DNA of 62,369 bases, filler included. It is 8 parts of 8 records of this genome, joined end to end, with 100 filler letters (N's around TTAATTAATTAA, not from the genome) between each part and the next. Parts side by side here need not be neighbours in the genome. Positions count along the whole stretch, not along the records: positions 18,996 to 24,237 come from SRR31156797_19261; 7 more parts are not named here. One strand, written 5' to 3'. The number at the start of each line of letters is the position of its first letter. Position 1 is the stretch's first letter. Under the pieces are notes generated by a model, which did no database searches, had not been told where the DNA came from, and saw only the letters and a list, made by a program, of their open reading frames with translations. Below are positions 1 through 62,369 of this stretch, piece after piece. A program made the translations under genes and the position numbers.

Positions 1-74
1 GAATTAATTTCTTAAGTTTACAGTAATGGCTAAACCTGTCCTATGAAAAAACTTTGATAAAGTGAGGTTAAAAA

Positions 75-959
75 ATGAAGTTACACACGAATAAATCATT
101 ATTAATTTTCTGTTTGCCGGCATTAGTATTTTATATGATTTTTATGGTAATTCCTGCAATTAGTGGATTGGGATATAGCTTTACAGACTGGAACGGGCTT
201 TATAAGGATTTTAATTTTGTAGGAATCAGCAACTATATTGAGGCGCTTAAAGATAAAAACTTCCTGAATACCGTTGGTATATCATTTAAATATGTAGTTG
301 CAATGGTTGTTATTCAGAATTTTTTTGGATTGTTAATTGCAGTATTAATTGACAGTAGAAAAAAACAAGGAGCTTGGAGAACAATTATATTTTTACCTAA
401 TATGATTAGTTTAATAACAAGTTCATTTATTTGGTACTTTATTTTCACTAAAGTATTTCCTGAAATTGCCAAAACAACTATATTAAAGTTCTTCAATAAG
501 AGTTGGTTAGGAGATCCGACATTTGCATTTTGGTCAATAGTAATTGTAGCTGTGTGGGCCGGAGTAGGATATACGATGATTATATATCTGGCTGCATTAC
601 AGGGAGTACCAAGCACATATAAAGAAGCAGCAAGAATAGACGGTGCAAATAGTTTTCAAGTATTTTGGTTTGTAGTTTTACCAAGCATAACACATGCGGT
701 AACGATAAATGTGTTCTTAACACTTAATGGTTCTTTTAAGGCATTTGATCATGTATTTGGCTTAACTAGCGGTGGGCCTGGAAGAGCCACTGAATTAATA
801 ACCCTTAATATTTATAATGAAGCATTTTCAAGTAATTTTAGATTTGGATTTGCAAATTCCAAGGCTGTTATATTATTTTTATTAGTTCTAGTTATTACAG
901 TAATTCAATTTAAAGTTATGGGAACCGGAGGCGAAAAAGATGGAAAAAAAGCTAAATAA
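75..959 (+). CDS. Carbohydrate ABC transporter permease (CUT1, MalF/UgpA-like)
   Basis: Multiple TM helices; SFTDWNG..FVGISNY N-terminal motif; EAA loop (YKEAARIDGA); TSGGPG motif; GAGG RBS upstream. Confidence 0.95.
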   Translation: MKLHTNKSLLIFCLPALVFYMIFMVIPAISGLGYSFTDWNGLYKDFNFVGISNYIEALKDKNFLNTVGISFKYVVAMVVIQNFFGLLIAVLIDSRKKQGAWRTIIFLPNMISLITSSFIWYFIFTKVFPEIAKTTILKFFNKSWLGDPTFAFWSIVIVAVWAGVGYTMIIYLAALQGVPSTYKEAARIDGANSFQVFWFVVLPSITHAVTINVFLTLNGSFKAFDHVFGLTSGGPGRATELITLNIYNEAFSSNFRFGFANSKAVILFLLVLVITVIQFKVMGTGGEKDGKKAK

Positions 960-1764
960 AATATTGGGGATTTTTCTTTTAGTGTTATTCTCTCTCTTAA
1001 TACTTTTTCCAATATACGTAATTTTCCTTAACTCATTTAAGAGTAGATCAGAGATGTTGGTATCTATATTGGCATTGCCAAAAGAGTTTACTATAGAGAA
1101 TTATGTCACTACAATTAAGAAGTTAAAGTTTATCCCAAGAATGTTAAACACATTTTTTATTACATTTATTGCAGCATGTGGAATAGTTTTTACAAGTGCA
1201 CTTGCAGGTTATAAATTATCGAGAACGAAAACAAAACTAAGTAAATTTTTATTTATGGCTTTTACTAGTTCAATGCTTATACCATTCCATTCAATTATGA
1301 TATCACTTACTCAGGTTGCCAAAACAGTAGGTGCGAGAGGCTCAAAATTTGGATTGGCACTTATATATGTTGGACTGGGAGTTAATATGGCAGTTTTTCT
1401 TTTTAATGGTTTTGTTAAATCAATCCCAAAAGAGTTGGAAGAAGCGGCAGCAATTGATGGATGTAATGAATTTCAAATATTTTGGTATATAGTTTTTCCT
1501 TTACTGAGACCGATAGCAACAACAGTCGCAATAATAGATATTTTATGGATTTGGAATGATTTCCTATTACCACTATTGATGCTTAATAAAACAAAAGATT
1601 TTACACTGGTAATTGGAATAAATCAATTCTTCGGATTATACAATACTGACTGGACAAACATACTTGCCGGACTGGTTTTAACTTCAATTCCAATTATAAT
1701 ATTCTATATGTTTTTCCAGAAGAATATAGTAAAGGGAATAGCCAGTGGAGCTGTTAAAGGATAA
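940..1764 (+). CDS. Carbohydrate ABC transporter permease (MalG/UgpE-like)
   Basis: EAA loop (ELEEAAAIDGC), WNDFLLP, FFQKNIVKGIASGAVKG C-terminus; overlaps the upstream permease. Confidence 0.95.
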   Translation: MEKKLNKILGIFLLVLFSLLILFPIYVIFLNSFKSRSEMLVSILALPKEFTIENYVTTIKKLKFIPRMLNTFFITFIAACGIVFTSALAGYKLSRTKTKLSKFLFMAFTSSMLIPFHSIMISLTQVAKTVGARGSKFGLALIYVGLGVNMAVFLFNGFVKSIPKELEEAAAIDGCNEFQIFWYIVFPLLRPIATTVAIIDILWIWNDFLLPLLMLNKTKDFTLVIGINQFFGLYNTDWTNILAGLVLTSIPIIIFYMFFQKNIVKGIASGAVKG

Positions 1765-1796
1765 AAAAATTAATAAATAAATCACTAGGAGGAAAC

Positions 1797-3158
1797 ATGA
1801 AGGTTAATGTAATAACATCAGCAAAAGATGTTACAGAGAGAATGATCGAAACAAATGATATAGGATTTAGTGATAACATTAAATCAGGGATTAGTAAAAT
1901 TAAAGTAGAGTCAGAAAAGAAGTGTCAGGAAATCATAGGTTTTGGAGGAGCTTTTACAGAAGCAGGTTCAACTACTTTGGATAAATTATCACCTGAACTT
2001 CGTCAAGAAGCAATAGAGGCTTATTTTCACCCTGAAAAGGGAATAAACTACACTTTTTGTAGAACTCATATAAACAGTTGTGATTTTTCACTTGGGAACT
2101 ACGCATATGTAGATGATACGAATGATACTGAATTAAAAACATTTTCAGTAGAAAGAGACAAAAAATCTTTAATCCCTCTTATTCTGGATTCTTTTCAAAC
2201 CAGTGGAGAAGAGGTCAAACTTTTTGCTTCTCCCTGGTCTCCACCTGCATGGATGAAAACGAATGAAAGAATGAATAATGGAGGGAGCTTAAAAAAGGAG
2301 CATTATGATACATGGGCAAGATACTTTGCAAAATATATAAAAGCATATTCAGAGCTTGGAATCAATATCTGGGGAGTTTCTATTCAGAATGAACCACAGG
2401 CAACGACTCCTTGGGATAACTGTTTATACAGTTCAGAAGAAGAGAGAGATTTCGTCAAAGTATTAGGACCAACTCTTGAAAAAGAAGGTTTTGGAAATAA
2501 GAAAATAATTGTATGGGATCACAATAAAGATATAATGCAGGAAAGAATGGATGTAATGTTTTCTGATGAGGAAGCAGCTAAATGGGTATGGGGAGCAGGA
2601 TTTCATTGGTATGGTCATGATGATGCTATGAATTTAATGGATAATTCAGTGCTTGACTATACATATAAGAAATATAATACTAATCTTGTTTTTACAGAAG
2701 GGTGTAATCCTCTTCATGGTGAAAAACCATTTATTGGTAAATGGTGGACAGGTGAAAAATATGGACTGAATATCATAAATGATCTGAATCACTGGACAAC
2801 AGGTTGGTGTGACTGGAATATGTATCTTGATGAATTAGGTGGGCCAAACCATGTTGGTAATTATTGTGATGCTCCAATAATTGCAGATACAGTTCAAAAT
2901 AAACTACATTATAATTCATCATATTATTATATAGCTCATTTTAGTAAATATATAAAACCGGGAGCTGTTAGGATAGAGCTGGACTTAGACTCAGAAGTAT
3001 TAAAATCAACTGCTGCTATTAATGTAAATGGTGAGATAGTAGTGGTAGTAATGAATGATAGCGAAGAAGACCTTGAATTCCAATTAGAGATAGATGGAAA
3101 ATATGTAGTAACAAATAGTGAGAAGAGATCGATTAAAACTTATGTAATAAACAAATAA
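1797..3158 (+). CDS. Glycoside hydrolase family 30 (glucosylceramidase-like)
   Basis: GFGGAFTE, SCDFS, ASPWSPPAWMKTN, acid/base QNEP, nucleophile FTEG, GGPNH, HFSKYIKPGA; AGGAGG RBS. Confidence 0.93.
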   Translation: MKVNVITSAKDVTERMIETNDIGFSDNIKSGISKIKVESEKKCQEIIGFGGAFTEAGSTTLDKLSPELRQEAIEAYFHPEKGINYTFCRTHINSCDFSLGNYAYVDDTNDTELKTFSVERDKKSLIPLILDSFQTSGEEVKLFASPWSPPAWMKTNERMNNGGSLKKEHYDTWARYFAKYIKAYSELGINIWGVSIQNEPQATTPWDNCLYSSEEERDFVKVLGPTLEKEGFGNKKIIVWDHNKDIMQERMDVMFSDEEAAKWVWGAGFHWYGHDDAMNLMDNSVLDYTYKKYNTNLVFTEGCNPLHGEKPFIGKWWTGEKYGLNIINDLNHWTTGWCDWNMYLDELGGPNHVGNYCDAPIIADTVQNKLHYNSSYYYIAHFSKYIKPGAVRIELDLDSEVLKSTAAINVNGEIVVVVMNDSEEDLEFQLEIDGKYVVTNSEKRSIKTYVINK

Positions 3159-3197
3159 AAAATTAGCTCCTCTTAACATTAGAGGGGCTAATTTTTT
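3157..3197. terminator. Bidirectional intrinsic terminator between convergent GH30 and HxlR genes
   Basis: AAAAATTAGCTCCTCT-TAACATT-AGAGGGGCTAATTTTT stem flanked by A and T tracts. Confidence 0.8.
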
Positions 3198-3203
3198 ATT
3201 TGT

Positions 3204-3581
3204 TTATAATTTACTCCACTCTTCTTCAAGTCCAAAATCGGCTTTTTTGTATAGAGTATTATACTTTACACTCCAGTCTTTTAATTCAATTAAAATAGGG
3301 AGTAATTCCTGTCCAATTGGTTCCAGCGAATATTCAACTTTCGGCGGAACCTGAGGGTAGACTTTTCTCTTAATGATTTTATCAGCTTCCATCTCTCGTA
3401 GTTGTCTGGTTAACATTCTTTCATTTATACTTGGGATAACTTTTTTTAATTCACCGTATCTTACGACACTTTTCACACCTATATAGTATAAAATTATTGG
3501 TTTCCATTTACCACCCATTATATCTATACCCAGTTCAAAATAACAATTATACTCTTTTTTTTGTGCCTTTGTTTTTGGCAT
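3204..3581 (-). CDS. HxlR-family winged-helix transcriptional regulator
   Basis: N-terminal Cys (CYFE), GGKWKPIIL, RYGEL, ERMLTRQLREME, YPQVPPKVEYSL. Confidence 0.93.
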   Translation of the reverse strand: MPKTKAQKKEYNCYFELGIDIMGGKWKPIILYYIGVKSVVRYGELKKVIPSINERMLTRQLREMEADKIIKRKVYPQVPPKVEYSLEPIGQELLPILIELKDWSVKYNTLYKKADFGLEEEWSKL

Positions 3582-3619
3582 GTTACCACCTCCTGTTTAG
3601 AATTTGATATTATAGTTAT

Positions 3620-4243
3620 TTAGAAAAACTTAGTAAACTCAGAAACAGCTTTTCTATAACCTCTTACTTTATAACTACTGTCATCCATTTTTCCCATTGT
3701 GATCATCAGAGTAGGTTCTTCATTTTCTGGAATATTAAGTATTCTTTTCATTTTAGCCTTATCAAAATAGATCATAGGACATGTATCCCATCCTTTGTTT
3801 TTGGCAAGTAGCATAAATTGCATAGCAGACAGAGATGCATTCCTTATAGCTTCTTCATGTAGAAAATCCGGACCTGCCCATCTATTATGAAAATCGTCAA
3901 TCATATTAAGTAGAAAATCATACTCTGTACTATCGATCATTCCCAGCATTTTAGAACCTTCATAAATTTTTTCAGCTGATTTATATGCATCTTTATCTCC
4001 TGTAATTATTACTACAGCTGATGCAGTTTTGATTTTATACTGCTCGTATGATGCATCAAATATCAGGTCTTTTATATCTTTGTCCTCAACTATATAGTAA
4101 TGTGCATGTTGTAAATTAAATGATGATGGTGCCAATGGCAGGTCTCTCATTATCTCATTAAAATCTTCTCTTGGTATTTTTACATCTTCTACAAACTTGT
4201 TTGGTGATCTTCTCTCTCTTACTACATTTAAAAATTCACTCAT
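3620..4243 (-). CDS. Nitroreductase family protein (YodC/YdgI-like)
   Basis: RERRS, APSSFNLQ, GWDTCPM motifs; start moved to the ATG at 4243 (MSEFL), which follows a GGAGG RBS. Confidence 0.9.
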   Translation of the reverse strand: MSEFLNVVRERRSPNKFVEDVKIPREDFNEIMRDLPLAPSSFNLQHAHYYIVEDKDIKDLIFDASYEQYKIKTASAVVIITGDKDAYKSAEKIYEGSKMLGMIDSTEYDFLLNMIDDFHNRWAGPDFLHEEAIRNASLSAMQFMLLAKNKGWDTCPMIYFDKAKMKRILNIPENEEPTLMITMGKMDDSSYKVRGYRKAVSEFTKFF

Positions 4244-4548
4244 TTTATAACCTCCATTACTTATTGCTATTACAGTTCGAAAAAACCGTAATGCAATATA
4301 TCTTCTCTTGCTGCAAATATTACCATTAATGTTCAAAATATACAAGTACGGTCATTATTGTCATATACTTACCAAAAGGAGAGTAACATTAATTTTAAAG
4401 GAATAATTGAGGGATAAAAAATATTATATAAATTTTAGAAATTAAATATTGTTATAGTTATAAAAATGTAAAACTGACAATAACATCTTAATAGGTGGTA
4501 AAATTAAAAATAATAATAGTTTTAGTGCAAAAATAACTTGTTTTTTAA

Positions 4549-4578
4549 TTGACTGGTGAATTAAAACTATTGTATAAT
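4549..4578 (+). promoter_or_regulatory. Sigma70-type promoter of the solute-binding protein gene
   Basis: TTGACT-N18-TATAAT about 45 nt upstream of ATG 4624. Confidence 0.5.
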
Positions 4579-4623
4579 GTTTGAATAGAAAGTTGAATAA
4601 GGGATAATAAAGGATGTAAAGGA

Positions 4624-5358
4624 ATGAAGAGAATATTATTTGTTTTACAATTAGTAATTTGTTTTACGGTTTACTCTAATAATGAAGAGCCTCTGCAAAT
4701 CTTAACACAAGATTGGCCACCATATAACTATTATGAAAATGGAAAAATTAAAGGCTTTTCAACAGAGGTAGTTAGGTATATTATGAATGATCTAAGTATT
4801 AAATCCAAAATACGACTTTTGTCAGATGCCCGAGCAGTTCAACAGGCAATGGTAAATAGTAATATGATCTATTTTACTATGTTTAGAACTCCCGAGAGAG
4901 AGAAAAACTATAAATGGATAGGACCAATAAGTAATGAAAAATTATATTTTTATAAGAAAAAAGGTAGCTCATTAAAGATTAATTCATTAGAAGATGCCAA
5001 AGTAGTAAAAAGAGTTTCAGTTAGAAATCAGGGATTAGTATATGCTCATCTAAAGAAAAACGGTTTTGATAATTTAGATACGTCGCATAATAATGAAAGC
5101 TTATATTTAAAAATTTTAAATGGTAGAGATGATTTAGTAATTGGAGAACCGGAGCTAGGTGTGAGATATTTGTTGAACAAACTAAAGTACTCTTATGATT
5201 CATTAGAAAGAACAGATGTTAGTTTGCTTCAATTTGACTTATATATAGCCGCAAGTTTTGAAGTCCCGGATGAAGAGATAGCCAGATGGCAAAACTCACT
5301 TGATAAAATGAAGGCTTCCGGAGAGTATGACAAATTATATCAATTATATATGAGATAG
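4624..5358 (+). CDS. Extracytoplasmic solute-binding protein, family 3 (PBP2)
   Basis: Signal peptide; TQDWPPYNY, GFSTEVV, RTPEREKNYKWIGP, MKASGEYDKL motifs. Confidence 0.88.
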   Translation: MKRILFVLQLVICFTVYSNNEEPLQILTQDWPPYNYYENGKIKGFSTEVVRYIMNDLSIKSKIRLLSDARAVQQAMVNSNMIYFTMFRTPEREKNYKWIGPISNEKLYFYKKKGSSLKINSLEDAKVVKRVSVRNQGLVYAHLKKNGFDNLDTSHNNESLYLKILNGRDDLVIGEPELGVRYLLNKLKYSYDSLERTDVSLLQFDLYIAASFEVPDEEIARWQNSLDKMKASGEYDKLYQLYMR

Positions 5359-5361
5359 ATC

Positions 5362-5396
5362 AAAAGAGATTGCAAATTCATGCAATCTCTTCTCTT
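5362..5396. terminator. Intrinsic terminator between convergent genes
   Basis: AAGAGATTGCA-AATTCA-TGCAATCTCTT, 11-bp stem. Confidence 0.7.
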
Positions 5397-5423
5397 AATT
5401 ATTAAAGATTTAGTTTTAAATAT

Positions 5424-7694
5424 CTATTTTTTGGTTTTAAAGAAATCCAAATCATTTTCCAGATTATCAGCCATTTCAGCAAGTGATTTAACAGATTCCA
5501 GACTTTTGATAAGTAACTGAACTATTTTTTGTGAGCTTTCATAAGTTTTCATTGAGAATGATTCTATTTCAGTAGAGCTCTCAGTGATATTTCCTATTGA
5601 TTTGGTTATCTCATCAGTAGCTAGACTTTGCTCTTTAACAGATGAACTTACTTCTTCTATTTCACTACTGTTTTTATTAGTAATATTAATTATTTTTTGA
5701 ATAGTATCTTTTTCTTGTTCTGTAAGATCAAATTCTGAATTTACATTTTGCTCAACTTTATTATTAGCCAGTTTTACAATTTTTATTTCAGCTTGAATAT
5801 TTTTAATGATTTGATCTATTTTTTCTGTTTCACCGTTAGTTTTTTCAGCTAACTTACGTACTTCATCAGCTACTACTGCGAATCCCCTACCTGCTTCACC
5901 GGCTCTTGCTGACTCGATCGCTGCATTTAATGCAAGCATATTTGTCTGTTCAGCCAAGTCATTGATGGCTGTAACTATGTTACCGATGCTTTCGGAGAGT
6001 TTGATTAAACCGTCAATTTGACTTTCAGTATCAATAACACTATGGTTAATGTCATGCATACCTTTAACCATCTCTTCGATTTGTTTAAATCCTTGATGAG
6101 CACTATCTACTGCATTTGCAGAAGAGTTTAGAGTTGATTGGATATTAGTTACAATATTTGTACTAGTTGCTGCAATCTCTTCAAGGGCTGCAAATGACTC
6201 CTCTCCCGATGCAACCTGCTCACGTACATTATCAAGTATATTTCCAATATACTTTTCAAGTTGTTTGATACCAACTGATAAACTTTCCTCCATATTATCA
6301 TCAATATGTTTCTGATCACCATGAACTATATTATCCATAACTTTAGCCAGATACTTATTGTCATCTATGACAATTTTAGACAAATCTTTTACTTTGCTCA
6401 TAGTTTCATTTAATTTATCAAGCAACCCGTTAAACTCTCTTGATAATATTCCCAGCTCATCTTTTGAGTTATGATACAAACGTTCTGTAAGGTTACCTTC
6501 TGCTACTTTTTTCATTTGTTTCACTATTTTTTTTATTGGATTGACAATTATTATTAGTGTAAATAGTTGCATAATTATCCAGCTGAGAATTAATAAGATA
6601 ATAGAGGTAACACTGCTTTTGATAATATTTTGTTTTATTTGAGCATTCATTACTTCACGTTTAGTGTTTATCTCCTCGTAGATATCATCAATATAAAATC
6701 CAGTACCAATTATCCATCTCCATTCTTTGAAATATTTTACATAGCTTAATTTTGGCTGATCTTCATCTTTACCCGGTTTAGGCCATAGGTATTCAACGAA
6801 ACCATCACCGTCTTTTTTACTGACTTCTACAAAGGCTTTGAAGAAGTTTTTGGTATCTCCAGTTGCAACTTCATATTTAGAGTTATCAAGCACTTGATTA
6901 TTAAGTGTTGGTGATATTGGATGCATTATCATTTTAGGATATGGTTCACCATCATCGTTTATCCAGAAATAACCTGTACCATCATCATACCTTAGAGCTT
7001 TGATTACTTCCATTGCATTTTGTTTAACTTCAGCCTCGATATCTTCTATATAAGCACCACAACCAATTACCCAATTAAACCTTCTATTTAGTTTAGCATA
7101 ACTAAGCTTAGGTTGATGTTTGTCAAATCCCGGCTTAGGCCATAGATATCTTACAAACACAGTATCATTTGCAATAGAACCATCTGTCATATCTCTTACA
7201 AAAAACACATCATTTTCATCTTTTAAGTTTGTTAAGTCTCTACCTTCCAGTTGTGGACTGATAGGGTGTGCCAGCATAACATTATCAGTATCATGTATCC
7301 ATACATAACCTGCGGCGCCGTATTTCATTCCTTTTACTCCATTTAAAATTTCTGCCTTTAACTCTTCCTCACTCTTGATATCCTTATACTTATCATAGTA
7401 TGTTTCTATAAAGTTGTAAGCAATATCAACTGCTATCTCTAACTTGTATTTCACTTCCTCTTCGATTTTTTCCGGATCGAGCAACTGATTTCTTATAGAG
7501 TCAACTGATGCATATGCTGAATCCGTCAGTGCTTTCAGTTTTCTTTTTGCAAGTATAATTCGTTGCTCCTCGAAATTTTTAATCTCTTTCTCTCCCAATA
7601 AGCGAATATCACGAATTGTGCTGAAGAGATTAATCGAAGTGAAGATAACTAATATGCCTGCAACTATGATCATTAGCTTAGTTCGTATCTTCAT
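5424..7694 (-). CDS. Methyl-accepting chemotaxis protein with duplicated Cache sensor domains
   Basis: Two TM segments; two repeats GY.WI...HPISP.L...Y.WPKPG...QPKLSY; HAMP (DELG); [35 protein letters not shown]; start set at ATG 7694 after GGGAGG. Confidence 0.95.
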
Positions 7695-7898
7695 TTGACT
7701 CCCTCCCATTGTTTCATAAATCAAAGCACTTTAGCCTTGTTCAGAAAAAAATATCTTTTATTGTTTTCCGAGTTAATATGCATATGAAGTAAATTTTTTA
7801 GTATATTTTACTATCTCTATCTACTAAAATTATATGCTATTTAATATTAAATAACATGTTTATTTTAATAAGAACTAAAAAAAACATAAAATTTTATA

Positions 7899-7927
7899 TT
7901 GCAAATTTTTTCAAACTAAGTTACAAT
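7899..7927 (+). promoter_or_regulatory. Sigma70-type promoter candidate
   Basis: TTGCAA-N17-TACAAT. Confidence 0.4.
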
Positions 7928-8268
7928 AACGACGTAAATTATCAAAAAAATAAAGAAAATATTCGTTATTGTCGAAATGGATAGGATTGGTAATAAAAAA
8001 ATATTTTTACTCCTAGGCTTTATTAATCAATAATTCTTTCCTTAAAGTGAGTATGAGCTAAAAAAAACCGTACTTGTTGAAAATGCATGATTGTTGTATT
8101 ATTACCACATAGTCGAATGATTGAAAGTAATGAATTAGAATCTTCGGAAATGAAACTTTACTACTATTTGGCCAAATAGTTTCAAAAGATTCAAATGTAA
8201 TAATAATGGAAAAGCGTGTGATAAAGGAATTTATTATTTTTAGTATTAAAAAACAGGGAGTGAAATAA

Positions 8269-9117
8269 ATGAAAAAATTATTAACTATGATAACAATAGC
8301 GATAAGTATGTTTGCATTAGTTGCATGTGGAAATTCAGAAGTAGCAGAGACAGAAATTGCTGAAACTGTGGAAGTAGTAGAAGTAACAGAAGTCGAAGAT
8401 AGAACTGATGATGTCATCTGGACAGTACAAGCCAAAATAACAGATAGGAAAAAATTCTATTCAGTAATGAAAGATTTAATTGGAGCATCATCAAATGAAG
8501 CTGGAACAATCGGTTATGAGTGGACAATAGCAGATGATAACGAAACTGTACATGTGTATGAGAGATATGCTAATAGTGACGAAGCAATCAAACATGTAAC
8601 AACTACTTGGGCAGCTAACGGAGGAAGATTCAGCTCAGCAGTTGAATTCCAAGGGTTTGCTGTATTCAATACTTTAGAACCAAGATTAGCGGAAATGGTA
8701 GCGGGCTTACAGCCACTATATATGACACCATTTGCAGGATTTTCTAAACCTAGAGGAAATGCTCCGATGAATGATGATATAGTATGGGCTGTAGCAGCTA
8801 AAATTACTGACAAAGATAAATTTGAGATAGTAAAAAATGATCTAATTGCAGCATCACAAGCAGAAGCTGGAACTGTAGATTATTGGTGGACAATAGCAGA
8901 AGATGGAGAAACTATCCATGTATATGAGAGATATGAAAATGCTGATGAAGCAATTAAACATGTAACAACTACATGGGCGGCAAACTCGGCAAATTTTGTA
9001 GCAGCAACTGAGTTCTTAGGATTTGAAGTCTATAGTGATTTAAGTCCGGAATTAGCAGAAATGGTAGCAGGACTACAACCTGTTAACTATACACCATTTG
9101 GTGGTTTTGCTAAATAA
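8269..9117 (+). CDS. Lipoprotein with two tandem ABM (antibiotic-biosynthesis/quinol monooxygenase-like) domains
   Basis: Lipobox LVAC at residues 17-20; acidic linker; two ~115-aa repeats with E.GT..Y.W, HVYERY and AIKH. Confidence 0.8.
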   Translation: MKKLLTMITIAISMFALVACGNSEVAETEIAETVEVVEVTEVEDRTDDVIWTVQAKITDRKKFYSVMKDLIGASSNEAGTIGYEWTIADDNETVHVYERYANSDEAIKHVTTTWAANGGRFSSAVEFQGFAVFNTLEPRLAEMVAGLQPLYMTPFAGFSKPRGNAPMNDDIVWAVAAKITDKDKFEIVKNDLIAASQAEAGTVDYWWTIAEDGETIHVYERYENADEAIKHVTTTWAANSANFVAATEFLGFEVYSDLSPELAEMVAGLQPVNYTPFGGFAK

Positions 9118-9134
9118 TTAAAATTGATAATTGT

Positions 9135-9164
9135 GAGCTGAGTGATTGATTTACTCAGCTCTTT
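9135..9164 (+). terminator. Intrinsic terminator or stabilising hairpin after the ABM lipoprotein gene
   Basis: GAGCTGAGT-N9-ACTCAGCTC followed by TTT. Confidence 0.65.
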
Positions 9165-9239
9165 ATAAAATATGATAGTAAAAAATATATTTTGATTTTT
9201 GTAAGCTGAAAGCTTTATATATAAATTAGGAGGTTAATT

Positions 9240-9623
9240 ATGAGTATAGAAGAAATTAGAGAAGTAGTAACGGATTTTTTTAAGAAATTTCAAGCGGGAG
9301 ATTCAGCAGGAGCATTAACTTATTTAAACAATGATGCAGTATGGATGCAGATGGGAAATGTTATGGGGAAAATGAACAAAGAGCAAGTAGGTGGATTAAT
9401 TGGATTTATTAATTTGAGTTTTCCTAATCAGCTAAAACTAACAACCACTGACTGGACAATTCAAGGTAATAGAGCAGCAGTAGAGGTGGAATCATACGGT
9501 GTGAAAAATGATGGTAAAATCTATAATAATGTTTATCATTTTTTATTTCAATTCAAGGGTGAAAAGATAGTTGTAATTAAAGAGTATATGGATACACTTC
9601 ATGTAGCTCAAACTTTTAGTTAG
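9240..9623 (+). CDS. SnoaL/NTF2-like (ketosteroid isomerase-related) protein
   Basis: [31 protein letters not shown]-terminal signature; AGGAGG RBS. Confidence 0.88.
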
Positions 9624-9675
9624 ATTTGTTAGTTCACTGCAACTAGATTATAATATTTTAAATTGGGGAGTAAAA

Positions 9676-10287
9676 ATGAAAAAGGTACTTATAAATCTGG
9701 CACATCCGGCCAGATCAAAATCAAAAATCAATAGTGCTCTAAGAGCAGCGGTTCAGGATTTAGAGGGAGTTACAATTAATGATCTCTATGCGACATATCC
9801 GGATTTTTTCATTGATGTAAAAAGAGAGCAAAAATTATGCGAAGAACATGATGTAATTATTTTTCAGCATCCTTTTTACTGGTATTCGGCACCTGCAATT
9901 GTTCAGGAGTGGTTTGATCTGGTACTTGAGCATGGCTGGGCTTATGGATCAAAAGCAACTGGTTTACAGGGTAAAATATTCATGCAGGCGATTTCTGCAG
10001 GTGGAGATGATAGTACCTATACTCGTGAAGGTTTTAATTACTTCACTATTTCAGAATTAACATCACCTGTGAGAGCAACAGCCAAACTATGTAAAATGGA
10101 GTGGTTGCCACCATTTACTGTACTCGGTATTCACAGAGGACTCCCAACAGATCAGGTGATGATTCATGCAGCTAATTTTAGAAGGACAATTATTGCACTT
10201 AGAGATGGGACAATTAATATGCAGCAGGCTAAAGAGAGTCAGTATATAAATAGTGATTTGGATTCGATAATAGGAGGTGCATTATAA
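9676..10287 (+). CDS. KefG/KefF-like NAD(P)H:quinone oxidoreductase (flavodoxin_2), Kef ancillary protein
   Basis: [35 protein letters not shown] overlap with the Kef channel gene. Confidence 0.92.
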
Positions 10288-12131
10288 TGCAGGAGATTTT
10301 GATGCAATTATTTATTTTTTTAGCATCTTCAGCTATATGTGTGCCTATTGCTAAGAGGTTTGGTTTTAGTTCTGTGCTTGGATATCTGGTAGCAGGAATG
10401 ATAATCGGGCCTTATGGTTTATCAATGATTGGTGAAGTAGAGGAGCTTATGCATTTTACTGAGTTCGGAATTGTAATGATGCTTTTTATAGATGGTTTGG
10501 AGTTGAAACCTTCTCTGTTATGGCAGATGAAAACACCAATTTTAGGAATGGGTGGTTTTCAGGTAGTTTTGACAACTTTTATTTTTGGAATAATTGCCAG
10601 TTTTTTTGTATCATGGCCTGATGCGATAGGAATAGGTCTTATTTTATCTCTTTCATCTACAGCTATTATTATTCAGACTATGAGAGAAAATGGTTTAATG
10701 CATACCTCGCATGGTAAATCAGTATTTTCAGTATTGTTATTTCATGATTTAGCAGTTATTCCTCTTCTTGCATTTTTGCCTTTGCCTGCAATTGGAGGTT
10801 CACATTCAGGTGGCGGGCATCATTTTGATATTCATGCTCTTGAGCCGCATATGCAAATATTTGTTACACTTTTAGTAGTTTTATTTATTTTCTTGATTGG
10901 AAAATATATAAGCAGACCAATGTTTAGAGCAATAGCTGCGACAAGAGTAAGAGAAATATTTGTCGCTGCAGCAATTGGATTGATAGTAGGGATATCTTTA
11001 CTTATGTCATTGGTAGGTTTATCACCTGCACTGGGAGCATTTATTGCAGGAGTTGTACTTGCAGATAGTGAGTATAGACATGAGATAGAGAGTGATATTG
11101 AACCATTTAAAGGATTACTGTTAGGAGTATTCTTTATATCAATCGGAGCAAGTCTTAATTTCAAATTAATTGAGCATCACTTTGTATTAATTGGTGGAAT
11201 TACAGTTGGTTTAATTGCAATTAAGTGGTTAATACTGACTATTACAGCTATGTTATTTAAGATGGAGAGAAGAGGACAAAAATTCTTTGCACTTGTATTG
11301 GCTCAGGGGGGAGAGTTTGCTTTTGTTTTATTACATATGTCGAAGAGTCACAGTGTATTACCACATGATATAGCTGAAGCATTAATATCAGCAGTTGCTA
11401 TTTCAATTATCATTACTCCGTTTTTCTTTTGGTTATATGAAAAATTTACTTTGAGAAAACAAGAAAAAGATGGCAAACATGAAGCAGATGAGATTGAGCA
11501 TCATGGACAAAAAGTTATTTTAGCAGGTTTTGGTAAATTAGGAACTGATTTAGGGAGATTTTTAATATCAGCAGGAATAAAACCGGTTATACTTGACAAT
11601 GATGCTGCAAATGTTGATTTACTTAGAAAGTTTGGATTCGAAGTTTATTATGGTGATTCCACAAGGCTTGATCTGCTGGAAGCCGCCGGAATTGGAGAAG
11701 CGGAACTATTATTAATAACAGTTGGTAATCTGGAAAAATCCAGAAAACTGGTTGAGCTGGTGAAAAAACATTATCCAAGAGTAAAAATTGCAGTAAGCGC
11801 AAAAGACAGAACATCTGCATATGAGCTAATGGACTTAGGAATCAATGAAGTTAGAAGAGAGAAATTTGGGACTGCACTTTCAATGGGGCAGGATGCTCTA
11901 AAACTACTTGGAACAGATCCATATGAAGCGTATAGATTGATGCGAATCTTTAGAAAAAACGATGATGATATGACTAAAAAATTATATAAGATTCATCGTG
12001 AAGATGAAGATAACTATATATCAATGTATCATCAACATATGAGTGATTTGGAAGAGTTGATGCAGATGGATCAGGACTTAAACACTGAAGAAGTTGATAA
12101 ATCCTGGACTGCGTGTAATCCGGAGTTATAG
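10287..12131 (+). CDS. KefB/KefC-type CPA2 K+ efflux antiporter with KTN domain
   Basis: Many TM helices; LSSTA; regulatory loop [36 protein letters not shown] and [11 protein letters not shown]. Confidence 0.92.
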
Positions 12132-12154
12132 AATTTATACTGCAATAAATATAA

Positions 12155-12186
12155 TCCCCTAAAAGCCTATAAATGCTTTTAGGGGA
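12155..12186 (+). terminator. Hairpin downstream of the kef gene
   Basis: TCCCCTAAAAGC-N8-GCTTTTAGGGGA, 12-bp stem. Confidence 0.65.
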
Positions 12187-12246
12187 GTTAAATTTCAAAG
12201 AAATAATAATTCTATTTTTTTGATTTTGAACTAAAAAATACTCTGT

Positions 12247-12346
12247 NNNNNNNNNNNNNNNNNNNNNNNNNNNNNNNNNNNNNNNNNNNNTTAATTAATT
12301 AANNNNNNNNNNNNNNNNNNNNNNNNNNNNNNNNNNNNNNNNNNNN
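12247..12346. other. Artificial contig spacer (N44-TTAATTAATTAA-N44)
   Basis: N run with a six-frame stop linker. Confidence 0.99.
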
Positions 12347-13519
12347 TAACCTGCTAAGGGTTTTCTTGTCCAAGTCTTTGATATCCTCTGTTCTTTCAGC
12401 AGTTATAAACTTCACTGAGTTTGTGTCTGAGCCAAAAGGATCGTTCTTTTCACAGACCAAATTGGCAACGATCATATCCAGTTTTTTTTCCTTTAGTTTC
12501 CTTAATGCATTCCTTTCAAGATCTTTAGTTTCAGCAGCAAATCCTATCCTGACAGCTCCAGCAGGAAGCATGTTGGTTGTGCTTTTCAAAATATCTTTGG
12601 TCCTATTAAGCTCGATTACAATGGAATCATCATTTTTTTTGATCTTATGTTCTTTCATCTTAGGCTTGTAATCAGCTACCGCTGCACTCATAATGAAAAT
12701 ATCAACATCCTGAACTTTATCAACTACAGCTTCATACATTTCCTGTGCTGAAGCAACATTGATCTTCTCATATTGATCATCGGAAGGAATGTCAACGTTA
12801 GCTCCAATAAAAGTAACATCACCACCTTTGATCGAAGCTTCACAGGAAATATAGTGACCCGTCTTTCCTGATGATCCATTGGTTATGAACCGTATCGGAT
12901 CAATATACTCTCTTGTCGCTCCTCCAGAAATAAGCCACTTTAGATCATTTCCCTTCGTTGGTTTAAAGAGATCTCCAACAAAAGAAAATATACTTTCAGG
13001 CTCTGCCATGCGTCCCTTACCGCTGGTGTTACAAGCTAGCTCGCCCTCGTCAGGATCAATAAAATAAATGTCGTCATTTTCTTTGAGGTAATCAATATTT
13101 CTTTGTGTTACCGGATTCTCAAACATTGCTGTATTCATTCCCGGAGCAAAAACAAGTGGCACTTTTCTAGCATTGAGAATTGTAGAAAGAAGATCATCAC
13201 AGATCCCGTTGGCACATTTTGAAATAATATTTGCAGTCGCAGGAGCAACAACTATTACATCAATATCCTGAGCAAGTGTAATATGAGAGATCCGCGAAGT
13301 ATCAAAACCCTGAAACGTTTCAAAAAGAGGTTCTTTACCTGAGAGTGCACGCCACGTTGAAGACCCTACAAAATTCAATGAATTCTCTGTGCCTACAACT
13401 TGAACAGTAGCTCCTGCTTTTTTAAACAACCTCAGTAGGCTTACTGTTTTGTACGCTGCAATCCCGCCGGTTACCCCAAGGAGTATGTTCTTGCCACTCA
13501 AATGCTTATCCACAACCAT
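12347..13519 (-). CDS. coaBC: Bifunctional phosphopantothenoylcysteine decarboxylase/ligase (3' end truncated by the contig edge)
   Basis: GVTGGIAAYK, APATAN, PGMN, GELAC..GKGRM, IDPIRFITNGSSGK, AAVADY, GFAAET. Confidence 0.95.
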
Positions 13520-13704
13520 AAAGACTAAACCCAATATATTAAGTTAGCATGTCGCGGAGATATTATACCGATTTGCAAAAATTAATACATAAATTTTTAT
13601 GTATATAGAAATAACAATACAAATAGTTGACTTTTGTTTTTTTTTTACAATATTTATAGGTGTATTTTTTTTAACTTTTCAGTTCATTATTGGGAGCTTA
13701 TTTC

Positions 13705-15543
13705 ATGGAAGAGAACAAACAGGGAAACGCAAAACCATCAATTGATAAAGAATATCTGAAAAAGCTTGCGGAAAAAATCAAAGCGGAAAAAGCACGTAAA
13801 GAGGCAATGAACCAGAAAAAAGAAAGCGACGGAACACCACCGCCTCCTCCAATGTCATCCATTCCTCCAACTCTTCTGGACGATGATGACGAAGACGAGG
13901 ATATGGCAGCAGAAAAAACAGCTATAATTGATCTTGCATCTCTTTCCGGACAGTCAGCCGATGCAAGAATGACAATAATGGACGGAAAAGACGAAGGTAA
14001 AAGCATTGAGATCACAAGGGATGAGACATTTGCAGGCAGAAGCCTTGATAATGACTTTGTAATCAGTGACATTTCTGTTTCTAGAAAACATTTCAAAATA
14101 AAAAGAGAAGGCGATCATTACCTTGCTCAGGATATGGGAAGTGGAAACGGCATCAGAGTGAACGGAGCAAAATCTCCATCTGAAGTTCTTTACCACAACG
14201 ATGTTATTATCGCCGGGGCGAGACAGATCCGCTTTGAGATCCTTAATGAAGAAATGAAAGAAAAATATTCCAGAACTGATGCTCCTTCAGAAAGTTCTGC
14301 AGCTCCAACTAAACAGAAAAGCTCTCTTGTTTCATGGGTTGCCATTTTTCTTGTTATTGCTGCGGCAGCTGGTGGATACTATCTCTTCTCTCAGCAGTCA
14401 AAACAAATTCAGCAGGCTGCATTTAAACTTGGGTTTGAAGATATTGATAAAGTAGACGAGCTTATTGAAAAGTTTGATTTCAAAAAAGCAGAGAAAAATC
14501 TTCAGTTTCTTCTTTCACAGGCTAAAAAACCTCAGGATATAAAGCTTCTTAACGAGAGGCTTGCAATAGTCAACAAGGAAAAAGCCTTTGAGACCAAATT
14601 TAATCAGGGCAAAGTGCTTTTTGAGCAGAAGAAGATCACAGAAGCTGGAAAAGTATTTCAGGAAATTTCTGAAGATTCAGCTTTCTCTCCGGAGATCAAA
14701 AAACTTGTCGGTGAAGAAGTTATCACTTCATGGAAGATCGATGGCATCAAAAAACTTATAAAGGATAAAAAAGAAGATGAAGCTTTAAAACATATCTACG
14801 CTCTTCTTCTTGAAAAGCCCGACAATACTGATGCAAAAGCTCTTCAGGACCAGCTTACCTCAAAGGTTGGAAAAGAAAAAGCTCTTGACCTTCAGAAAAA
14901 AGCTGCTGAAGAAAAAGCAAAAAAACAGGCAATAGCAAAGGAACGTGCCAAGAAAAAAGCTGCTAAAGCTAAAAAGAGAAAAGCTAGATTGGCTAAAAGA
15001 AAAGCTAAGAAGAGAAAACCAGCAAGGACAAAAACAAAAAAGAAAGTTGCTTCAAAATATAACAACCGCAGCATCAATGAAGCTAAAGAGCTTTACCTTT
15101 CTAAAGATTTTGACAGCGCTATTGATCTTCTTGACAAGATCGCTGATGGCAGTTCAGGAGCTCTTTCTAAAAAAGCATCCCTTATGAAACTCAATGTGAC
15201 AAAGTTTAAAAGATCATGGGATAAAGCTCAGAAAGCCTCAGGCAGCAAACAGAAAAAACTTATCACAAAACTTATAAAATATGATAAGAGCATTTCTGGT
15301 GGAAAGATGAAAAGCGAGATCAAGGGTCTTAAGAGCTCTTCTGCTGATCCTTTTGAGAGCAGTTCTAATAGTGGCGGCGGTTCAATGAGTGAATCCAAGG
15401 CCAAGAAACTGTACATGAAGGCTAGAAGTCTCAGAAAAGAAAATCCTGACAAAGCACGTAGTGTTCTTAAACAGATAATAAACGGTGCACCGAAATCAAG
15501 CAAGTATCACAAGAAAGCTAAAAAACTTATAAAAAAGCTTTAG
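13705..15543 (+). CDS. FHA-domain membrane protein with helical/TPR-like and Lys-rich extracytoplasmic region
   Basis: FHA motifs GR, SVSRKH, DMGSGNG; single TM (WVAIFLVIAAAAGGYYLF); K/A-rich segment; GGAG RBS before ATG 13705. Confidence 0.82.
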   Translation: MEENKQGNAKPSIDKEYLKKLAEKIKAEKARKEAMNQKKESDGTPPPPPMSSIPPTLLDDDDEDEDMAAEKTAIIDLASLSGQSADARMTIMDGKDEGKSIEITRDETFAGRSLDNDFVISDISVSRKHFKIKREGDHYLAQDMGSGNGIRVNGAKSPSEVLYHNDVIIAGARQIRFEILNEEMKEKYSRTDAPSESSAAPTKQKSSLVSWVAIFLVIAAAAGGYYLFSQQSKQIQQAAFKLGFEDIDKVDELIEKFDFKKAEKNLQFLLSQAKKPQDIKLLNERLAIVNKEKAFETKFNQGKVLFEQKKITEAGKVFQEISEDSAFSPEIKKLVGEEVITSWKIDGIKKLIKDKKEDEALKHIYALLLEKPDNTDAKALQDQLTSKVGKEKALDLQKKAAEEKAKKQAIAKERAKKKAAKAKKRKARLAKRKAKKRKPARTKTKKKVASKYNNRSINEAKELYLSKDFDSAIDLLDKIADGSSGALSKKASLMKLNVTKFKRSWDKAQKASGSKQKKLITKLIKYDKSISGGKMKSEIKGLKSSSADPFESSSNSGGGSMSESKAKKLYMKARSLRKENPDKARSVLKQIINGAPKSSKYHKKAKKLIKKL

Positions 15544-15637
15544 GCCCGACACCTTATCCCTATAAATATTCTTTTGACTTTATTAAAAATAATGGCATCA
15601 TTTCAAAGTATGTTAACTTCTTAACATGGAGATTTTT

Positions 15638-16045
15638 ATGAGAGCTCTTTTTATTATCACGGTTCTTTTTCTTTTTACTTTTGAAGCATTTGGTGCTGCG
15701 GCGTTTGCACAGGCTATTGACAAGGATGGCAATGCTGTCACCTGGACATTTTCTTTTATAGAAGGCAGGAATGTCGGGGCAGCCAAAAAAGCTGCTGTAA
15801 AACAACTTAAAAGCGAAGGTCATGCAAAAGTAAAATCTGCAAAAGGAACAAAACTTAACAGAGGCTTTTTTGCTGTTCTTTATACAGCCTATTGGGTTAA
15901 AGGCGTCCTAAAGAAAAGTTATGCTTTCGGATTTAACTCAAAATCAGAAGAAGCTGCCAAAGCCGATGCCCTTAAGTCACTTAAAAAACTTAAAGGCTGG
16001 AAAGAAGATCAAGGTTACAGCGTTAATAAATCCGGTGAGTTTTAG
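15638..16045 (+). CDS. Small basic secreted protein, possibly DUF4189-like
   Basis: Signal peptide (..FEAFGA); two beta-beta-alpha repeats ending AAKKAAVKQL and AAKADALKSL; GGAG RBS. Confidence 0.6.
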   Translation: MRALFIITVLFLFTFEAFGAAAFAQAIDKDGNAVTWTFSFIEGRNVGAAKKAAVKQLKSEGHAKVKSAKGTKLNRGFFAVLYTAYWVKGVLKKSYAFGFNSKSEEAAKADALKSLKKLKGWKEDQGYSVNKSGEF

Positions 16046-16054
16046 GAGGATAAA

Positions 16055-16330
16055 ATGAATAGAACAGAACTTTCGAAAAAAATTGCAGAGAAACTTGGAA
16101 TATCCAAAAAAGATGCCCTTAGAAATATTGATATTATAATGCAGAGTATTTCTGAAGCTATGGAAAATGGCGAAAGAGTAGAGATCAGAGGTTTCGGCAG
16201 CTTTGTCATCAAAGAGTATGCAAAAAGAAAAGGGGTTCACCCGCAAAATGGTAGCTCTATAACTATTCCGGCTAAAAAACTTCCATCTTTTAAGCCGGGC
16301 AAAGACCTTAAGGAAAAGATCAACAAATAA
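16055..16330 (+). CDS. ihfB: Integration host factor beta / HU-family DNA-binding protein
   Basis: GERVEIRGFGSF and FKPGKDLKE motifs; 91 aa. Confidence 0.85.
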   Translation: MNRTELSKKIAEKLGISKKDALRNIDIIMQSISEAMENGERVEIRGFGSFVIKEYAKRKGVHPQNGSSITIPAKKLPSFKPGKDLKEKINK

Positions 16331-16350
16331 CTCTACATTCCGGTAAGAAT

Positions 16351-17259
16351 TTGTCTCAAATAAAATTATATATCTATGCATCTATTGCTATGGTCTTCTG
16401 GGCTTTATCTTTTGTATGGTACAAAGACGCATTCCTAAGCTACGAACCAATAACCATTATTTTCTGGAGATTGATATTTTCCGTAGTTCTCCTATTCGTT
16501 ACTGTCTCTGTTCTTAAAAAGAGCCTGTCCATACAAAGATCTGACTGGAAGTATATCGCACTAATTGCTTTCTTTGAACCGTTTTGCTACTTCTTGGGTG
16601 AAGCATACGGGATGAAGTATGTATCTCCTACTGTCGGTGCAATTATTATTTCAACAATACCCATACTTACCCCTGTTGGATTATTTCTGCTTAGAATGAG
16701 CGAAAAACTAAAGTTCGCTAACATTCTCGGGATGGTCATGTCCTTTATTGGCATAATCCTTGTTCTTACATCTAACTCCGCTTCATTTGAAAGCTCAATT
16801 CTTGGTGTAGCTCTTCTTTTTGTTGCAGTAGTTAGCGCTATATTCTTCTCGATCTTCCTAAAGAAAGTTGGTAACAAATACAACAGCCTGACCATTGTAT
16901 TTTGGCAGAACATAACTGCTTCAGTCTTTTTTCTTCCACTATTTCTTTCTCTTGAACTTAACCATTTTCTAAATACTGAACATCTTCCGGCAGCATATTT
17001 GGCTGTTATTAAACTGGGAGTATTTCCTTCAACGATATCGTTTGCATTGTTTATTCCGGTCGTTGCAAAGCTTGGTGCCGCGAAAGCTAACACTTTTGCA
17101 AACTTAATACCTATTATCACCGCTTTTTTTTCTTTCCTATTCCTAGGTGAACAATTTAACACCGTGAAAATTATAGGCATGATAATAGTAATAACCGGAT
17201 TATTTATTTCACAGATAAAATTCAGACAGAAAGAACAGGGGGAACCACAGCATGAATAA
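16351..17259 (+). CDS. DMT/EamA-family transporter
   Basis: About ten TM helices in two EamA repeats; FWALSF, FLGE motifs; TTG start. Confidence 0.88.
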   Translation: MSQIKLYIYASIAMVFWALSFVWYKDAFLSYEPITIIFWRLIFSVVLLFVTVSVLKKSLSIQRSDWKYIALIAFFEPFCYFLGEAYGMKYVSPTVGAIIISTIPILTPVGLFLLRMSEKLKFANILGMVMSFIGIILVLTSNSASFESSILGVALLFVAVVSAIFFSIFLKKVGNKYNSLTIVFWQNITASVFFLPLFLSLELNHFLNTEHLPAAYLAVIKLGVFPSTISFALFIPVVAKLGAAKANTFANLIPIITAFFSFLFLGEQFNTVKIIGMIIVITGLFISQIKFRQKEQGEPQHE

Positions 17260-18412
17260 CTTCTGGTTATCACTCAAAACCGATATGTTCTTTGGCAAAG
17301 AGCAGATATCAGTTCTTGGCAAAAACCTTAAAAAAGCCGGCGCAAAAAAAGTTCTCCTTGCTTACGGTCACAGTAGCATAAAAAACAATGGAGTCTATGA
17401 CGACATAGTTAAGGAGCTCAACAACGCTCAGATCAAGTTCTGCGAGCTTTCAGGGATAGATCCGAACCCAAGGATCTCATCTGTAAGAAAGGGCGCACAA
17501 ACATGCAAAGAAGAAAATGTGGACTTCATAGTTGCCGCAGGTGCCGGAAGCGTTATAGACTGCTGCAAAGCAATTGCCGCTGCAAGGTACTATAGCGGAG
17601 ATCCTTGGGATATATTTTTAAGAAAAACCAGCATAAAAAAAGCATTACCTTTATGCACAGTTCTGACTTTAGCCGCAACAGGAAGTGAAATGAATGCGGG
17701 AATGGTTATCAGCAATCCGGAAACAAGTGAAAAACTTGCAACAGGAAGCATGAAGCTTAAACCTCGTTTCAGCATCCTTGATCCAACCTACACATTTTCT
17801 GTTCCAAAGAACCAGACTGCTGCCGGGATCGCTGATATCATAAGCCATGTTTTTGAGCAGTACTTTAGTTATCCGACATTTTCAACGGTTGACAGAATGT
17901 CCGAAGCTATTTTAAAAACTGTTTTTCACTATGGACCTATTGCTGTTGACAACCCACAGGACTATGAAGCTAGAGCGAATATAATGTGGTCCGGAACAAT
18001 TGGACTAAACGGTCTTCTTAGCACTGGTAAAGACGGAGATTGGGCCACACATCTTATTGAGCATGAACTTAGTGCAAAATACGATATCACACATGGAGTC
18101 GGACTGGCAATTCTCACTCCTCACTGGATGAAACATGTCCTTGATGAGAACAATGAAAAGATCTTTGCTACCTATGGAACAAATGTATGGAACATTAAAA
18201 AAGATAGCGATAAAGAAACAGCAATTGCTGCAATTAACAAAACTGCTGAGTTTTTCAAGCGTATAGGAATACCTTCAAGCCTGTCTCAGGTCGGTATAGA
18301 TTCAGCTAAATTTGAAGAAATGGCTGAAAATGCTCTTAAATATAATAAAATTGGACGTTTTAAAGAATTATCAAAAAAAGATATCGTTAAGATCTACTCT
18401 GAAAGTCTATAG
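17252..18412 (+). CDS. Iron-containing alcohol dehydrogenase (butanol dehydrogenase BdhA/YqhD-like)
   Basis: GIDPNP, GAGSVIDCCK, TLAATGSEMN, metal ligands in D..SH..EQYF, ATH.IEHELSA, HGVGLA. Confidence 0.93.
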   Translation: MNNFWLSLKTDMFFGKEQISVLGKNLKKAGAKKVLLAYGHSSIKNNGVYDDIVKELNNAQIKFCELSGIDPNPRISSVRKGAQTCKEENVDFIVAAGAGSVIDCCKAIAAARYYSGDPWDIFLRKTSIKKALPLCTVLTLAATGSEMNAGMVISNPETSEKLATGSMKLKPRFSILDPTYTFSVPKNQTAAGIADIISHVFEQYFSYPTFSTVDRMSEAILKTVFHYGPIAVDNPQDYEARANIMWSGTIGLNGLLSTGKDGDWATHLIEHELSAKYDITHGVGLAILTPHWMKHVLDENNEKIFATYGTNVWNIKKDSDKETAIAAINKTAEFFKRIGIPSSLSQVGIDSAKFEEMAENALKYNKIGRFKELSKKDIVKIYSESL

Positions 18413-18415
18413 AAA

Positions 18416-18865
18416 CTATTTTCCACCAAAAAGATTAAAGTTCTTTATGTTGTACTTTGCACTATTCTGACGAAGTTTCTGTAAAGCTCTCATCTCAACC
18501 TGTCTAATTCTTTCTCTTGTGAGGTTCATGATAGCACCAACCTCTTCAAGTGTGACACCACCTTTGTCGGCAACATCAAGAGCACAGGTTTCCTTAAGTT
18601 CCCAGACTTCTTTACCTGGAAAATTGAATTTAATTGATTTTGTTTCAGGGTTTACATCAAGAAATAAATGATACTTGCATGAAACAAAGAGACAAGGTCT
18701 TTTCATCTTTAGACACTCAGCTCGGTTACTTGGTTTCTGATAGGAAGTAATGTCTATCAGGTCTTTGTAGATGGGGTCCTTTTCAAGTTCACTACGCTGT
18801 TCAACAATCACTTCTGTGTAAGGTTTAACCTTCTTTTTGCTGTTTTTCTTAGCTTTTGGAAACAT
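18416..18865 (-). CDS. Stand-alone sigma70 region-4 HTH protein with Cys/His-rich N-terminal domain
   Basis: [28 protein letters not shown] closely matches RpoD region 4.2; C-x6-C-x4-C-x2-H motif; no sigma region 2; GGAGG RBS. Confidence 0.85.
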
Positions 18866-18895
18866 TTTCTCTAACCTCCTCTAAACGCCTTAAAT

Positions 18896-18995
18896 NNNNN
18901 NNNNNNNNNNNNNNNNNNNNNNNNNNNNNNNNNNNNNNNTTAATTAATTAANNNNNNNNNNNNNNNNNNNNNNNNNNNNNNNNNNNNNNNNNNNN
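18896..18995. other. Artificial contig spacer
   Basis: N run with TTAATTAATTAA. Confidence 0.99.
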
Positions 18996-19021
18996 GTGTC
19001 CAGTTTACAGGTTCCATTATA
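18996..19021. mobile_element. Possible IS3-family terminal inverted repeat at the contig edge
   Basis: Reverse complement TATAATGGAACCTGTAAACTGGACAC has TGGACAC at positions 20-26, as in IS3-type ends; no transposase in the window. Confidence 0.35.
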
Positions 19022-19073
19022 ATTTTGAGACTCCTTTCTTTAAGTAAAAAATATTTTTATTAATAATTTAAAT

Positions 19074-20777
19074 TTAGACTTTTGAGATTTTAAAGAAATT
19101 AAGATCATGTCTCATTTTAGATGCAAACTCTTTTAATTCAGTTAATAGTCCCTGTTTATTTATGAGAATTGACTTGATGGAATCAGCTACTTCGTTTGTA
19201 TCCATACTCAACTGTTCTATCTCACTTGAATTTTCAGTGATGTCACTCATTGCCTCAGCGATCTCTCTTGCGGCAGTTTCCTGTTCTGTAGATGAGAGCA
19301 GAATAGTTTCAATCTCTTCAGTATTTTCAGTAATCAATTTATTAATCTGTAAGATATGTTCTTTTGAAGAAGACATAAGTTTTAGTCCTTTTGAAACTCT
19401 GTCTTTAATATCTTCTCCACCCTGTTTAACTGTTTCTACTTCACTCTGTACATTTATTATTAGTTTTTCAATTTTATCTGTTTCCTCATTTGTTTTTTCA
19501 GCTAATTTTCTTATTTCATCAGCTACTACAGCAAACCCTTTACCAGCATCTCCAGCTCTCGCAGCTTCAATTGCTGCGTTCAAAGCTAATAGATTAGTCT
19601 GTTCAGAGATGCTGTTAATTGATAGTACAATGTCACCGATATTTCCTGAGATATCTTTTAATTTATCTATCTCGATAGTGGTCATAGAGACACTGCTTTC
19701 GATATCTTTCATACTGTCATATGTTTCTTCAATTTCGCTAAAACTTTTATTTGAAATCTCGAGAGTTTCTCTAAATGATTTTACTTCTCTCTGCACCATT
19801 TCATTCATAGATTTTGAACTAACAGTAATCTCTTCAATAGCTGCCAAACTTTGCTGTGTTGCAGCAGTTTGTCCGCTTATATTATCCATGATATCTTTGA
19901 TAAAACTATTGAGATGCAGGATACCATTATTTAATTTATCCTCAAGTTCAGCTGAATGTTCACTCTTGTCCCCTTTTATGATATTATCCATTACTTTTAC
20001 AAGTAATTCATTTTCTGAATCAACTTTTTCAGCCATACTTACAATATTTCCAATCATACCATTAAGATTAGACATAAATTTGTTAAACTCATTACTAAGG
20101 GTTTCAAGCTCATCTTTTGTATGAACATCTGATTTTATTGTCAGATCACCATGAGCCCCAAGCTCAAAATTATGAGAAAACTCAACAATTGGATCAGCTA
20201 ATTTTTTACCAATAAATATAGAAAGTATTGTAAAAAATACAATTCCTAAAATTAATGTTGTGACGATTAATCTAATTGATCTGTTTATACCTGCATACAT
20301 TTCATGAACTTTTGGAGCAACTCCCATTATCCATCCATTATTCATATGATATGTTGCTATAACTTTTTTATCCCCTTTATAAGTGTATTCGAAATAATCT
20401 TTTTGATTTTGAGAAGCCATAATTTTTCTGCCTAATTCCTGAACAGATTCTTCCTTTATATCAAATAAGCTTGTGAGATCTTTGTTCGGATGATATATCA
20501 TATTCATCTCTTTATCCATTACTATAGCATATCCGGTTTCATAAACCGTTACTTCCGCAGCTCGGGCGATAACACTTTCAAGGTCAATTTGCCCTGCAAG
20601 TTCCATTGAGTGTTCAATGTTTTTCCCCTCTATTTCAGCTAATAGAAGTAATCTTTCTTTTGCTTCATTTGATATTTCAGATGTTCCTTTCATGAGGCTG
20701 ATACTTCCTACAGCTATAGCAAGTACAGCTGAGCATAGAACTATTACTGATGTTATTTTAAAACATATTTTATTCAT
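19074..20777 (-). CDS. Methyl-accepting chemotaxis protein (Cache sensor)
   Basis: Two TM segments, TGYA...YHP Cache motif, [39 protein letters not shown]. Confidence 0.95.
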
Positions 20778-21037
20778 TCAAAATCACCATTCCCTGTTAA
20801 ATATAAAAAATTATATCCGATACCCTGTCCCTTAACACACATATCATGAATGGAATTATTTTTTGTCTTCGCAACTAGTGTTTACTTGAATTTTTAGTGA
20901 TTTCCTCTTTTGCTTTTGGAACTTTTTTAGTTGTATAATTCAACTTTTTACTGTTGGTTTTTATCATTTTCTATAAAGTGTAGAATAGGTCAACAAAATA
21001 TGAGATAGCTAAAGAAAAGAGGGAGTGCAAAAGCAGA

Positions 21038-21080
21038 AAAAAGCAGATAAAAATAAATAAATTATTTTTGTCTGCTTTTT
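21038..21080 (-). terminator. Intrinsic terminator after the sfsA-SRA pair
   Basis: AAAAAGCAGATAAAAATA...TATTTTTGTCTGCTTTTT inverted repeat. Confidence 0.65.
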
Positions 21081-21115
21081 GTCGTGACTAAAATAAATAA
21101 AAATATCTAATTAGA

Positions 21116-21526
21116 TTATATATTCAAATATTCGAATGGGAAGATGATAACTTCTCTGTCATTTCCGTCATCATCCAGCTGTCTTTCGGTAAAAGGATCA
21201 GCATATCTCTTTGCTTTTCCTTTGTAAATATACTCATCTAATGTTTCAAGCTCAAAGGCATGAACAGTAAAACCATCAGCTTCTGCATTTACAAGAGATT
21301 TATTCTGCCTTTTCATCTCCTGATCTCCTCTTTTTCCGAGACCGGTAAATAAAAGTTTCTTTTCTTCTCTTTTATGTTTATATGAACAATCAGTAAACTT
21401 GGCGATAATTACTATGGAGTTTGTTTTTTTACTTTTTCTTATTCCTCCCTGATTACTACACTGAAATATCTCAGCAATCTGCTTATTTGATATAATATCT
21501 CCTGTTTTTAAGTCTTCTATTAGCAT
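21116..21526 (-). CDS. Stand-alone SRA/YDG-like domain of the type found in McrA-like SRA-HNH nucleases, with no nuclease domain
   Basis: IFQCSNQGGIRKS, SIVII, FTGLGKRGDQ, QNKSL, VHAFE, YIYKG, EQ.DDDGNDREVIIF pattern; the ORF ends right after the domain. Confidence 0.75.
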   Translation of the reverse strand: MLIEDLKTGDIISNKQIAEIFQCSNQGGIRKSKKTNSIVIIAKFTDCSYKHKREEKKLLFTGLGKRGDQEMKRQNKSLVNAEADGFTVHAFELETLDEYIYKGKAKRYADPFTERQLDDDGNDREVIIFPFEYLNI

Positions 21527-22242
21527 TATTTGCTCTCCTCTCTTTTTTCAACTATTTGGACTAAATTTTTATAATAAATATGTTCATCTTTGTATTCAAA
21601 TAAAATCGGATAAATTTCGACACCTTTTTCCTTAGCTTCATAAAATAACTCTGAAAATACAGGATCAGTTTCCCATTTGGGTTCGAATAAATCAGAATCT
21701 CTTAATACTAATAAATATACGGCAGCTCGATCTCCACTCTCTTTTAATTCCATAAGCTCTTTTAGATGTTTTTGCCCTCTTGTAGTTGGAGCATCAGGGA
21801 ACATAGCTTTTTTATCTTCAGAAAGAGAAACCCCCTTTACTTCGATCCAGATTTTTTCTCCGTCTTTTTCTACTAAATAATCAATTCGACTTTTTTTATA
21901 TTTAACTTCAGCTTTCAAACTATCTAGTTTCCCTAGAGGATTAATAGTTTCATCGTTTAATACTGCCTGAGAGATATATCTATGGAATTTAGAATTGATT
22001 AATATCCACTCACCTTCTGCATCAGCTGCAATCATGTCCCAAGCTGTTTTTCTATTTGGATTAGTTGCTCTTTGCAATAGAACTTTATTATTCTCATATA
22101 ATAGTTCTTTTAGTCTGCCGGGATCATGCACATGTACAGCTTCCACCCTGCCATCACTGAACTTGCAGTTTGCTAAATACCTGTTTGGTCTGTCTATAAA
22201 AATTGCTTCTTCATCTATTGGGATATTATAAATTTGTTTCAT
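21526..22242 (-). CDS. sfsA: DNA/RNA nuclease SfsA (OB fold plus PD-(D/E)XK)
   Basis: RPNRY, HDPGRLKELL, RKT, SRIDY, IEVKGVSL, FPDAPTTRGQKHL, DPVF. Confidence 0.95.
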   Translation of the reverse strand: MKQIYNIPIDEEAIFIDRPNRYLANCKFSDGRVEAVHVHDPGRLKELLYENNKVLLQRATNPNRKTAWDMIAADAEGEWILINSKFHRYISQAVLNDETINPLGKLDSLKAEVKYKKSRIDYLVEKDGEKIWIEVKGVSLSEDKKAMFPDAPTTRGQKHLKELMELKESGDRAAVYLLVLRDSDLFEPKWETDPVFSELFYEAKEKGVEIYPILFEYKDEHIYYKNLVQIVEKREESK

Positions 22243-22402
22243 ATATTCACTCCTAACAAAATTTGTAATGATTTCACATATGTATTATACCAAAAATAAT
22301 AAAATTATTAAATAGAACAATAAAAAAATTTGTTTTAATCAAATGTTAGGATATAATTTAAATAGAAAATACTAATAAATAGCTAGTTGAGGAGGAAATG
22401 TA

Positions 22403-22687
22403 ATGGATGATAAAATAACATTTGAAGAGATATTATATTCAAAAGATAATTTTCCGCGAATGCTTAAAAAAGGTGAAGGTGAATTATTAAAAAAATATTT
22501 TGAATTAGATATAAAATTTCATGGTAGAGATGAAGAGAAAGCGAATATAGAGAGAAGATATATTAAAATAATCGATGGGAAAAGATTTTCTTTATTAGAA
22601 GAATTTTTGTTCAAAGAGAATGAAACTAGTCTTGATATTAATAGAGCGATTGGTGTGAATTATTACTTGAGCAGGAAAGAGCTGTAA
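22403..22687 (+). CDS. Hypothetical protein (94 aa)
   Basis: GAGGAGG RBS and an upstream TATAAT; codon usage like neighbouring genes; no recognisable motif. Confidence 0.7.
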   Translation: MDDKITFEEILYSKDNFPRMLKKGEGELLKKYFELDIKFHGRDEEKANIERRYIKIIDGKRFSLLEEFLFKENETSLDINRAIGVNYYLSRKEL

Positions 22688-22787
22688 GCTAGAAAAAATC
22701 AAATAAAAATTTTTTCTTTAAGTAGAATTGTGATATAATGATATGTCTATGGACAAATATTTATTTAGAGTTAGAATCGAGGAGAGA

Positions 22788-23741
22788 ATGAAAAAAGTAC
22801 TATTTACTTTGACATTTTTTTTCATCTTTTTAATTTCAATTCTTTCATATGACTTTTATAACCATATTTATGTAAAAAAAATCAATTTTGCTAGAGAATT
22901 GGACATTAAAAAAGGAGATAGTGTTATAGTCATATTAAGTAAATTAAATCTTCCTTTTGATTATAGAGTTAGAGTATATCTCAAAATAAATGATATATCA
23001 AAAAACATCAAAGCGGGAACTTTTGATTTAAATGAGAAATTAACAATTGAAGAGTTAATGCAAAAATTACAGACAAATTCACAAAAATATATAAAAGTAA
23101 CTATTCCTGAAGGATATACACTTAAACAGATAAAAAACGTTTTACTAGAGTACAATCTGATAGAACTTGATAAGTTTGAAAAATCGCTTGCTGAAAAAAG
23201 TGATTTTTATTATTTAAGTGCAAATAATAATTTTGAAGGATTTTTTTATCCTGATACGTATTTTTTTACTAGATCACAATCAGAATCAGAAATAATAGAT
23301 ATGTTCCTGAATAAATTCATGGAATTATATCCAAAAGAGAAATTTCCTAATAAAGAGAAATTTTATAATAGATTGATTTTAGCCTCTATTATAGAAAAAG
23401 AAGCAGCGAATAACAATGAGAAAGCTTTAGTTGCTTCCGTTTTTCAGAATAGACTTGATATAGATATGAAATTGCAATCAGATGCAACATTAGCCTTTTT
23501 ATTTGATTATCAACGGAGAAAATTTTATTATAAAGATCTTGCAATAGACTCACCGTATAATTCTTATAAAGAGAAAGGGCTTCCTCCAACTCCTATTTGT
23601 AGTCCGGGGAAAGTTGCAATAGCTGCAAGTTTAAATCCCCCGAAAACAGATTATTTTTATTTTGTAATCTCAAAAGAGGGCGATAAACATCTATTTTCTA
23701 AAACCTATAGAGAACATCTGAGAAATAAGAATAATAGATAG
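22788..23741 (+). CDS. mltG: Endolytic transglycosylase MltG (YceG)
   Basis: VTIPEG, EGFFYPDTY, LASIIEKE, LQSDAT, SPYN, GLPPTPICSPG; start at ATG 22788 after GAGGAG. Confidence 0.95.
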   Translation: MKKVLFTLTFFFIFLISILSYDFYNHIYVKKINFARELDIKKGDSVIVILSKLNLPFDYRVRVYLKINDISKNIKAGTFDLNEKLTIEELMQKLQTNSQKYIKVTIPEGYTLKQIKNVLLEYNLIELDKFEKSLAEKSDFYYLSANNNFEGFFYPDTYFFTRSQSESEIIDMFLNKFMELYPKEKFPNKEKFYNRLILASIIEKEAANNNEKALVASVFQNRLDIDMKLQSDATLAFLFDYQRRKFYYKDLAIDSPYNSYKEKGLPPTPICSPGKVAIAASLNPPKTDYFYFVISKEGDKHLFSKTYREHLRNKNNR

Positions 23742-23790
23742 AAGTAATAAAAAAATAAAACCCAATCCATATAGTAAGGAGCAGATTATT

Positions 23791-24237
23791 ATGTTAAAAA
23801 TCGAAATGACCGATTCAGAGTTTCATCAATTTAGAGACTATATCTACGACAAAAGTGGAATTAACTACACGATTAACAAAAAAACTATACTACAAAACAG
23901 AATTAGAAGAAGATTAAGGGATTTAGGATTGGAATCTTATTCAGGATATTTTAAATTAATTCAAAGAAAATTAATGAATGATCCGGAAGTAATTAAATTT
24001 TTTGACGAAGTAACAACTAATGAAACATCATTTTTTAGACATGAGAAACAATTTAAAGCTCTTGAAGGAATGATCGTTCCTGAAGTTTTAGCTGCAAGAA
24101 GAATTAGCACAATAAATGTTTGGAGTGCTGCAGCTTCTATGGGAAAAGAAGCATATACTATTGCAATGGTGTTAAATGAAATGCCTGCTTTAAGAGGGAA
24201 AAATATAAAAATATTAGGAACTGATTTAAATCAAAAA
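23791..24237 (+). CDS. cheR: Chemotaxis methyltransferase CheR (truncated by the contig edge)
   Basis: SGI, TTNETSFFRH, VWSAAASMGKEAYTIAM, ILGTD. Confidence 0.92.
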
Positions 24238-24337
24238 NNNNNNNNNNNNNNNNNNNNNNNNNNNNNNNNNNNNNNNNNNNNTTAATTAATTAANNNNNNN
24301 NNNNNNNNNNNNNNNNNNNNNNNNNNNNNNNNNNNNN
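24238..24337. other. Artificial contig spacer
   Basis: N run with TTAATTAATTAA. Confidence 0.99.
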
Positions 24338-24354
24338 CAAGGATGAAATAGCCC

Positions 24355-26085
24355 TCATCCTTCCTGGTAACTGTTATCGATACTTTCGATGTAACGTTTT
24401 ATACCCTCACAAATGCCTGATGCCAACCGCTCCTGGTAAGCCTTGCTCATCAATCTTTTTCTTTCAACGCGGTTGCTCAAAAACCCCACTTCCACCAGAA
24501 CGGCCGGCATCTGAGCACCGATGAGGACGTAAAAAGGGGCCTGCTTGACGCCCAGGTTCCTGATCCCCTTGTATCGTTGATTGGCGCCTCCCACCATGCC
24601 CTGTTGCACCTGGTGAGCCAGCCTGCTCGATTCACGGATTTTCGTATTCATCATCAGATCGTTCAGTATGGACTCAAGATCGCTGATGCTTTTTTCCGAG
24701 GTGGCGTTCTCTCTGGCTGCAACCATAACCGCCTGCTGATCCGTGGCCATATTCAAAAAATAGGTTTCCAACCCGTGAATACGGGTATCTTTATGGGCAT
24801 TGACATGCAGGGAAATAAAAAGGTCCGCCTTTTTCATATTGGCAATGGCGGTTCTCTGCTCAAGAGACAGAAATGCGTCTTTATTTCGTGTAAGAAAAAC
24901 TTCGCAGCCGATTTCCTTTTTCAATCGCCTTGCCAGACGTTTTGCGAGCGCCAGAGTAATATTCTTTTCCTTGTATTTTTTGTGTGACTTGCAGCCCGGA
25001 TCCTTGCCGCCATGGCCGGGGTCAATGACAATCCGATTTACGTTCAGACCCAGCTGCCTGGCCAGGGAAATGGTTTGATCCGGTTTTTCGGTTTTTTTGA
25101 TACCCCGCCTCACTTTTCGTTTTTTTGCCGAAGGCAATTTTTTTTGTGGCGGTTTGGTCTTTCGTTTTTCAAATCCGCGCACATCCACCACGATTCGAAA
25201 GGGATCGTAGAGGTGAAATACATTGTACCCCACCAGTTTTTCCGTATCCAGAACCACCCGCACCGTATTTTCAGTATATTGTCCGGCCCTGGCTTTCTGC
25301 AGCAGATCATCTTTGATGGGGACGACGCTGTCAATGCGCTTGCCAACCCGGGCATTATGAAGATCCAGGTACAACCTGCGCGGTTTTTTATGGCTGGGAT
25401 CGGCCTTCAAGAGATGATGTTCGTATTTCACGGGAGATTTCACATCAATCACCACGCGGGTGTAATTGGGGGTTGACCAGTAACGGATATCCTTGACCAT
25501 AGCCCGCTGATTTCCTGAAACGGGGCCGTTTTCACCATTTTTCCGCGTCATTTTTTTGTTGAGGGTTACCGCCAGCTGGTCCAGTTTCTTTTTGGCTCTG
25601 GGACGCATATCGCCTTTGGGGAACCTCACATCCACCTTCAGGAATTCCACATAGGCCTGGGACGGATCCTTTTTAAGATAATAATAAATCTCTCCAATTT
25701 TGTATTGGGCATCATCGGCCAGAAAATGTTCTCCATACCCGGCCACCAGCCGCCTATAAAGCGCGATAGCCGTATCCAGATCTTTGTTCTTGTGTGAGTA
25801 TTTGTAGAGTCTGTTGTAGAGATCAGCGGCCTGATAAAGGGCCCGGACTGCTGAGGAACTTTTCGGGTAGCGGTCGTAAACCGCCTTGTATTGGTCCGCA
25901 CATTTTATCCAGTTGTGGCGGTATCGCTTCTTTTTTGCCGAGCCGTAAAGGTCTTTTTTGGTGCGATCCGCCTTCTTAAGCAGTTTCGCAGCTTTCTGGG
26001 GGGTCTTTCCCTCCATATGGGGAGGTGCAACCAGAAAAGCCACCGCAAGACATATGATGATCAAATAGAGGGTTCTTCGTTTCAT
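24355..26085 (-). CDS. N-acetylmuramoyl-L-alanine amidase (Amidase_3) with N-terminal TPR and AMIN domains
   Basis: Signal peptide; TPR-like helices; YTRVVID AMIN motif; IDPGHGGKDPG, EK, FISLHVNA, VLVEVGFLSN. Confidence 0.93.
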   Translation of the reverse strand: MKRRTLYLIIICLAVAFLVAPPHMEGKTPQKAAKLLKKADRTKKDLYGSAKKKRYRHNWIKCADQYKAVYDRYPKSSSAVRALYQAADLYNRLYKYSHKNKDLDTAIALYRRLVAGYGEHFLADDAQYKIGEIYYYLKKDPSQAYVEFLKVDVRFPKGDMRPRAKKKLDQLAVTLNKKMTRKNGENGPVSGNQRAMVKDIRYWSTPNYTRVVIDVKSPVKYEHHLLKADPSHKKPRRLYLDLHNARVGKRIDSVVPIKDDLLQKARAGQYTENTVRVVLDTEKLVGYNVFHLYDPFRIVVDVRGFEKRKTKPPQKKLPSAKKRKVRRGIKKTEKPDQTISLARQLGLNVNRIVIDPGHGGKDPGCKSHKKYKEKNITLALAKRLARRLKKEIGCEVFLTRNKDAFLSLEQRTAIANMKKADLFISLHVNAHKDTRIHGLETYFLNMATDQQAVMVAARENATSEKSISDLESILNDLMMNTKIRESSRLAHQVQQGMVGGANQRYKGIRNLGVKQAPFYVLIGAQMPAVLVEVGFLSNRVERKRLMSKAYQERLASGICEGIKRYIESIDNSYQEG

Positions 26086-28703
26086 GGGTTTGCGGATACC
26101 CGCTTTTTCAGATCGTTCAATGCCATTAACGCCTCCACCGGGGTCATGGTATCTATGTCCAGTTCTTTAATCCACCCTCTCAGCTCCCGGTCCTGAGACC
26201 CGAACAGCTCCAACTGCACCATGCCTTTCTCCCGAGGCGCTTTGTTAATTTTGGAAGCGGTATGGGCCAGGCGCGGCCTGCCCGTTTCATCCATTTCACC
26301 CCCTTCCAGATTTTTCAGTATTTCCATGGCCCGCGCGATGACGCCCTCCGGAAGACCGGCAATCCGCGCAACCTGAATCCCATAACTTCGGCTGGTGCCG
26401 CCCGGCACGAGCTTTCGCAAAAAAAAGATATTGTCGTTCCACTCGCGAACCGCAATATTAAAATTTTTCACCCGGTGTTTGGTGGTCACAAGCTCCGTCA
26501 ATTCATGATAATGGGTGGCAAAAAGGGTTCGCACGCCTTTTGAGGCCCTGTCGTGAAGGGCCTCCGCCACTGCCCAGGCAATGCTCAGGCCGTCGTAGGT
26601 GCTGGTACCTCGACCGATTTCATCTAAAACCACCAGGCTCCTGGGTGATGAATGCCGCAGGATATTGGCGGTTTCGTTCATTTCCACCATGAACGTACTT
26701 CTGCCCCCCGCCAGATCGTCGGATGCCCCCACCCGGGTGAAGATGCGGTCCACAATGCCGATTTCGGCCTTTTCAGCCGGGACGAAACTCCCCATCTGCG
26801 CCATGAGCACCGTCAGGGCCGTTTGCCGCAAAATAGTGGATTTCCCGGCCATATTGGGTCCCGTAAGGATAATGACCTGTTGCTTTTTCGCATCCAGGTG
26901 AACATCGTTGGGGACAAACTCCTCACCCTTGACGGTCTGTTCAATCACCGGATGCCGGCCCTGAACAATCTTCAGATCGGTGCTTTCGTTAATTTCAGGA
27001 TGCGAATAATGCATCCGTTCCGCTGTTTCAGCAAGGCCTGCCAGGGCATCGATCCGGGCAATAATCTCCGTTGTTTCCTTGATGCGTCGGTTTTCAAGGC
27101 TGATCCTTGATCGAATCTCTTCAAAAATTTGCTGCTCAAAAGCGACCCGTTTTTCCTCCGCTCCCAGAACCTCACCTTCTTTTCGTTTAAGATCTTCCGT
27201 AATATAGCGCTCCCCGTTGACCAGGGTTTGCTTTCGAATATAGTCCGTGGGCACCAGGTTCAGATTGGCTTTTGAGATTTCAATATAATACCCGAAGACC
27301 TTGTTGAATCCCACTTTCAAACTGTTGATGCCGGTCCGCTCCTTTTCAGAAGCCGCAAAACCTGCAATCCAGCTCTTTCCGTCCCGACTTAAAGTGATCA
27401 GCTTGTCCAGTTCTTCGCTATACCCTTCACGGATAATGCCGCCGTCCTTTATGGAAACCGGCGGGTCCTCGTGGATGGACTCCTCGATGAGCCTTGCCAC
27501 ATCATCGAGCAGCTCCAATTTGGAAGCCAGTCCGGAGAGAAGGATGCTCGAAGACCCCGAAAGTGCCTCTTTCACGGCGGGAAGCCTCAGGATAGAGGCT
27601 TTAAGCGCCAGCAGATCTCTTGCATTGGCCCTGTTCATGGCGATCCTGCCGTTCAACCGGGCCATATCATATATCTCTCCCAATTCACTTCGAATATCCT
27701 CTCTTAAAGCGGGATCATCCTTCAGGCAGGCCACCGCAGCCAGACGCTCCCGAATTCGGCCCACATGAATCAGGGGATAGGAGATCCAGTTTTTCAGCAG
27801 ACGGCTCCCCATGGGGGTAACCGATCGATCCAGAATTTGACACAGTGATCCTTTGGTTGATTGTCCTCTAATGGTTTTCAGTAACTCCAGATGGGTGCAG
27901 GTGGCTGCGTCCAGGACCATAAACGCCCCCATATGATAGGTGATAATTTCCTTGATATGGGGAGGGAACCCCTTCTGGGTCTCCCTGAGATAGGCTACGA
28001 GGGCGCCGGCGGCAATGACCCCGCTTGGCATGTTTTCACATCCAAAGCCTGCCAGGGATCTAACCGCAAGCTGCTCTTTCAGCAACGCCTCCGCTTCCCT
28101 GGGATCAAAGGTTTCCCCGTCCAGTATTTCCAAACGGTACCTTGAAAGATCTTTTTGCCGGGTCCTCGGATCAAGTTCCGAAAGCAATAATTCAGCCGGA
28201 TCAATTCTTCCCAATTCGTCCAACAGATCCTCAAAGGAATTGATTTCCGTCAGTCGAAATTCACCCGTGGAAAGATCCGCATGGGCCAGGCCGTAAACGC
28301 CGTTTTCATCCCAGATAGCCGCCATGAAAAGGTTGGCCTTCCGGTCGAATTCTTTTTCATCCACCAGGGACCCGGGGGTGACCACCCGGACCACCTCCCT
28401 TTTTACGATTCCCCTTGCGGTTTTCGGGTCTTCCACCTGTTCGCAGACCGCCACCTTCCAGCCGCTGTCAACGAGTTTACCGATGTAGGATTGATATGCG
28501 TGATGGGGGATACCGCACATGGGGACTTTTTTGCCGTTGAAAGAGCCCCTGGAGGTCAGCGTAATTCCCAGGATTTTTGCGGCAACCTTGGCATCCTCAA
28601 AAAACATTTCGTAAAAATCGCCCATGCGAAAAAACAAAATGGCATCCGGAAACGCATCCTTGATGCCCATAAATTGTCTCAGCATGGGGGTCAGTTGAGT
28701 CAT
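26082..28703 (-). CDS. mutS: DNA mismatch repair protein MutS
   Basis: TPM, FFRMGDFYEMF, TGPNMAGKST, STFMVEM, DEIGRGTST, FATHYHEL, SYGIQVA. Confidence 0.98.
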   Translation of the reverse strand: MTQLTPMLRQFMGIKDAFPDAILFFRMGDFYEMFFEDAKVAAKILGITLTSRGSFNGKKVPMCGIPHHAYQSYIGKLVDSGWKVAVCEQVEDPKTARGIVKREVVRVVTPGSLVDEKEFDRKANLFMAAIWDENGVYGLAHADLSTGEFRLTEINSFEDLLDELGRIDPAELLLSELDPRTRQKDLSRYRLEILDGETFDPREAEALLKEQLAVRSLAGFGCENMPSGVIAAGALVAYLRETQKGFPPHIKEIITYHMGAFMVLDAATCTHLELLKTIRGQSTKGSLCQILDRSVTPMGSRLLKNWISYPLIHVGRIRERLAAVACLKDDPALREDIRSELGEIYDMARLNGRIAMNRANARDLLALKASILRLPAVKEALSGSSSILLSGLASKLELLDDVARLIEESIHEDPPVSIKDGGIIREGYSEELDKLITLSRDGKSWIAGFAASEKERTGINSLKVGFNKVFGYYIEISKANLNLVPTDYIRKQTLVNGERYITEDLKRKEGEVLGAEEKRVAFEQQIFEEIRSRISLENRRIKETTEIIARIDALAGLAETAERMHYSHPEINESTDLKIVQGRHPVIEQTVKGEEFVPNDVHLDAKKQQVIILTGPNMAGKSTILRQTALTVLMAQMGSFVPAEKAEIGIVDRIFTRVGASDDLAGGRSTFMVEMNETANILRHSSPRSLVVLDEIGRGTSTYDGLSIAWAVAEALHDRASKGVRTLFATHYHELTELVTTKHRVKNFNIAVREWNDNIFFLRKLVPGGTSRSYGIQVARIAGLPEGVIARAMEILKNLEGGEMDETGRPRLAHTASKINKAPREKGMVQLELFGSQDRELRGWIKELDIDTMTPVEALMALNDLKKRVSANP

Positions 28704-28709
28704 GTCTCG

Positions 28710-29933
28710 TTAATGGATCGAATTGATGGAGGGCTCTTTGCCATTGGTCAAACCGATGGTATCCCATCGGTTACACTGGGGACATTGCCACAGGAGTTCA
28801 TTCGGCTCAAAACCACATTGGACGCATCTGAACCTGAGATAGGGAACGTTCAACCCTTCTATGATCTCACCGTAATCCGTCAGGATATCTTCCTTAGCAC
28901 CCCCGGCTAAAAACATCCGCCCCCTGAATCGTCGCGCCTCCCAAAACCCGGGGTTCAATGCAAGGGCATTGTTGATTTCCTTCAGGGCACCCGCCATGTC
29001 ATTCTTGTTATAAAGATAATGGGCCAATGCCATATGGGTAAAGGCATCCGGATTTAAACGGGCGCATTCTTTCAAGAAAACCTCAACCGGCTCCAGATTT
29101 TTCATTCTGGCATAAGCCCCTTCCAGACGGCCATAGGCCAAAAATGTGAATTGAGGGGCTACTTCGGCCACCTTTTTCCAAGCGGCAATGGCTTTTTTGT
29201 AATCCTGCCGCTTAAAATGGAGATCTCCCAGATGCAGGTAAGCATCAACACATTCTTTTTGAATGGAAATGGCTTTGTTGAAAAGTGTCTTTGCCTTGGC
29301 AACATCATCTTTTTCCTGACAAACTTTTCCCGCCTCCACCAGATGATGCGCTAAAATATGCTCATGATGACCTTTTTCAAGTCTGGCAATTTTTTGCCGG
29401 GTGACATAAGCATTTTCCCAATCTTTCAACCCTTCATAAATCCGTTCAATCTCTTTAAGGGTCCGCACATCACTTGGGTTTTTTTGAGAAACCTGAAGGA
29501 ACGTCTTGAGCGCACGATTCAGAAAACCACCTTTGCGGTAGTCCTTGCCGAGATCGAATAGGGCACCGATTTTGATCTGTTCATCAATATTGGGCCGTAA
29601 AATAATGTTTTGTCGAATTCTGATGGCACGGTCGATATCGCCTCTCGATCGATAGAGATTCCCAAGCGTTACATAGGTTTCGATCGTATCCGAATTCACC
29701 TGAACGGATTTTGTAAATTCCTCAATGGCCTGGTCGTGGTCATTACTAAGAAGGTATTGCACCCCTTTAAAAAAAGAACTATCCCCTCTATTTTTAGCGA
29801 TCGTTTGCCTGTCCTCCCTTGGGGATCGCATGCGCGCACCCAAGAAGATCCCGATCAGAAGAAAAACAATGGCGGTCAAGAGAATGTGCTGGTTTCCACC
29901 GCCAAGGAACCATTGCCAGATCGATTCCAGCAT
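28710..29933 (-). CDS. lapB: LPS assembly protein B (TPR repeats plus rubredoxin domain)
   Basis: N-terminal TM; LGNLYRSRGDIDRAIRI; TPRs; C-terminal CVQCGF...WQCPQCNRW. Confidence 0.9.
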   Translation of the reverse strand: MLESIWQWFLGGGNQHILLTAIVFLLIGIFLGARMRSPREDRQTIAKNRGDSSFFKGVQYLLSNDHDQAIEEFTKSVQVNSDTIETYVTLGNLYRSRGDIDRAIRIRQNIILRPNIDEQIKIGALFDLGKDYRKGGFLNRALKTFLQVSQKNPSDVRTLKEIERIYEGLKDWENAYVTRQKIARLEKGHHEHILAHHLVEAGKVCQEKDDVAKAKTLFNKAISIQKECVDAYLHLGDLHFKRQDYKKAIAAWKKVAEVAPQFTFLAYGRLEGAYARMKNLEPVEVFLKECARLNPDAFTHMALAHYLYNKNDMAGALKEINNALALNPGFWEARRFRGRMFLAGGAKEDILTDYGEIIEGLNVPYLRFRCVQCGFEPNELLWQCPQCNRWDTIGLTNGKEPSINSIH

Positions 29934-29999
29934 GGGGATCTCTCCTTCACATTCAAAACATCCAATCCGATGGCTTTGAATTTAAACGGTGGCGCATGA

Positions 30000-30365
30000 T
30001 CATGGGTTGATGGGGGGGGGTGTTGGATTCACTTCATCGTCTGAACCCATGTCTTCCGTTGTAACCGGTAAATTCCGAAGAGAGTTCAGCTCCATCTCAT
30101 TGTTTTTTACATCCTTCATAAGGGCTTTGATCTGCCGTTTGAACGCCATCCGCTCTGAGAGCCCGAAAAGCCAGGTCACCACCACACCAAAGAGAAACGT
30201 CACCACCGCAATCAGAAATATGGACAACCCCGCTGTTTCATAGTTCAAAAAGAGGAGGTTTGCCTTGAAACTGATTTGGGTTGTTAGGGCCGCATAATTT
30301 TGTACCGACAGAACCACAATAAGAAGCAAAAAAAGAATAACAATAAGCGCCTTGACTTGTTTCAT
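30000..30365 (-). CDS. lapA: LPS assembly protein A (LapA family)
   Basis: Two TM segments with a QN motif, coiled tail ELNSLRNLP; directly upstream of lapB. Confidence 0.85.
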   Translation of the reverse strand: MKQVKALIVILFLLLIVVLSVQNYAALTTQISFKANLLFLNYETAGLSIFLIAVVTFLFGVVVTWLFGLSERMAFKRQIKALMKDVKNNEMELNSLRNLPVTTEDMGSDDEVNPTPPPINP

Positions 30366-30444
30366 AACTGACCTCCGTATTCAATCATCAATCTCTAAAG
30401 TTTATGCGAAAACCAGAATAATATGGAAAGGAACCAAACATCCG

Positions 30445-30921
30445 CTAAACTTGAATAATCCGGCCTTGGACCGTTTCCGACACCTCCAGTATACCGATAC
30501 TGTTGATACCGGTGGCGCTGTAGCCGGTGGCCGTGCCGGGGTTAAAAAACAAGACGCCGTTCTTTACATGATTAGCGATGATGTGTGAGTGGCCATAAAT
30601 AATCACATCCACATTTGGAAAGAGGGGAAGGATTCGGTCCTCAAGCCCCCTGGCAGCCCCCCAGCCATGTATGACCCCCAAACGGTGGCGCCCCACTTCC
30701 ACGATTTTTTTTTCGGGGAGAAGGGCTTTTACTTCCAGAGGATCCATATTCCCCTGAACACCATGAAATACATTTTTTTCCAGGAAATCAATAATATTGG
30801 GAGAAATAATATCTCCGGCATGAATAATCATATCCGCATCGGATAGATGCGTATTATATATATCGATAAATTCCCGGGTGATTTGATGGAGATGCGTATC
30901 CGAAAGTACACCAATTTTCAT
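30445..30921 (-). CDS. YfcE-family metallophosphoesterase
   Basis: SDTH, HAGD, GNMD, HG, GHSH and NPG motifs. Confidence 0.92.
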   Translation of the reverse strand: MKIGVLSDTHLHQITREFIDIYNTHLSDADMIIHAGDIISPNIIDFLEKNVFHGVQGNMDPLEVKALLPEKKIVEVGRHRLGVIHGWGAARGLEDRILPLFPNVDVIIYGHSHIIANHVKNGVLFFNPGTATGYSATGINSIGILEVSETVQGRIIQV

Positions 30922-31104
30922 GCCTTAACTCCGAAGAAACTTATTAACAACGGTCTTTGACCAAAAAAACCATTTGGGAGTATACCAACCCATAAAAAAA
31001 AGACAAGATTTATCTGAACATGGGGGTCAGGTCATTGACGGGGAAACCATATTTCTGTAATAACAACGAACGATCAAACGATATCAAGAAGAAAGGTGAA
31101 AACA

Positions 31105-31593
31105 ATGCCGGTATATGAATTCTATTGTTCCAAATGTCATATGATATTTAACTTCCTCTCTAAAACGGTAAACACGGAAAAAAGGCCCATGTGTCCGGAG
31201 TGCGGAAAGGTGCCCCTGGAACGGCACATGTCTGTTTTTGCCACACCGCGAAATCGGGGAGAAGAAGAGGATTCATCCCTTCCGGATCTGGACGAAAGCA
31301 AGATGGAACAGGCCATGAATCTCCTGGCTGCGGAAGCGGAGCACCTGGATGAAAATGATCCCAGGCAGGCCGCCAAGCTCATGCGCAAGTTGACGGGCAT
31401 GACCGGGCTCAATCTGGGGGATGGCATGGAAGAGGCCTTGAGCCGTATGGAACGGGGGGAGGACCCGGAGACCATCGAGTCTGAAATGGGGGACCTCCTG
31501 GAGGGGGAAGATCCTTTTTCCTTTGGGAAAAAAGCCATGAAAGCTCGCAAAAAGCGCCCGCCGAGGGTTGATGAAACACTTTATGATCTTTGA
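31105..31593 (+). CDS. FmdB-family zinc-ribbon protein
   Basis: MPVYEFYCSKC...CPECG followed by an acidic helical tail; start at ATG 31105. Confidence 0.88.
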   Translation: MPVYEFYCSKCHMIFNFLSKTVNTEKRPMCPECGKVPLERHMSVFATPRNRGEEEDSSLPDLDESKMEQAMNLLAAEAEHLDENDPRQAAKLMRKLTGMTGLNLGDGMEEALSRMERGEDPETIESEMGDLLEGEDPFSFGKKAMKARKKRPPRVDETLYDL

Positions 31594-31629
31594 TGGCTGG
31601 ATGGCTGATGGCTCATGGCTGATGGCTCA
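31591..31629. repeat. Heptamer tandem repeat (TGATGGC)n, cut by the contig end
   Basis: TGATGGC TGGATGGC TGATGGC TCATGGC TGATGGC TCA. Confidence 0.85.
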
Positions 31630-31729
31630 NNNNNNNNNNNNNNNNNNNNNNNNNNNNNNNNNNNNNNNNNNNNTTAATTAATTAANNNNNNNNNNNNNNN
31701 NNNNNNNNNNNNNNNNNNNNNNNNNNNNN
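31630..31729. other. Artificial contig spacer
   Basis: N run with TTAATTAATTAA. Confidence 0.99.
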
Positions 31730-31776
31730 ATTTTTATATTTTGCCAAAATTTATGCACACCATTATAATTAAAAAT

Positions 31777-31822
31777 AAAATCTCCTCATATCTCAAAATA
31801 TCTGAGTATGAGGAGATTTTTT
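31777..31822. terminator. Intrinsic terminator-like hairpin
   Basis: AAAATCTCCTCATA...TATGAGGAGATTTT, 14-bp stem plus T tract. Confidence 0.7.
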
Positions 31823-31928
31823 AGTATTACTAATTAAAAAATAGATGTTATCAAAATTATTATCTAATATAATATACATGTTGAGTAAAATAATATGTAA
31901 ATTAAAAAACTTGAATTAGGAGGTTACA

Positions 31929-32600
31929 ATGAAAAAACAGATTTTACTGCTAATTTTACTATTTTATATTTCAAACGTTTCATATAGTAAAGAATTAGTT
32001 TTTGTAACTGGTTTGGGACAGAGTTCAAATACTAAAAATATCGAAACAGTGAAACAATTATTAGCAAAAGCCTTGAATGAATTAAGTATAGAGTTTTCTC
32101 TGGAGTATAAACCTGGAAATAGATCGTTGGCGGAGTTAAATTCAGGGCGTTATGATGGAGAATTATATCGACGTGCGGCGATACAAAAACAATATCCAAA
32201 TTTAATCATAGTTCCTGAACCGGTATTAGAGGATTATGTCAGTATATATACTCTGGATAAAAATATGAAGATACTAAATTATAGTGATCTTCAAGATATG
32301 AGGGTTGTGACTATTCTAGGATTAAAAAATATTGAGCAGAAGTTAAAAAAAGTACTTCCAAAGGAAAGCCTCTTTTTAACTGTTAAGATTGAAAATGCCT
32401 TTAAGATGCTTTTGGCAGGAAGGGTAAAAGTGGTAGTACTACCAGCGAAACTAGCTGATTCCTATTTGGGAAAATTAAATGATTCCAAAATAAAAAAACT
32501 CGATACTTATCTGGATAAAGCTGAACTTTATACTTTTTTACATAGGAAAAACAGTGATTTAATTGAACCGCTCGCAGCAGCTATTAGAAAAGTTAAATAA
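31929..32600 (+). CDS. Extracytoplasmic solute-binding protein, family 3-like
   Basis: Signal peptide; P.NRSL..LNSGRYDGE, YPNLIIVPEP, FKMLLAGRV; AGGAGG RBS. Confidence 0.82.
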   Translation: MKKQILLLILLFYISNVSYSKELVFVTGLGQSSNTKNIETVKQLLAKALNELSIEFSLEYKPGNRSLAELNSGRYDGELYRRAAIQKQYPNLIIVPEPVLEDYVSIYTLDKNMKILNYSDLQDMRVVTILGLKNIEQKLKKVLPKESLFLTVKIENAFKMLLAGRVKVVVLPAKLADSYLGKLNDSKIKKLDTYLDKAELYTFLHRKNSDLIEPLAAAIRKVK

Positions 32601-32612
32601 TACAAACTATTA

Positions 32613-32652
32613 ATCCCCCTGGCCGCAAAACTTGCAGTCAGGGGGATCTTTA
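32613..32652. terminator. Terminator between convergent genes
   Basis: ATCCCCCTGGCCGCAA...TTGCAGTCAGGGGGAT stem. Confidence 0.65.
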
Positions 32653-32689
32653 TATTATCTCTTTTAGTCAAAGATTTTTATTTGAAATA

Positions 32690-33061
32690 TTATAATTTTG
32701 ACATGAATTTTTCTGAATTAACAATAAATCTTTCGTGTGTACATTTTCCAACTAATTTATTATCGCAAGCTGCCGCAATTTCAAAAGTAAGTTTTCTATC
32801 ATCAATCTCTATTAGAGTAGCAGCGCAGTCTACTTCATCGCCGATAGCATTAGCTTTCAAATGTTTCATGCTAATAGAGATACCAACTGTAGTATAGCCT
32901 TCTTCCATTTCAGCTTCTACGCAGTTAAATGCAGCATTTTCCATTAATGCAATTAGTGAAGGCGTTGCAAATACTTCTAATCCTCCTGAACCAATCTCTT
33001 TTGCAGTATCTTTATCAGTAACTTCTTTTGTAATAGTTAAACTTAAACCAGTTTCAAGCAT
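32690..33061 (-). CDS. Hot-dog thioesterase, fluoroacetyl-CoA thioesterase (FlK)-like
   Basis: GSG.LEVFATP, LMENAA, TTVG...KH, HERFIV (Thr/Glu/His triad). Confidence 0.92.
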   Translation of the reverse strand: MLETGLSLTITKEVTDKDTAKEIGSGGLEVFATPSLIALMENAAFNCVEAEMEEGYTTVGISISMKHLKANAIGDEVDCAATLIEIDDRKLTFEIAAACDNKLVGKCTHERFIVNSEKFMSKL

Positions 33062-33155
33062 AATAATCCTCCTATATATTTTTTAAAGTCAGAACGTTTC
33101 AATCTGACTTTGGTCTAAAAAATAATTCTATAATTATTAAAATAATATTTGTATA

Positions 33156-33184
33156 ATTGTAAAGTATAAGTGTACAAAAGTCAA
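33156..33184 (-). promoter_or_regulatory. Sigma70-type promoter of the thioesterase gene
   Basis: Minus strand TTGACT-N17-TACAAT. Confidence 0.55.
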
Positions 33185-33239
33185 GTTAGAATAATAGTTA
33201 TTTTAAATAATTAATTTCTCCCTATAATTTATTATTTGC

Positions 33240-33773
33240 TTAATAAATCAAAATACCCAGTATTCCTGATGATATAACCAATATTATAGGATGAACATTA
33301 AATTTTTCTTTGATTAAAAATATAACTCCCATTATAGCTATAGAGATATAGTTTGGACTCATATTAGCTGTAACAAGTGTTGATTTGGCAATAATATAAC
33401 CTGCATATAAAATAAGAGCAACAGTAACAGGTTTGATCGCATAAAAAAATACATTTTTAAAAAAGTTCTGTTTTATTTTAGCAAGCACACTAAATAAAGA
33501 ATAAATTATAATAATTGACGGCATAGCCACTCCAAGAGTTGCAGCAAGAGCACCACCAAGTCCGGCAACTTTATTTCCAACGAAGGTTGCACAGTTGATT
33601 ACAATTGATCCGGGAGTCATTTGTGATATTACGACGATATCCAAAAATTGTGCTTCACTCATCCAATTATTAATTAAAAGCTCCTGTTTAATAAGTGGAA
33701 GCATAGCAAGTCCGCCACCAAAACTAAATAGTGATATCTTAAAAAATGCGACAAATAGATTTAAATAGATCAT
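33240..33773 (-). CDS. Short-chain chromate transporter (CHR), second subunit
   Basis: FSFGGG, SQMTPG, ATFVG motifs; ATGA overlap with its partner. Confidence 0.92.
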   Translation of the reverse strand: MIYLNLFVAFFKISLFSFGGGLAMLPLIKQELLINNWMSEAQFLDIVVISQMTPGSIVINCATFVGNKVAGLGGALAATLGVAMPSIIIIYSLFSVLAKIKQNFFKNVFFYAIKPVTVALILYAGYIIAKSTLVTANMSPNYISIAIMGVIFLIKEKFNVHPIILVISSGILGILIY

Positions 33774-34339
33774 TTATTAACTTCCTCCAATCTTTTTTTC
33801 AAGAAATTAGGAGCAATTAGAGCACTAATTAAGGCAGTAATTCCAACTAAAATAATTAAAATAATCGGATGAATACCGAAAAATACAAGTGAAATTACAG
33901 CTATAATAAAGATAATATTTCCAATAGCATCTTTAACACCGGCATGGTAGAGTTTTTTTACTGATGCAAGAATAAGCCCTAATATACAAGCCTTTATAGC
34001 TGTAAAAGCAGCGGCAACCATAGGTAAATCAAATTTATCAGATAAAAAATAATATACTAATGAAATTATAATATATGAGGGGGCGATAACACCTATTGTT
34101 GCAAAAAAAGCACCAACAGGGCCTGCGAGTTTTGTTCCGATGTAAGTTGCAGAATTTGTTGCAATTGGACCTGGAGTCATTTGTGCAATTGATGTTATTT
34201 CAAGGAGTTCCTCAAGAGTTATCCATTTTTTCTTGGAAATAACTTCTCTTTCAATTAATGGAAGCATAGCGTATCCACCGCCGAACATACACATTCCAAT
34301 TTTAAAAAAAGTAAAAAATAGTGATAATAAAAGTTTCAT
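33770..34339 (-). CDS. Short-chain chromate transporter (CHR), first subunit
   Basis: FFKIG..FGGGYAM, AQMTPGPIA motifs. Confidence 0.92.
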   Translation of the reverse strand: MKLLLSLFFTFFKIGMCMFGGGYAMLPLIEREVISKKKWITLEELLEITSIAQMTPGPIATNSATYIGTKLAGPVGAFFATIGVIAPSYIIISLVYYFLSDKFDLPMVAAAFTAIKACILGLILASVKKLYHAGVKDAIGNIIFIIAVISLVFFGIHPIILIILVGITALISALIAPNFLKKRLEEVNK

Positions 34340-34512
34340 TTGATTCCTTTCGTAAATTGTAGATTTTATTTATTCGTTAAATTATATCATAAAAATACTC
34401 ATTTTATACAGTATTAATTAATAATAAGTTAATTAAAATCAAGCTAATTTTCATGTAATTTTCAGACTAATCTAAGATAATGAATAAAATCGCAAAGAAG
34501 GAGTCGTTTGTT

Positions 34513-35955
34513 ATGAAAAAAGCTTCAAAATTAACATTTTTGATTATAATTTTACTTATGTTTATGTTTCAAATAATGTACGCAAATACGAATGATTCTT
34601 TTGTCCAAATTCTTAATTTCAATGACATACAAGAAAATAAGCATATAATTGGCAGAGACATAAAAATAGAGATGGATAAAAAATTAGATACTTCTAAATT
34701 TAATAATAAAAATATCAAATTATTTCGTTCTGAAACTGGTGAGGAACTTGAAATAGAACTGAGTTATGATGAACCCTATATAATAATTCATCCTATGGAT
34801 AAATTTGTACCACTTAAAAATAGTGTAGACCTCAAAGGAGTAAAACCAAATACAAAATATATGATCAAAATTGATACTGATAAAATCAGGTCAATTGACG
34901 GAGAGATTTTATCTAAGAAATATGCTGAGATAACATTTACAACTGAGAACTTAAACTACGGAGTGTACTGGTTTGGACGTGATGGTTACTGTCAGAAATA
35001 TATAGAGGGAGTAGAAAATAGATATTATGACCCTGAAAAATCAGTAATACTTCATACACACGGCTGGGAAGTAAATAAAACCAGAAGAGATTACTGGATG
35101 GATCAACCCTATATAATTAATAAAAAGTATTATAATAGAAATATTGCTAATGATTGGATTGACGCAGGCTACAATATCGGAGTTTGGTTCTGGGGACAGT
35201 TTGCAGATGAGACAGATGTACGTGATGCAGAAGCCAAAATATGGCTTGGAGATAACGGCCGAAAAGGAATGCGATATAGAATCAGGAAAAGAGTATTCTT
35301 TGAATTTTCAACAGATAGAAGTATACATGAACTGTTTTATGATGATTATATAAAGGCCTTAAAAGAGTTTTCCGGTAAGGAAATAAGATTAACTGGTCAT
35401 TCTCTGGGAAATCAATTGGTGACAGCACTTTCAAATAAAATCAGTGAAGAAATTGATAATGAAAATCTTGATTGGAAATATATGCCAAGCAGAATAACAT
35501 TGCTTGATCCGTATTGGACTAACTTCAAAAAATTATATATAAACTCAAAAACTACCAGTGATTTATGCACGGAAATAATGAGAAAATTGATCTCAGAAAA
35601 AGGCATCGTTGTGGAGGAAATAAAAAGTAGCGGACTAGGAAATAAGATTATAGGTAGTGATAATCTGGAACTTAGAAAATTAACAGCTTTTGTTAGAATC
35701 TGGTCATCGCGTATGCCGGCTTATTTAATAATGGAAAGGCACACCTATTCTACAGATTGGTACTATATGACTATTAGAAATGAGCTTAAAACTGAAAATG
35801 GAGCAATAGGAGCGAAAGCTAAAACCGAAGAAGTAAGAGATACAATGAACTATTATAAGAGAAAGAAAACATATTTGCTTCAGACAAAAGGTTTTAATAC
35901 TTTATCATCAAAAAACGACTACTTTGATGAAATATCAGGAATAATAACATATTAA
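34513..35955 (+). CDS. Secreted protein: Ig-like (Big_5-like) domain plus alpha/beta-hydrolase-like domain, paralog 1
   Basis: Signal peptide; beta-rich N-terminal domain ending ITFTTE; HGW, GHSLG nucleophile elbow, RITLLDP, RH; AAGGAG RBS before ATG 34513. Confidence 0.75.
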   Translation: MKKASKLTFLIIILLMFMFQIMYANTNDSFVQILNFNDIQENKHIIGRDIKIEMDKKLDTSKFNNKNIKLFRSETGEELEIELSYDEPYIIIHPMDKFVPLKNSVDLKGVKPNTKYMIKIDTDKIRSIDGEILSKKYAEITFTTENLNYGVYWFGRDGYCQKYIEGVENRYYDPEKSVILHTHGWEVNKTRRDYWMDQPYIINKKYYNRNIANDWIDAGYNIGVWFWGQFADETDVRDAEAKIWLGDNGRKGMRYRIRKRVFFEFSTDRSIHELFYDDYIKALKEFSGKEIRLTGHSLGNQLVTALSNKISEEIDNENLDWKYMPSRITLLDPYWTNFKKLYINSKTTSDLCTEIMRKLISEKGIVVEEIKSSGLGNKIIGSDNLELRKLTAFVRIWSSRMPAYLIMERHTYSTDWYYMTIRNELKTENGAIGAKAKTEEVRDTMNYYKRKKTYLLQTKGFNTLSSKNDYFDEISGIITY

Positions 35956-36023
35956 ATTTAAATTTTTATTTTATATCAGGTATAATATAGCGAAGAGAGA
36001 AAGAGAGAAAGGGAGAAGGGGAA

Positions 36024-37505
36024 ATGAGAAAAATAATAAAACTATTTTTTCTTTGCATATTAATTTTTGCATTTGAGGGGTGTAAAAATGCGGAGCGTAG
36101 AAAAATAAATAAAATAGATAAAATGCAATTTGATAATCAAGATGAAACTTCGATTAAAATTCTTAATTTTGAAGAACTTCAAAATAATAGATATATAATT
36201 GGTACAGACATAAAGATAAAATTTGACAAAGAGTTAGATAGTGAAGATATAAATGCTGAGCACGTTAGGTTGATCAGAGTTGATACTAATGAGAGTATTG
36301 AGCTTAAGCTTAATTATGAGAAACCTTATCTTATAATCCATCCTATGGATAGATTCGTGACTAAGGGAAGAACGGTTATATTTAAGGGAATCAAACCTGA
36401 TACAGAGTATGTACTTGAGTTTGATACAGACGAAATAGAGGGATTGGGGGAAGCAAAACTTGCACCGCTGTTTTCGGAACTATTAATAAAATCAGAGGAG
36501 TTAAACTATGGAATATATTGGTTTGGGCGAGATGGTTATTGTCAAAAATATGTAGAGGGTGTTGAGAATAGATATTATGATCCTCAGAAATCTGTTGTTT
36601 TGCATTCACATGGTTGGCAGGTTGAGAAAACTCCAAATGATTATTGGATAGATCAGCCGTATATTGTCAATAATAGATTTTATAAAAATGAAGTAGCAAA
36701 TAACTGGAAAGATGCTGATTACAACATTGGAGCTTGGCTTTGGGGACAGTTCGCAGATGAATTGGATGTTCGTGATGCTGAGGCGAAAATTTGGGTTGGA
36801 GCAAATGAGCTAAAAAATATGCGGTATAGAATGAAAGACAGAGCTTATTTTGAGTTTGCAACTGAGAAAAGTATTCATGAGTTATTATATGAAGAGTATA
36901 TAGGTGCCTTGAGTGAGTTTGAAGGTTCTGAAATAAGATTTACAGGGCATTCACTGGGAAATCAGGTAGTGACAGCACTTGCAGGTAAACTGGAATACGA
37001 GGCAGACATCGGGGCGATTAGTGATAAATATATCCCGTCAAGAATTACTTTGCTTGATCCGTTTTGGAGTAACTTTGATAAAGATTATTTAGCCGGTATG
37101 TGGACAGGAGAGTTATGTGCACAAATTATAGAGAGCTTGGTAACTACAAAAGGTGTAGTCGTAGATGAGGTTAAAAGTAGTGAGATAGGAAATACAGTGA
37201 GTGGTGATAATAATGCTGAACTTCGAAAGTTAACAGCATTCATAAGAGTATGGTCATCTAAGATACCGATACTCGACCTTGAAGCACGTCACACGTATTC
37301 AACAGATTGGTATTTCAGATCGATTAGTAGTGACGTAATTATAGATGACAAGAAGATAGGAGCAAAAGCAAGTAGTGAAGAGATACGGGATGCGATGAAC
37401 TATTTCAAGAAGGAAAAAGGGTATTGGCTAATGCTAAGAGGAGCCAGTACTATTTCAGTTGACGATGATGAGTTTATTGAAGTTCCGGGGCTGTTTACGT
37501 TTTAG
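36024..37505 (+). CDS. Lipoprotein: Ig-like domain plus alpha/beta-hydrolase-like domain, paralog 2
   Basis: Lipobox-like FEGC; long blocks identical to paralog 1 (YWFGRDGYCQKY, WGQFADE.DVRDAEAKIW, TGHSLGNQ, PSRITLLDP, RHTYSTDWY). Confidence 0.75.
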   Translation: MRKIIKLFFLCILIFAFEGCKNAERRKINKIDKMQFDNQDETSIKILNFEELQNNRYIIGTDIKIKFDKELDSEDINAEHVRLIRVDTNESIELKLNYEKPYLIIHPMDRFVTKGRTVIFKGIKPDTEYVLEFDTDEIEGLGEAKLAPLFSELLIKSEELNYGIYWFGRDGYCQKYVEGVENRYYDPQKSVVLHSHGWQVEKTPNDYWIDQPYIVNNRFYKNEVANNWKDADYNIGAWLWGQFADELDVRDAEAKIWVGANELKNMRYRMKDRAYFEFATEKSIHELLYEEYIGALSEFEGSEIRFTGHSLGNQVVTALAGKLEYEADIGAISDKYIPSRITLLDPFWSNFDKDYLAGMWTGELCAQIIESLVTTKGVVVDEVKSSEIGNTVSGDNNAELRKLTAFIRVWSSKIPILDLEARHTYSTDWYFRSISSDVIIDDKKIGAKASSEEIRDAMNYFKKEKGYWLMLRGASTISVDDDEFIEVPGLFTF

Positions 37506-37537
37506 AGGACTGGGATGGAGACAGTGAGAAAAAAATT

Positions 37538-37558
37538 GTAGTGGCAATTCATGAATTG
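37538..37558 (+). repeat. GTAG-type REP-like palindrome truncated at the contig end
   Basis: GTAG-TGG-CAATTCATGAATTG; the last 14 bp form a perfect palindrome. Confidence 0.55.
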
Positions 37559-37658
37559 NNNNNNNNNNNNNNNNNNNNNNNNNNNNNNNNNNNNNNNNNN
37601 NNTTAATTAATTAANNNNNNNNNNNNNNNNNNNNNNNNNNNNNNNNNNNNNNNNNNNN
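37559..37658. other. Artificial contig spacer
   Basis: N run with TTAATTAATTAA. Confidence 0.99.
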
Positions 37659-39769
37659 GCATTATCGACTACAATATAATCGTACCTGTTTCGAACCGAA
37701 CTAATTAAGTGATCAAACTTGGTATTGTCCAATAAATCGGACGGATTAGATGGTATTGGGCCAGCTTGAATAAACGACAAGTTTGGGATGGAAGTTGGTT
37801 CTATAATTTCTTCAAAATCCTTCTCATTTCTTAAGTAATCGCTTAATCCAAACGATTCCTTAACGTTTAAAAATTTATGCAGGGTTGGCTTGTGCATATC
37901 GGCACCTATAAGTAATGTTTTTTTATTGCTTTTGGTGAGAATCGCAGAAAGATTCGATGAAATAAAAGATTTACCTTCTCCTGGAATAAGAGAATTAACA
38001 GAAATAACTTTAGGGCCATTTTGTCCCAGGATGGTGTTCAAATTGGATTTTACCCCCCTGAAACATTCTGCAATACCCGAACGCGGATGATGAATTACCG
38101 GCAGTTTAACCTTGTATTTATGACGAACAATTCCTTCCAGTATTTGAATATTACTGTGTTTCTCAATTTCGCTTCGCGACTCAATTTTATTATTAAAGAA
38201 GATGGTTAGCGTAATAATAAAAAAGGGAATAACAGAACCTCCAAATAATCCGATAAATACATCTTTTATCATACTTGGCCCGATCTGTACGGCAGCTTCT
38301 ACCATGGCCGCATCAATTACCTGAACTTCAGAGGCTATAGATGCTTTTGAGATGGAAGCTTCGGCTTTCTTTTGCAACATGTAGGTATACAACTCATTAT
38401 TCAGGTCAAATTCTCGCTGTATTCCTATTAATCGTTTTTCGGTTTCAGGTAGCTTTTTTAACCTGGCCTGAATGGTATTAAAACGTTCCTGTAAACTTTC
38501 CATTTTAGATTCTGTAACTTTTAGCTGGTTCTTTAAGGTTTCCTCCAGCCCGTCACGAATTATCCGAATCTCCTTTTCAATTAATATTAATGTTGGATTT
38601 TTTGCTTGTACGCTAAAAGTAAGTACTTCGCGTCGGCTATATAGTTCTTTTAGTTTTTCCAATGTTGATGTTAAACTGGCATCTGTAATTCCAATTACGG
38701 CAGGATTTACCATCTCCTCAATCTTCTTCGAATCATCGATATATTGTTGCAAATCGTAATAGTAGTCAATTTGTAGCTGGGTAAGATATTGCTCTTGTTC
38801 TATTTCTTCTAATTTGGCATAAACGGCCTGGGCTTCCTGACCAAGATTCATTACCTGGTTGTTTTTCCGGTAATTGCTAAAGTTTTCTTCGGCCGTTCCA
38901 AGCGATTTTTTTATCCGGGATAATTGCGATTCAATAAATTCTAACGAGTTTTCAGAGTTTTGATTCTTGTTTTCCATTCCAAATTCTATAAAAACCCGGT
39001 TAAGCTCATTAATAAAATCTGCTTCCCTTTGTTTAACTTCTCCTTCAATCATTATAGAAATAAGGTCGGAGTTAACGTCTTCCATGTTTATCTGTGTTTT
39101 TTTCAGATAAAGCGATGTAAGCTTATTCACATTATTAAACTGAAGCAGATAGGTTTCATTAATTTGCTCTTTGCGCTTATCAATTGTAAAGTTGAAGAAT
39201 TCATTAAAAAAAGGATCTCCAAACTTCATGTTCTGATCTATCTCAACCAATTGAGAGTAGCCATTAACATTCGTTTGTCCACTGGCCTTAATAGCATAGG
39301 TATTATCTGAAAGTACAGTAATTTCGATAAGAATGTTTTTTGCATTAATCCCGTTGGGTGGAATCGTTAGTTTAAACGGTGGATTGTTATACATATCAGC
39401 ATTATACAACGGGCGTTTATGAAACCATGTGTAATTCCATTCGAGGTTATTTAGTGCCTTTCGGTACAAGGTGTAAGAACGAAGTATCCCAATCTTGTTT
39501 TCTATGTTGGTTTTCTTGCCTAAACCCATCATCGGATTATCAAAAGCAAGCACAGAACTCATAGAACTTTCCTCGCTTACAATTAAAATCCGACTACTTA
39601 TCCGGTATAAGTTAGGAGAGTTCTTAAAATGCAGGTATCCCAGGCATATTCCAATAGAGCAGAATACAACAAACCAAGGCCATTTTTTTAAGTATTTTAA
39701 GAAAAAACTCTTGGTTTCTTTTTTTTGATGTGTATCAATCAGGTTGATAATTTCTTCAATCTTTTCCAT
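37659..39769 (-). CDS. wzc: Polysaccharide co-polymerase / BY-kinase Wzc (C-terminus truncated)
   Basis: Two TM segments, coiled periplasmic region, Walker A GEGKS, A' ADMHKP, Walker B YDYIVVD. Confidence 0.93.
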
Positions 39770-39782
39770 CCTTTAAACTTTT

Positions 39783-40574
39783 CTAATTCGCAAGTGCTGA
39801 AACCGCAAGAACAATAAGAGACAAAGTGCTAAGTAATTTTGCGTAAGCATCACTGTTTTCGCTTCTTCTTTTTAGTCGGGTAGGAGGTACGTATACCATG
39901 TCGTTTGGTTGTAAGTAAAAAACTTCGGAGGCATATAAACTTTTATCCGTAAAATCGATTCTTCGGGTAAATATCATATCGTCTTCCTGTCTTTGAACCA
40001 CCACATTTGTAAGGTCAGCATAATTTGTAATTCCGTTAGCCATGCTTATTGCATCCAATATGTTTAAACTACCTTCGTAATTATAGTAGATTCCGGGATT
40101 GCGGATTTCTCCGCTAACGTTCACTTTAAAATTGAGGAACTTAACCTGTACGGTAGGTTCTTTTAAATACTCTTCTGCTTTTTCTTTAAGCCGTTCTTCT
40201 GCTTGTTGTAGCGTTAAACCAACCAGGTTAATTTCACCCAAAATAGGGACAGTAATTGAGGAGTCGGATGCAACACGATAACCATTAATGTATTTGCTGG
40301 TTGGATCTCCAAACATCTGTTGTGTTCCTGATGTAACCCCATTTCCCGCTAAACTGGGATTGAATAATTTATTAACTTCAGGATCAAGCGTTAAAATGCT
40401 TAAATACAAATTATCTTCTAATTGTATCCTATGCTCTCGATTTAAAGGCATATTGGCGTTATAAAACATTTTCTGATCCTTTTTTACCTCCTGGAACATC
40501 GCAATGTTCTTCGTATTGCTGCAAGATATTTGAACCGCAACAATGACTATAAAGAGTAATTTTGTTTTTTTCAT
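39783..40574 (-). CDS. wza: Polysaccharide export lipoprotein Wza
   Basis: Lipobox ISC; Poly_export motif (VPILGEI..GLT); SLBB (SGEIRNPG); LQPNDMVYV. Confidence 0.92.
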   Translation of the reverse strand: MKKTKLLFIVIVAVQISCSNTKNIAMFQEVKKDQKMFYNANMPLNREHRIQLEDNLYLSILTLDPEVNKLFNPSLAGNGVTSGTQQMFGDPTSKYINGYRVASDSSITVPILGEINLVGLTLQQAEERLKEKAEEYLKEPTVQVKFLNFKVNVSGEIRNPGIYYNYEGSLNILDAISMANGITNYADLTNVVVQRQEDDMIFTRRIDFTDKSLYASEVFYLQPNDMVYVPPTRLKRRSENSDAYAKLLSTLSLIVLAVSALAN

Positions 40575-40692
40575 CTTAAGCTGGATTATAGTATTAATAA
40601 AAGCTTAGAATCTTATAATTAAAGTGGTATTCAGATGAATACTTTTGATTTTCTATTTTGTAAAGGGTCATCCGTAGCGCCGTTTTTGGGGC

Positions 40693-41862
40693 TTATTTGG
40701 AGGTTACGGCATTTAAAATTGTTTCGATTTTTTTATTGAAGGTGTCTATCGTAAATTCCTTTTCGTATTTGATTCTTCCCGAATCTCCCATTTGGGTTCT
40801 CAATTTTGGATTGTTTATGAGTTGCTCCAGTTTTTGAGCTAAGGCAAATATGTTATTCTGGGGAACCAGGTAACCAGTGCTTCCATTATCAACAATACTT
40901 TGTATACCTCCTTCGAAAGTTGATACTACCGGTAGTTGATGTTGCATGGCTTCCAGCAACACCAAGGGGAAACACTCGTTATGATAATAGGTTGGAAAAG
41001 CAAAAATATCGGCACTGGCAAAGATTTTATCTTTTTCTGCTCCGAACTTTGGTCCTGCAAAATTTACCGTTCCGTTCAAACACAACTTATCCAGGATTAA
41101 ACGAAGTGATTCTTTATTTAAGTCTCCGTCACCACCAACGAATGTGCATCTATAGTTCAACTTTTTATCATGTAATATTTTACAAGCTTCAAGTAGTACC
41201 AAAACTCCTTTTGACTCAATTAAATTGGATAAGAAAAGAATCTCGGTTGTGGTATTTCGATCATTTTGTTTATTTATTTTGGTATTGTTAGGTTTAGTTA
41301 AATTATTATCAGTTTCCACAAACGAAGAAGACTGATCCATCTCAGGAACTCCGTTGGGACAGAAATATACCCGTTCTTTTGATACATATCTCTCAATGTC
41401 GGGATAGAGGTATTTTGATAACAGAATAACATCGGAATTACCAAAAACAAACCGATACAACAGATTATCAAAGAATCGCCCCTGCATTGTACTAATCCCT
41501 TTGTTATGAAGATGATAAACCAGCTTTATTCCAAAGAGTTTAACCAGAAGAACAATAACTGCATCTTTATAAAATCCTATTCCCTTGGTTGTTATAGCGA
41601 AATAACAAAATTGCGGATTGAAAAGAAGAACCTGTTTAAGTACCTGAATAAAGATTTTTAGATAACGAATTGTTTTTCTGACCGCATTTTTCCCGATTTC
41701 ATTAATCCGCATCGAAGTTCCCAAATTCACGTACCTGGTGTTGTAAGTTTGGTTAAGCTTTGTGTTGTTTTTTATGTATTGCCCAACCATTGCAGAACCA
41801 TGAACCGGAGGTGGTAAGTGCAGAATAAAAAGGATTTTTGGCAACTTCATTTTTCGGGTCAT
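40693..41862 (-). CDS. Glycosyltransferase family 4
   Basis: PPPVHG, SNLIESKG, ECFPLVLLEAM (E-x7-E). Confidence 0.92.
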   Translation of the reverse strand: MTRKMKLPKILFILHLPPPVHGSAMVGQYIKNNTKLNQTYNTRYVNLGTSMRINEIGKNAVRKTIRYLKIFIQVLKQVLLFNPQFCYFAITTKGIGFYKDAVIVLLVKLFGIKLVYHLHNKGISTMQGRFFDNLLYRFVFGNSDVILLSKYLYPDIERYVSKERVYFCPNGVPEMDQSSSFVETDNNLTKPNNTKINKQNDRNTTTEILFLSNLIESKGVLVLLEACKILHDKKLNYRCTFVGGDGDLNKESLRLILDKLCLNGTVNFAGPKFGAEKDKIFASADIFAFPTYYHNECFPLVLLEAMQHQLPVVSTFEGGIQSIVDNGSTGYLVPQNNIFALAQKLEQLINNPKLRTQMGDSGRIKYEKEFTIDTFNKKIETILNAVTSK

Positions 41863-41899
41863 TTTTTGACATGCTTTTCAAGAACTTGCTGCAAATAAT

Positions 41900-43063
41900 T
41901 TAATGCGAATTAATGATACCTAACAAATCAGACTTTAAAGTTTTTATGGCAAAATTTTCCATTCTTTTTTCAGGCAAAATGCTTCTGTCAAGAGTTAGAG
42001 CCTGAATCATTCGCTGAGCAAACTTGTCAGGATTCCTGTTTTCAACAACGTAACCATTGATCTCGTTTTTTATTATTTCACGAGAACTGCTAAAATCAGT
42101 TACAACCGACGGAACGCCCATACATGCGGCTTCCAACAGGGTTGTTGACCAACCTTCGGTATAAGATCCCATTATAAATAAATCGGCTAAATTCAGGTAT
42201 TTTGCTATCACCGGGCTTTTATGAAATCCAAGTAGGATAATATTTTTTTCAAGGTTAACTGTTTTTATATATTGGTTGATTTTCTCGTAATCTTCCCCAT
42301 TTCCTATAAAGTAAAACAAAGAATCGGTGTATTTCTTCTGAAATTGCACATAAGCATCAATCATAAGCCTCCATCCTTTATAATATCCTAATCTGCCGCA
42401 CGTTACCACCACCTTTGTTTTTGGAGAAATACCATATTCCTGACGGTAAGTATTGTTTTCTTCTTTTTTAAATATCGTTTCGTCAATTCTGGTTGGAAAT
42501 TGTATTATCTCTTTATCGGCAAGTCGGTTCCCTCTGGATTTTAATTCTTTTATGGCCTTATCATCTGCAGCTGCAAGTATCCATCGGGCTTTTGAAACAG
42601 CGGATAAAAACATAGTATCAAAAAAGTTTGCTATTAACCTTGCATAGAAATACCTTGAAAACATTAGCGGATTTTTAATCCCCGGGAAAATGAAACAAAT
42701 CTTCCGGTCTTTTAACCGTTTGCTAAGAGGGAGCAAAATTTCCGGAGCCTGTATCACAAAAACCTGGTTCGCTCCGTTAATTATTTTCTTCCTGTATTTT
42801 AAGAACTGAAAGTAAGCCACTAACCTGCGGGGGATTAAAGGTTTTTTCTTTTTCCTGGCACCTTTCATAAATGGAAAATAGCGGTATTGTTTTCCATTTA
42901 TTTCCTTTTGTGTCCAACTACCAATTTTTTCGTTCTCGGTTGATACACCTACCAGGCTTAGTTCTCCATTAAACGATTGCAACAGGTTTCGTACAAACGT
43001 TAATTGTCCTCCCGTTGGGTAATCAACAAAATTACAGGGCTCTATTATGGTAATATCTTTCAT
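41900..43063 (-). CDS. Glycosyltransferase family 4
   Basis: GRLGYYKG, EGWSTTLLEA. Confidence 0.9.
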   Translation of the reverse strand: MKDITIIEPCNFVDYPTGGQLTFVRNLLQSFNGELSLVGVSTENEKIGSWTQKEINGKQYRYFPFMKGARKKKKPLIPRRLVAYFQFLKYRKKIINGANQVFVIQAPEILLPLSKRLKDRKICFIFPGIKNPLMFSRYFYARLIANFFDTMFLSAVSKARWILAAADDKAIKELKSRGNRLADKEIIQFPTRIDETIFKKEENNTYRQEYGISPKTKVVVTCGRLGYYKGWRLMIDAYVQFQKKYTDSLFYFIGNGEDYEKINQYIKTVNLEKNIILLGFHKSPVIAKYLNLADLFIMGSYTEGWSTTLLEAACMGVPSVVTDFSSSREIIKNEINGYVVENRNPDKFAQRMIQALTLDRSILPEKRMENFAIKTLKSDLLGIINSH

Positions 43064-43130
43064 CTTGTTTTTAGGATTTAGAGCTCATAAATTGAGCGAG
43101 ATTAGAATAAGGTATGTTTTGAATTTGTGA

Positions 43131-44234
43131 CTATTCGGACAATACCTGGGTATAATGGGCAACAAAAGAATCAACTGAGAATTTCTGTGCAGAATTGATC
43201 ACTGCAGCAGTATCAAAGGTTATTATTTCTTTTACTATTGAGAGCATGGCATTGGCAAACGCTTCAATATCCAGGTATTTTACCAGTATTCCATTAATTT
43301 CTGGCTCAATAATGTCTATTGGGCCACTCGGACAATTAAAAGCTACAACTGGTGTTCCTACCGAAATTGATTCTACCAAAACATTTGGGAAACCTTCAAA
43401 AACGGAGGTTAGTACCGTGGCTGTTGCTCTTTTAAAATAGGGCAGTACATTTATCTGGCGTCCTTCAAACGATACCGACTTTCCCAAACCCATTTCTTTT
43501 ACTAATGTTTTTATCTTTTCTTCGTCTTCTCCTTCACCTACCAATGTTAAATGCATATCGGAGTACTTACGGTGTGCTATTGCAAATGCTTGTATCAGGT
43601 TTGTTAATCCTTTTTGTGGACAAATTCGGCCTACAAACAAGAATTCATTTTTACGTTTTACCTCTTTTATTGCACCGGAAGAACCATTAGTCCAAATATG
43701 AGCCGGATTAAAAATGGTTTTAATTTTATGGCTGTCAATATTGAAATTATTTATAATATCGTCGCGCATACCGGTAGACTGAGCGATGGTTTTATGTGCA
43801 CGAAACAAGGTAAATTTGATCATTCTAAGTGCTAAATGTTCGCGACTAAAAAACTTTGTATCTGAATAATTTTGTGAAATCGTATTAATGCTTCTTACTA
43901 CTATTTTGGTTTTAGAAAAGAGAAGTGTTTTAATTAGTGTTGCCAATATTGCCAATTCAACATGAAATACCAGTAGTATTTTCGGCTTATGGCTTCGGAT
44001 AAGTTTAAAAAGTGGGAAAAAACAATGTCGTACATGTTTTTTATTTAAGTTGATGACTTTTATTCTTTTATCCAGGTGCTTAGTTAACGACGTGGTATAA
44101 TAATTTCCAACCCACAATTCAATTTCATTATTTCGTTTTAACAATTCATTACCTAACAAGGCACATATTTTTTCAGCACCTCCGTGTTCCAAATTAAAAA
44201 TGAGAAATGTTATTTTTTGTGGTTTCGGTCTCAT
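43131..44234 (-). CDS. Glycosyltransferase family 4 (PglJ-like)
   Basis: GGAEK, GRICPQKG, EGFPNVLVES, CPSGP. Confidence 0.92.
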   Translation of the reverse strand: MRPKPQKITFLIFNLEHGGAEKICALLGNELLKRNNEIELWVGNYYTTSLTKHLDKRIKVINLNKKHVRHCFFPLFKLIRSHKPKILLVFHVELAILATLIKTLLFSKTKIVVRSINTISQNYSDTKFFSREHLALRMIKFTLFRAHKTIAQSTGMRDDIINNFNIDSHKIKTIFNPAHIWTNGSSGAIKEVKRKNEFLFVGRICPQKGLTNLIQAFAIAHRKYSDMHLTLVGEGEDEEKIKTLVKEMGLGKSVSFEGRQINVLPYFKRATATVLTSVFEGFPNVLVESISVGTPVVAFNCPSGPIDIIEPEINGILVKYLDIEAFANAMLSIVKEIITFDTAAVINSAQKFSVDSFVAHYTQVLSE

Positions 44235-44317
44235 TGTTAATTGTATTTACACAACAGTAATGTGTTACACATTGCTGTTTGATTAAAACATGGGAAATAA
44301 TTTTATATCTTAACAAC

Positions 44318-45331
44318 CTATTTGTTAAACGAATGCAAAAAGTTTTTAATCATAAATTCCTGAGGGCTAACTTCTCCCTTACACCAATTTAAATCGGTAT
44401 CCCAATAACCAGGGAATTTGGTGGAAGTAAAAGCATAACTGATCTCCACCAGTTTAAACTCGTTTTGGTGCTTTATAAAATCAAACGCAACAGATTGGGT
44501 TTTTAGTTGTTTGGCTAACCGAAAAGCTATTTTAACACAAGATGTATTGATCCAATTATGATTATAGTCTTTCAGTCCACTCCCTGATGCCCTAAAATCG
44601 CCATTTCTACAAAAACGCCGAAGTCCAAAACACTGGTTACCGACTACTACTAGTCTTGTATCGTATTCGTTATTGGGTATAAATTCTTGAAAATAAATGT
44701 AACCCCGCTCTTTTTGATAAAACCTGTCAATTTCGTTTTTTATGATAAAACGGGCAATTCCCCTTCCCAATATCTTTACTGCTTTAAGGTTCTTATCTCG
44801 TTGCAATATCCATAGCCTTTCTTTTATACGACTTATCGGATTGGCAGGAGAAAACCCGTTTTTAAAAGCACGTTTTACGAATTGTTGAGCTTGTTTTTTA
44901 CTCCTTACAAGTTTTACATTCGATGATCCGGCTCCGTTACGCAATTTGAAAACCTTAGGGAACGAAGTTTTTTTTATCCATTCTAATGCTTCTTTTTTCG
45001 AATAAAAAACCCAAGATGGTATTAATGGCGCTTTTATAGCTTCCAGCAGGTACTTTTGCCCCACTTTATCATCATAATGCCACGATGTGCAACTATCAGG
45101 AAATACCCGAATCCCCTTACTTTCAAGAGATAAAGTGAGTTGCCGGGCAAACAGAGCTGTTTTATAGTCGGTTATATCCCAATGCCACATTAATCCCTCG
45201 CACTCATCTAATTGAGTTATAATATCACTATCATAGCAACTAACCAGTTTATAAGGAATATTCTTTTCGTTACAGTATTTTATCCAATGATCGGAAAAGC
45301 TCCCTGGCCTGTTATGAATTGCAAGTTTCAC
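44318..45331 (-). CDS. ATP-grasp (RimK-like) ligase in a polysaccharide locus
   Basis: DDKV, FPKVFKL..GAGS, YFQEFIP, DFRASGSG, AFDF, EIS. Confidence 0.85.
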   Translation of the reverse strand: MKLAIHNRPGSFSDHWIKYCNEKNIPYKLVSCYDSDIITQLDECEGLMWHWDITDYKTALFARQLTLSLESKGIRVFPDSCTSWHYDDKVGQKYLLEAIKAPLIPSWVFYSKKEALEWIKKTSFPKVFKLRNGAGSSNVKLVRSKKQAQQFVKRAFKNGFSPANPISRIKERLWILQRDKNLKAVKILGRGIARFIIKNEIDRFYQKERGYIYFQEFIPNNEYDTRLVVVGNQCFGLRRFCRNGDFRASGSGLKDYNHNWINTSCVKIAFRLAKQLKTQSVAFDFIKHQNEFKLVEISYAFTSTKFPGYWDTDLNWCKGEVSPQEFMIKNFLHSFNK

Positions 45332-46488
45332 TTAATTAATCTTTCGAAATATCTAATAAGTTTTTCGGCATGAGTGACAAAATTGAAGTTTTTAAGTGCA
45401 AACTCCCGACCTCTTTCTCCAATTTTATAGGCCATTTCGGGGTCGTCAATTAGTTGTTCCATCTTTTTTGAAATATCCTGCGCATTAAACGCTGCAAATA
45501 ATACATTCTTTCTGTTTTCAAGAATTTCGCCCAGGATTCCAACTTTGGTGGCAAGAACCGGTCGCCCCGATATTAAATATTCTCCAACCTTGGTCGGAAA
45601 GTTGTACTTATTCTGCCTGTTGTCGGGTTTGGCTATAATAAGAATACTGGCTGTTATCAGGTATTCATAAAGCGATGATTCGGGAAGATAACCAGTAAAT
45701 GTTACACGTTCCGTCAAATCTTTCGAAGAAATTTCATCCAGTATTTTCTGGTAGTCTTTCGTTTTTTCGGGTGTCCCCGTTAGAATCAGTTTATATTCAG
45801 AAAACTTAGAATCTAACTCACCAAATGACCTTAATATGGTTATAATTCCATCTTTTCGTTCGAGATAGGTTCCGGTGTAAACTATTGTCTTTATCACTGA
45901 ACATTGATCTTTCTTTTTAAAGTCTTCAACCAAAACAGGAACTATGAGGCACTGTTTATTTATATTGAGTTCGTTTTTTAAATACGCTTCCAATTGTTTG
46001 TTAATTACGATGAACCCGTGAAAAATGGCATAGCTCAGTTTTAATTTTAGCTTCTCTCTGTATGATATGCTATTTTTATTCATGTAATCAATCTCATTCT
46101 TTTCCCTGATTAATTTAGTAGAAGTAAAAACCAGTATAAAACGTAAGGAGAAAAGAAATATCAACGAAAATGATGAAGTAATTACAACATCGGGTTTATC
46201 TCTAAAACACATTAGTCCGGTTAAAAAGCATCCAATAAAATCCCGATATCTGCGTTGAAGAAAATTCCCGTTTCTTCTGGTAGAGCGACAGGGATATACA
46301 AAAGGAACATTCTCGAAAGTGCCGGAAGAAGATGTATTTTTTAAGCTCGTATCGTTTTGAGTGGGTATTGGAACAATAACCTTGGTCGTGTGTCCCAGAT
46401 TTTTAAATCCTTTGGCATACAAATGAAAACGTTTTGTTAGCGCAAATCCGTTAGGATACGGTTGATTTAATAACAAATATATTTTCAT
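45328..46488 (-). CDS. Glycosyltransferase family 4
   Basis: YTG...KDG, FPTKVGEYL..GRPV. Confidence 0.88.
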   Translation of the reverse strand: MKIYLLLNQPYPNGFALTKRFHLYAKGFKNLGHTTKVIVPIPTQNDTSLKNTSSSGTFENVPFVYPCRSTRRNGNFLQRRYRDFIGCFLTGLMCFRDKPDVVITSSFSLIFLFSLRFILVFTSTKLIREKNEIDYMNKNSISYREKLKLKLSYAIFHGFIVINKQLEAYLKNELNINKQCLIVPVLVEDFKKKDQCSVIKTIVYTGTYLERKDGIITILRSFGELDSKFSEYKLILTGTPEKTKDYQKILDEISSKDLTERVTFTGYLPESSLYEYLITASILIIAKPDNRQNKYNFPTKVGEYLISGRPVLATKVGILGEILENRKNVLFAAFNAQDISKKMEQLIDDPEMAYKIGERGREFALKNFNFVTHAEKLIRYFERLIK

Positions 46489-46559
46489 ACGATTAAGATC
46501 TTTAATTCCTCAACAATATCGTATGTAATTCGAATCATCACACGCGGAAAGCCCGGGAT

Positions 46560-47179
46560 CTATGCTTTTATTGTAGCCAGAATCTTAGATATGGTAAAGT
46601 TTCGTATTACTTCTGTTTTAACTGTATTTGTTAAACAGAATATCCAGATACACAAGTACAGAATAGTAAATAGACTATAACTAATTGAAATCATGAGTAC
46701 CAGAAGCACCAAAAAGAAAGCCCCTTTAACATTAAATAAGGTCACAATCTGTTTTGAAGATTTCCATAAACAAAAAACAAAAAACAAGATTCCTACGCTT
46801 CCAAATTGTGCCAGGATTTTTCCCATTCCTGAAACAGTAAAAATTTGTGCTCCCAGTAAGTTTGTCCACCTTGCTTCCTGGTGGCCGCCATACCCAATTA
46901 TCGGATGATTTAAAAAATCAATAAAATCTATTTGTAACGAATGGAAACGTTGTGTTGAGTACTGAAAATCGTATTTGGCCGAATAATAAATCATTTCTTT
47001 GGTATCGTATTGTCGTTCCTCTGTTATCTTTTCCGTCATAAAAGGCAGAGTAAAAAGAAAAATTGTTGCAACAGCTATAATAGGCGCTAACCATATAATT
47101 TTCATAACATTTTGATTGTAAATGTAGAAAAGTGCAATTATTACAAACATTGAATAACCGGTAGTTGAGAATGTGGTAA
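46560..47179 (-). CDS. O-antigen polymerase/ligase-like (Wzy) membrane protein, 5' end truncated
   Basis: Reading frame stays open to the contig edge (TTFSTTGYS...); R...HPIIGYG motif; multiple TM helices. Confidence 0.7.
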
Positions 47180-47279
47180 NNNNNNNNNNNNNNNNNNNNN
47201 NNNNNNNNNNNNNNNNNNNNNNNTTAATTAATTAANNNNNNNNNNNNNNNNNNNNNNNNNNNNNNNNNNNNNNNNNNNN
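47180..47279. other. Artificial contig spacer
   Basis: N run with TTAATTAATTAA. Confidence 0.99.
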
Positions 47280-48662
47280 ATTTGTTTGGAAAGCAATTTG
47301 GTCAATAACTTCAATAGCTTCGTTAATAGAGCTAACTTGTGCATTGATATCATCCATAGCAACAGCTGTTTCATTTGCAAGGCTATGACCATTTTGTGCA
47401 GATTTTGTTACATACCCTGCTAAAGAAGACATTTCATTAGAAGCTTCTGTATTACCTTTAATATTTGCAGTAATTTGTTCTAATGCAGCAGCTGTTTCTT
47501 CTAAAGATGCAGCTTGTTGATTTGATGATGTAGATAACTGATTTGATGCAGTTGATAAAGTATGAGTACTCTCTTTAAGTGAATCACCAGTATTCATAAT
47601 CATCGCTAAAATTTCAGATGTATTATTACCTACAAGTTTAATTCCAGCAGCTAGTGAACCTAAGTCACCATAAATACCTTTATCATTTATCTTATAATCA
47701 AATTTAGACTCAGAATAGTTTTTAAGAGTGTCATTGATTCTATCAAGAGTCTCTTTTGTATGATTAATCATTGCATTTAGTTTATTTTTTAAATCTTCAA
47801 CATATGGGTTAGATGCAGTTGAGTTTACTTGGTATACAAAGAAACCATTTCCAGTTTTTTCTAAAATATCATTTGCTTCTTCAATAACTTTTTCATCTTG
47901 TTTTAGACCTGCTCTTACTTTATCCATATAAGAGTTAAATAGATTCGCTACTTCTCCAATCTCATCTTTTGATTCAACATCAAGTTTAATACTTGGGTCA
48001 TTTGATTTAAGAAGATTTTCAAATCCACTTTTAAGTGTAGCAATAGGTTTTGTTGCTCTTTTAACAATAACAAAAATTAGACCAATAGTAATCCAGCCAA
48101 ATACTGTAGATACTATTAAAATTTCAATTACTAAAGTACTAATTTTATCATCTGATTCTGCAAGTGAGAATGTAAGATCCATAATACCAATTACATCACC
48201 TTCTTTTTGATTAGCATGACACATTAAACACTCTTGAGTTGCAATCATTGGCTTAATCATTCTTAGATTATGACCTTCTGCATCATCAGTTTCTAGTAAT
48301 TGATTTTCTTTTGTTTTAAATGATTTTAAAACATCTGGGTCTGTAGTGAATTTTGCACCCGGGTCGTACATATCAATAAGAGGTTGACTTTTTGCAATTA
48401 CAAGCTCTTTAACTCCATCAATAGTAGCAGCTTCATCTTCTGCTTTTTTAATCTGTGCAGGGTCTCCTGTATTCATCGCATTTCTTAGACTTTGGAACAT
48501 TGCAGTATTAAGCATGTCAAGATTTTTTTTAGTAGTAGCAATGGAGTCTGCTCTTACTTGTTCAGTAGTCATATATGTTACTATTAAACTCGAAAGAGAC
48601 ATTAAAATAAATAGAGAAACTATTATTTTATTACTTATTTTTTTTGTAATTAATTCAATCAT
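47280..48662 (-). CDS. Methyl-accepting chemotaxis protein with a periplasmic c-type heme motif (3' end truncated)
   Basis: TM1, CLMCH, TM2, HAMP (DEIG), QAASLEETAAALEQI, IDQIAFQTN. Confidence 0.9.
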
Positions 48663-48758
48663 TAAAACAACCTTGATATTAAGCTTCAATATTATATAAT
48701 GAATATTATTTATTGTATATAAAAACAAAAAGAAAATTTAAAATTTTGAAAGAAAAAT

Positions 48759-49322
48759 ATGATTGTAGGTATTGAAGGAAGCATTGAAAAAAAGGAGCCA
48801 ACCCACTTACACCTTAATGTAAATGGTCTAATTTATGAGGTTTTCGTTTCAGTAAATTGTAGCTCAAAAGTAACAGACAAGCGTGTTAAGCTTCATACAA
48901 CTCACATTATTAGAGAAGATTCTCAAACACTTTATGGCTTTTTAGACCCCAATGAAAAAAAATTATTTGACACAGTTATCAAAATAAATGGAGTGGGTCC
49001 AAAAGTAGCACTTGCAATTTGTTCTACCTTTACCCCAAGCTCTTTTGCACAAATTGTTAGTGAAAATGATGTATCAATGTTAAAAAGAGTTCCAGGTATT
49101 GGTCCAAAAGGTGCTAGTAGAATTTTAGTTGAGTTATCAGGGTTTATTGTTGAAGATGATGAGGATGGAGCAGTTAGTGGTTCAAATGTAACACTTGAAG
49201 CTGCACTTGCTTTAGAGTCTTTAGGATTTAAAAAAGATGTTGTATCAAAAGCACTTAAAGCTTGTACTGGTACAAATACAAGTGATTTAGTAAAACAAGC
49301 ACTTAAGCAATTACAAAAATAA
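48759..49322 (+). CDS. ruvA: Holliday junction branch migration protein RuvA
   Basis: [33 protein letters not shown]. Confidence 0.97.
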
Positions 49323-49419
49323 AATATAATAGTAAAAGCAACTCGTTGCTTTCTTTAGAATTTTGATACTTTTAAGGATTTTTTATAAATCCTGCTAAAA
49401 AGTAGTTATTATGAAATGG

Positions 49420-49450
49420 GTCCCTTTTAAATGGGACATTTAAAAGGAGA
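49420..49450 (+). promoter_or_regulatory. SD-sequestering hairpin upstream of ddl
   Basis: CCTTTTAAATG-GGA-CATTTAAAAGG, perfect 11-bp stem overlapping AAGGAGA. Confidence 0.6.
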
Positions 49451-49454
49451 TAGA

Positions 49455-50489
49455 TTGAAGTTAGGAATAGTTTTTGGTGGTAAATCATATGAGCATGAAA
49501 TATCAATTGTTTCTGCTATTGCTATGAAAGATGTTTTAAAAGAAGAGTTAGTTTATATTTTTTGTGATTCAAATAGAGAGTTTTATCATATTCCAATAGA
49601 TAAAATAAAATCAAAACTATTTAGTAGTGGTGAGTATAAAAAATGTGATGTTTTAAACTTCTCAAAAGATGGTTTTTCTAAGAAAGCTATGTTTGGTGCT
49701 AAAGCATTTGAAGTTGATGCTGTTTTAAATATAACTCACGGTGGTGATGGAGAAGATGGATTATTAGCTTCATTATTTGAGTTTGCAAATATTCCTTATA
49801 TAGGACCTAGAAAAGGTGCTTGTGCTGTTAGTTTTAATAAGTTTTTAACAAAAGGTTATGCTCACAGTGTTGGTGTAAAAGCTATTGATTATAAATACTA
49901 TACAAAAAATGACAAAGTAGAAGTTCACTCATTCCCTGTGATTATCAAGCCAGTTACTTTAGGTAGTTCTATTGGTGTTTCAATTGTAAAAACTCAAGAA
50001 GAGTTAGATTATGCACTTGATGTAGCTTTTGAGTTTGATGAAGCAATTATTGTAGAACCATTTATTGCCGGAATCAAAGAGTATAACTTAGCAGGTACTA
50101 AAGTAAATGGTGAGTTTGTTTTCTCTATCATAGAAGAACCACAAAAAGCTGAGTTTTTAGATTTTGATAAAAAGTATTTAGATTTTGCTAGAACTTCTGC
50201 TGCTTTAGAAGCTGATATTTCTGCAGAACTTAAAGATAGAATAAAAGAGTCTTTCAAAGCTATTTATAACAATATTTTTGATGGTTCACTTATTAGATGT
50301 GACTTCTTTGTTCAAGAAGAGGAAGTATATTTAAATGAGATAAATCCAATTCCTGGTTCTATGGCAAACTATTTATTTAAAGATTTTAATAATGTATTAA
50401 CAACACTAGCTAAATCTTTACCAAATCAAAAAGATATTAAAATAACATACGAATATGTAAATAAAATACAAGCATCAAAAGGTAAATAG
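49455..50489 (+). CDS. ddl: D-alanine--D-alanine ligase
   Basis: FGGKSYEHEIS, HGGDGEDG, KP..LGSSIG, RCDFF, NEINPIPG; TTG start after AAGGAG. Confidence 0.95.
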   Translation: MKLGIVFGGKSYEHEISIVSAIAMKDVLKEELVYIFCDSNREFYHIPIDKIKSKLFSSGEYKKCDVLNFSKDGFSKKAMFGAKAFEVDAVLNITHGGDGEDGLLASLFEFANIPYIGPRKGACAVSFNKFLTKGYAHSVGVKAIDYKYYTKNDKVEVHSFPVIIKPVTLGSSIGVSIVKTQEELDYALDVAFEFDEAIIVEPFIAGIKEYNLAGTKVNGEFVFSIIEEPQKAEFLDFDKKYLDFARTSAALEADISAELKDRIKESFKAIYNNIFDGSLIRCDFFVQEEEVYLNEINPIPGSMANYLFKDFNNVLTTLAKSLPNQKDIKITYEYVNKIQASKGK

Positions 50490-50491
50490 AT

Positions 50492-51211
50492 TTGGCTTTA
50501 AAAAGCATTGAAGTTTTAGATAGAAAATTTAGTATCTCATATGAGATTGTAAATCCTAGCCAAAAGAAGGATATAGTTATACTTCATGGTTGGGGTTCAA
50601 ATAAAGAGATTATGAAACAAGCATTTGGCAATCTTTTACAAGATTTTAGGCATATATATATTGATATGCCTGGTTTTGGGAAAAGTTCAAATGATTATGT
50701 TCTTACTACAAAAGATTACTCACTTATTATAAAAAAGTTTTTAGAAGCTTTAAATACAAATGTTGTAGCAATAGCAGGACACTCATTTGGTGGAAAAGTT
50801 GCAACACTTATAAATCCAGATAATCTAATCTTACTAAGTACTGCTGGAATTTTAGAAAAAAAGAGTGCTTCAGTTAAAACAAAAATCTTTTTTGCGAAAA
50901 CCTTTAATAAACTAGGTCTTAGAAAGCTTACTAAATCATTTAGAAGTGATGATGTAAAACAGATGAGCCATGAAATGTATGAGACTTTTAAAAATGTAGT
51001 AGATGAAGATTTTTCTTTTATCTTTTCTTCTTTTGAAAAAAATGCTATGATTTTTTGGGGAAAAGCAGATACTGCTACAACTCTTCCTTCAGGGGAAAAA
51101 ATTCACAAACTTATTAAAAATAGTAGTTTTACAGCCTATGAAGGTGATCACTACTTCTTTTTAAAGCATGCAAAAGATATTTGTGAAAAAATTGAAAACG
51201 GATTAAAATAA
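50492..51211 (+). CDS. Alpha/beta fold hydrolase
   Basis: LHGWG, DMPGFG, GHSFGG, WG..D, GDH. Confidence 0.9.
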   Translation: MALKSIEVLDRKFSISYEIVNPSQKKDIVILHGWGSNKEIMKQAFGNLLQDFRHIYIDMPGFGKSSNDYVLTTKDYSLIIKKFLEALNTNVVAIAGHSFGGKVATLINPDNLILLSTAGILEKKSASVKTKIFFAKTFNKLGLRKLTKSFRSDDVKQMSHEMYETFKNVVDEDFSFIFSSFEKNAMIFWGKADTATTLPSGEKIHKLIKNSSFTAYEGDHYFFLKHAKDICEKIENGLK

Positions 51212-52659
51212 TGGAAATACTAGAATACTTTTATATATTTACACATGTTTTACTAATCATGTCTTTAGGTTGGTATTTAATTACAAACTTACAATGGTAC
51301 AACTATAAGTTAGAAAGAGTAGTTTTAAAACATCACAAGTGGCAATGGCACATTACATACTTTGTCTCTCCAATTGTACTGTTTCATTTATTACCAGATC
51401 TATATTTTTCTATTTATTTTTATTTAATTTATATGACAAGTTTTGTTCTTTGGAATAAAAAACTTGATAGGTCTTTGGTTTTAACTTCAAGAGTAAAAAG
51501 ATTTTTAGCGGTACTATTGTTTATAACTTTTTCACTTCATTTACTTTGTATTTTAAGTGAATCTTGCCATGCAACGGCTATTTTTGTTCCTATTATTTTA
51601 ACTCTTGCAGTTACATATTTAATGGAAAAAATGTTTTTTATTACATTTAAAAACAAAGGTAAACAAAGATTACAAGCTATTCCACAACTAAGAACTATAG
51701 CTATTACTGCATCATATGGGAAAACTTCTATTAAAAACTATTTATACCATGTTTTAAAAAGAAAATATAAAGTATATAAAACTCCAAGGTCAGTAAATAC
51801 AATTGCTGGAATAGTTCTAGATGTAAATAGAGACTTACCACTTGATACCCAAATATATATTGCAGAAGCTGGTGCTAGACAAGAGGGTGATATAGAAGAA
51901 ATTACTATGTATTTAGAACCTCAATATTGTATTTTAGGAAGTGTTGGTGAGCAACATATAGAATACTTTAAAACTATAGAAAATATTATCCATACAAAAA
52001 TGGAGATACTAAAATCACCAAAGATGGTAAGAGGTTTTGTGCATGAATCAGTTCCTTTAAAACAAGATTATGCAGAGATTACAAAATTTCCTGATAATCT
52101 AAATGTCACTATGTCAAACCTTGATGGTATATGGTTTGATATTTTAATTGATGGGGAACAACAACATTTCCATGCTCCAGTTCTTGGAAGCTTTAATGCT
52201 ATAAATCTTACGGCAGTTATTTTAGTAGCTTATGAACTTGGGATGACTATTGATGAAATCAAACTTGCAATAAAAGATTTACCACAAGTAGAGCATAGAC
52301 TTCAAAAAATAGAAGCAGGTGGAAAGATTATCATTGATGATAGTTTTAATGGAAACCTAGAAGGTATGCTTGAAGCTATAAATATTTGTTCAAAACATGA
52401 AGGAAGAAAAGTTATTATTACTCCAGGATTAGTTGAATCAACTTCTGAAGCAAATATCTTACTTGCAAAAGAGATAAATGAGAAGTTTGATTTAGCAATA
52501 GTTACGGGTGAATTAAACTCACACTTACTTAGTTCTAATATTGATGAAGACAAAGTATTTGTATTAAAAGATAAATCAAAACTAGAAGATACTTTAGCAT
52601 CAGTTACAAAAGAGGGTGACTTAATCCTTTTTGCAAATGATGCACCAAACTTTATATAA
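51211..52659 (+). CDS. murF: Mur ligase (MurF, Campylobacterota type with N-terminal TM helices)
   Basis: ITASYGKTS, S.NT, E.GAR, HRL, IDDSFNGN; in the ddl operon. Confidence 0.85.
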   Translation: MEILEYFYIFTHVLLIMSLGWYLITNLQWYNYKLERVVLKHHKWQWHITYFVSPIVLFHLLPDLYFSIYFYLIYMTSFVLWNKKLDRSLVLTSRVKRFLAVLLFITFSLHLLCILSESCHATAIFVPIILTLAVTYLMEKMFFITFKNKGKQRLQAIPQLRTIAITASYGKTSIKNYLYHVLKRKYKVYKTPRSVNTIAGIVLDVNRDLPLDTQIYIAEAGARQEGDIEEITMYLEPQYCILGSVGEQHIEYFKTIENIIHTKMEILKSPKMVRGFVHESVPLKQDYAEITKFPDNLNVTMSNLDGIWFDILIDGEQQHFHAPVLGSFNAINLTAVILVAYELGMTIDEIKLAIKDLPQVEHRLQKIEAGGKIIIDDSFNGNLEGMLEAINICSKHEGRKVIITPGLVESTSEANILLAKEINEKFDLAIVTGELNSHLLSSNIDEDKVFVLKDKSKLEDTLASVTKEGDLILFANDAPNFI

Positions 52660-52668
52660 AAAGAAACA

Positions 52669-52701
52669 GTCCCTTAAAAACTGGGACAGTTTTTAAGGAG
52701 A
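52669..52701 (+). promoter_or_regulatory. SD-sequestering hairpin upstream of the HIT gene
   Basis: CCTTAAAAACTG-GGA-CAGTTTTTAAGG, perfect 12-bp stem overlapping AAGGAGA. Confidence 0.6.
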
Positions 52702-52707
52702 AATATA

Positions 52708-53196
52708 ATGGAACACCTATATGCACCTTGGCGATACTCTTATGTTAGTGAAGAAAAAATAGAAGGGTGTGTATTCTGCCATATAGCAAAAAACAAAGAA
52801 GAAGAGAAATATCAAGTTCTTTTTCATGATGAGCTTTGTTATGTAGTTATGAATAAGTTTCCTTACTCTCCTGGTCACATGATGGTGATTCCATATTTTC
52901 ATACTGACAAAATAGAAGAGTTAGAAGAAGAAACATGGCTAAGAGTTTCTAAAAGAGCAAGACAAGCAGTGAAACTACTAAAAGAAGTTATGCCTTGCGA
53001 AGGTGTGAATATTGGCATGAATCTTGGTAAAGCTGCTGGTGCTGGTATAGAACAACATGTACACTATCATGTACTTCCTAGATGGATAGGTGATACAAAC
53101 TTTATCTCAACTGTTGGGGGAGCAAGAGTTTATCCTGCTGAGTTTGATGAGATATATAATAAGCTAAAAGAAAATGCTTTAAAATATTTTGAATAA
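52708..53196 (+). CDS. HIT-family hydrolase (Ap4A hydrolase/phosphorylase-like)
   Basis: APWR, CVFC, N.FPY..GH, AGAG..HVHYH.LPRW.GD. Confidence 0.93.
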   Translation: MEHLYAPWRYSYVSEEKIEGCVFCHIAKNKEEEKYQVLFHDELCYVVMNKFPYSPGHMMVIPYFHTDKIEELEEETWLRVSKRARQAVKLLKEVMPCEGVNIGMNLGKAAGAGIEQHVHYHVLPRWIGDTNFISTVGGARVYPAEFDEIYNKLKENALKYFE

Positions 53197-53281
53197 AAGA
53201 AAGAAAAAAGCCATCTTTTATTCAATCTCTGCGTTAAATCTTAAAATTTAATCAGTCATTTACTACAGTAAACTTCTTCAT

Positions 53282-53381
53282 NNNNNNNNNNNNNNNNNNN
53301 NNNNNNNNNNNNNNNNNNNNNNNNNTTAATTAATTAANNNNNNNNNNNNNNNNNNNNNNNNNNNNNNNNNNNNNNNNNNNN
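53282..53381. other. Artificial contig spacer
   Basis: N run with TTAATTAATTAA. Confidence 0.99.
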
Positions 53382-54061
53382 GGTGTAACCGTCATATAAT
53401 TTTCATAGAAATATCTATCGTCTACCTTATTTGAAGTATTGAATAAAGCATCTCTGTATGCATTTATTTGATACTTTATTTCTTCTCCGGGTAAATCGCT
53501 GTAATCTCCCCGATATACTACCATACCTATAGGCACCACTTTTATTCCCTTTATATCGCTTCTAGGTATATTTACGTTTAACATCGTATATTTTGGCATT
53601 TTGCACTTAAGTGCGATATCCAATGCTTTATCCAGATATTTATCAAAGTCATCTCCTGCTCCTAATTCACCAAAATCACCGTTTGTAGATAATGCCATAG
53701 TAGGAAATCCCAATACTGCTCCATCCATAGCTCCCCCAACCGTACCTGAATACAATGTATCTGTTCCCAGATTTGGTCCGATATTGATGCCAGAGATTAC
53801 CAAGTCAGGCATATTACCATTTGAACATTTTGACAGTCCCAGCTTCAGACAGTCAACAGGAGTACCATCAACTGCATATGTGTGGTCATTAATCTTTTCT
53901 ACAACTAAGTGCGAATGAATAGTTAAGGAGGATGACGCACCGCTCTTCTCGCTCTTTGGTGCTACTATATATGTGTCGTGTCCTTTTTTTACAAGATAAT
54001 TGTACAGATACTGTATGCCTTTTGCAAAGTATCCGTCGTCATTAATTAACATTATTCTCAT
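53382..54061 (-). CDS. surE: 5'/3'-nucleotidase SurE (3' end truncated)
   Basis: NDDG, SG, GTPVDC, SGINIGPNLG...YSGTVG; start ATG 54061 after GGAG. Confidence 0.93.
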
Positions 54062-54074
54062 TATATTCTCCAAT

Positions 54075-54962
54075 TTAATTTTTATTTACATCATCTTCAT
54101 CAACAATCAATCTCGCCTGCACTACAAATCTGCCGTCATGTATGTCATTTGTACATGTTGACAGAGTAAGTATTTTATCATCAGGAGAAATCACTGTATC
54201 GTTAGCATAGATACTTCTAGATATACATTCTTGCATCAATTTCACAAATTCTTCATCAGTCTCAAAATAGGTCTGAATATAGTAGAATTCCGTATTTGTT
54301 ATAAACACATTTATCAATTCCCATTGATACTCATGATACAAAGTATCAAAGTTTATTATCGAATTGTTTTTTCTGTAATATCTATTCTTGTATTTGTCCA
54401 GATTTCCAAACATAGAACCGTCATTCATATTATGACCGTAGATAACAGTATGGCTGTCAAGCTCATGAATGTAGTTTCTTGTATCAAGGAATATAGAGCC
54501 TTCCACAGCGGGAGTTCTGTCAGGAGCTAGATCCATATAGCAATGAGGATCGTTAATATTTTTGCTCTGCACAACAGGATAATCAACATTTGTTCCTTCT
54601 ATTTTTAACCACCCAACCAAATCAGGGTATGTGGTTAAGTATTTGGTGAACTTATCCAAAACTGTATAATCCTCTGTAGTCGTTTCCGACTCAGAATACA
54701 TAGCATTATCTGCATTATCTGCATTTATATCCGGTGTTGATGTGGGTACAGCAGTCTGCTGCATTATCTCAACATTGTTTTTTGACCTTATGCTCTTGCT
54801 CATCAAAACAAATACACCAACTATCAGTAATACAACCATCAAGGAAATTATTGAAATTTGAATTATTTCCTTTTTCTTGGCAGGTGTGTATTGATAAATA
54901 GACGAATCCATGATATAAGTTTCGGACTCATTGCCATCATTGTTTTTCTTAAAAAATCCCAT
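54075..54962 (-). CDS. srtB: Class B sortase
   Basis: N-terminal TM; GWL.I.GT.VDYPVVQ, YGHNM..GSMF, TLSTC, GRFVV. Confidence 0.92.
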   Translation of the reverse strand: MGFFKKNNDGNESETYIMDSSIYQYTPAKKKEIIQISIISLMVVLLIVGVFVLMSKSIRSKNNVEIMQQTAVPTSTPDINADNADNAMYSESETTTEDYTVLDKFTKYLTTYPDLVGWLKIEGTNVDYPVVQSKNINDPHCYMDLAPDRTPAVEGSIFLDTRNYIHELDSHTVIYGHNMNDGSMFGNLDKYKNRYYRKNNSIINFDTLYHEYQWELINVFITNTEFYYIQTYFETDEEFVKLMQECISRSIYANDTVISPDDKILTLSTCTNDIHDGRFVVQARLIVDEDDVNKN

Positions 54963-55143
54963 CTCTCTTCCTACCTACATATTAAAAATTATTATATTAT
55001 AGTATAAACCATTATAGAGCATTATAAAAGATTTTCCTTCAAAATTCACAATTAATAAGTCGATATGTATGTTTTATGCGTCAGCTGGTTACATTTACTG
55101 GATATTTATGGTATGCTCTAATAAATATAAAAGAGGTGGTAAA

Positions 55144-55788
55144 ATGAAATATTCACAATACAGTGTAGGAGATACGGTTGAAATTGAGAATACAAAATAT
55201 ACCTTGGCAGAGGATAGAATAGCAAAAGGCAAGGACAAGAAAAAAGCGCTGACATTAGTCACAGTTTTGTCAATTGCAATGATGGTTGGTTTGTTCTTAA
55301 TTGAAATCTTCATTCTCGGATTACTGGGAATCAACGGTGATATAAAACTGTCATTAGGTAAACTTATGCAGACCTTAGGCATATTTGTAGTGGCGTTCCT
55401 TGCGTTCATAGTAGTACACGAACTGCTCCACTATGCTGCATACAGATTCCTGGGCGGTACTCCAAAGGATAAGCTGATATTCGGCTTTATCGTCAAGCAG
55501 GGTATGGCATACTGCGTATCAAAGGTGCCAAATACGGTAAAAGCCTCCAGACTATCACTGATGATGCCGATATACGTAATAATAATCCCTATGTTTATTT
55601 TAACGATTGCTCTTGGAAACGAATACCTTGCAATGCTTACAGCTGCATTTTTCAGCGGCAGTGCAGGCGATTTGTGGTACATGTGGACGCTCCGCAAGAC
55701 TGACAAAGACCTGTACATGATTGAGGAAGAGCCAGAGGGCAAAAATTATGAGCTTGGGTATTATGTGTTCCAGAAGCAGGAAGATTAA
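55144..55788 (+). CDS. DUF3267-like membrane zinc metallopeptidase
   Basis: TM helices, HELLH (HExxH), AYC, GSAGD; start ATG 55144 after GAGGTG. Confidence 0.8.
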   Translation: MKYSQYSVGDTVEIENTKYTLAEDRIAKGKDKKKALTLVTVLSIAMMVGLFLIEIFILGLLGINGDIKLSLGKLMQTLGIFVVAFLAFIVVHELLHYAAYRFLGGTPKDKLIFGFIVKQGMAYCVSKVPNTVKASRLSLMMPIYVIIIPMFILTIALGNEYLAMLTAAFFSGSAGDLWYMWTLRKTDKDLYMIEEEPEGKNYELGYYVFQKQED

Positions 55789-58013
55789 TCTGGGAATACT
55801 CTGTTGCAGGCAGTAATAATTTCATTATCAAAGCAGCGTATAAAGTCCAGACGAAACGAATTGATATTAGCACCTTTTAATGCATCAATACTGTTTATTT
55901 TATCATAACTCTTTGAATAGATATGATTGCAGCAGTTTTCGTCGCATACAATTGGGTAAATATTCCCCTTAATATCTTCAAGTGCATAATCATTCTTTTT
56001 GCATTTGACGCAAGCATCATGACCAATTGTACAGTGCTTGATAATCATCAGCTGTATTCTACCATAGATAATATATTCTACATTAGGATATTTACCATAG
56101 TTTTTGCAGAATGTATCAGTAATCTTTTTCACTCCCTGCATTGATACTTCCGGTGATAGTGTCACCCAATGAATACCATATTTATATAAACTCTTAAGCG
56201 TATATGAATTACGAGCATTGAGATAATAATCACCGTTTACTGTATTATCCTTTGTCTGCAACAGACTGGCTGTATTCCCAATCAGCAGTCTCTCATCGGT
56301 AAAGTCTTTCTTTGCATTTACACTATCTACAGCATAATAAATCCGCTTATCATCTTTTAAACTAGTATAATCATTGAAATCTATAATATAAATCCTGTCA
56401 AAAGGGTAGTCTTTCACAATATTATATTGCCTGATACTTTCTATTTTACAGCTATAAGATAAAGGCTTAGTGTCATTTACAGTATAACTATTCTTATTCG
56501 TCTGCTTTCTTCTGCTAATAATCTTTGTTCTTAAAGCGTTCAGAGCTTCCACAGCATTTCGCCTTGCCTGATTCAGCACAGACTTAGGGATAAACGTGTT
56601 ATCATCGATTTGGATAACCACGTCATTTGCAATGTATGGAGTGTTTCCCAGTTTAGACAAACTTTCTATTATTTGCTCTTTTTTTAGGGGTTTATTCCTG
56701 CTTTTCTCAGTCTCTCCATGATAAATTGTTGCTGTATTACCGTCTTTATCTGATATAGATATTTCAATAGGTTTGCCGATTCTGATGACTGCACTCAAAT
56801 CTATGGAAATTCTCTTTTCACTGTAATTATCCAGACTCTTAAGCAGTGCACTGTCCTTTGTCAGAAGTAGTATATCGCCAGTGGATGTTTTTGCCTTATT
56901 ATCAAGCTCAATTATATCTCCTGCTTTACCCGAATTAACCAGCTTTGAATTTTTGTAAATTTTGTTACAGACAAATCCTGTATCGCTATTTTGAAATTTA
57001 ATGCCGTCACCTTGATTAAGAGTATCGCTTAACTTTATCCTTATTTTATTTTTATTCACACCTATTACTTCGCCAACTGGAACACCCTGATGATTAGGGC
57101 GGTCTATACTCATCAAATCTTTACTTACGCCATTTAGATAACCTTTTGTATAACCTCTGTTAAAAAGCCTTGAAAGAGTATCAAAATCAATTGAGCTTAG
57201 CTCTGGCTTATTACCATCATAATAATCATCCAATAGCCTGCGGTACATTCTGGTCACATATCCCACGTACTGAGGGCTTTTCATTCTGCCTTCTATCTTT
57301 AGAGAAGCGGCATTCGCATCTATCAACTGCACTATATCTCCTCCCATACATATATCCTTTGGGCTTAAAAGATATTTATAATCACCTGCAGGAATATTAT
57401 CCTTTAGCAGTCTGTACTTCATACGACAATTCTGTGCACACTTACCCTCATTACCACTCCTATTAAGAGTCATTGATGAAAAAAGGCACTGTCCAGAGTA
57501 GCTTATGCACAGTGCACCATGAATAAATACCTCTGTATCTATTATCTTCGATGTATCTCTGATGATGTCTATACCGCTCTCACGAGCCAATACTATTCGC
57601 TCTACGCCAATTGATTTGAGAAGCAATGCATTGTCTTTACCTGTATTATTCATCTGAGTAGAAGCGTGAATTGGTACATCATATCTTGCCCTTACTTCGT
57701 CAATCATGCCTAAATCCTGCATAATCAATGCATCTGCACCTAAGGACACTATTTTTTCAATATATTCGAGAAATTTATATGTGTTTTCTTGTGAAATGAG
57801 AGTGTTTACAGTTACATAAACCTTTACACCATATAAATGAGCATAATTTATTGCCTTTCCAAGCTCATCAATTGCGAAATTTCCTGCATATGCACGAGCA
57901 CCGAAATCACTGCCGCCCAGATAAACAGCATCTGCACCACCCATGACAGCCTGTTTCAGAGCATCATAATTACCAGCAGGAGATAATAATTCAATTCTCT
58001 TCTCTTTATCCAT
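55785..58013 (-). CDS. U32 family protein with DUF3656-like domain (RlhA-like RNA hydroxylation protein)
   Basis: ELLSPAG, HASTQM, HGALCISYSGQC, CAQNCR, SLKIEGRMK, L.KLGNTPY. Confidence 0.9.
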   Translation of the reverse strand: MDKEKRIELLSPAGNYDALKQAVMGGADAVYLGGSDFGARAYAGNFAIDELGKAINYAHLYGVKVYVTVNTLISQENTYKFLEYIEKIVSLGADALIMQDLGMIDEVRARYDVPIHASTQMNNTGKDNALLLKSIGVERIVLARESGIDIIRDTSKIIDTEVFIHGALCISYSGQCLFSSMTLNRSGNEGKCAQNCRMKYRLLKDNIPAGDYKYLLSPKDICMGGDIVQLIDANAASLKIEGRMKSPQYVGYVTRMYRRLLDDYYDGNKPELSSIDFDTLSRLFNRGYTKGYLNGVSKDLMSIDRPNHQGVPVGEVIGVNKNKIRIKLSDTLNQGDGIKFQNSDTGFVCNKIYKNSKLVNSGKAGDIIELDNKAKTSTGDILLLTKDSALLKSLDNYSEKRISIDLSAVIRIGKPIEISISDKDGNTATIYHGETEKSRNKPLKKEQIIESLSKLGNTPYIANDVVIQIDDNTFIPKSVLNQARRNAVEALNALRTKIISRRKQTNKNSYTVNDTKPLSYSCKIESIRQYNIVKDYPFDRIYIIDFNDYTSLKDDKRIYYAVDSVNAKKDFTDERLLIGNTASLLQTKDNTVNGDYYLNARNSYTLKSLYKYGIHWVTLSPEVSMQGVKKITDTFCKNYGKYPNVEYIIYGRIQLMIIKHCTIGHDACVKCKKNDYALEDIKGNIYPIVCDENCCNHIYSKSYDKINSIDALKGANINSFRLDFIRCFDNEIITACNRVFPD

Positions 58014-58230
58014 AGAGGTATTATACTCTGTAATTTTTTTATTGTAAATTGTTCTGATTTGACTTTAAGTAGTAAATAAATATTATTTTACTCTTTTCAA
58101 TAATAAGAAATGGGTAGATAGTATAACGAATAAATAAGTATTTAGTTTTTCTCGTTAGTACTAGACCCTGTAAAAGGGGTTTCGCCCCATTAGAATCCCA
58201 TCATTGATAATACAGCATTATGCAATATAC

Positions 58231-58256
58231 AAAAAGGACAACCAAAAGGTTGTCCT
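58231..58256 (-). terminator. Intrinsic terminator of the SH3 protein gene
   Basis: AGGACAACC-TTTT-GGTTGTCCT followed by a T tract on the minus strand. Confidence 0.75.
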
Positions 58257-58289
58257 AATTATTTTTAAGTTATATTCAGATGTAATGTG

Positions 58290-59408
58290 CTATTTCTGTA
58301 CTTTTGTTCTGTAAGCACCTTCACCGAATGTTACCGTAACAGTACCTATTGAAGCACCGCTTTCAACATCTGCTGTTAATGTGTGGACAGTATATGCACT
58401 AATTGAATCTGCTGAAGCGTTATATGCATTAACTGTAACTTTAATTGTATCACCAGCGCTCAAACTCGCTGTTGCAGTTAATGGTACAGATACTGTAGCT
58501 GAACCAGCTGAGTGTGAAACACTTCCTGCACTTGCACTACCTGTGATTGAGCAGTTAGATGCAGTAATATTTCCTGTGCCTTCATACTCAATATCACCTA
58601 GTGATACTGTTTCTGAACCTTCTGCTTCTTTACCATCACCTTGGTATACAGAATCATCTACGAAGGAAAGTTTAATACTCTCCGTACCGCTTGAATAAGT
58701 AATTGTCAGTGTTACACTAGAACATGGTGCAGTATTACCTGAAATAGCAGTAATTGTACCGCCTGTACAGGAGAAGTCACTCTTTGCAATAGCCGCTGAC
58801 AGACCTGAGTCACCATAAACACCTGCTTTAAATGTCAGTTTAACTACTACCTGAGTATCTGTTTGACTTGATATAGATGAAGCTGTGATATAGTCATCTT
58901 TAGTGGCTGTAGGTGCTGCTGGCAATGCTGCTCCTCCACGAACACAGTATGCTGCCCATACCCATCCGTAACCGCCGTTGTATTCAATCTTTAACCATTT
59001 TGATGTTTCATCAACAACAACCAATACTTCCTCACGTCTAACCTTGCCTAATTCAGTAGAGTCCAGAGATGCATCTGAACGAACCTTCAGTGAGTTAGCC
59101 CAAACAGTAGCACTTGCATATACTGGTGCTGGTGTATTATAAACTGTTGGTGTTGGTTCTGCTGTTGCAGTTGCTTCTGCTGTCGCAGTTGCCTCTGGTG
59201 TTGGCGACGGTGATGGAGTTGGTGTTGTGTTTGGTGTTGCAGATACCATTGATGTTGGTGTTACATCTGATTCACTATTACCTAACGTCTTGTCCGAATC
59301 GCCTGCAAATTGCAGCCATATAAAGATACAAATTACTGCAACGATTAATGTTCCAAGAACTGCTATTATAATTGGGAAGCCGCCTCCCCTAGACATTCCT
59401 CTGCTCAT
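58290..59408 (-). CDS. Membrane-anchored SH3b-domain protein with Pro/Thr linker and Ig-like C-terminal region
   Basis: N-terminal TM; TPTPSPSPTP linker; LKVRS...W.KI.Y.G..GWV SH3b motif; Ser/Thr-rich beta region. Confidence 0.8.
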   Translation of the reverse strand: MSRGMSRGGGFPIIIAVLGTLIVAVICIFIWLQFAGDSDKTLGNSESDVTPTSMVSATPNTTPTPSPSPTPEATATAEATATAEPTPTVYNTPAPVYASATVWANSLKVRSDASLDSTELGKVRREEVLVVVDETSKWLKIEYNGGYGWVWAAYCVRGGAALPAAPTATKDDYITASSISSQTDTQVVVKLTFKAGVYGDSGLSAAIAKSDFSCTGGTITAISGNTAPCSSVTLTITYSSGTESIKLSFVDDSVYQGDGKEAEGSETVSLGDIEYEGTGNITASNCSITGSASAGSVSHSAGSATVSVPLTATASLSAGDTIKVTVNAYNASADSISAYTVHTLTADVESGASIGTVTVTFGEGAYRTKVQK

Positions 59409-59590
59409 TTTATTACCTTACCTTCCTTGACTTAAATCTTTCATTATTCCTCAAATTAAGTAGAATATACCCAAATTTCATACATAACATTATAACACAA
59501 TAAATCAACAAATCAATACCAAATGTAACAGATTTGTAATTATATTAAAACTAAATTTGTGTTAATTATAGAAAATATTGATATATTACA

Positions 59591-60244
59591 TTATTTATTG
59601 TTCTTTATTTCTCCAAGTCGGAAACTTAATGCCATTAACGAGTCTGTCAGATGAATATTCTCCACCAACACTTTTTCACTAAATACATCGTTAGGAGTGA
59701 AGTTCCATACACCGCCGATATTGTTACTCTCGGCAATCATCATCAAAGCATGTACAGCAGCACTTGGCACAGCCAGAGCCATAATATCAACATGATTATT
59801 CTGCAGGTATTCATCCAGTTCATCAGTATGATGTATTTTTACTCCGCCAATTGAATTACCTATAATATCAGAATTATTGTCAAAAAGCGCAGACAGCTTG
59901 AAGCCCTCTTTTTCAAATTCAGTATATTTTGACAGTGCTCTTCCAATATTACCAGCACCTACTATTATCATATTCCAGCCTTTGTCTATGCATAATATCT
60001 GCGCAATACGCTCTTTCAATTCTCCTACCGGATAGCCGTATCCCTGCTGACCAAATCCGCCGAAGCTATTTAGATCCTGACGAATCTGGCTTGCCTTAAT
60101 CTCAAGTGAATCACCTAATTTCTTTGAACTTATCCTGACTATGCCCTTTTCCTCTAGTTCGCATAGCTGTCTATAGTATTGAGGCAATCTCCTTACTACA
60201 GCGTCTGATATTTTCTTTACAGTGTTCGTATTCTCTGTAGTCAT
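59591..60244 (-). CDS. rex: Redox-sensing transcriptional repressor Rex
   Basis: RRLPQY, ISS, QIRQDL..FG.FGQQGYGY, VGAGNIG, WNF; start ATG 60244 after GGGAGG. Confidence 0.96.
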   Translation of the reverse strand: MTTENTNTVKKISDAVVRRLPQYYRQLCELEEKGIVRISSKKLGDSLEIKASQIRQDLNSFGGFGQQGYGYPVGELKERIAQILCIDKGWNMIIVGAGNIGRALSKYTEFEKEGFKLSALFDNNSDIIGNSIGGVKIHHTDELDEYLQNNHVDIMALAVPSAAVHALMMIAESNNIGGVWNFTPNDVFSEKVLVENIHLTDSLMALSFRLGEIKNNK

Positions 60245-60255
60245 GTTTCCTCCCG

Positions 60256-61086
60256 TTATACTATCTCTATCCGTGTACATCTGACCTTGCCATCAACAAT
60301 ATCGCTTATCTTGTGTCTGGCATGACCTATCAATACTCTCGTTCCTCTTAGTGCAGTAGGCAGTACATACTGCAGCTTTGCAAATGCTCCGCCTGCACCT
60401 CGCCTTGATGCACCAATGCATTTTTTCTGCAATGCACTTACTTTCTCTATCAGACCATCAGCACTTTGGGCTGTAATCTCCTCTACTATTGTAGACGGAT
60501 CACCTGCTTTTTCGTATATACCATCTACACTTGTTAGTATCAGCAAAGTCTCTGCCTCAACCAAATCACATATTACTGATGCTGTCTCATCGTTGTCAAT
60601 ACACTCAAAGACTTTCTCAGCACCATTGCCATTTTTTAGCAGGGATAATTCCATTCGCCTGTTTTCATCATAGCTGACTGGATCATTATAGTTAATAATT
60701 GGTATCGCATTTTGCTGCGGACATCTGGTAATTATCTTTTTTATGTGCTCAATTTTTATTTCATCATTGAAGTGGGTATGCTCAACCAGAAGCTGACGAA
60801 CAGAATACTTAGGGTTAATATACCTTCTGTAGTTTTCCATCAGTATAGACTGCCCCTGAGCAGCATAGTCCGCCTTTACCAAATCAGTCTCACCAAAGAG
60901 TTCTTTACCGTTGCGATTGATATAATCCAGTCTTCCTATTTCAGTAGCTCCTGATGATACCCATACCATACCAGGAACCAATTCCTTGCCTAATCTGGAA
61001 AATATATTATAATCTATATCATTGTCGTGGGGTCTGATTAGAGCCATTGACCCTATTTTGCCCACTAATTTTATCTTATCCGCCAA
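60256..61086 (-). CDS. Amino-acid-kinase family protein, glutamate 5-kinase-like, without a PUA domain
   Basis: KIGS, VSSGA, AAQGQ, PIINYND, DND, LTSVDG, GG..K; TTG start. Confidence 0.82.
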   Translation of the reverse strand: MADKIKLVGKIGSMALIRPHDNDIDYNIFSRLGKELVPGMVWVSSGATEIGRLDYINRNGKELFGETDLVKADYAAQGQSILMENYRRYINPKYSVRQLLVEHTHFNDEIKIEHIKKIITRCPQQNAIPIINYNDPVSYDENRRMELSLLKNGNGAEKVFECIDNDETASVICDLVEAETLLILTSVDGIYEKAGDPSTIVEEITAQSADGLIEKVSALQKKCIGASRRGAGGAFAKLQYVLPTALRGTRVLIGHARHKISDIVDGKVRCTRIEIV

Positions 61087-61304
61087 GTCCTGCTACTCCT
61101 TTTGTATTATGCATAAAATAAGCCAATACCATAGTCATTATATCAAAATAAACAAGTAATGGCAATTATATCGTTAAAATAATAACACAGTCGTATTTCG
61201 AAAAAATTATTTTATAAATTATTTATCATATTATTTATCACACGTGTGACATTTTAGCAAAATATGATATAATATAAATACATAATGAAAGGAATGGAAA
61301 GATT

Positions 61305-62225
61305 ATGAATATCATACTTTGGATAATTTTATCAGCTGTAGCTGCATTTATCATTTATTTAATAATAACCAGCTTTATAATATCTCAAAAAGTACTTTAC
61401 CCCAATAAGTGTCCTATTGAAAGAATAAACAAAATACACACTGACCAAAATGTCATCGACTTTAAGTGGTACGAAAGTCTAAAGAAAGAGGACTTGTCCT
61501 TCAAATCCAAGTTCGGCTACAATATCCGAGCATTTATCGTATATAATCCTAAACCAACACAGAATGTAATCATACAAAGCCATGGCGTAACAATGCGGAG
61601 TGAATTCTCCCTGCGCTACATACATATTTTACTGAATATGGGCTACAATGTTCTATTCGTAGACAGCAGAAGCCACGGAGAAACTGGCGGCAAAGATGTA
61701 AGCTTTGGTTATTATGAAAAGCATGATTTGGCTCAAATCATAAAGTGGGCAAAAGAACATTATAGCGGAAAAGTAGGGCTTCACGGCGAAAGTATGGGAG
61801 CCGGTGTATCCATGCAGGCTGTGGGACTAGAAAGTGTGGATTTCCTGATTGATGACTGCGGATATTCAGGCTTTGACGAGGAACTAAAGCATAGGCTTAG
61901 AGAAACTTTTTATCTGATTGAACCTATTAACTATCCATTAACAAGGCTGTTTATCAAGCTTCGCAGTAAATTCGATGTCAATGACGTTTCTGGTATCAAG
62001 GCACTGGCAAATACAGATTTCCCAGTATTAGTAATTCACGGATCTGATGATGATTATGTGCCTTATTATATGGCAAATCTAGTATTAGAGAGCATTCCCC
62101 ATGAGAAGAAACATCTATATGCACCAAAGACCGTACATGCAGGTGCACTAACCCACGATACCAAAGAATATGAAAATCAGGTAAAGGCATTTCTATCTAA
62201 ATATGAGTTATATTTTGGTGAGTAA
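61305..62225 (+). CDS. Membrane-anchored alpha/beta hydrolase (YqkD-like)
   Basis: N-terminal TM, HG, D.RSHG, GESMG, DCGY, IHG..D..VP, His. Confidence 0.9.
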   Translation: MNIILWIILSAVAAFIIYLIITSFIISQKVLYPNKCPIERINKIHTDQNVIDFKWYESLKKEDLSFKSKFGYNIRAFIVYNPKPTQNVIIQSHGVTMRSEFSLRYIHILLNMGYNVLFVDSRSHGETGGKDVSFGYYEKHDLAQIIKWAKEHYSGKVGLHGESMGAGVSMQAVGLESVDFLIDDCGYSGFDEELKHRLRETFYLIEPINYPLTRLFIKLRSKFDVNDVSGIKALANTDFPVLVIHGSDDDYVPYYMANLVLESIPHEKKHLYAPKTVHAGALTHDTKEYENQVKAFLSKYELYFGE

Positions 62226-62369
62226 ACAATAAGTGAATTATACTACTGTTAAGTAGACAGCTTTCAGACTATCAAAAAGTCATTTTGCAGATAGAAACGA
62301 ATAATTTTAAACGGTATATTATATTATTATTTCCACCATAATTTAATGAGAAAATTCCTAAGCCCACTT

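Follow-up and report, generated by a model that had tools for sequence, protein, structure and literature searches.

The closest described systems are type IV restriction enzymes of the SRA-HNH kind (TagI, PDB 6GHS; ScoA3IV/Sco5333; TbiR51I) together with ScoMcrA (PDB 5ZMM/5ZMN), in which a base-flipping reader is the first domain on one chain and is joined to an HNH nuclease. Enzymes of the MspJI, AspBHI and PvuRts1I type are single polypeptides as well, combining an SRA-like reader of cytosine modifications with a nuclease of the PD-(D/E)XK fold. The SRA loops that make contact with duplex DNA and fill the space left by the flipped base are described in PMC6212794, where SRA-type loops are also attributed to MspJI and where Asp58 of TagI is reported to give the preference for cytosine over thymine; the SRA domain of ScoMcrA itself is said to recognize 5mC in a mode differing from that of classical SRA domains (PMC6224610). 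Small separate readers of modified bases are described for the PUA-like EVE proteins, which are encoded beside helicase-nuclease or type I restriction genes and are predicted to provide specificity in trans (Bell et al. 2020, PMC7641849).

The nuclease SfsA is an orphan whose conservation extends from E. coli to archaea. The E. coli protein is described in PMC1189080 as having an OB fold, as binding DNA and as a predicted nuclease with an ID...EVK motif and no established substrate. Our literature searches found no later functional study of SfsA and no paper naming SfsA together with SRA, EVE or PUA-like readers, and the main text of two surveys of such readers, including PMC7641849, does not contain the word 'SfsA'.

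In the stretch of DNA analysed here (62,369 nt in full, hereafter the window), an sfsA gene is directly followed by a gene encoding a 136-aa SRA protein. Its reader is homologous to that of the SRA-HNH enzymes and ScoMcrA over the whole length, and the logic of a base-flipping reader joined to a nuclease would be the same. In contrast to these enzymes, the nuclease is not HNH but SfsA, with an OB fold and a PD-(D/E)XK domain; the reader is a separate polypeptide, or lies C-terminal to SfsA in fused forms; the pocket carries His and Lys/Arg where the SRA-HNH pocket has Asp and Trp; and the setting is chromosomal and housekeeping rather than a defence island. The pairing of an SRA-like reader with a PD-(D/E)XK nuclease is shared with the MspJI-type enzymes, whose nucleases however belong to another PD-(D/E)XK family and lack the OB fold, and RE_AspBHI_N clusters figure in the Atlas only among more distant look-alikes. 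The EVE systems share the small separate reader beside a nuclease gene but differ in the reader domain (EVE as opposed to SRA_ScoMcrA) and in the partners. Finally, the structurally determined E. coli SfsA (PDB 4DAP) stands alone whereas the SfsA of the window has a putative dedicated reader partner, and the Pyrococcus furiosus SfsA structures (PDB 4DA2/4DAV) and TIGR00230 represent the same family as the window protein.

Organization of the sfsA-SRA gene pair

The arrangement of signals around the two genes (a promoter-like site, two Shine-Dalgarno sequences, a stop/start overlap and a terminator; Table 1) indicates that sfsA and the SRA gene probably form one operon, in which the two products may be co-translated. 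The initial annotation had described the TAATG overlap, the terminator and a two-gene unit, and all three were confirmed by the open reading frames, by reading of the sequence and by folding of positions 21015-21115 (minus strand), where the terminator hairpin reached -22.5 kcal/mol (z = -6.68), a stability equalled by 0 of 200 shuffles. Overlaps of a stop and a start codon are by themselves frequent in operons; the pairing of sfsA with an SRA gene is nevertheless above chance, because the same two genes are adjacent or fused again in relatives.

Table 1. Features of the sfsA-SRA locus; positions count along the window
Feature	Position	Strand	Remarks
Promoter-like site TTAATA, 16 nt, TG-TATAAT	22284..22311	-	Upstream of sfsA; consensus match only, 10/12 positions plus extended -10
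Shine-Dalgarno AGGAG of sfsA	22250..22254	-	7 nt 5' of the sfsA ATG; read from sequence
sfsA, 238 aa	21526..22242	-	OB-fold N-terminal domain and PD-(D/E)XK nuclease domain
SfsA catalytic-motif codons, D121 ... E134-V-K136	21835..21882	-	Aligned with ID...EVK of E. coli SfsA
Shine-Dalgarno AGGAG of the SRA gene	21535..21539	-	Within the sfsA 3' end, 8 nt 5' of the SRA-gene ATG
TAATG, sfsA stop / SRA-gene start	21524..21528	-	1-base overlap: TAA 21528-21526, ATG 21526-21524
Stand-alone SRA (SRA_ScoMcrA-type) protein, 136 aa	21116..21526	-	By homology; variant-pocket clade
Remodelled base pocket, codons 47-62 (C-S-Y-K-H-K-R ... L-L-F-T-G)	21341..21388	-	Column counts and weak TagI alignment
Intrinsic-terminator-like hairpin and U-run	21036..21083	-	3' of the SRA gene

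Five short contigs from the metatranscriptome run X2, 97.8-100% alike to the locus, were found on both genes (21075-21231, 21342-21525, 21711-21993 and 22028-22243). None of the five bridges the sfsA/SRA junction, the uncovered parts being uninformative, and the library may contain DNA, so co-transcription is something we infer. Within the SRA gene, all six differences between these contigs and the window are synonymous third-position changes.

Judged by its sequence, the product of the upstream gene is a full member of the SfsA family, possessing both domains and the D...E-V-K motif and exceeding the equivalog cut-off: it matched TIGR00230 with 219.7 bits (cut-off 126.45) over residues 1-231 of 238, Pfam SfsA_N (PF17746) with 78.2 bits (5.2e-22) and SfsA (PF03749) with 148.4 bits (1.4e-43), and among structures the E. 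coli protein (PDB 4DAP, 4.2e-31) and that of P. furiosus (4DA2). The catalytic motif, which the initial annotation had considered intact, was indeed found to be kept when aligned with E. coli SfsA, and D121, E134 and K136 are invariant across 43 SfsA sequences.

The stand-alone SRA domain and its pocket

The small protein matched Pfam SAD_SRA (PF02182) weakly (E 0.0043, 17.2 bits; gathering score 30.7), and PF26348 (SRA_ScoMcrA) was absent from our local Pfam scan of the window protein and is present in the precomputed assignments of 14/14 close relatives. A profile of its clade, on the other hand, could be aligned across 136 columns to the N-terminal domains found in 28 SRA-HNH proteins (hhalign probability 100%, E 1.3e-50), and members of the wider family exceed the PF02182 cut-off (P0092, 36.9 bits; P0015, 35.9 bits); on account of these two results the SRA homology is secure. 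Searches of PDB sequences gave no match for the clade profile, and for wider profiles only weak matches to SRA regions, namely those of 5ZMN (E 0.11) and TagI 6GHS (domain E far above threshold). The profile evidence thus identifies the protein as a complete stand-alone SRA domain of the ScoMcrA/TagI type. No HNH domain was found in it by the Pfam scan and the chain ends at residue 136, in line with the earlier proposal of an SRA domain resembling that of McrA-like enzymes but devoid of HNH. Among 149 representatives of the wider family, by our own count, 60 are combined with an HNH-type nuclease, six with NUDIX and four with McrB-type AAA_5.

The short form is a stable one. A length of 133-137 aa is found in 12/14 close relatives, the other two (P0013 and P0014, 170-171 aa) coming from short contigs, and 37 columns are invariant among 15 clade members. 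An intact close copy of the clade's SRA gene is encoded in 22 of 190 Fusobacteriota species genomes. Downstream of the gene in the window only an AT-rich spacer and the terminator were found, where nine HNH halves used as queries gave no significant match (best 20.8 bits over 25 residues, on the wrong strand).

Pocket columns were counted in 167 SRA domains, comprising 18 members of the clade and 149 others. In the window protein the pocket sequence is C-S-Y-K-H-K-R ... F-T-G, as against Y-x-D-x-W ... Y-T-G in the family. Position 51 is His in 18/18 clade members, compared to Asp in 138/149 and Asn in 11/149 of the other domains, none of which (0/149) has His. Position 53, Trp in 134/149 others, is Lys, Arg, Trp or Glu in the clade, and position 47 is Cys in 18/18 clade members. 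The aromatic pocket walls are retained (Y49 and F60 in 18/18 each, with Tyr or Phe at position 60 in the rest of the family), and the DNA-contact loops N25-Q26-G27-G28-x-R30 and Q69...R73-Q74-N75-K76 are conserved and common to the clade and the SRA-HNH enzymes. The proteins with the remodelled pocket form a clade of Fusobacteriota. That the altered pocket might reflect degeneration had been left open initially; the column counts show a real, clade-wide substitution, and from this conservation the reader is judged not to be decayed.

The cytosine-selecting Asp typical of SRA domains is thus replaced by His in the window protein, as far as the weak alignment to TagI, which places TagI Asp58 at position 51 and TagI Tyr67 at position 60, allows the residues to be mapped. 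The target is most likely not 5mC or 5hmC, because the Asp that reads the Watson-Crick edge of cytosine has become an invariant His flanked by Lys/Arg; the earlier caveat that the ligand may be something other than 5mC is strengthened by His51 in 18/18. In this clade the residue presumed to determine cytosine specificity has been exchanged cleanly and without exception, which makes its members candidate readers for a base outside the range of all characterized SRA domains. Position 51 is taken as the base-reading residue from the weak TagI alignment together with conservation.

Distribution of the pair and its genomic surroundings

In-frame SfsA-SRA fusions were found in three of the 190 Fusobacteriota species genomes (G109, G009 and G008) and at one metagenome locus (L018), and 11 of the best 120 SfsA 90%-clusters carry SfsA_N, SfsA and PF26348 together. 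At L018 a 372-aa in-frame ORF runs from SfsA straight into SRA, with the former start Met of the SRA protein retained; the fused frames in the three genomes encode 375-384 aa. SfsA is N-terminal and the reader C-terminal, the D...E-x-K motif of SfsA is kept in all fusions, the fused SRA parts are 50-56% identical to the window SRA, and no sfsA match other than the fused gene was obtained in any of the three genomes. Reader and nuclease in one unit, a trait of type IV systems, are thus encountered as an operon in the window and as a single chain in these four cases. The two genes are also adjacent and unfused in G005 (gap of ~550 nt) and in G099 (gap of 70 nt, with a Shine-Dalgarno sequence of its own), so the adjacency is not unique to the genome studied here. 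One genome with an adjacent pair encodes an SfsA identical to the protein named for Hypnocyclicus thermotrophus. The SfsA nearest to that of the window (P0168, 89% identity) and the nearest SRA protein (P0001, 77%) each report a single contig of 10185 nt.

Linkage to sfsA is a minority arrangement, seen in 5/22 Fusobacteriota genomes with the clade, while in 17/22 the SRA gene lies away from sfsA. Of these unlinked genes, 11/17 lie beside a 2Fe-2S ferredoxin gene (with a birA-type gene as well in 9/11) and 6/17 abut a gene for an esterase-like alpha/beta hydrolase of 285-291 aa, whose start abuts the SRA stop and which is 42% identical between subclades. Ilyobacter polytropus is a carrier of such an SRA-esterase pair. 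Scans of contigs carrying SRA loci found sfsA at 1/12 of those from genomes and at 1/10 of those from metagenomes. Conversely, SfsA occurs without the reader in 90/166 SRA-negative genomes. The combined SfsA+SRA architecture is in no Atlas cluster of at least 50 members, which is not evidence of absence.

In a tree of the SRA proteins, linked forms fill two of the clade's three branches. The SfsA tree groups the fused SfsAs in a clade of 18 leaves (support 0.82) and those of the window and of the adjacent pairs in one of 7 leaves (support 0.86), with the midpoint root between the two. The tie between SfsA and SRA is therefore either old and kept, or has arisen twice, and as few as one or two evolutionary events, all in a single phylum, may account for the linkage. 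The functional tie proposed in the initial annotation gains from the fusions, which act as Rosetta-stone proteins, and loses from the low share of linked genomes.

The neighbours of the pair in the window encode MCP, MltG and CheR, i.e. housekeeping functions, and no defence island or mobile context was found around it. PADLOC assigned 0 families to the window SfsA and SRA protein, an Rfam search of the contig returned nothing, and the 62-kb window holds no SauUSI-like gene and no relative of the esterase. Neither phage records nor viral contigs yielded a relative, and the plasmid match nearest to the SRA clade lies on the 962-kb replicon of Ilyobacter polytropus. The proposal that reader and nuclease act in trans in defence or repair therefore stands as to the recurrent tie to SfsA, in the form of fusions and adjacency, and not as to a defence context, which is absent around the pair. 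Defence is one option among several. The four fusions lie directly upstream of a gene with SauUSI architecture (PLD nuclease, SF2 helicase, DUF3427). As a sign of defence this neighbour is weakened by the presence of a SauUSI-like gene in 135/190 genomes of the phylum, including a position near the unfused sfsA of G004.

Possible roles of the pair

We regard it as an evenly balanced proposition that the two products of the putative operon together make up a reader-guided nuclease, whose target would be a base other than 5mC that is modified or damaged. The SRA-type protein would bind duplex nucleic acid and flip a base into its pocket, and SfsA, with its OB fold and PD-(D/E)XK domain, would be the cutting half, acting in complex with the SRA protein or at the same site; in related Fusobacteriales both halves are united in one polypeptide. 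We favour as its target a modified base of the uracil/thymine type or else a base that is damaged. The role of such an enzyme could be defence against phages with hypermodified DNA or surveillance of chromosomal DNA or RNA, the present data being compatible with both, and the housekeeping surroundings and vertical inheritance make us lean to a domesticated role. A complex prediction for SfsA and the SRA protein gave a score of 0.00 with controls absent, and counts neither for nor against binding. Doubtful in its full extent, and offered tentatively, is a more specific version, in which SfsA would do the cutting in an enzyme guided by a base-flipping reader, this being a type IV restriction reader domesticated in Fusobacteriales through the Asp to His change and recognizing a uracil/thymine-type hypermodified base or lesion, with the same reader also delivering a PHB-depolymerase-like esterase in sister lineages.

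That SfsA occurs naturally fused to a base-flipping reader, and in three genomes has no other gene copy, makes its work compatible with aiming at a particular base and would reduce the question of what SfsA cuts to a few assays of binding and cleavage. If the more specific version is true, a retuned SRA domain would be a portable targeting module for enzymes acting on one particular modified base.

A rather unlikely, though serious, alternative is that the two genes are independent, the variant SRA protein being a chromosomal nucleic-acid-binding protein with a role of its own or with other partners, which landed behind sfsA in one lineage and gave rise to tolerated fusions by loss of the stop codon. 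The unlinked genes speak for this, as 17/22 genomes keep the SRA gene elsewhere, either in a conserved ferredoxin-SRA-birA-mnmA synteny or joined to the esterase-like gene, as do the many SfsAs without an SRA gene and the single clade of the fused SfsAs, whose fusion may have been one event. Against it, the fusions persist across wide divergence (11 distinct 90%-clusters among the best 120, in addition to the 50-56% identity of the SRA parts), neither the nuclease motif nor the reader motifs have been lost from them, three genomes have no sfsA other than the fused one, and the linkage occurs in three states, namely gap, overlap and fusion.

We consider it improbable that the pair is simply a type IV restriction system of the usual kind split over two polypeptides, with the SRA protein reading 5mC/5hmC in incoming phage or plasmid DNA and SfsA cutting it. 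The domain family is that of the SRA-HNH restriction enzymes, the fusions precede the SauUSI-architecture gene, and SfsA-type nucleases are named as effectors in defence proteins in a review (PMC13276650); yet the cytosine-selecting Asp has become His in every clade member and in none of the other 149 domains, and G100 and G103 possess, besides the variant gene, canonical SRA-HNH genes whose pocket is normal, which suggests a different job for the variant. The housekeeping setting, the vertical inheritance, the empty PADLOC result and the lack of phage or viral matches also argue against restriction, and the adjacency to the SauUSI-like gene may be inherited synteny.

The variant SRA protein might instead sense a free modified nucleotide or nucleoside and switch on the paired hydrolase, SfsA here and the esterase-like protein elsewhere. 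In favour of such a sensor, the reader is closely coupled to two hydrolases that have no relation to each other (SfsA, and the alpha/beta hydrolase in six genomes), and activation of an effector by an m6-dAMP-binding PUA-like domain is described in bioRxiv 10.64898/2026.01.15.699771; the more basic pocket would suit it as well. We nonetheless give this reading a small chance, considering that the loops for duplex contact and base replacement (N-Q-G-G-x-R and Q..R-Q-N-K; roles according to PMC6212794) are as conserved as in SRA-HNH enzymes and that SfsA has an OB fold and is described as binding DNA (PMC1189080). Lastly, a dead remnant of a truncated SRA-HNH gene, which would fit the fusion of most relatives to HNH and which the initial annotation had named as one outcome that would overturn its proposal, is ruled out as far as the sequence goes and has a negligible probability in view of the constant length and common end across the clade, the invariant columns, the spread over 22 species genomes, the gene's own Shine-Dalgarno sequence and terminator, the purely synonymous variants in the RNA library and the lack of any significant HNH match downstream.

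Two neighbouring genes deserve a comment. The metallophosphoesterase encoded beside the fusions, considered as a possible PUA-calcineurin-like partner, was rejected as such, being a membrane-anchored YaeI-like enzyme without a reader domain, and the neighbour taken for a 'lipoate ligase' is instead a birA-type biotin ligase.

Organization of the sfsA-SRA gene pair

Eight contigs make up the window, with paired runs of 44 N between them, and the sfsA-SRA pair is located on the 5.2-kb contig at 18996-24237. The initial annotation had described sfsA and the small 136-aa gene behind it as a two-gene unit with overlapping stop and start codons and a terminator, which proved correct in every point (see table). 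A methyl-accepting chemotaxis protein gene follows downstream on the contig, and a 94-aa ORF without family, then MltG (YceG) and CheR, are encoded divergently upstream of sfsA. Short contigs from one estuary metatranscriptome, 97.8-100% alike, map to both genes, and none of them bridges the junction. The contig at 24338-31629 has 49% G+C, compared to 30-38% in the seven others, and may thus stem from another organism (a binning error). On the contig neighbouring that of the pair, a 149-aa stand-alone region-4 protein (18416-18865, minus strand) has sigma-70 region 4 as its sole match (E 1.8e-10).

Features of the sfsA-SRA locus and of related loci (L, cut from genomes or metagenomes; G, Fusobacteriota species genomes)
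Feature	Position	Strand	Remark
Promoter-like site	22311-22284	minus	upstream of sfsA
AGGAG		minus	7 nt 5' of sfsA ATG
sfsA	22242-21526	minus	238 aa
Second AGGAG		minus	within sfsA 3' end, 8 nt 5' of next ATG
TAATG	21528-21524	minus	one-base stop/start overlap of sfsA and small gene
Small (SRA) gene	21526-21116	minus	136 aa
Long hairpin and U-run	21083-21036	minus	-22.5 kcal/mol, z = -6.7, 0/200 shuffles as stable
Canonical SRA-HNH gene	L051:1084-1935	minus	G103
Canonical SRA-HNH gene	L052:1081-2160	minus	G100
SRA and hydrolase pair	L011:4001-5267
SRA and hydrolase pair	L042:1501-2793
SRA and hydrolase pair	L058		Ilyobacter polytropus pILYOP01 546443-547735
SauUSI-architecture gene	L055:3303-6347	minus
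SauUSI-architecture gene	L056:1944-4988
SauUSI-architecture gene	L054:6792-8189
SauUSI-architecture gene	L057:1395-4430	minus

The small protein, correctly assigned from the outset to the SRA domains of McrA-like enzymes, matched Pfam SAD_SRA weakly (17.2 bits, cut-off 30.7). Its homology is nevertheless secure at the sequence level: the profile of its clade aligned over 136 columns to 28 SRA-HNH proteins, in their N-terminal domain (probability 100%, E 1.3e-50), and PF26348, named SRA_ScoMcrA in the Atlas, is precomputed on 14/14 close relatives. An exhaustive representative search returned 718 relatives at E <= 0.001, and the partner domains found among 149 representatives (HNH-type 60, NUDIX 6, McrB-type AAA_5 4, SfsA 1) identify the family as type IV restriction readers. 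That the gene is the remnant of a truncated SRA-HNH gene, one of the refuting cases named in the initial annotation, is ruled out at the sequence level by the 12 of 14 close relatives with 133-137 aa and the same end point (the other two, of 170-171 aa, come from short contigs), by 37 invariant columns, and by the 338-nt, 27% G+C downstream spacer, where a search with nine HNH halves gave nothing significant. Decay is ruled out by the same invariant columns together with the differences from the metatranscriptome contigs within the small gene, six of six being synonymous and in third positions.

SfsA is a full family member (TIGR00230, 219.7 bits, cut-off 126.45) with both Pfam domains present and matches the SfsA structures of E. 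coli (4DAP) and P. furiosus (4DA2/4DAV); D121, E134 and K136 are invariant among 43 relatives. SfsA has been reported to bind DNA and predicted to combine an OB fold with a PD-(D/E)XK nuclease, and the same study notes a Dehalococcoides cluster joining an sfsA gene with COG4127 genes (PMC1189080). According to a review, NACHT defence proteins can have effectors of the SfsA type (PMC13276650).

A remodelled base pocket

When 167 domain instances were aligned to one profile, the 18 members of the window protein's Fusobacteriota clade (the variant clade) differed in their pocket from the 149 other domains. Position 51 is His in 18/18 variant members, including the window protein, as opposed to Asp (138/149) or Asn (11/149) elsewhere, which lends weight to the earlier caveat that the ligand may not be 5mC. 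Position 53 (Arg in the window) is Lys in 13, Arg in 2, Trp in 2 and Glu in 1 of the variant members and Trp in 134/149 others; position 47 is always Cys rather than mostly Ser or Gly, and position 60 always Phe (18/18) where the others have Tyr (128/149) or Phe (17/149). The variant clade retains Y49 as its first aromatic wall, as well as the N-Q-G-G-x-R and Q...R-Q-N-K loops. In TagI, a known modification-dependent restriction enzyme, the pocket walls are reported to be Tyr55 and Tyr67, and a carboxylate bonding to the Watson-Crick edge is described as favouring modified cytosine over thymine (PMC6212794). As Asp58 and Tyr67 of TagI fall, in a weak alignment, on positions 51 and 60, we infer from the His replacement that the variant clade would no longer read 5mC or 5hmC. 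The ScoMcrA SRA domain may, according to its authors, itself read 5mC differently from classical SRA domains (PMC6224610). Two genomes (G100 and G103) encode a canonical SRA-HNH protein with a normal Y-D-D-R-W pocket alongside the variant stand-alone gene, a coexistence that would fit a different job for the variant.

Association of the reader with SfsA

The adjacency is not unique to this genome. In locus L018, SfsA and the SRA domain follow each other directly in one 372-aa reading frame, in which the former SRA start Met persists, and fused frames of 375-384 aa occur in G008, G009 and G109, three genomes with no sfsA besides the fused one; in these relatives reader and SfsA are thus one polypeptide. 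The proteins P0164, P0165 and P0016 are also fusions, 11 of the best 120 SfsA clusters contain all three domains (SfsA_N, SfsA and PF26348), and the nuclease motif is intact in all fusions. Unfused neighbours are found in G099, with a 70-nt gap and an SRA gene with its own Shine-Dalgarno sequence, and in G005, with a gap of ~550 nt that may represent an insertion. The G005 gap (L005:983-1535) holds only a 102-aa antisense ORF without family, and the G099 SfsA is identical to a protein named by its source for Hypnocyclicus thermotrophus.

Linkage is, on the other hand, a minority arrangement. Among 190 Fusobacteriota species genomes an SRA match was found in 24, 22 of these with an intact close copy, which is sfsA-linked in only five; contig scans placed sfsA beside the SRA gene in 1/12 genome loci and 1/10 metagenome loci. 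The observation in the initial annotation stands, and the proposed partnership only in part, supported by fusions and adjacency and weakened by their rarity. SfsA is present in 111/190 genomes (21/24 with an SRA match, 90/166 without). The SRA gene follows a 2Fe-2S ferredoxin gene in 11/22 genomes, with a birA-type biotin ligase next in nine of these and mnmA often after it, and in 6/22 an alpha/beta hydrolase gene (285-291 aa) begins right where the SRA gene stops. This hydrolase is cytoplasmic-looking, has a G-F-S-N-G-G elbow, belongs to the PHB-depolymerase/carboxylesterase kind and shows 42% identity between subclades; RefSeq annotates the pair as "hypothetical protein" and "phospholipase/carboxylesterase". 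The other two of the 24 genomes have a broken copy (G102, L050:1501-1907, one TGA and one TAA), probably a pseudogene, and a 213-aa distant relative (G022, L049:1270-1911, minus strand). The latter adjoins an IS transposase and a restriction gene of the GmrSD type; such surroundings are classical for defence and differ from those of the variant clade.

The SRA tree splits the variant clade (support 98/93) three ways. One branch pairs the window protein with P0001, a second groups G005/P0006 and all fusions (97/87), and the third comprises 27 unlinked sequences. Among the 129 SfsA sequences of a FastTree, the 15 fused ones fall within one 18-leaf clade (0.82). Across the midpoint root, a 7-leaf clade (0.86) takes in the SfsAs of the window, G005 and G099, and many unfused SfsAs lie in between; the roots are arbitrary. 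Either the linkage would be old and have persisted while SfsA diverged deeply, or the reader would have joined sfsA twice.

Restriction or a domesticated role

The reading we favour, though only about as likely as not, is that the pair is a two-part reader-guided nuclease with a reader retuned away from 5mC. Its main value would be as a handle on SfsA function. Combinations of PUA-type readers and nucleases are a known kind, of which the pair is a variant; stand-alone EVE readers are reported to adjoin helicase-nucleases (PMC7641849), much as the stand-alone SRA reader adjoins sfsA. No paper joining SfsA with SRA, EVE or PUA-like terms was found in a literature search covering texts outside supplements. 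The ScoA3IV SRA domain alone is stated, as data not shown, to partly attenuate T4gt infection (PMC6765204).

A defence role is suggested by the type IV readers related to the domain and by the fusions lying just upstream of a 1011-1014-aa SauUSI-architecture protein (PLD nuclease, ResIII/helicase, DUF3427). Such a protein is, however, found in 135/190 genomes of the phylum, and its gene also lies ~1.7 kb from an unfused sfsA in G004, so this adjacency may be inherited synteny. PADLOC found nothing, searches of phage records and viral contigs gave no relative, the flanking genes are housekeeping everywhere, and the variant-clade tree roughly tracks genera; for these reasons we regard a domesticated role as at least as likely as classical restriction. 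DUF3427 proteins of such size are unusually near-universal here for a restriction-type enzyme. In G009, a small GxxExxY/PDDEXK_3 nuclease-fold gene (L047:1524-1895) lies between the fusion and the SauUSI-like gene.
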